The notes beneath the pieces are model-generated. The model worked only from the letters and a program-made list of their open reading frames with translations, made no database searches and had not been told where the DNA came from. Positions 1 to 64,000 of a stretch of DNA of 64,000 nucleotides are shown here, one piece after another; within the stretch, counting starts at the first letter, position 1; every line of letters begins with the position of its first letter. Source of the DNA: Proteromonas lacertae (lineage: Eukaryota); assembly GCA_002245135.1 (NCBI GenBank), contig NGBS01000030.1:1-64000 (forward strand), read 5' to 3'. The position numbers and the translations under genes are program-made.

Positions 1-14000: not shown

Positions 14001-16796
14001 CCTATAAATGCTAATATATTACTGTCATTTGCATTCTTTTCCACATAGTCTTTCAATGCAGCAATAGTGTCAAATGTATGTATTGTTCCTTGTAAAAGTC
14101 TTCGGTTTATACCATCATCATTGTTGAAATTGGCAATCATAACATTAGCATAATTGGTATATTCATCAATATAATCTTTAAAATAATTATCAGTAACATA
14201 CAAAAACACAATTTCATAGAATTGAGTGATTGTATCAGTTCCATCAAGCCAAGTGCATCTTTTCTTTATATCCATATAAGCATTAGTTTGTTCAATATAT
14301 AAGGAAGTTGAAACTGATTCGATTTGATTATTAGTTGCATTGATTTTACCTAAATGTAATTCACAGTTGATATTACCTTGTGAATTCCATTCAACTCTTC
14401 CTCCAGGTCCTTCAATACTTCGTGAATAAACAATCATTTGGTTTATACTATCATGATCAGTAGAACGAGCAATTTCAATACTCTATATAAAAATAATACA
14501 ATCAATAATATTTATACATTTGCTAATAAGAATAATGATGAATATGCAAATGCAGTTGTTGCTGTAGTTGTATTATATGATTTTATTACAGACGAATTTA
14601 TCATTCTTCCCTTATACTCTTCAGCTTTAAAAGTATCTAATGAATCAAAGTAATAATTAATAACATAATGACCATCATACTAAATAATAAATAAATAAAT
14701 TTAATATACAATTGTCCAATTAGATTCCATTACAGCTTCATCTAATGTGAATGACACAACAGGTTGATTCTGAGGTGATAATTTGTTATTTTCATTATAT
14801 TTCTGGAAGAATAATGAGTGGTAATCTCTCTCCATTATATTCACAACAATACATCTACCACCTCCATCAGGATCAGCTTTTTCACAAGCACTACTCAATA
14901 ATTGACATGCATTAGCAGCTTGAACTTCAGTATTGGATCTTTCTAAGTAATTATCGATAATATTAAATCCACCAATAGTTTGAGTTAGGTTTGTAATACT
15001 GTAAAATGTATTGGTTGAAAAATAACCAAGTGTTCTTACTATATATAAGTTTGTAATTCCTGTAGTTGTCTTTAAGGTTTGTAAACCATATTTCCATAAT
15101 GAATAAATACTAGCTCCTTACATAGAAATTAAAGAAAAATAAATATATAAAAAAATTAAAAGGATATAGATAAAACATTCTTTCTACAAGTATTACCAGC
15201 TTCAGGTGTAACATGAATATATAAATAATCAATAGTACCATCATCATTCAATAAAGATAGAAAACTATTCATATGTTCAGCTTCAGCAGTGCTAAATATA
15301 CCAACAATATTGAATCTACTTGCATAATTCTTAAATTCGTCAAATACCTCTTGTGGTGTAATAGATAAATCAATATAGATTGGAACTATTGGTTTATTCA
15401 AGACTGGTTTCTATATATAATAATAATATTAAAATGAAAATATAACTATACATTTTTATTAAAATAATCAATAGCAGCAGTAAATGAATTAATAACATTC
15501 TTTTCAAATGGAGCAAATTGATTTTTAGTTATTGTCACTCTATATGTCATTAATGCAACATAAATAACATCAGGCTTGTATGCAGTTTGAGATTCTAATA
15601 CATTACAAATAGTATCTTTTGGTATTCCATTTAAGAATGAATAAGAAACATCAGATGATAAAGTAGTAGTTTGTATTGTATCAGTTTTTATACCACTAGG
15701 ATCACTGTCATCCAATATAGCATTATATACATCAGAAATCAAAATATTACCAGGATTAATACCAAATGTCATTCCATCAGCTTCAAAATTGGCTTGTTTA
15801 TATCCTGTATATAATATATCACTTGTACTTGAAAAATCATTCAGTCTATCCTTTCCTATTTGATAGTATAAGTTAATGTGTTGGTATAAAACTATTGATT
15901 CTAAAGTATAATCTTTATTAGTCAGTTTAGTACCACTATCTGGGTTAGGCATTTTATTTAAAAAATCATTAGTTAATACTAATGCTTCAGATATAATAAA
16001 ATCTCCATTATTATTTGATTCATGTAATACTTTTCCTCTTCCATATACGGGAGTATAAATAAAATGATATTTTTTAACTAGATCTGCAGCAAGACCAGCA
16101 CTATTAATTTTTGTTTTGATTGCAGTACGAATAGTATCTTCTTTTGAAAAATAGTAAATGTCAAATTCATCAAGATCAGCTTGTTTTAATGCATTTATAA
16201 TCTTATCAGTTACTGTATCAACATCTGTTGATTTAGAAATTACCATATCATGTTTATAAGCTCTGAGATAAGTAAAAGCAGTTATTATTCTATCTTTCAA
16301 TTCAGCATTGAGGGTTTCATCAATCACAAAAGCAGTATTAAGGATTGTATTATCATTATTATCAGCAGCTATTTAACATATATAACAAATAATCATTTAT
16401 ACCTCTCAAGAAACTTCTTGTTGTATAATAACCAAGTATAATCCTTGAATAACAAACTTCCACCTCAGTGTTCATAGCGTTCCATACATATAAATTCTGT
16501 TCCTCTGCTATAATATTCAGCAAAGTTATATTAACATCAGAAAGATGAGTAAAAAACATATCTTCACTTGGATGGCCTTTTTTAAACTGTACAATGGTAG
16601 CATTTAAATTATCATCAGTAATAGTAACATGTGGATCGTATATTTCTATTTTAATATCTTGTGACTCATAGTATTTTAGAATCACTTCCATGTCATCTTT
16701 GAGTGAACCAGAAGTAACAAAATACTTAGTTACAAGAGCAGCCAAAGTATTCTCATGAAAGGAAGACCACAGCAAGAGAAAATAGAAAAAAATCAT
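5071..16796 (-). CDS. Giant class C-type (GABA-B/mGluR-like 7tm_3) receptor, ~3,800 aa: signal peptide, nine tandem UrtA/AmiC-like periplasmic-binding domains, 7TM, Ser/Thr-rich tail
   Basis: Eight minus-strand ORFs join through small introns (16369-16402, 15411-15451, ~15118-15176 boundary uncertain, 14680-14709, 14483-14517, 13102-13141, 12735-12775) plus one +1 frame slip near 10437. N-terminus MIFFYFLLLWSSF is signal-like. ~385-aa modules carry motifs such as AVDELNANGGILGKKI, LFYPFLYEGYECSKNIIY and LWYPATSEGQECKENVYYTG. The 7TM has class C hallmarks HRQQSIIR, CATR..LGL...LLGALF, LLIWFTVDP, ECL2 Cys and TKNIANEHNDS. Confidence 0.88.
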
Positions 16797-17265
16797 TTCT
16801 ATAGTCGTTTTAAATAATTTTCGGTTAGGTTTTTAAGTATATTGAAGTAAAATCTAGAAATAAGATAGTTATGAAAGTAATAAAACTCATATTTATGATC
16901 TCATGCATGATAATAAGTAGTTTATGGTAATTTTTTATTTACTCACTAAAATGTTAGACTATTTATAAAATGTATGTATGTAACTATAAAACGTGCAAAA
17001 CGAATTTAAAATAACAAAATATATAGATTGCTAATCCCTGACAATACCTTCTATATATTATCATGTATATTTTATAAATAAAGAAAATATGTTTGATATC
17101 TGTTTGATTCTTCATAAGACAATTTTGCAGTAATGATTTCCTGTGAACTTGATACAAAGATAAAATATTATTGTTGGAATTTGTGTCCATCATTATCAAA
17201 GGTATTGATGAATGAAATTTACTAATCTGTAGAATGTGAAGCCAAAGACATCTTACCTAAAAAAT

Positions 17266-17799
17266 ATGTCTGTAAAAGATCTTGAAGAGCAATATGCTGT
17301 TGAAGAAGACAGAGATACTAATGAAAGAATTATGAATTTAGTAAAATCATCAGGTATATGGTATTTTCATATGACACATGCACCAGTCCGTACAAGTGCT
17401 CAAGCTGCAGAAATTAGAGGAGTGTCTTTAGCCAGTGGTTCAAAAGCAATGTTATGTGAAGCAAAAAGTCAGAATGAGAATAAATATTATGTTTGTGTTA
17501 TGTCTGCTGTTAAGCAAATTGATTGGAAGAAACTAAGAAAACTAATAGGTAAAACAGCGCAAATGATAAATAATGAAAATGAAGTTAAAAGAATAACTGG
17601 CTGTGTTCCAGGCGCAGTTCCTCCATTTGGTAGTTTATTCAAAGGTGAAAGTGTTCAAACACTCTTAGATCAATCTTTAATAGATCAAGGTGAATTAATG
17701 AATTTTAATGTTGGATTAAGAACTGAGTCATTAAGATTAAATGTAAAAGACTATTTAGAATTAGAAAAGCCAATAATTGACCATTTTACTAAAGACTAA
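17266..17799 (+). CDS. YbaK/ProX-family aminoacyl-tRNA deacylase (trans-editing domain)
   Basis: Motifs TSAQAAEIRGVSLASGSKAML, TGCVPGAVPPFG and FNVGLRTESLRL; intronless; first ATG at 17266. Confidence 0.88.
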   Translation: MSVKDLEEQYAVEEDRDTNERIMNLVKSSGIWYFHMTHAPVRTSAQAAEIRGVSLASGSKAMLCEAKSQNENKYYVCVMSAVKQIDWKKLRKLIGKTAQMINNENEVKRITGCVPGAVPPFGSLFKGESVQTLLDQSLIDQGELMNFNVGLRTESLRLNVKDYLELEKPIIDHFTKD

Positions 17800-17868
17800 T
17801 AAGCCAAATCCAAAAATGTATATTTATACAAATATTAATTAATATGTTTTTTTTTAAATGTAATTATT

Positions 17869-18743
17869 TTAAGCCCATGCAATAATATTACCATGATCTC
17901 TACTTGGTTTGATTGGACTAACAGGTAATTCATATGTACCATTTAGAGTGTTAATTACTTGACTACTATCACTTGTTCTATTATCACGATGCTTATATTT
18001 TACTGGTTCATCACATCCATGTAACATATCATTAACAAATTTTGTCTCTCTTCCTGATCCAATACTTCTATTTTTGTATTGTGGTGGAGGAATGGGAGGT
18101 CCAAATATCTGATCTGGTACAACTGGTGGTGGTGGTCTTTGTTTCTCACCACAAATTATATAACTCGTATCTTTATATCCTTGGTGATATTTTGATACTC
18201 TTTCTGGGGAATAGTATTTGTATTGTTGGGATGGACCGTCAAAAACACCTCCAACTGCTACTCTTTGTCTATCTTTACTAATTTTCTTTTTTGGTGTTTC
18301 AATAATTGGTTCTATTGCTAGAATATATGATTAAATAATTTTCATACTGTCAAAAACAATGTGATCATCAGCCATGATAACTCTAATACCGGGTTTATCT
18401 AAGAAAAAGAATTAAATTAGAGAATTAATACATGGTGGTGGAGGAGGTGCTTCTGAATTAAAGATACTATAAAATATGATATTAATGTGCTATAAAATAC
18501 TCAGATTTCTGAAGTTCTTCCCAATGAGATGTGTGATTAGGTGGTTTGGGGTCTTCTCCTACGTTTTGAAAGATACTACATAAGATATTAAATGCAAATT
18601 ATACTTCATTATATCATCTTTTGGCACTTTAGGTTTTCTAGTTCTAGGTTTCTTCTCTGGCTTACCATCAAGCACACTACGATAAATCAATATATGTTAT
18701 ACTCTTTCATTTGGTTTGGTTTGAAAATTCTTGGGATAGGCAT
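17869..18743 (-). CDS. Proline-rich hypothetical protein, six exons, ~240 aa (absent from ORF track)
   Basis: Hand splicing of five GTAT...TAG introns gives a continuous frame MPIPRIFKPNQMKD...RPPPPVVPDQIFGPPIPPPQ...HGNIIAWA*. Confidence 0.75.
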
Positions 18744-18985
18744 CGCAGAATAAAAAATTAATAAAATGATTTTTTTTTATTCTGGCTTGGCTTGAAAGAT
18801 CTTTAACTGTAATTATTTTTCTCTAATAATCACGCAAATAAGATCACATAGTTAATATATTGTGTTTTTATTGGTATCAATAGCATAAAAAACAAGAAAC
18901 AGTAGAGTGAATGAGAGTATGAAATAATAGTCATTATTTGAGAGTTATTACCTTTTGAAAAGATATACATTATTGTCTAATCTGT

Positions 18986-21287
18986 TTATAATAAGGATTT
19001 CTTCTTTTCTAAACTGGATATTCTATCCTGCAACTTCTTAATCTCATCATCAATAAATTCAGTATCTTTAGTCTTTTGATTTTCAACAGTATATTCAGAG
19101 AACATTTTCACAATCTCAGTCTCTCTCTTTAATATGTAATCTCTGAAAGACAATCTAATATCAGGTATATTAGTCAAATTCAGATTATTACCATCAGGTC
19201 CATCAAGATAATAAGTAGGACCAGAGAAATAGCACTTAAATGGATGTTCAAATCCACTAATTAATACACTATTCCTAGCTATTTCACACAAATCACATTG
19301 TCCTAACTCCCAAAGTTGTTGAGCAGTATAATACTCTTCCAAAAGTGGATCATTAGAGTGATGTAATATCAATGGATCATCAGTAGATAAAGTGACTTTC
19401 AAACCTCTCTTAAAGAACTTATAAAATGGATTATTCTTTAATTTTACAAACAAATTATTATTGGATAATGGAGACACTGATAAACCAATTTGTTCAAGGA
19501 AGTATAGATATTGTAATGGAGTATTATCTTGTAAATTAATTCCATGATTAATAGATTCAGCTACTAAATAAGATGCAGCTAAATGCATTGTATCACCAGC
19601 TTCACCACAATGAGGTCTGAATGAAATAATAGACATGTGATGATCTTTACGGAATTGGTTTAATGAATATAAATTTGCATACATAAAATACATCCAGTAG
19701 AAATAAGCAGGATTTTCATTGTATGTCCATTTATCAGGTGTAAATTCTGGTGAAATATCTAAGCCACAATCCACAATACTTTCATCATCAACTGAATCTA
19801 ATCCATCAACACAGTTTAAGAATATATATAATTCTTTATTACTTTCTGGATTAAGGGTATTTTCAAATAATGGAATGAATATATTATCCAACATTTGCTG
19901 TAAATTATCAATTGATCCTGTTTTCTTATATACATTGTATATTCTGGGGATTTGGATCATATATCTTACATTAGTTGATGCTAACTTGTTTTCTATAAAC
20001 CAATGTGCTAATTTTGCCCATTCATCTCGTTTTCTTCCATATCTATTTAAAAAATAATTAATAATATTGAAATGTATACATAGATAAACGATATTCAGCA
20101 CAAGTATGTTTTGCTGCTTCTAAACCTTCCACTAATTGTTTTGTTATACTTGCCATATATTCACCTTTGATCATGTTATCAGTTTTAATAAATACAGTTC
20201 TTAAATCAGTCTATATATAATAATAATAGTAATAATATAAATAGTAAATAAAAAGAATATATTATACAGCTCCAAATGGGTTGTATTTAGTATTAAATCT
20301 ATCAAATCTCTGATAGATAGTACCATCAGCTTGCATGTTTAATGAATCAAGTGATAAGTGATAAGGATGTAAATTCAATGATTGGAATAATTCAGTCAAT
20401 GTTAAATCTTTTCCATTTTTATTCATGACAATTCTATCAGCATCTTCCTCTGCTTTTTCTCTTATAAATTTCAATAACATTCTTGCAGTCATGGCAGCTG
20501 ATAAATGAATATGGTTATCCACTTTTCGAACATTATCAAAATCACGATGAGGAATGAATTTCTGTACATTTACTTCCTGAGTACCTGATAATTGTATATG
20601 CATATCATAACATTGATCTAAGGTCTTTAATCTTGAATAAGTGAATGATCTTGCTGATGGGAAGTTGACTATATAACACAATCTTTCATAATCTTTTAAA
20701 TAATCAGCAAATGCAGGAACTTCATGATATACTTTGTGTGAATCTGTTTCGTAGATTTTTATAACACCTCCTTTACTTTCAAATGTGTATTTCTTTTCGA
20801 TTTTGGGAATTGGCATATCATATGGTGTATAAGGTAAGTGCTTTCTTTTTCCTTCAAGTTTCTATAATTATATTAATAGATAGTAAATACGTAATTAAAA
20901 TCTTTATATTGATTTGGATCTAGTCCACCATAATATTCAACTGGTTTTTCAAATTCATATTTCTTTCTCATATTCATTGCTTCAACTAGAAGTTTACATG
21001 CCTAAACAACTTGTAAATGTGATTTATACTTCATAGTTCTCCATGTTCTTCAGATTCTCAGCAGTTCCAACTAGAAAAGTCTCTAAAACAGATATGTTTG
21101 CTTGATGAGTTATGTGAACTTGAGTTTCTGGTATTTTAACAGCTCCAGCGCTCAAATAAGACATTGCAGCTGTAGAAGCTTTTAATTTTCTAACTTTTTG
21201 AAATTTCTTTCTTATCAAGTCATGACGGTTTAACTTAGAAGTCTCAGTACTGCAATATAATCCCAATATAGTATACTTTTCATCCAT
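18986..21287 (-). CDS. AMPD: AMP deaminase
   Basis: Motifs VRKVDNHIHLSA, RFDRFNTKYNPFG, FRPHCGEAG and SPLSNN...LSTDDPL; exons joined by small introns. Confidence 0.97.
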
Positions 21288-21378
21288 TTATTTATATTTT
21301 TAAAAACCTGACGTGTAAGAAACGAATATTTTTGAAACGGTTATATTTTTTGAAAAGTTTCATCTTTCTTTTACTGAA

Positions 21379-23328
21379 ATGGAGAGAACTCTTTGTTTAA
21401 TTAAACCAGATGCTGTGTCTATGGGTTTTACTGACGCAATAATATGTAATTTAGAGGAAAAGGGATTCTTTATTTGTCAACAAAGAGAAACTACTATAGA
21501 TCGAAGAAAAGCCATGTATAAATATATTAATTATTGATAACAATTATAGAGAATTCTTTACCGAAGTTGAAAGTGAAGAAAAATTTGATGCAATTATAAC
21601 AAATATTACATCAGGGAAGTATAATCTATTTTGTATAATTGATTAGTTTGGTTGCATTAGAATTAGCAAAAGTAAGCGCTGTAAATCACTTGAAGAATCT
21701 CTTAGGACCAACAGATCCAAAATTAGCAAAACAAATTGCTCCAAGAAGTCTAAGAGCAAGATTTGGTACTGATGAAATAAACAATGCAGTATATGGATCA
21801 ACCTCACTAACATCAGCAACGCAAGAAATAGCCTTCTTTTTTCCTCGTCCTCCTTTAAGAGAATTACCAGCAAAAGCATATTTGGCAGCAACAATACTTC
21901 CAGCAATATCACAAGCATTAGTGCATCTATGTAGAGATAGACCAGCTGATCCTCACAGTTGGATATCCAGTTGGTTGAATGTTAATAAACCATCTTCTGC
22001 TATTGGAGCAGATCCTTATCCAGAACCAGTTTTACCAGGACATGTGTTGAAATCAGACGAATTTGAATTAATACATAAAGAAAATATATTTGGGCCAAGA
22101 TTCCATCCAAAAGTATATACATATATAATAATAGTTTAATCTTTTATTTTATTTAACTTAACTTAATAGATTTGGAATTATAGAAAGACTGAAGGTCCAG
22201 CTCCAGTTTACGGTATGGGACAAGGGCATTTAGAAGGTATCAAAGCAGTCATTAATCATTTATTAAAATCTGGATTTAATAAAGTGATGTGTTTAAATAT
22301 GAGAGAAGAACCAAGTATTATAATAATAATTATTATTTATAGTGGTGTTTGTGAATGGTGAGCCAATATCATTCAGATTAGAGAATCAATTAAATGAAAA
22401 TGTCGATTACTTCTATGGAATCTCAGCATTTGATTTAGAAAGAATTGAAAATAGATTGAAGAATGATATTTATGAAACATCCAAAGAAAGAAATAATCAA
22501 ATCACAATCTATTATCAAAACAGTGTAATGGAGAATAATCCTAAAGAAATAGATATAAAACCACACTGTATTAAAACACTTAGACAATTCTATGATTATT
22601 TCAGTGAAAAATCAGATAGAATAATATACAGCAGAATACCAATTACAGATGAAATTGGTCCAGATGATACAGATTTTGATGCATTAGTGGAATTGTTAAA
22701 ACACAATGAAAAAACAACTGCTGTGTTATGTAATTGTCAAGTATATATATATATATATAATATTATTGTATATGAATAATTAGATGGGTCAAGGAAGAAC
22801 TACAACTGCTATGGTAATTGCATGTATAATATGGAGAGCAATGAATGGATTATGGAATGTAACTGATCCTGTTGAACCTAATTTCAATGAACCTGATCAA
22901 AAGAATGGTGAATTTAAATGTGTGATGAGTTTATTGAAGGATCATCCATTTGGTATTCCAATGAAGCAATTTATTGATGAGATATGTGATTCATGTGGTA
23001 AATTTCAGAATTTAAGAACTACTATTTATGATACAATAGAAAGAGCGAAGAAATCACAAGTAGAAGCTGAAATATCGTCCAATTGTATATAATATGGTCA
23101 ATTTACTGTTGATTTATAGATGCATTTTATATTCGAAGAGCTCATAATTATTTACGAAGATATTATACTCTTATTGTATTTGCAATGTATTTTTTTATAT
23201 ATTGCAATTATGATTTTATTAGATATGTAAGAGAAAATGTTGCTGATTATTTCACAATTAGTTTCAGTCAATGGATGCGTAATCATTGGACTTTCAGGAA
23301 GATTATGCACTACATTTCACTTGATTAA
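21379..23328 (+). CDS. Fusion protein: NME5/RSP23-like NDK domain, Dpy-30-type dimerisation motif, paladin-like PTP/phosphoinositide phosphatase
   Basis: NDK: MERTLCLIKPDAV and GPTDPKLAKQIAPRSLRARFGTDEINNAVYGS. Dpy-30: YLAATILPAISQALVHLCRDRPADPHSWISSWL. Paladin: VLKSDEF, WNYRK, VYGMGQ, NMREEPVVFVNG, RIPITDE, NCQ|MGQGRTTT, QNLR, YLRRYYTLIVF. The Dpy-30 motif and start of the paladin domain lie in one uninterrupted exon. Confidence 0.85.
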
Positions 23329-23477
23329 TTAAGGTAAATATGATTTATTTTGTTTTTTTTGTTTTTTATGAATTTTGGAACACCATAAACTTTCAAGTCA
23401 AGCCATATTTATTTTTTAAATTCTTTTTTTCTTGGGATACTATAAACTAAAATTTAGTTTTATCCCATAAAATAGAT

Positions 23478-23833
23478 ATGCGTAAAGATATATGTAGTTT
23501 GAGGTTATTTAAAAGCATTATTGTAACTTCATTCGTTTTTATTTCATAGTATCGTTCATATTATGGTATAATATCGATGAATAATCCTGCTAAATCGTTT
23601 GCATTTATTTCGCCAGATAAATTTGCTAGAGAGACGGTTATTAAGAATTGTGGTAGATTTGCTGGAAGTATAACTCTGATTCTAATATCATAGTATGGTG
23701 TCCATATCGATCACTTACAAATTATAATGATAGGAGGCTTCTTGTAGAAGGAAAGATGGTTGAGTATGATATTGATTGGCCTAGGAATATTGGAGAGAAT
23801 GCAGTTGCACTAAATGTGCAAGTATTCGATTGA
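23478..23833 (+). CDS. Divergent single cold-shock-domain (OB-fold) protein, two introns (absent from ORF track)
   Basis: Spliced translation MRKDICSLRLFKSII|YRSYYGIISMNNPAKSFAFISPD...IWCPYRSL...RLLVEGKMVEYDI...GENAVALNVQVFD* follows the CSD pattern (KGFGFI.PD ... L.EG..VEF.I ... A.NV). Confidence 0.7.
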
Positions 23834-24064
23834 AGATGTTAAAATATTACATTATAACATAATATTTATTGTAGTAGTTGTTTGTTTGGATATATTAGAA
23901 ATAATAACTGAAAATGGAATTAAATTACATAGGATTACGATGAATTGATAAGATGGATGAGAATTAGTATTTAATAAAAAATCTATTCGTTTTAAATTTG
24001 ATTTTCGTTTCATTTTAGTTTATGATTATATTGCTATTGTGGACATTTTTTAAATATTAATTTG

Positions 24065-27000
24065 ATGTCTATTATCACAATTGAATCTTTTCAGAAAGAT
24101 TTGACAAATCATTTGTGTTTATATAATGAAGGAAGTATAAGTACTAGAAATTCTTTGATTTCTAAGCGAATACAAAATATTAGTAAATATTATCATGATT
24201 TTAATCTTGAGTGTGAAATAGTGAGGAGAATATTACAGAAGGGAATAGATAAACAAAATAAAACTAAAGGAAAATATGTCAGTGAAATAGGAATGGAAGA
24301 TGATAAATTCATCAATCTTGTCATTAATGATTTAGAAAAACCAAAAGTATCTCAAAGCCCAATTCATATGTCAAAAGTAAGTGTTGGGTATATTGATAAT
24401 GAATCATCTCAGAAAAGTGTATTTGATTACATATCAGATATAACTGATTTTGATTTGTTTAAATCAACATCAAATTATTTAAAGATAGCTGAATTATACA
24501 ATTCAATATATAGAGAAATGATATCCTTATCAGAAATGCAGAAAAGATTAGAACAGTTGGAATTGAGTGAAAAAATAATTTTGAAACTTAAAGATGATGA
24601 ATGTGATCTATTGCGATATTATAACTATCATAACTATCATTCTGAGAGAATAACATCATTTAAAAAACTTCAAATTGAATATAATAAATTATTAGAACAA
24701 TATAAAAGTGTAAATACTGGAGAAAATCATATTAAATGTAAAGGAAACGAGTATAAAGATGATGAAAATGAAGCTAGAGATGAAAATGAGGAAAAGAAAG
24801 AGGAAAATAGACAATCTGATATAGAAGAGATGATGATGAAAATGAATGATGAAAAAAGAAGAATTAATGATAAATCTATTCACAATATGGTAGATTGTCT
24901 TCATTCTGCTGCTAAATTAAGATCAAAACTACTGAAAGAGAATGATACTGAAATATGTTCTAGAATATTGTTATTAATACAAAATTACTTTGTATTGATA
25001 AGAGATGATAATGAAGATCTTCCAGAACCAACTTTATTAATAAATAGTTGTAAAAAAATATATGATGCTGTATTTGAAATTACTGAATCATATGAAGTCT
25101 CACAAAATAAAACAAATTTAGCTTCATTGCGATTAATTTATCCTTACGATATATTATTGGAAGATAATAAAGATAGAAAGAAAGTTTTATTTGATGAGTT
25201 TGTAAATGATATGAAAAATTTGAGAAAAGAAATGAGTAAAGAAGATATTTTATATCAAAAGACATATTCCAAACATTTTCAATCATATTATTTAATTTTT
25301 GAAAAAGCAGTGTTATGTTGTTCAAAGTCACTCACGAATGATTTCAATAATTATATTAAATTAGAATCATCACTTGATAAAGTTATATTACTCCATAAAC
25401 AGTATAGTAGTAATGTTAGTAATATTTCTGTATTAAATGATACTACTTTGAATAATCAACCTTCTATTACTTTATTGAAAGAATTGATTGATAAATGTAA
25501 TAGCTATTATAGTAATGAAATTGATAAATACAAACCAAATGATATAAAAAAGGAAGAGGATGGAGGAGGAGGATGTTGTTGTTGTTGTCATAATAATTGT
25601 GTTATAGGAATTCAATATTTCTATAAATACATTAAGATAGATGATGAATATAAAGCTCAGAGATATTTCTTGGAAGCTTTTAAGGCAATATATAATACAG
25701 AGATAGTATTAGCACAATTCAGAGAAATAATAAAAATGTTAGTTGAAGAAGGATTTAATATTGAATTTCATTCGTGTATTAATAAGTTGTTGAATAAAAT
25801 GAAAGAATTAAAACCTTATGGTAAGTATAATAATTATAATACAACCTCACAAAATATAGTAGAAGAAGCTTCTTCTAGAATTGTTCTAATTATTGATATT
25901 AATACATCTATAAGAACAAAAATGGAAGAAAGTCACACATTTTTAACATCAAGTTTGAATGATATAAGAGATATGATTATAAGACTTAAGAACTATATTG
26001 TAGAAGAAGATTTATTTTATTACGAGATTTATTGTAGAATAGAATATTTGTCAAGACTTTTAGTTAGACATATTGAATTGTGTGATAGAAAAATAGCCAA
26101 ATCTAGAAGAATAGAGGAAGTATTACAACAAATGTATGAATTATGGTGGACTGATAGTGATTCAAGAGTCATTTATAGAGTAATTACTACAGAAATTCCA
26201 CAGATTGAAGCATTAACTTACAGTAGACCATCTTGTTCAGAAATATATTTAAATCCAAACCCAAATCCAACAAAGTATATATTTGGTAGAGGTATTAAAG
26301 TTGCGCCAGAACCATCCAGTGATCTATCACTATTAATAACTGGACCTCCATTACCAGTTCCATTTGGATATGAAGTATTATTAGAATCAATACTTTGGAA
26401 TGTTGAATCATATCAATATTACTATCCCAATATGAGATTAGATTTCTATAATGAAGAAATTAATGAATTATTACAAGCAAATTTACAGGTGAATAATAAG
26501 AAAGTGAAAATGTATGAAACACAGATTTCTATATATCAGAAATATATATCGTTACATATGAATGATGTTGATTTACTATTAAATACAATTATTGATAAAG
26601 AGCTGATATTGAAAGAGAATAATGAATACATAGCAGAACTTGATAAGAATGAAATGTTATATCATGAGAATACTATTCTATATGATCTATGTGGAATTGA
26701 TTGTTTGAAATTGTTTGAGTATATTGAAAATAATCTGGATGAGCTTAAAAAGGATTATAAAGAGTTTATCAAATCAAGTACTTACCATTTTAATAAGATG
26801 AGAAGATTGCACAATCTATTGGTTTTGTTAATTAAAGAGAGAGTAAAAGAGATTAAAGATATAAATGAAAATAATGCAATTCTGTACAAAGAGATATATG
26901 AGCAAGAAGATGAAATAGATAATAGAATGAAAGATGTTACACAGTATAAGAAAATGAATGAAGAAAAGTATAATGAATTGATGAAATATTATAAAGAAGA

Positions 27001-27172
27001 GAAAGCAGTAATATCTAATATATTAAATGAAGGGAAAAAGAAGATTAAAGTGAATGGAAATTGTATTAATACTACATCGAAAAACCAAATGAATATTTTA
27101 CTTGAAAAATGGAATAATAAAGAAGATATTCAAGTGAATAATAGTAAATTGCCTTTTAAAGATATGCAATAA
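24065..27172 (+). CDS. Large helical/coiled-coil hypothetical protein (~1035 aa, intronless; 5' end uncertain)
   Basis: 3.1-kb open frame rich in E/K/L/I/N; no motif recognised. Confidence 0.8.
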   Translation: MSIITIESFQKDLTNHLCLYNEGSISTRNSLISKRIQNISKYYHDFNLECEIVRRILQKGIDKQNKTKGKYVSEIGMEDDKFINLVINDLEKPKVSQSPIHMSKVSVGYIDNESSQKSVFDYISDITDFDLFKSTSNYLKIAELYNSIYREMISLSEMQKRLEQLELSEKIILKLKDDECDLLRYYNYHNYHSERITSFKKLQIEYNKLLEQYKSVNTGENHIKCKGNEYKDDENEARDENEEKKEENRQSDIEEMMMKMNDEKRRINDKSIHNMVDCLHSAAKLRSKLLKENDTEICSRILLLIQNYFVLIRDDNEDLPEPTLLINSCKKIYDAVFEITESYEVSQNKTNLASLRLIYPYDILLEDNKDRKKVLFDEFVNDMKNLRKEMSKEDILYQKTYSKHFQSYYLIFEKAVLCCSKSLTNDFNNYIKLESSLDKVILLHKQYSSNVSNISVLNDTTLNNQPSITLLKELIDKCNSYYSNEIDKYKPNDIKKEEDGGGGCCCCCHNNCVIGIQYFYKYIKIDDEYKAQRYFLEAFKAIYNTEIVLAQFREIIKMLVEEGFNIEFHSCINKLLNKMKELKPYGKYNNYNTTSQNIVEEASSRIVLIIDINTSIRTKMEESHTFLTSSLNDIRDMIIRLKNYIVEEDLFYYEIYCRIEYLSRLLVRHIELCDRKIAKSRRIEEVLQQMYELWWTDSDSRVIYRVITTEIPQIEALTYSRPSCSEIYLNPNPNPTKYIFGRGIKVAPEPSSDLSLLITGPPLPVPFGYEVLLESILWNVESYQYYYPNMRLDFYNEEINELLQANLQVNNKKVKMYETQISIYQKYISLHMNDVDLLLNTIIDKELILKENNEYIAELDKNEMLYHENTILYDLCGIDCLKLFEYIENNLDELKKDYKEFIKSSTYHFNKMRRLHNLLVLLIKERVKEIKDINENNAILYKEIYEQEDEIDNRMKDVTQYKKMNEEKYNELMKYYKEEKAVISNILNEGKKKIKVNGNCINTTSKNQMNILLEKWNNKEDIQVNNSKLPFKDMQ

Positions 27173-27325
27173 TCTCCGTAAATTATATAAATATAATATT
27201 ATTAATTAATTAGTGATTAATTGTTGTTTTTGGTTAAATAAAAATAATGAAAAATAATAAACATTAACAAAATAATACTAAAATTAAATAAAATTCAACC
27301 TAAACTCTAAAATTTCATTTAACAT

Positions 27326-30300
27326 TTAATCATTTTCAGGTATTGGCAATAAATTAATTCCACTTTTTATATTTTTCAAATTCTTATCAGGATCAATAAC
27401 AATACTACCAGGTCTTGAATTTGGTCTTGATGATAAAACCATTGAACGTTTATACAAAGTTGTTTTACGTCTTTCTTGTGCTACAACTATTCTATCAATC
27501 TCTTCCTCGGTCATTTGGTTATTTAAAACATTAACTACTAAACTAATAGCACAACTTCTAACCATATTCTCTGAATGACTCTCAATATATCTGAAATGCC
27601 TTACATCATCTAAACTCATCTCATAATATGGACTTCCAACGAAACTATCCCAAAAGTCATTCAATAATTTGTCAAATACTAATTTCTTTGCTTCTTTAAA
27701 TATTTCTTTTGTCTATTCATATAATATAACACATAATATTTATATACAACAACAGCAAAATGAGCAGTAATATTCTCTTTTATTTCAGGTGTTAATGGAA
27801 CAATGTCGTATTCAATATATTTTGTTATTATCATATATGCGTTTTGTTCTAACTCTTCTTTTGCTTTAATCTTTGTAAATTGCTTTACATCATGATAGAA
27901 TTCAATCAGACTACTCATATTGTATTGTTCAGCAAAACAAATCATATGCGCTCTTAATATTCTGTTCTTCAAAAACTTCTTCATTTCTTTAATTTTTTGT
28001 TTCTTTGTTGCTAATGAATAAGGTTGCAATAATGAAGGTTTAGCTCTCATCAAAATAATAATAGGAAAAGGAAGCATATAACAAATGCCAAAACATACTA
28101 AACCACAGAAAAAGAATACAATTACAAATCTTTCATATGGTAAAAGCCAATCATTTACTAGTAAAACTGCTCCACACATAATACCTAAAAACCTATTCAA
28201 CATTATATATAATATATATATATATATATACAAATAATAACCTTCAGTATAAACAACAAGTTTATTTTTTCTTTTACAACCATACACAAAGAAATATATT
28301 TGAGCGGCAACTTCAAACCAAATGAAATAGGAGAATAATGTTGGTGAAAAATACGATTCACATGAATAATAATACACTAATCTATTCCCAACTAAATCAG
28401 CATTGTATTTTATATAAATTGGAGATATAAACACTCTACATACTAATAAAATAAAATATATAATCAAAACAGCAGCTTCTATGTATATTATATTCCCTTC
28501 ATATGTAAAATTCTGTTGAACTTCTTCATTCACTAAATAGGGGGTAAATGCATAAGTTCCAATTGCTAAATAATACACAAATGATTGCAATGAACATAAA
28601 AATGTAGTTGGTCTTCCTACAATAATGAATTGATATGTAATAATGATTAATGGTAAAAAATACCACATTGCAAACATGATTGGGAATCTATAAGCTCTTA
28701 ATTTTCTATAATAAATATATATAAACTATGAAATATACCTTCTATTCATTATAGTAAAAATAGCCAAACTAAGTAATAACAACAAATCAAGAGCAGCAAC
28801 TACATACAATCCAATAACATCTGGTACAAGAAAATAACTTGATTTTTCAACTGGATTCCAAGTCCAAGGTGAAGGAGTAATATAACCACAAGTACAATCA
28901 CTATATCCATTCTCTTCTGTGCAAACATGACCATTTTGATTACAAACAGGTGCTGTTGATGGTGATACAATATACGGTGTTCTATAATCATCATATGATT
29001 GAATTTGAGCTAAGGTTGATTTTAATTCTTGATTCATTCCATCATTATCAAAACCAACTGGTCCAAAAAACGTCTTCCAAGGTTTACAATCACAACTATA
29101 CAAAGCACATGGTTGAGTATATGAATTATCATCTTCATTTTCACATACAGAAAAGAAATTATGAATTGTCAAATAAATATTATTCACAGGACTTGAATCA
29201 AAATATGTATTATCATTATCATAATTCAAATTCCTTAATGTGGATGATAATTCGACAACTCTTTGAATTGTTACACCTATTAATGAACCTCTAGCAATAT
29301 ATTCATAATCACCATCTAAATCAACAACCATATTATAAACTGAACTATTCATATATTTCATATAATTATCTTTAGCATATTTCATAAAATTATCTGTTGA
29401 TCCTAAATATGATTTTATAACATCATTTCCATATCCTTGATTCTCACTAAATGCTGTACTATAATAAATATAAGTATTATCTATATCATATTCTCTAGGT
29501 CCAGTAACAGTATAAGCTCTAGTGAGACTCATTATCACTTTTGGAGTATAACCAATTGCTTTTAATATGTGTAAATAAGATGGTAAATTCTGATCAACAT
29601 TTAATAATAATATATCAGGATCAAGTTCTTGTGCTAACTTCAACCATTTTTCAATTTCATCAACTCTTCTTTTGACTATATGTTGACTAGTATCAACTAG
29701 TGGATAAACACAAGCTTCATCACTTCCACAATCACTTACACTATGGCAATTAATACCTGTAAAATTAGTTCTATCATTTTCACATCTTTTTTCTATTAAA
29801 TCAATTGATACACCAGCAATATCTCTATAATGATCTACTATTGCTTGAACACAATTAATTGAGTATAATATATCTATTGTATCACCTAAAATCATCCACC
29901 TTCTATAATTCAATCGTTTATGAAATATTTCAATAGCTGGCAAGGCTGTTTCTGTAGATTTCATAATTGGTGAAAAGGCAAATTGATAAGCAGGTGAATA
30001 TGCTTCCTCTGGACCACATGATCCAATTACACCAACTTCAAAGCCATACATACCATATTTGTTGTATATATACTTATTAAGATGCATATTATATTCATCA
30101 CCCATTGGCAGTATGATGAAATGTGGTTTCTCATAATTATCTCTATTTGCTATATCATCAACCCATATAGTAAGTAGATGTAAATATTCGTTGTCATTGG
30201 CATTTAATACACCAAGATCTATAATTTGCAAACATACAGGCATTCTATACATTATATAAAATAGAATGCGAAAATACCTTTTGCCTCCCACACATTCCTT

Positions 30301-30608
30301 ATTTACTAATGCATTTGTATCACCACCTACACATATACCACCTTCTGAATTGATCGCATCTCTCCATAGATAATAACCTGCCCAATTTGGTATCTCTAAC
30401 AGTTAAAATATTATTTATCATATACCAAAAACATTAAATACATTGCTACTACTACTAGCTACTTCTATTCGAATATCTCCCTCTTCGCACTTGGATTTTG
30501 AGAATTGAGTAAGCATATTGTCACCATACTTGCTTTCCGCCTATAGAATTATAAAATATATAATACCAATTTTAAAATAACTATAATCCATACTATAATC
30601 AAATTCAT
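27326..30608 (-). CDS. Venus-flytrap (LivJ-like PBP1) + Cys-rich linker + 7TM + RGS domain receptor, ~1,030 aa
   Basis: Signal-like start MNLIIVWIIVILKL. WAGYYLWRDAINSEGGICVGG...GKRMPVCLQIID and WKTFFGPVGFDNDGMN match PBP1 patterns. Seven hydrophobic segments with class C-like NRKLR, GRPTTFLC and ECL2 YYYSCES. RGS pattern FLKNRILRAHMICFAEQYNMSSLIEFYHDVKQF...AYMIITKYI...IFKEAKKLVFDKLLNDFWDSFVGSPYY. Six small introns. Confidence 0.82.
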
Positions 30609-30838
30609 AAAAAAATCGTTATTTTGTTACAATCACTATTTTATCATATATGAATGATTCCGATGATATTTCTACTTTAATTCATCACTTATGTTCAGTT
30701 ATGATGACATGTTGTGTTTATTGTTTGATCTGTTTAAATCAAAATCAAAATCTTTGATTTATTATCCATTTCTTCAATCAAAACATACACAAATAAAAAT
30801 ACATGTATAAATAATAAAACTATTATAAGCCCTTTCTA

Positions 30839-33449
30839 CTATTGTTCTTCATTTATAGAAGAGTGACATCCTTCACTCTCACTAATCACATGACTCTCCG
30901 TATTATTAATAGATGGCATGCTCTCATTAGCAATATGAATAGATTCATCCACATGCCCATCATTCTTTGCTTGATTCTGTTTTGCTTCTTCCATTGATTC
31001 GTCTTCAATCGCTACTTCATCAGCTGTTGTTGCATCAACACCATAATCATAAGATTCATCTCCTTCTTCTTCATCATCATCATATGATTCTTCATTATTA
31101 TTATTATTATCTTGTTGTTGTTGTTGTTGTTGTAATAACATTTCTCTTTGTTTCATTAATTCTTCTAATTTCTGTTCATCAGTCATACTTTCATCTTTTT
31201 CTTCATTTTCATTTTCTTGTTGTTGTCGTTGTTGTTCCATTCTCTTTAAATCTTCTTCATTCATACTTTCTTCATTCTCTTTCACTTTCTCATTAAAATA
31301 TTCTTCATCTTCTTCTTCTAATCTCAATAATTCATTTCTTCTCTCTATTAACTCTTTCTCTTTCATTTTCAATAATTCTAATCTTTCTCTATCATCTATA
31401 CTTAAATCATCAGATAATAAACTCTCAGTATCATAACTATCACAGTAACAACTACTTCCATCTTCATTTATATCATTATAATTGGCATTAGAATCATAGT
31501 GAGTATCATCTATTATAGATGGTTTTGAATTAGTAGTAGTAGGAGGTAAAGGTGGTTTGTTATATTTATTATCTTTCTTATTCACCTTTTTATTATTTCC
31601 TTTCTTCTTATCTGCTACTACTATTACTGGCTTTGATGGTTGTTGAATTGGCTTTTCTTCCATTTTATTCACTTCTTTCTTTAATTTCATTAATTCATCT
31701 CTTTTTTGTTTCAATACTCTTAACCTTGCTAAATCATATCCAATTACTGCAGCTTCTCGTCTTTTCTTCTCTTTTTCTTCCATTCTTTGCATTTCTTCTA
31801 AGAATTCTTTCTCTTCTTTTTCTTTCTTTAGTTTTCTAGCTAGTCTTTGCTCTTTCTGTAATTTCTTTAATCTTTCTTCAGCTTCTTGGGCTCTTCGGGC
31901 AGAATCTTCAGCTTGTTTTCTCATCTTCTCTTTCTTAAATTCTTCCATCACTTTCTTCTCGATTTTCTTCTTCTCTTTCCATTCATCTAATTCTTCTCTC
32001 TTCTTTTCCATGTCTTCAGTATTCTTTGATCTTATAGTCTCTTTATATTGAGATGTTAAATTCTTTTCAACTATTTTATTCTGTTTAGCAATCTTCTTCT
32101 GTTCTTCGATCTTCTTTTTTCCTTTCTTAATTACTTCTTTTCTCATCTCTTCTTGTCTCTTTTTAAATCTTTCTTTGGCTTGTCTTTTTCTTTCCATTTC
32201 TGCACTTACTTGTTTATCCATCTGTTTCTCTTGCCACAATCTTAACTCTAATTGTTCTCTTAATATTCTTTCTTTCTCTTCAGCTGTCCATTCCTCCATA
32301 TATTCACCATATGTTTCAATCTCAGGAGCTTCATCACCTACATGTTTGGCAGTGTCACTGTATATTTTACATAACTTTGAAGCATCTTCATCTACTTGGG
32401 ATAGATAATCTGCATAACAGGTACTAGTTAATGGCTTCTGAGATGCATCTAATATTTGCTTTCTAGTCATTGGTGAATTCTTTCTACCATTTGGATTAGG
32501 GAATAAAATGATTGGTTTAGCTTTCTTCTTCTTATTTTTCTTTACTGAATTAGGTGATTCATGACTACTTATTGTATCTTTCATTGAATCACTATCTCTC
32601 AATAGACTTCTTCTGGAACTTAGTTTCTTTAAGAATGAATTATGTTTAGATAGTTTCTTATCAGTAGGTGATAATTCAAATTGTGTAATAAATGTATCAC
32701 CTGCTGAATCTACTGTTTCTATTATATTTCTCCATGCATGCTGGATTGTTAATGCTGCTTCATTCATATTCTTACGCTTATAATATACTCTTCTTCTTCC
32801 TAAAAATCCTCTGATTAAACTTTGTATCTTTATGAGACATCTAATTCTGTGTATATATGCTGCTGTTCTTTCTTCTTTGTGTAATCTCGCAATTTTACCT
32901 CGGATTATCTTCTGGATTTGTATTGCTGAATCAGTCATATGCTTTATTCTTCTCCTTACCAGGAAGGTTCGGATTATTTTCTGTAGACATTTTGCACCAT
33001 AATCTTCTTTCGCTTCTCGCAGTTTCTTTCTACAGTAATGACCAATGTAAACTCTTTGAATTAATACTCTTGCTTCCATTTCTATTTCTTTACGAAGAAG
33101 TCTCTTTTCTCCACGAAGAATACCAGCTTCTATTTTTCGCTTTTTATCTTTTAATTGTTCTAATTCTCTCTCCATTGTTATTCTAGCATCTTTGAATTTT
33201 TCAATTTCTTTTGTATTATGTTGTATATCTAAATTTTGTATTAGTTTGATTTTCTGAAGGCTTCCATCTCTATAAAACGGATTATTATAAAAGAAATTGA
33301 ATATACTCATAAAATTTACCAGCATAGTTCTCTGAAAAGCACTGACTTCTAGCAAATGATGACGGATGACAGAAGAATTCTGCATAACGTCTATGATCAA
33401 ATCCAGTTAATGGATCAATAGCTAAGTTACTATTGAATGTAGCAGTCAT
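30839..33449 (-). CDS. IQ-motif protein with long charged (ER/K) helix/coiled coil and acidic tail
   Basis: IQ repeats IQRVYIGH, LQKIIRTF, IQKIIRGK, IQSLIRGF, IQHAWRN. Likely true start ATG 33449 with one intron at about 33270-33306. Confidence 0.85.
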
Positions 33450-33520
33450 AATATTATTGGAATAATTAAATATTTATATGATATATATTCTATAAAGTAA
33501 AATAACTACAAAAATAAATT

Positions 33521-33570
33521 TCAAAACGAAGCTTGGCTTGTATATTCAAATAAATTTGAACGTTTTTTTC
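33521..33570. promoter_or_regulatory. Putative bidirectional promoter with AAAACG, GCTTGGCTTG and CGTTTT motifs
   Basis: 134-bp spacer between divergent starts (33449 minus, 33584 plus); the same short words recur upstream of other genes in the window. Confidence 0.4.
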
Positions 33571-33583
33571 ATATTTATATTTT

Positions 33584-35310
33584 ATGGAAATACTCATTGT
33601 GGATGCTTTTTCAGAGTCAGAAGAAGGTAGAACTAATTTTAAGTTATTTAGGGAATATGTAGTGAAGTTAAGTAAGAAATATGCATTTGGTGGTGAATTA
33701 ACAACTTATGTTAGAAAATATAATGATCTTGATGATTTTATATATGAGAATGACTCAAATTATACAAATGAAAGTAGCATACATAGATTTGACACATTAG
33801 ACATTATTTTTATAGATGGAGGTGCAGCAATGTTACCATGGCTTAAAGCATTTGATAAAGTACGAATTCTAATAAAAATGTGTATTTATACTGAGAAATG
33901 CCTGTTCTGCTGTTCTACAGCTTCAATGATATTATGTTATTTATGCCATATAGGTAGTAGAAGATACAAAATTATTAATGGTCAAGGAAAAGGAACATCG
34001 ATTAGAGAATTAGAAAATTACGAAAATCTAAAACTACCTCCAACAGAAGTCTTTTACGATAATCATAACGGTCAATTTTATAGTTACAATGCTGAATATA
34101 AATCATGGAAATCTCTAGGTTATTGTGGATTAATCTACAAACATGCTCGACAACAATCATCCAAGTTTTACACTCCTAAATATCCTATTCATGCATCTAT
34201 GTCTCATCCTGTGTATTCAACACCATGGGAATGTCCTTGTTATATATTATCTGAGCAAGTTAATAATTGGTTAATTAGAGATATAAAACAAAAGGAATTT
34301 GTTGTACCAATTCATTCACAATGGATAATGATTAATCACACTCCAATATTCCCATTCACTGTAATATGTGAAAATGAAAGAAATCCTATATTATTTGAGT
34401 ATAAAAATAGTGTTGGTGCTTTTTTCCATATAAATAATAAATATCCACAAACTGTTACTATATTAGAGACATTTATTAGACAGAAAGTTGAATTAATGAG
34501 AGAATATGGAACAATACATCAAAGTGCAGTTATATTAATGAGAGTTGTGAATAAGAAAAGACCCTTTTCAGCCAGAAAAGCACCAAGTAATGTTTCGTTA
34601 ACCAGAAGTGATTCAAAAACTCAACGTCCTTCTTCTGCATTACCTCAAACTGGTAAAAATAAACATTCATTAACAACACCATTCAAACCATCAACCTTTT
34701 GGTAAATCAACACAATTATTGCACATTAATTCAATATATGAAGATAATAATAATAATAATAATAAAGAGAATGAATCTAAAAGAAATATGAAAAGAGGTA
34801 GTATAGGTAGATGTGAAAATATAGTAGAAGATAATAAAAGAAATATGAATGGTAAAAATAAGAATAGTTATTTAAGTCTAAATAATGTTAATGAATATAG
34901 TTCAGATTGTGATTTCTATTATAAACCAGGCGAAGAACCACCACCACCACCTCCACCTCCTCCAGAATCTCCACCTGTGTATAGATTCACTGTGAAAACA
35001 ACTCCATATACAAGATATAATTATTTTAGAGATTTGAATATTACTGAAAGAAAGAAGAATAATAACAACCGATTTATTGGTATTAGGAATGATGGAAGAA
35101 TGTATAAAGATAGACAACATATTGAATATGAAGAAAATGAGAAAAGTAGAGAAGCTTGGGATGAATGATGAAGATTTCAAAAATACAATTGGTAAAGCAA
35201 CAACAAGAAGGAAAGTGGAAGTTCCTGTTATATCATGTAGTGGACCTTATAGACCTCCTGCATTGTATGATTTTAGAACAGGAAAAACTCAAACTGTATT
35301 TAATATTTAG
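33584..35310 (+). CDS. Class I glutamine amidotransferase-like fold protein (probably non-catalytic) with low-complexity C-terminal extension; two single-base frameshifts
   Basis: ILIVDAF, DIIFIDGG..MLPW, CLFCCSTASMILCY and VGAFFH sit at GATase-like positions. The three ORFs join if one T (34697-34700) and one G (35158-35160) are removed. Confidence 0.6.
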
Positions 35311-35485
35311 ATTAACTGTTATATATATTTATATATTGTATGTTTATTTATAATATGTGTGAAAATATGAAAAAAAAAACACTCATAATTATACATAAGT
35401 AATATAATTGGGAAAAAAACTTCTACTTACTTATAAATATTAAATGATCTAGTTTTAATAACTAACAGTTGCTTACATATAAAGT

Positions 35486-36194
35486 CTATTCTGACTTCTG
35501 TTGATTTTGATCAATTTTATTCTGATTTTGTACTTCACTTGTAGATGAGGTTGAATTACTAGTCGACGAGTCTTTGTCTGGAGTTTCTTTCCATACAGGT
35601 GTTAATGGCGCTCCTTTCTTCCTTAAATCATCTAAACCATGTGCAAATCTACACTTATAAGCTGGAAATAAACAAGTTCCTTTCATATAATATTGACATA
35701 ATTCAGTCTTATAATTAGGATGTAATACATAAGGAATATCACCATCTTCTATTCTTAAATCATCTTCACCATGTGCATAAGTACACTGTGCCTTGGATTT
35801 ATTGCATCTACCATGCAAATAAGCTTGACATAACTGTGCTTTTGTACGAACTTTTGGTTTGGTTTGATTTGGTTGTTGTTGTTGTTGAGATTGTTGTATC
35901 ATTTGTTCATTAGTTGTTGTTGGTGATGATGATGATGTTGATGGTTGTAATAATGACTGTGGTTGCTGCTGAGGTGGTTGTTGTTGTTGTATTAAAGTCG
36001 CAGTTGCTGTTGGTGGTGATGATTGATATTGTTCAGTCAATTGAGGTGAATGAGATACAGGGATTAACTCTTCAGTATTATTATAATTAACAGATTGTGG
36101 TGCAGCCATTAAAATATCATAATTGTTTCTCACTAAATTGGTCAAATAATCGGCTGTTTGAGGAAAAGACTTATTCATACTATATAATAATAAT

Positions 36195-36233
<39 letters not shown>

Positions 36234-37921
36234 TAAACAAATAAATGTAAAATATAATTTGGAGAAAAAGATGGAAATTGAGCAATCAATTGCTCATATA
36301 TAGAACTCTGATCAGGTGTTAATTGTACATTATATTCTTGTTGTTGAGATGTGATAGTCATAGGCTGGTTCTTACTCCTACTACTACCAACAGCAGGATT
36401 ATACGGCAATGCACAATTGGTTGGTCTTAATACAGATGGTATACTATTAGCTTGAATATTATTCATATATGCTGGGATATTGGTTGTAGTTGTTGTGTTT
36501 CGATCATTATGATATGAATGTATTGGTAATGTTCTATAAGAGGATGGAGCTGATACACCATATGCACCTCCTCCTCCACCACCACTTCCACCACCGCTCT
36601 TATTATTATTATTATTATTATTACCATCATGAGGAGGACTATATACTGTATTCTGATTCTCATATAATCTACGTGAATCACTAGGTGGTGTATAGGATGT
36701 TAATTGTGTTGGTGGTGAATAATGTTGTTGTTGTTGTTGTGGTGGTGGTGGTGGTTGAGTTTGCACATATCCAATAGTACGTTGATCAATAGGTGGAGAA
36801 TACTGTATAGCTGTATTCATATCATTCGTTGGTGGTGATGGATATGACATTGAAGTTCTTTCTAATTGATCAATAGTTCTTATAGTATCTTGAGGTGATT
36901 GATGTAATGATCGTGGTTGTGATGATGAAGAGGGTGGATTCGATGATAAAGGATTTAAAGGAGATGAGGATGATGTAGATGAACTGTTATTGTTACTATT
37001 ATTAGCTGGATTATTACTATCAACCGGTCCTCTTAGTACTAAGCTTGGATTTTGACTCAATACATGTGCAGCGATGAAGGATAAATCAGGATTCTTACCC
37101 ATTATCTTTTCTAATAATTCATCATATCTTTTTTGCAAAAGAACATTCTCTTTTTTTAATTTTTCTATTTCTTCTCTTTCTATTGTATCTGTAAGGGGTT
37201 TTTCTAATATTGCATTGTGTTCTAAGAGTTGTAAGGGTATTGATGTACCAGTAGAAGAGGAAAATAAAGAGGAATTTGATGGTTGTGATTGTTGTTGTTG
37301 TTGTAACAGTGGAGGTATTGATATATTCCCATTTTCTATTATTGTATCGAATTCTTTCAATAATTCTCCATAATTACATACTTCTTTTATTGAATCGTAG
37401 AGTTTCTGAAGTATTGGTAATATCTCTGCTTTTTCGTCTGGATTCTGAAGCTTCTTTATTGCTAATTGAATTGATGTTGACTATTACATATATTATAAAT
37501 GTATATACATAGAGAGACCTTCGTCGTTCACTGTCTTGAAGTATTGGCTTCAATTTCTATTAGTTTATAATCAAAAAAAGTGTAATACTGTTAGAAATGA
37601 ATGTTCTTTTTCGTGAATATCGTTTATTTTCTGTTGAAAAACTTCAGTTTTCTATATTAGAATAAAATCATGATTAATACTGTGTATTTCAGCTTTAATT
37701 GTTGTATTTCTTGCTTCAAGGTGTTATTTTGTAACTAAAAAATAATAGACACGACATACAGATAAATCCTCAAATTGTTTTGAATATTGTTTCTTTATTT
37801 TATCTTCAATGTCAGAATAGAGAGATTTGATTGTCTCACCGACTAAAGAAGCTAAGGAAGCAGTGCATTCCGCTATTCTATTGTTAATGATAATATTTTT
37901 CTCTTGGTCATTATCATCCAT
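35486..37921 (-). CDS. Tandem CCCH zinc-finger RNA-binding protein (TIS11/TTP-like) with coiled coil and Q/P/S/N low-complexity region
   Basis: RTKAQLCQAYLHGRCNKSKAQCTYAHG and YKTELCQYYMKGTCLFPAYKCRFAHG. Upstream exons are linked by small introns from ATG 37921. Confidence 0.88.
36201..36232. repeat. (TA)n microsatellite inside an intron
   Basis: About 16 TA units read directly. Confidence 0.9.
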
Positions 37922-39240
37922 GAATAATAGAAGCTCAAATATAAAAAAATGATAAAAGAAAGACGAGAAGCTGAAGTGTATTTTTGTTACATACATTTAA
38001 ATAGAATTCTTTCACGTCAAATCCAATTAATTCTTTTTATCATTTTAAAGTCATCATTAAAATACTAATTGACTGCTTAAATATACCTGAACCATTTAAA
38101 TATGCGTAGAGTATATGGACGAGATTATTTAATCTATCAAATTTTATTATGTAAGAAAAAAATCATTAAGTTGTCTATCAAATGGCATTTATTTTGTACT
38201 TTTTATACTGCACTTTATTTATCAACTAATTGCCAATACGTCATATCATTTATAAATGACAAATAATTGGCAAGCTTTAGTTTGAGTCTATTTTTTTAAA
38301 TGTTGTTTTATCTCTTGACATAACATCTAATGATTGTAGTAATAACATATTTTTATAACATTACCACATAATTCTTCTTAAAATATGAAAAAAGTTATAT
38401 TATATAGATATACAAGTTTGTATTCTATACCTACTACATCATTTATTGAAGAAGAAGTAGTTAACTGGATTGCTTATTTTGAATTTTCTGAATGTTACAG
38501 TTCATTTTTTGTTTTCTTTAATTAAACCATTCATCTGACATCCTATAATGAAAAGCATGAAGATGTCAGCCACATATAAAGCATGAAGAAGCATTTTATA
38601 TATTCACTATTTGAGATTTAAACAAGTTTGAGATAAAAATGGTAATGAAAAGGGTAGCGACAATAGTACACTCTACAGATGGTTCTGATACACCAAAAAC
38701 CCTTTTACTCTTTGGAAAATAAATTGATATTATTTTTATCGTAATAAAAAATATCTGAATATATAATGATGATATATAATGATGGAAGATGAAAATATTA
38801 TTTCAGATATTTAAAATACACTGATTGTTATTTACATAAAAACTATATTGGTTGTTTTAAAATAATTCATAAATTTATTCAGTTTATTCATACATATATA
38901 ACTTCTAATCTTCAATGTACATACTTTTATTATTTACACTCCACAACATTTTTAATATCTATCTTTTCACTTATGGTTAAGTGTTACATCAAAATATGTG
39001 TAAGTGCTTATTCAATTACCAGAACTCTTTCTATATAATTTCATTTCTGTGATTAACAAGAATTACAAACGTAATTGAAACGACTAATATTTTTAAAATT
39101 ATAATTATCAAAGTAATAATGATCACTAGACGTTTCAACATTCTTTAACAAAAAATTCATTCTCTTCTATTATTTGATAGAAATATAAATATAAATATAG
39201 ATAAAAGACACAACACATTGGATAATATCTAACATCTGAA

Positions 39241-51568: not shown

Positions 51569-51757
51569 TTTGAAATAAAAAAAACTGAAAAAATGAAATT
51601 GAAACGGTCACTATTTTAAAATTATTAACTGTTTAATAAACTGTCAGATTGTGATTTATTTTAACTGTAGAAAAAAAACAATAGATAAACTAACCACTAT
51701 GAATTATAAAATATTTGTTTAAAACATTAAATTATAGAAAACTTATCAACTAACTCA

Positions 51758-52542
51758 CTAATTAGACCATCCTAACGATAACAATTCACATAATTCAGAA
51801 ACATTTTGAGCATAATAATCATGAGGTACATCCATCCTATAATAAGGATTAAGTAAACAAGAAAGAGTTTCAGCTCCTAAAAATAAAATAATGTTATAAA
51901 TATTAATACTCTTGGCAGCTGTCATTTCATGAATACTATCTCCAACACATAACACTTGACAAGGCAATAATGAATATTTCCTACACACATGAATTAAAGG
52001 ATCTGGATTTGGTTTATTTGGCTGAAATTCACGTGTAATTACATAATTAAATCTATAAGGACACATCTTATAGAAGTGATTCACAGCATCTTCTGAATTT
52101 GCTGTCAAACATATTGAATATACATCTATTATTGATATATGTATTATATATTATTAATTTTCTTACTTTTGTTTTGAAGAAGACGATGCAATATATCTAC
52201 ATCTGCAATATAATTAAAAAAAGAAATATTAAAATACCAGCTTGTACTTTCATTTCAGCAAGTGCTTCATTTTCCATTTTTATGATCTATTTAGAATAAT
52301 CATTCATCAAGTCAATACTTCTTTTAATGCTTCTTCTCTTTTTGAAGGATCGTACTTCATAACATATGGATATATGCTTTCTCCTTTCGGAACACCTGTT
52401 CTTCTTCTCATTTCTTCAAAATCAATTGTAACTAATTTAAAAAATCACACTATTATCTACATGGTTTGGTTAATGTTCCATCCAAATCGAATACTACAGC
52501 TTTACAAAATTTTAATAACGAAATTGGCTTTAGTACTTTCAT
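51758..52542 (-). CDS. HAD-superfamily hydrolase
   Basis: Motif I AVVFDLDGTLT, DFEEMRR, KPNPDPLIHVC and VGDS. Confidence 0.9.
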
Positions 52543-52628
52543 TTTTTAAACTATAATATTAAGTAGGTTTGATTATGTCAAATATTTTTTATTCGTTTTG
52601 ATTTTGTTATTTTGTAATTATTAAGCTA

Positions 52629-54129
52629 ATGACTTCATTTTATGATGTAAATATTGCTCCATTTCTACCTTATGGTTATGAAGTATACGAATATATTAAT
52701 AAAGTGATTAATAGATATCAAAATACTTAACTACAGAATCAAGTGGGTTATTATTTGAAGTAAAATGTTTGACTGAAAATAATTATGAAATATTAAAGGT
52801 TTTAAATATATTGAAACTTAGTGGTGATGTTGTAGAAAAGTATTTATCAATTATCAAACAAGTACAAGATATAGAATGTGATAATATAATTAATTATACT
52901 TCTATAACATATGATGATAAATATTTAGGTTTGACTATGAAAGATTATCCATATTCACTTCAAAATATTAATCCACTTTCTTTTTTTGAATATACTGGTG
53001 TATATGAATTATTAATGGAGATTACATCAGCAATCAAAGTATTACATAGTAATAATATAATTCATTCGAATATAAAACCATCGAATATATTAATAACAAA
53101 AGGTGAACATTATATTTTAACTGATTATCATAACAATTTATTGTATAATCCATCTACAGAATCATCAGTGTCATTAAATTCTCTTCATTATTTATCACCA
53201 GAAACAATTCAAAGTGGTGAAATTACAGCTGCATCTGATATGTGGAGTGTAGGAGCAGTAGTTTATTATTTATATAAATCATATGCTCCATTCGAAGGTA
53301 AAACAATTTTTCAAATAATGAAAAATATTAGTATATGTAATTATAAACCTTTTCCTAAAAACAAAAAAGGATTTGAATTGATTAATCAAATATTAGAGAA
53401 CTTATTAACTATAAAAAAAGATGATAGATATACAATAACTCAGTTGATTGAATTATTATCTAAATATGAAAGTGAAGAGTTTATTGTTAAGCAAGAATAT
53501 GATAAAAATTGTATTGAAAAGGATGAAAAAGAGAATAAGAAAGAAAATGGGATTGAATTAGATGAAAAGACTAAGGAAACTATCAATAAAAGAATAAATA
53601 TTTATAATAACAATATTTCAAATGGTTTAACATTTTCATTTGATCATATTGGAGATAATGGCATAAAGTATCTTGCTGATAAACTTGAATCAATGGAGAA
53701 TATTACAAAGTTGATATTAAGAGATAATAACATTACTGATAATGGATTGAAAATCCTAACATATCATCTAAAATACATTCCACAATTATCAATACTCAAT
53801 TTATCATGTATATACATATATTGTTATTGTAATTGTTATTGTAAATAGCTAATTTAATAACAGAAAAAGGAATAGAAATATTTTGTAGAAAATTACAAGA
53901 TATAAAGTTAATAAAGAAGTTGGATTTAAGCTATAATAGAATAAATGATGATGGTGTAGAATATTTGGTTTCTTCAATATATAAATGTTCTCAATTAGAA
54001 GATTTGAATATTTTGTGTATAATTTACATATTTATTATTTTTATAGGTAATAGACTTAATGATATTTACACAGCAAAAGATAATATATTATCATCCCATC
54101 CTAATAAATCACTAAATATATTAATATAA
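52629..54129 (+). CDS. Protein kinase-like domain (probable pseudokinase) + C-terminal RNI-like LRRs
   Basis: IIHSNIKPSNIL, LTDYH, YLSPE, SDMWSVG and PFEG; LRRs LILRDNNITDNGLKIL and LDLSYNRINDDGVEYL. First intron about 52683-52714. Confidence 0.88.
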
Positions 54130-54215
54130 CTATTTTATGAATTGTTTTTGAAATTTTAAAATTTCAATGTAATAATTACATGTAAATTACAATAAAAAAT
54201 CTAAAAATCAAACAA

Positions 54216-55979
54216 ATGACTTTATATCTTGATGAGAAGATATTTTCTGAAGCAATAGCTAATCTTAACAAAGCTATGGAATCTAAAAACAGATTAGAAG
54301 AAGCTACAGATGAAGTGCTGACATCATTCGAAAAGAAGATTGCTACATTAGAGAAAAGGATGGAACCTGTAAATGAAGTTACACAACCTCTTACACTAGC
54401 TCAAGATAATATCGACAAGGTTTTAGAAGGAATGAAAGATGTTTTAACTCATTTTGACTTATCATCCAATATAACAACCAATTTAAAATCAGATATTTTA
54501 CAATCATCCCCAGACAAATATTTTGAAGCTGTATCTGAACTAACAAAATCAGTAGAGTATGTAAAGAAACACGAAAACTACAAAAGTGCTGAATCAACTC
54601 TTCGTGTATTAGAGACCATATTAAACCAATCAGTTGAAGAAGTAACCAAAGATATTCAAGCAATCTTAATGGTAGCTTCATCGTTATTATCCGATGATAC
54701 ATTGCCACCAGTATCTGAAACAGGTAAACAGAGAGCTAATTACTATATAAAAGAATTAATGAAAGCAGGTGATAAAACATGGAGTTCAACATATGAAGAA
54801 GTGAGAAGTAGTAATATAATAATGCAATTAAGACAAATACAATCAGAATCAATGCAGGCTAATCCAAACTCATTATCCCATGCAAAAGATGCATTTGAAA
54901 GGATCTATAATCGATACATAAATGATATAAAAGATGAATATATATTAGCACAAGAAATCTTACCAGAAAATGAAATGAAAGAGAAGTTTTTGGCAATGGC
55001 AACTAAACCATTAATAGTGATTAAGGAAATGGAAGATTTATGTAAAGAAATAATCAATAAAGAACTAAGATCAAATGGTGAAAAGATTGTAGAAATGGCA
55101 AGTTTTTCTGATTTTATATATCAAGGTAATCAAACCTTCAAACATGTTATAGGAAGTATTGTTGAAGCATTTGGTGGTCCACTTCAAGAGATGGAAGAAT
55201 ATTATTATAGTTTCTTAGGTTCAACTAAAGATACATTAAGAGGGTTTAATAATGAAGTAAAACGAGCAAGAAGTAGAATAAAAGAAATTCCTGAGAATGG
55301 TAGTGTTTTGCCTATTGCTTCTTCTACTTTAACAACATTAAAACAATTATTTACAAGTTATTATGATGCTATGGTACAATTATTAAGTTCTGATGATCAA
55401 TATAAAGATACCAAAGATTATTTAGATTTTATATTGAAGAGTTTATGTGATATTATACTACAGTTAGTAAAAGCAGAAGGTAAAACCTCATTTTCACATA
55501 TATTTTTAATGAACAATTATCAATATTTAGTCGATCAATTAACATCCATAACAAGAGTCGATTGTACATTAACAATCGATCAATATAATGATAAAATATC
55601 AATGGAATTAGAAGAGTATATGAAATCTAGTTGGAGTAATATTAATAAGATTTTAAGCAAAAAACCTAAGATTGAGTATAGTAAAGGTAAGGATTTAACC
55701 AAAGATAGTAGAAGAGCAATTAAAACAGTATTTCAGGAGTTTTTGGATGAATTTAATAGCATTTATGATAGTCAAAAGAAGTGGTATATTCCTAATAGTG
55801 ATTTGAGAGACAGAGTTATGGATGAAATTTATAAGATTGTTCCTGTGTATAAAGAATTCTTTGAGAAGTATAAAAATGAGAGATTTTCAAAGAATATGAT
55901 TCATATGTATTTGCAATATCCACCTGCTAAATTTGAAGATATGATTGATGAGTTATTTACTGAAACATTGGATATTTAA
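54216..55979 (+). CDS. EXO70: Exocyst subunit Exo70
   Basis: N-terminal LTSFEKKIATLEKRMEPV...NIDKVL; PENGSV; IFLMNNYQY; IKTVFQEF...IYDSQKKWYIPNSDLR....IVPVYKEF; intronless. Confidence 0.93.
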   Translation: MTLYLDEKIFSEAIANLNKAMESKNRLEEATDEVLTSFEKKIATLEKRMEPVNEVTQPLTLAQDNIDKVLEGMKDVLTHFDLSSNITTNLKSDILQSSPDKYFEAVSELTKSVEYVKKHENYKSAESTLRVLETILNQSVEEVTKDIQAILMVASSLLSDDTLPPVSETGKQRANYYIKELMKAGDKTWSSTYEEVRSSNIIMQLRQIQSESMQANPNSLSHAKDAFERIYNRYINDIKDEYILAQEILPENEMKEKFLAMATKPLIVIKEMEDLCKEIINKELRSNGEKIVEMASFSDFIYQGNQTFKHVIGSIVEAFGGPLQEMEEYYYSFLGSTKDTLRGFNNEVKRARSRIKEIPENGSVLPIASSTLTTLKQLFTSYYDAMVQLLSSDDQYKDTKDYLDFILKSLCDIILQLVKAEGKTSFSHIFLMNNYQYLVDQLTSITRVDCTLTIDQYNDKISMELEEYMKSSWSNINKILSKKPKIEYSKGKDLTKDSRRAIKTVFQEFLDEFNSIYDSQKKWYIPNSDLRDRVMDEIYKIVPVYKEFFEKYKNERFSKNMIHMYLQYPPAKFEDMIDELFTETLDI

Positions 55980-56072
55980 ACTAATTATAATTATAGATGT
56001 ATTTGTGTTTTTTTTTATATTCGAGTTTTTGGCTTGATTTTTTGATTTTTTTGTTTTTATTTTCTCATCAAA

Positions 56073-56337
56073 TTGGATGTATTGTTTGTATATGAATTTA
56101 TTAATAGACTGTAAGAATTGAAACAAGTGATCATCAACTGATTCTTGTTCCAGTTGCTGTTGTATTTTATTAATAATAATACTTAGGCAAAAATATCTCC
56201 AACTATAAAAGCAATGATTGAGTCAAGTATATTAATAGTAATTTACTATTCATTTGTTAGAATTTGTTGAAAAACAAGCAGTATCTCAAACACCAACTGT
56301 AAAAGAAGATGAAAATCAGTCCGATATTGTAAACTAA
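56073..56337 (+). CDS. Short Elongin C/Skp1-like fragment (N-terminal half of POZ fold), three introns (absent from ORF track)
   Basis: Spliced (L/M)D|TVRIETSDHQLILVPVAV|AKISPTIKAMIES|KFVEKQAVSQTPTVKEDENQSDIVN* resembles EloC VKLISSDGHEFIV...A..SGTIKAML. The start reads TTG, or ATG if one T is an error. Confidence 0.55.
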
Positions 56338-56547
56338 GTTAATTAGTATTTATATATTTGTTTTGAAAGAGTAATATTTAAGTGAATGTCTATTTTATTT
56401 TGTAATACTGTTGTATATGGATAGTTTATTCTTACCTAATATATATTGAGAGTACTAATTAAGTTATGATGGTGAAATGAAAATTTTAAAAATATATTCG
56501 TTTCATAGTTTTTCTAAATTTAAAATTTCTTGTGCTTGCATTAATAT

Positions 56548-57502
56548 ATGGAAGAAATAAATAGGAAAGCTGAAGCAATCAGACAAAATCTATATTATAT
56601 TACAGATAAATTAGAGAAAAATAGCTTCGTAGTATTAGTTCCTTATTTTGTAATCTTTATTAGTCAAAACCTCTTGTATCTAATTTAAAAATACATCAAA
56701 AATATTATCTATTAAGTGAAAAAGGATATTATGAGACAATAGAGTCATTAAAACAAGAAAGTCTACTTTATCTAACAAAGCTTACTAGTATTGCTCAAGA
56801 TATAATAAGAAAATCACAAAGTGAAAAAGATAATCTAATAGCAATAAAAAGAAGAAAATCTGATTCAGTTCATTTTGAAGTATCTAAACATCTTGATAAT
56901 CTCAGAGTATTACAATTTTATTTAATATAATATGTATGTAGAATGAATATAAAGAAAAATTGGATAAATTATCATCAAATTTCGTAAGATTAGAAAAAGA
57001 ATTAGAAATGAAATTAGACATGAAGAATAATCTAGAAAATGAATTAATTGAATGTAGTAATATAATATCTAGTGCTGTTATAAGTGAAAGTGATTATACA
57101 AATAAAATATCAAAGTTTAAAAGTGATATAAATGAATTCAATAATCAAGAAGAAGAAATGAAAGTATATATAAAAGACTATTTTGTTATTTAATAATAAT
57201 AGAAAAAGATAAATGATATAGAAATAAAAATAAAACAACAAGAAGTCGAAATTAATAACAACGAAGAAGAAGAAAGTAGTGAAGAAATGAAGAGATTAAT
57301 AGAAGTTGAGAATGAAATAATAAGATATCAAAACCAACTACATATCCTACAAACACATTGTGATTCTTTAAAAGCCAATATTATTCCAAATAAAACTACT
57401 GAAGTGTTGAGAAACAGTGTAGCAGGAAAGAATGAAAAGAAAGAGATTGAAATATATGAAAAACTATTTAAAAAAGTAGTAGATGAGTTAAATAACAAAT
57501 GA
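56548..57502 (+). CDS. Coiled-coil hypothetical protein (three introns)
   Basis: E/K/N/I-rich exons from MEEINRKAEAIRQ linked by GTAT...TAG introns to TGA 57502. Confidence 0.72.
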
Positions 57503-57796
57503 ACATAAATCTATATGAGTTTTTTTATAATTGTTTTGTTGTTGTTGTTGTTGAATTAATTATCTGTATAAGTGTTGTATAAAGAGAGATTGTGTAGCTA
57601 ATGATCTAGTTTAAAATCTTGTAAAGAACATACCATACAGTATAGTTGTATATATAAATAGAAATAATAATAATATTCTGTAAATATGGAACATATGGTA
57701 CATAATTATTTAAGCGTCATATTAATATCGTTTCAAATTATTTTACTTTACAAAACAATTGTTTATCAGTGACACAAGTACTTTTGACCTTTCATT

Positions 57797-58862
57797 ATGG
57801 CTTCTATTGTTCCAATCAGCTCCATTAATTCAAAAGAAGATAATTATAACTACGTATAATATAAAGATTTTTAATCTTTAGTACTTTTCATATAAATTAT
57901 ATAAAAATCAAAAAAAGAAGAGATATCAGACGTTGTGTTATCCAATATCTAATACTACTGTTGCAATATGTAATACTCTCTTTTGTATTTTATAAATTGT
58001 TATAAATAAATGTATAGTGAATAATAATGAAATAAATGTGATAATTGGATCGTATTTATCAATGTGGATAAAGAATCCTAAAGATAATTTTGTTTCAAAA
58101 ACTACAATTTTGAGTAAATTTGAAAAAGAATGTGAAAGTTATATATCATCTTTCTTTATAGATGAGAAGGTAAGTTGCAATGATTACGTGTTATTTATAT
58201 GCTTTTTCTTATTTTATAAAACTCCAGATATTCTATCAGTACTAGTCTCAATATGTGGTAATACCAGTAACATTTTAATAACCAAAGATAAAATGGATAT
58301 ATTTTGTGATATGTATCAAGTAGAGAAGAAGTTTTATCAAGCAATAATAGAATTGTTAGAAGAATCAAAGAATATCTATCCTGACTCAGATAAGAGAGCT
58401 TATGATTTAAAGACATTTATAATGTACATGTCAGACAGTTTTAGTATTTTAACATCATTAAATAGTATTCAACATACCATAATGAAATTAACTTTTGATC
58501 AATTAATGATGGATAGCATACTTTTTAAAAGAAATTACTATTATTTTAAAAATAATAACTATACAATCATACCATTTAAAAAAGAAACCTGCTCTGAAAA
58601 ATTATACAGAATCATGTTTACAAATAAACCTAAACCTTATTATTGTAATTATTCTACTAAATACCCATTAGAACAAGAGAAGGCAGTTGTGTTATATAAA
58701 ATTAAAAGTAGATTTGGTTATTCCAAAAGAAACAATTCTACATTCTTCTATTCATTAACACCAAAATCAATTAAACTACAATTACATCAAACTCACAGCC
58801 TCTCATCTAGTGTTAGAAAATCCCCTACCTGTAAATTTATAGTTCCTTCATTATCAGTTTAA
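57797..58862 (+). CDS. Hypothetical protein, possibly degenerate EF-hand-like
   Basis: ATG 57797, two small introns, then the 281-codon exon; only weak helix-loop-helix-like segments (KVSCNDYVLFICFF, LITKDKMDIF). Confidence 0.65.
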
Positions 58863-59083
58863 TAATTAGTTAATATTAATAGTATTTATTGTGTAATATA
58901 TGTTTTGAAGTTTTACTTAAAATATCATAAATTAATAAGATTTTAAAAATGTCGTTACAAATATGAAGTAAAATACACGAAAAACAATATCTTGTGTGTT
59001 TATTCGTTATTTCATATTCATCCAATCAATGCACTTAATTATTGTATAAATTCAAAACGATTCATTTTTTTTAATATCACAAA

Positions 59084-61197
59084 ATGGGATTTTTAGAGTT
59101 AGGAACACCTCTTTCATTTGAAAAATCTAAGAAATATATTCCATACAGTATTTTATATCCATACTGAGATAACTATAGTTCGAGAGCACGGCATTACTCA
59201 ATTTTTGAACATCTACAAAAAATTTAAGAATGATCATAACCACCAATTTTTATGGGGTGATGAAGTTTATATTATTATGTATATATTTTAGATCGAGTAC
59301 ATAATTACTAAGAAAGATGAAGAAACTGGGTTATATAAAGTGTTATTGTGCTATGATGATTTGATAGATAAAGTAAGAAATGATGAAGAGTATATTATCA
59401 TTGTTTTTAGCTAATTAGAGATGAAACTTCTTCTTTTCACCCAGAATATGCAGGTTATATGATAGAAGCCACTCCCAACAAGCCATATGGTAGTTTTATA
59501 GGTGATCTCTTAGAAGTGGAAAGAAATATGAATAGAAGAAGAAAAACTGTGTTAAAACATCTACCAAAAGATTCTCATATATTATCATTAGTTAATTTTC
59601 CATATATGGGAGTTGGCGATTTTACAATACCATCTTATAAACCGCATGGAACTATTGCATTATCAGATACTATTCCAGATGAAATAATCAATTCTCATCC
59701 AAGATTTGCGTATATTTTAATATTAAATAATAATAATAGAACATTAACAAAAAATATTCGATCAAGAAGAGGTGAAAAAGTGAATATCAATATGCCAATA
59801 TTTCCTGATACAAATACAAAAGATGTAAAAAAAGGAATCGAAATGGATTGTATGGGATATGGAATGGGTTGTTGCTGTTTACAAGTTACTTTTCAAGCTA
59901 GAGATTTGGATGAAGCTAGAAAATTGCATGATCAATTAACTGTTATTTCACCCATTATGTTAGCATTAACAGCTGCTTCACCTATTTGGCAAGGTAAATT
60001 ATCTAATGTTGATACACGATGGAATGTAATCAGTGCAAGTTGTGATGATAGAACCAAAGGAGAAAGAGGATTAGAACCATTAAAACCAGGTGAAAAATTA
60101 ATACCAAAATCAAGATACAGTTCTATTGATTTATATATTGCTAATACCAATAATAATAGACCTGAATATAATGATATTGAAGTACCAATAGATGAAGCAT
60201 CATATAACAGATTAATCGAAGAAGGTGTTGATGATAAATTGGCAAGACATATTGCTCATTTATTTGTAAGAGATCCTTTGGTTGTATTTAATGATAGAAT
60301 ATATGTGGATGATAAAAAAACTTCTGAACATTTTGAAAATTTCCAAAGTACCAATTGGCAAAGTGTCCGTTTCAAACCACCACCACTTGAAGGAGAAGTC
60401 AATGGTTGGAGAGTTGAATTAAGAACAATGGAAGCACAATTAACAGATTGTGAAAATGCTGCTTTTTCAATATTTTCTGCTTTATTATCAAGAACTGTGT
60501 TATTCTTTGATTTGGATTTGTATATTCCAATATCTAAAGTTGATGAGAATATGGAAAGAGCTCATCACATTAATGCAGCGTTGACTGAAAAATTCTGGTT
60601 TAAAAGACATATAGTTCCTTTACAGAGTGGTTGTAAGTGTTGCACTCCAATTTCATCTGACAGAGATGAATATGGTGAATTTACAGTTAAAGAAATACTT
60701 TTAGGTCATGTATAAAATACTTATTTTTATTATGTTTATATAGAATCGTAGTCCTGGATTAATTCCATTAATATATGCATATTTAGATATTATTGGATGT
60801 AAAGGAAATGACTTATTAGTTATTCAAGGATATATGAAAATTATAATAAATCGAATAAATGGCACGACGATGACAACTGCTTCATGGATTAGAGATTTCG
60901 TAATGAACCATGAAGATTATAAACATGATTCAATTGTAACACCTGTCATCTTCAATGATTTGATGGATAAATTAATTGAATTTACTGAAAACGGGCGAAT
61001 GTTGTTGTAATTTATTAGCCAGTATCTATAGTGGAGATATTTTGGATAATCAAAAGAATACTGAAGAAATATTGAGAGTGAGAATGAGAGGTCAAAGCTT
61101 TCACGATGAAATACCATGTGACAAATGTAGAAAAATAACTGAGTTGATAGAATCCAAAAAAGAGGAGTTTGAATCTTTTGAAGTGATAGAACTGTAG
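59084..61197 (+). CDS. GCLC: Glutamate-cysteine ligase catalytic subunit
   Basis: MGFLELGTPL, VREHGITQFL, WGDE|IEY, HPEYAGYMIEATP, MDCMGYGMGCCCLQVTFQ, HFENFQSTNWQSVRFKPPP, GWRVELRTME and TTASWIRDFV. Confidence 0.97.
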
Positions 61198-61455
61198 AAT
61201 AAACTCCATGATAATTGCTCGTTCATATTTGTTTATTTTTTATAAATCTGTTGTTAAATATTCTTAATCACATAATCACACAAATAATTGGAATTAAATA
61301 TATCTTGAAGCATTTGAAAATGTAACATCTTAATAATCATAACAGATGGGGAAAGTATGAAGAGTAATATTCTAATACAGCTAAAATTGTATTTTTTATT
61401 GGCAGTTAGTCTTTTTAATCAAAATTTTTAGTAAACTTAAAGGAAGGAGTATTAT

Positions 61456-64000
61456 ATGCCAGAAACATCTGTAAACAATCTATCAGATGACTTCAGTAAA
61501 TATACTGAAGAATATTCTGAGAACTCACTTAATGAACTATTAGACGGCAAGGTAAAACAAGAGATATCTGAATACCAAAAGAAAATAGACTCTGAGAAAA
61601 ATAAATGTTTGACTCATTTAAACAAGTATACTGAGGAAATTGAAGAACATCAAAGGAATATAGATGAACTTAAACCACAAGCTGATAAAGAATGGGAAGA
61701 ATATAATAAATCTGGTAAAAAAGAACAAAAAGCCAGAAGTGAAGCTAACAAAAACCGAGAAAAAGCAATGAAAAAGGAAGCAAAGGAAGATGACGAAGAA
61801 ATATCAGAAGCAGCTAAAGCAGAAGAAGAAGCTGCTAGATTAAAAGCAAGCGAAAGTGTAAAATACAGTAAAGATGCTTCAAATCACTTAGAGAACTATG
61901 AAGGATTACAGCAAGAAATAGACAAAGAAACAGAATTACGTAATGACAAAAGGAATAGAAAAGAGCAATTAGAACTTGCTGATGAATGGCTAGATTTCTT
62001 CGATAAGGAAGCTGAATATATAACACATTTACATAAACACAATTACTTCTGTAGAAGACTCCATACATATCAAGATTTAGTAGTAAGATTATTAGACTTG
62101 AAAAGTAAATACTGTGAAAGAGATAATAAGAAATTAGTTGAATTAGGAGAATTATTTACAAAAGAATCGAAATGTGTAACTGAAATATTTAGACAATTCT
62201 ATTGTGATTGTTATTTAGAAATATCTCACTTACTAGAGGATGCACAAAATGAGAAATCAATTAAAAACTTTAAGATAATTAGAGGATATAATGATTTGAT
62301 TAAGCAATATAAAGATCTATGTAATACTGAAGAGGAATTAGTTACTCCAGAATTATTAAGTCTTGAGAATGGTAATAGAATAGTAACAATGGCATTAGAT
62401 ACAGACTCACCCTGTCCAGCTATTGATTTAGTGTTAGAAGAAGACTGTGCACTTGATTTTATCACTCCTTCTGAGGATGTTGATGAAGTAAAATCATTAT
62501 TTAAGAATATATTATCATCTAGAAAAGAGTTGATTAATATAGAAGGGAAGTATTTTGAAGAAGTTAAAAAGAGTGTTGCTAATTATATGAAAACATGTTT
62601 TGATAGTGTTAAAAGTATTGCTAAAGATATAGAAACATCAAAATCCAATACAGTTGCTTTAACAAAGAGTTATAATAAACATCATACATCCTTTGATTTA
62701 TCAAGTAAGGGGTTCGAAAATAATTTGGAATCAAAAAATACCCCAATTAAAGAAATGAAATCATTGATAGAAAAAGAGAATAATGTTATTAAAGAACAAT
62801 ATTTACAATCAGTTGTAGTTGAATTAGGTAAAATCAGATCAGATCCATTAGATTGTGGTTTAGAGCAATTCAAAACATTGAGACAAATTGATATATATAA
62901 TGTAGCGAATGATGTTTTATCATGTGCCAAAATAACCAATGAGTTTTATTTAATATTATTACCACTTCGTGAAACAAAACAAAGATTATTAGAAGAGAAT
63001 TATAAGTATCAATGGTTTGTAGCTTTGTTTAAACTGATTGAATTGGGTATAATAAGTGGTGGCCCAATGAATAAAGATGAATATATAGGACAATTAGCAG
63101 ATGATATAGATGCTGCAATTAAGAAAATAGAAACTGTAAAAGATGATTTAAGTTCAACTTATACAACAGTAGAGACTAAAATGATAGAATTAGATAAACA
63201 ACTAGAATCAATGATAATTAAAGCTGATGAATTTAATGTTTATAGAGATGATGATATATATCGTAATCTAACAAATGAAGCACATTATTGTGGTAGACAA
63301 TTAGGTAATACAAGAGAATCATTGAGTTATCAATATGCATTAATAGAGAAAAGTCAAAAGAATTGTGAAAAACTATTGGAACAATGGGATTATATGAAGA
63401 AAAAGATTGATAGTTTATCAAATGGAGAATTAGAACAAAGAAATTTATTACAAGAACAACAAGTTGATGAGAATAATGAGAATGAGAATGAACAAGAATT
63501 TAGTAATGATGAAAATATAGAAGTTAATAACAATAATAATATAGTGAGTGAAAAAATACCATGTCCACCAACTAATTCACCTGAGAATATGTCTAATAAT
63601 TATGATGATGATGATAATAACATAGAAGATGATCCAAATGAACCAGTAACAGTACAACAACAACAAGAAATTGAAACACCCAATAAAGTGGATGAGATTC
63701 AAGATTCAGAAGTTGTTGAGAATTTCAATAATGATGATGGTGAGAATAGAAAGGAATCAGTTCAAGAAATACCAGCTCCAGCTGTTTCTACTGATGATTT
63801 TAAGTTTAGTGTTGAACAGAATGAAGTAGAAGCTGTAAATGAAACAGAAGGAGTTATAAAACCTGAAGCTCCATCAGAAGAGCATTTGAGTACAGTTTCA
63901 CCCCCTGACGAACCACCACTTGAAGAATCTCCACAACCACCACTTGAAGAATCTCCACAACCACAACCTCAAGAACAAGAACAAGAGCAACCTCAAGAGC
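61456..64000 (+). CDS. Large helical/coiled-coil hypothetical protein with acidic E/P/Q-rich repeats, runs off the window end (absent from ORF track)
   Basis: Open frame from ATG 61456 (MPETSVNNLSDDFSKY...) with no stop found up to the window edge (>840 codons). Confidence 0.85.
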   Translation, partial: MPETSVNNLSDDFSKYTEEYSENSLNELLDGKVKQEISEYQKKIDSEKNKCLTHLNKYTEEIEEHQRNIDELKPQADKEWEEYNKSGKKEQKARSEANKNREKAMKKEAKEDDEEISEAAKAEEEAARLKASESVKYSKDASNHLENYEGLQQEIDKETELRNDKRNRKEQLELADEWLDFFDKEAEYITHLHKHNYFCRRLHTYQDLVVRLLDLKSKYCERDNKKLVELGELFTKESKCVTEIFRQFYCDCYLEISHLLEDAQNEKSIKNFKIIRGYNDLIKQYKDLCNTEEELVTPELLSLENGNRIVTMALDTDSPCPAIDLVLEEDCALDFITPSEDVDEVKSLFKNILSSRKELINIEGKYFEEVKKSVANYMKTCFDSVKSIAKDIETSKSNTVALTKSYNKHHTSFDLSSKGFENNLESKNTPIKEMKSLIEKENNVIKEQYLQSVVVELGKIRSDPLDCGLEQFKTLRQIDIYNVANDVLSCAKITNEFYLILLPLRETKQRLLEENYKYQWFVALFKLIELGIISGGPMNKDEYIGQLADDIDAAIKKIETVKDDLSSTYTTVETKMIELDKQLESMIIKADEFNVYRDDDIYRNLTNEAHYCGRQLGNTRESLSYQYALIEKSQKNCEKLLEQWDYMKKKIDSLSNGELEQRNLLQEQQVDENNENENEQEFSNDENIEVNNNNNIVSEKIPCPPTNSPENMSNNYDDDDNNIEDDPNEPVTVQQQQEIETPNKVDEIQDSEVVENFNNDDGENRKESVQEIPAPAVSTDDFKFSVEQNEVEAVNETEGVIKPEAPSEEHLSTVSPPDEPPLEESPQPPLEESPQPQPQEQEQEQPQE
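63912..63963 (+). repeat. 24-bp coding tandem repeat (PPLEESPQ x2)
   Basis: accaccacttgaagaatctccaca occurs twice in tandem. Confidence 0.85.

Follow-up and report, generated by a model that had tools for sequence, protein, structure and literature searches.

A predicted Proteromonas lacertae receptor that joins a flytrap-like ectodomain, seven membrane helices and a non-canonical RGS domain

In a 64,000-nucleotide stretch of the Proteromonas lacertae genome (positions 1 to 64,000 of contig NGBS01000030.1, referred to here in its entirety as the window), we find a predicted gene whose product combines, in this order and in a single chain, an ectodomain predicted to adopt a Venus-flytrap fold, a short cysteine-rich stalk, seven hydrophobic helices and an RGS (RH) domain that is degenerate in its G-alpha contacts. 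The gene belongs to a conserved, previously unannotated receptor family. Our preferred reading of its function, to which we give a probability of roughly one half, is that of a surface receptor, predicted to reside in the plasma membrane, whose flytrap would bind a small molecule and whose stalk and seven helices would relay this binding, by conformational coupling, to a cytoplasmic RH domain that acts as a docking scaffold and not as a canonical GAP. Under the control of the ligand, the RH domain and the tail that follows it would then recruit or release a partner, be it a G-alpha subunit, a kinase or a trafficking adaptor.

Three open reading frames form one predicted gene

The gene model occupies 30608-27326 on the minus strand, where seven exons give one 1028-amino-acid frame whose sole stop is terminal, and merges three minus-strand ORFs (28726-30402, 27679-28725 and 27326-27712) by means of six GT-AG introns (Table 1). 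To assess it, we used homologues found by phmmer with the piece from TM2 to the RGS domain as query; a search of 1.84 billion representatives gave 10 matches at E<=0.001, one of which, P0009, was excluded as a low-complexity repeat, and a profile search contributed P0051 and P0052. All of the homologues are Logan entries, mostly broken at introns, and no one of them reaches from the whole flytrap domain to the RGS box. Instead, overlapping pieces cover residues 93-984 of the model, among them P0008 (model residues 93-754, 43% identity), P0003 (residues 495-900, 35% identity) and P0010 (residues 647-984, 23% identity). Word-seeded searches for longer proteins, whose negative outcome carries little weight, yielded no matches for either ORF, and a related locus was not found in two metagenome scans.

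Table 1. Position and basis of the predicted features of the gene, in window coordinates
Feature	Coordinates	Strand	Details and basis
Exons 1 to 7	30608-30567, 30540-30426, 30395-30278, 30244-28739, 28705-28232, 28192-27748, 27712-27326	(-)	
Intron 1	30541..30566	(-)	26 nt, GT-AG; stop at residue 20 if retained; window sequence
Intron 2	30396..30425	(-)	30 nt, GT-AG; in-frame stops inside, stop at residue 55 if retained; window sequence
Intron 3	30245..30277	(-)	33 nt, GT-AG; in frame, stop-free; splice signals and AT content only
Intron 4	28706..28738	(-)	33 nt; contains the TAG (28728-28726) that divides the two long ORFs; stop at residue 598 if retained
Intron 5	28193..28231	(-)	39 nt; in frame, stop-free
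Intron 6	27713..27747	(-)	35 nt; within the RGS domain; stop at residue 923 if retained
Predicted signal peptide, residues 1-19	30526..30608	(-)	Split by intron 1; hydropathy (KD) 1.48 only
Predicted type-I periplasmic-binding/Venus-flytrap-like ectodomain, ~residues 56-515	28975..30390	(-)	Very divergent; ESM Atlas, Foldseek, VIA
Four-cysteine insert in flytrap (C246, C258, C264, C270)	29710..29784	(-)	All four kept in 4/4 covering homologues
Second cysteine cluster, near flytrap end (C459, C471, C476, C478)	29086..29145	(-)	Four kept in 3/4 covering homologues; three of four in P0008
Short cysteine-rich stalk before helix 1 (C526, C533, C542, C544)	28855..28944	(-)	Four kept in 5/5 covering homologues
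Seven-helix membrane domain	28048..28803	(-)	Cysteines C631 (helix 3, top) and C709 (outer loop 2) invariant; hydropathy, alignment
RGS (RH) domain, ~residues 820-931	27620..27990	(-)	Degenerate G-alpha contacts (S846/L847 at the Glu-Asn dyad); PF00615, family profile, RGS2 alignment
Cytoplasmic tail	27326..27619	(-)	First ~55 residues conserved in P0010, end Ser/Arg-rich; alignment

Intron 4 is bridged without a gap by P0008, P0006 and P0032 in the homologue alignment, and its boundaries have the top score among 11 open-frame GT-AG alternatives; P0003 spans the same site with a 10-residue Ile/Tyr-rich insert, which is likely a read-through intron of its own. Gap-free bridging of intron 5 is seen in P0003, P0007 and P0010, with P0002, P0005, P0006 and P0008 terminating just past its site. 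For intron 6, the homologue that bridges it, again gap-free, is P0010, the boundaries again have the top score (among 8 open-frame alternatives), and P0001, P0003, P0004/P0025 and P0007 end at the site. That homologues end at these same sites indicates that the intron positions are common to them and to the window gene. Intron 3, judged by its sequence, is the least certain of the six.

The three ORFs are thus predicted to form one spliced gene, with homology backing residues 93-984. An earlier sequence-only reading of the window had proposed such a one-gene chimera, with junctions at 28726 and at 27715-27750; the single frame obtained after splicing and the homologues that cross introns 4, 5 and 6 bear it out, and both junctions fall at predicted introns, but the model requires six introns in all. 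That the ORFs instead represent separate genes or a decayed locus, and do not give one product, is extremely improbable. In-register natural ORFs run through junctions 4, 5 and 6, the single frame of P0003 encodes the stalk, all seven helices and the larger part of the RGS box, and intron positions are common to the homologues; on the side of such a reading are introns 1-3, for which, as for residues 1-92, the evidence is that of sequence alone.

A divergent ectodomain with a predicted flytrap fold

Following a hydrophobic N-terminal leader predicted to be a signal peptide, the ectodomain gave neither a Pfam match, including to Peripla_BP_6, a family for which the sequence-only reading had proposed a scan, nor a significant PDB sequence match with ectodomain or family-profile queries. 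Comparisons at the level of the fold, on the other hand, converge on type-I binding proteins. By ESM Atlas features, the best match, to ANF_receptor/Peripla_BP_6 clusters, reached 0.94, and the 10 best matches all fall in one clan, with 145 of 256 features shared in the best match, below the 170 typical for same-family matches. A structural model built from nine sequences had a mean pLDDT of 43 and a pTM of 0.38 (the single-sequence fold had a pLDDT of 32), with pLDDT mostly above 50 only over ~residues 156-289 of 527. When this model was compared with known structures using Foldseek, the best E value was 3.5e-5 and all rows shown were type-I binding folds (LivJ/LivK and the mGluR, T1R, CaSR and NMDA N-terminal domains), while VIA aligned 130 residues with AmiC (1pea, Z 11.8, rmsd 2.6 Å) and gave Z scores of 11-12.7 for other PBP-I and class C flytraps; these are two aligners applied to one and the same model, of which only residues 39-361 are spanned by many of the structure matches. 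On this basis, we regard the predicted flytrap fold as firm for one lobe and as an extrapolation for the ectodomain as a whole.

Much of what the sequence-only reading had described for this part of the protein holds. The signal peptide is recovered as a prediction, both peptides that it had quoted for a PBP1-type domain lie in the ORF at 28726-30402, where the fold-level matches support that assignment mainly for one lobe, and its Cys-rich inserts and Cys-rich linker correspond to three conserved cysteine clusters, the last of which is the four-cysteine stalk.

The ectodomain, at 43-48% identity (P0008, P0012 and P0023), is more strongly conserved than the TM-RGS part, at 23-35% (P0003, P0007 and P0010), which fits a constrained binding domain. 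As to what may be bound, the amino-acid-binding motif of PBP1 domains has been given as S-x22-[TS]-x13,14-R-x4-D-x2-Q (PMC12965686); the five sequences that we scored matched at most three of its first five positions, and did so in inconsistent places. Judging from these sequences, a standard L-amino acid is an unlikely ligand. The absence of this motif would also suit an ectodomain that binds no small molecule and that works as a cap for dimerisation or protein binding, much as GABA-B2 and the N-terminal domains of NMDA receptors do, the whole being a constitutive scaffold or a co-receptor for another receptor, for example a giant class C protein encoded in the same window. Ligand-free and allosteric flytraps are present among the fold matches, and the RGS domain is degenerate too. 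We nevertheless hold such a cap to be quite improbable, since the ectodomain loops are strongly conserved across homologues (105 invariant columns in five sequences) and since we found no evidence of a link to the giant receptor.

Seven helices with a possible likeness to those of 7TM-RGS proteins

Seven hydrophobic segments are found between residues 573 and 792 (KD 1.29-2.66), and seven hydropathy peaks are also present in P0003, which is a single natural ORF. Among the aligned rows, C631 is kept in 7/7 and C709 in 8/8, a pair that is a general GPCR feature and is unspecific for class C. The 7tm_3 profile (PF00003) was undetected by Pfam at E values up to 1-10 in the window pieces and in every homologue scanned, whereas the giant receptor of the same window, as a positive contrast, scores 7tm_3 at E 4e-20; there was likewise no profile match between the 7TM domain of the gene and this bona fide 7tm_3 domain.

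When the RGS domain was left out of the ESM query, the top matches were 7TM clusters with an RGS domain (Heterolobosea, ciliates and plants) at 0.85-0.86, under the 0.9 lead threshold, which is itself unmeasured for parts of proteins. The same TM-only query returned a 7tm_3+RGS cluster (mostly Zoopagomycota) at 0.81 and 7tm_3 at 0.79, all of these clusters serving as leads only. Plant and Naegleria 7TM-RGS proteins were absent among the phmmer matches to the TM2-RGS query in the 1.84 billion representatives. In an AlphaFold comparison about which its authors are themselves cautious, the 7TM domain of AtRGS1 was closest to the class C receptor mGluR1 (PMC11580166), so that the labels 'class C' and '7TM-RGS' may overlap. 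Of the class C-like 7TM domain proposed from the sequence, then, the seven helices stand, while class C describes a resemblance only: 7tm_3 is undetected, and the nearest look-alikes are 7TM-RGS proteins.

An RGS homology domain without the canonical Glu-Asn dyad

Behind helix 7 and on the same chain, Pfam RGS is matched on both sides of intron 6, which splits it into two segments (profile 3-76 at E 7.3e-5 and profile 86-115 at E 0.039), each of which alone falls below the gathering score of 23.9; this agrees with the cytoplasmic RGS box that had been read from the sequence at about 27990-27630. The homologues P0003 (E 1.5e-7) and P0010 (profile 23-116, E 6.5e-12) also match Pfam RGS, and an alignment of residues 901-984 with P0010 scores 101, where 1000 shuffles reached at most 64. 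Against the PDB, the family profile finds the RH domain of GRK2 at E 2e-5, followed by RGS3, RGS5 and RGS4 at E 2-8e-4.

With GRK2 as the best PDB match, a class C-type GPCR that activates G-alpha (a GEF), and whose fused RH domain captures or acts downstream of the activated subunit as does the RH domain of GRK2, has to be weighed. A flytrap followed by a cysteine stalk and 7TM domain is the class C plan, the cysteine pair of helix 3 and loop 2 is invariant, and 7tm_3 clusters appear among the ESM matches at 0.79-0.81. Against this, the searches with the Pfam 7tm_3 profile and with the bona fide 7tm_3 domain of the window were both negative, GRK2 barely outscores canonical RGS domains (27 vs 24 bits), and the GRK2 residues that, in the numbering we assume, contact G-alpha-q are unmatched in the alignment. 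We judge this reading improbable.

For GAP activity itself, RGS4 requires Glu87/Asn88, a dyad that is conserved in the fungal 7TM-RGS GAPs and whose mutation abolishes the GAP activity of RGS4 and largely disables the fungal proteins, as reported in PMC10794492; Asn88, Asn128 and Asp163 are described as the three critical RGS contacts in PMC8252600. We fixed the register of the dyad by the printed RGS2 alignment, which places it where the sequence-only reading, correctly, had read MSSL. In the window protein and in five clusters of homologues (the only ones that cover the RGS box, all fragmentary and possibly of related species), the dyad is intact in 0/6 (Glu in 1/6, Asn in 0/6). Its columns vary freely among members beside adjacent core columns that are conserved, which speaks against a co-evolved replacement surface. 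By what we take to be the RGS consensus, the Asn128 column reads P, K, P, F, F and Q, with Asn in 0/6, and the loop that bears it is presumably, from this consensus and the RGS2 alignment, about three residues shorter here; the presumed equivalent of Asp163 is D919, kept in the window protein and lost in P0010 (1/2). As aligned, the RGS box is a non-canonical RH domain, with the canonical Glu-Asn dyad lost family-wide, and the suspicion of altered GAP activity voiced in the sequence-only reading gains from the absence of the dyad in all six aligned members.

Since the canonical Glu-Asn dyad is missing, the RH domain is likely a docking scaffold and not an off-switch for G-alpha; RGS domains that have lost GAP activity and act as scaffolds are a recognised class in PMC3971589. 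The sequence-only reading had left the choice between a receptor-GAP and a scaffold, and the family-wide lack of the canonical Glu-Asn contacts weakens the former and makes scaffolding the likelier of the two. A ligand-gated receptor-GAP, in which the RGS domain would still act on a self-activating G-alpha that has co-evolved with it, speeding its GTP hydrolysis, and in which flytrap closure would tune this activity up or down, appears unlikely to us. The G-alpha of this organism could have co-evolved with an altered RGS face; moreover, the RGS fold is maintained in members at only 23% identity, the TM-only ESM query returns 7TM-RGS clusters first, and D919 occupies the position of Asp163 in the register we assume. 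Yet the variable dyad columns reveal no new conserved set of residues, and the Asn128 loop, by the consensus assumed above, is seemingly shortened. The 7TM-RGS proteins of plants, Trichomonas, Naegleria and Aspergillus that have been tested are, as reported, GAPs (PMC3718340, PMC3865004, PMC9283941, PMC10794492), a record that favours the receptor-GAP.

Comparison with known receptors

7TM-RGS proteins as a type have been reported from plants, Trichomonas, Naegleria, fungi and unicellular holozoans (PMC3971589, PMC3718340, PMC3865004). The 28 members described in Naegleria fowleri share with the gene a large ectodomain, seven helices and a C-terminal RGS domain in one chain, but the ectodomain in them is of EGF, lectin or GPS type, and the RGS domain is active as a GAP (PMC9283941); the text of that paper makes no mention of periplasmic, venus or ANF. 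AtRGS1 and the fungal class VI GPCRs GprK/GprR likewise have a 7TM domain fused to RGS, but lack a flytrap ectodomain and are active GAPs, with the Glu-Asn dyad of GprK/GprR, unlike that of the gene, both conserved and required (PMC10794492). The class C GPCRs (mGluR, CaSR, T1R and GABA-B) resemble the gene in the flytrap fold (predicted here), a cysteine-rich connector, seven helices and the helix-3/loop-2 cysteines, and differ from it in the lack of an RGS domain and in the 7tm_3 profile and amino-acid-binding motif, which are unmatched in the gene. Their connector is a nine-cysteine domain, compared with the four-cysteine stalk here. In the GPR158-RGS7-Gbeta5 system, a class C-type receptor also has its output via an RGS protein, but these are two separate proteins, the ectodomain has a PAS fold and RGS7 is a canonical GAP (PMC8611064).

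Supplement file 3 of de Mendoza et al. 2014 lists 7tm_3//RGS, and among its entries we found no ANF_receptor or Peripla_BP together with RGS, the solute-binding+RGS entries there (SBP_bac_3, NMT1) being other architectures (PMC3971589). The uniqueness implied by the sequence-only reading has therefore to be given up in part, as both 7tm_3//RGS and ectodomain-bearing 7TM-RGS proteins are already in print. The combination of flytrap, 7TM and RGS was not found in the literature that we searched, a body that lies outside one key survey, Anantharaman et al. 2011 (Gene 475:63). That survey reportedly catalogues the sensor domains of membrane-bound RGS proteins, and the architecture may already appear in it or in its supplement. 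What is new here, the 7TM-RGS type itself being known, is a flytrap ectodomain hidden from Pfam, together with an RGS face that is degenerate family-wide.

Control of 7TM-RGS proteins by outside ligands is putative: AtRGS1 possibly senses sugar by an indirect route, and receptor function in Naegleria is described as yet to be determined (PMC9283941). With a soluble flytrap domain, the ligand could be sought in ordinary binding screens, and the coupling of ligand, 7TM and RGS could then be tested directly. That GAP residues are lost throughout the family also raises the question of what role a receptor-fused RGS fold has when it is not a GAP. Since the ectodomain is invisible to Pfam, published domain surveys would miss such receptors. 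Taken to its furthest extent, which we consider possible but doubtful, the scaffold reading would make this a protist family, as yet undescribed, in which flytrap, 7TM and pseudo-RGS are united in one chain. Such sensors, class C in shape, would neither turn G-alpha on nor turn it off by a known route, and would employ a repurposed RGS fold for docking under the control of the ligand. They would represent a third mode of 7TM output and would stand, as a living intermediate, between the class C GPCRs and 7TM-RGS proteins of the plant type.

Genomic setting

The giant receptor (5071 to ~16832), a 7tm_3 protein that carries some nine PBP-I repeats in tandem, had been suggested by the sequence-only reading as a possible counterpart of the gene. 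Kinship between the two was rejected: the best E value in phmmer/BLAST comparisons was only 0.08, and profile-profile comparison gave a probability of 0.1-0.2%, inside the range of shuffled controls. Several unrelated genes lie between them, and a partnership finds no support in these results. The window as a whole is eukaryotic, with 23-31% GC per 2-kb block, the standard code and short AT-rich GT-AG introns. Such AT-richness and short introns suit Proteromonas or reptile Blastocystis, of which the tortoise form has 21-23% GC and no flagellar genes (PMC10690189). Ten ORFs of the window had no exact counterpart in the protein collection. The gene is flanked by ordinary genes, upstream by an IQ-motif protein that ends 230 nt away and downstream by a convergent 1035-aa ORF that ends 153 nt away.

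Homologues and neighbouring genes

Cluster 3 of the homologue entries retrieved with the predicted 7TM-RGS receptor gene (P0003 and P0012-P0024) brings together 439-aa ORFs, which carry the stalk, 7TM and RGS parts, and 306-aa ectodomain ORFs, the two types being without overlap, and largest contigs of equal size (5958, 7977, 4702) recur among its entries. These two kinds of ORF are probably adjacent exons of one gene of another organism.

Further features of the window
Feature	Position	Strand	Content or match
Giant class C-type receptor	5071 to ~16832	-	Pfam 7tm_3 and PBP-I repeats
NDK/Dpy-30 gene	21639-22139	+	NDK domain, then Dpy-30 motif (domain matches)
1035-aa ORF	24065-27172	+	Convergent with the receptor gene
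Phosducin-family gene	44796-45428	-	E 1.5e-16
510-aa ORF	47998-49530	-	Leader, Frizzled-like cysteine-rich domain, multi-helix body

In the giant receptor, some nine PBP-I (Peripla_BP_5) repeats are arrayed in tandem on the N-terminal side of the Pfam 7tm_3 match (E 4e-20) and are distributed across five ORFs, giving a size of ~3,500 aa provided that these constitute one gene. Judged from its sequence, the 510-aa ORF is a third receptor-like gene within the window; its Frizzled-like domain scored E 4e-5, under the cut-off.

Pfam searches yielded no G-alpha match in 33 further window ORFs of at least 150 aa, and none of any kind for the 1035-aa ORF, which contains a Gly4-Cys5 run. The NDK/Dpy-30 order is that of NME5-type proteins, a flagellar arrangement, and such a gene would argue that the organism is flagellated.
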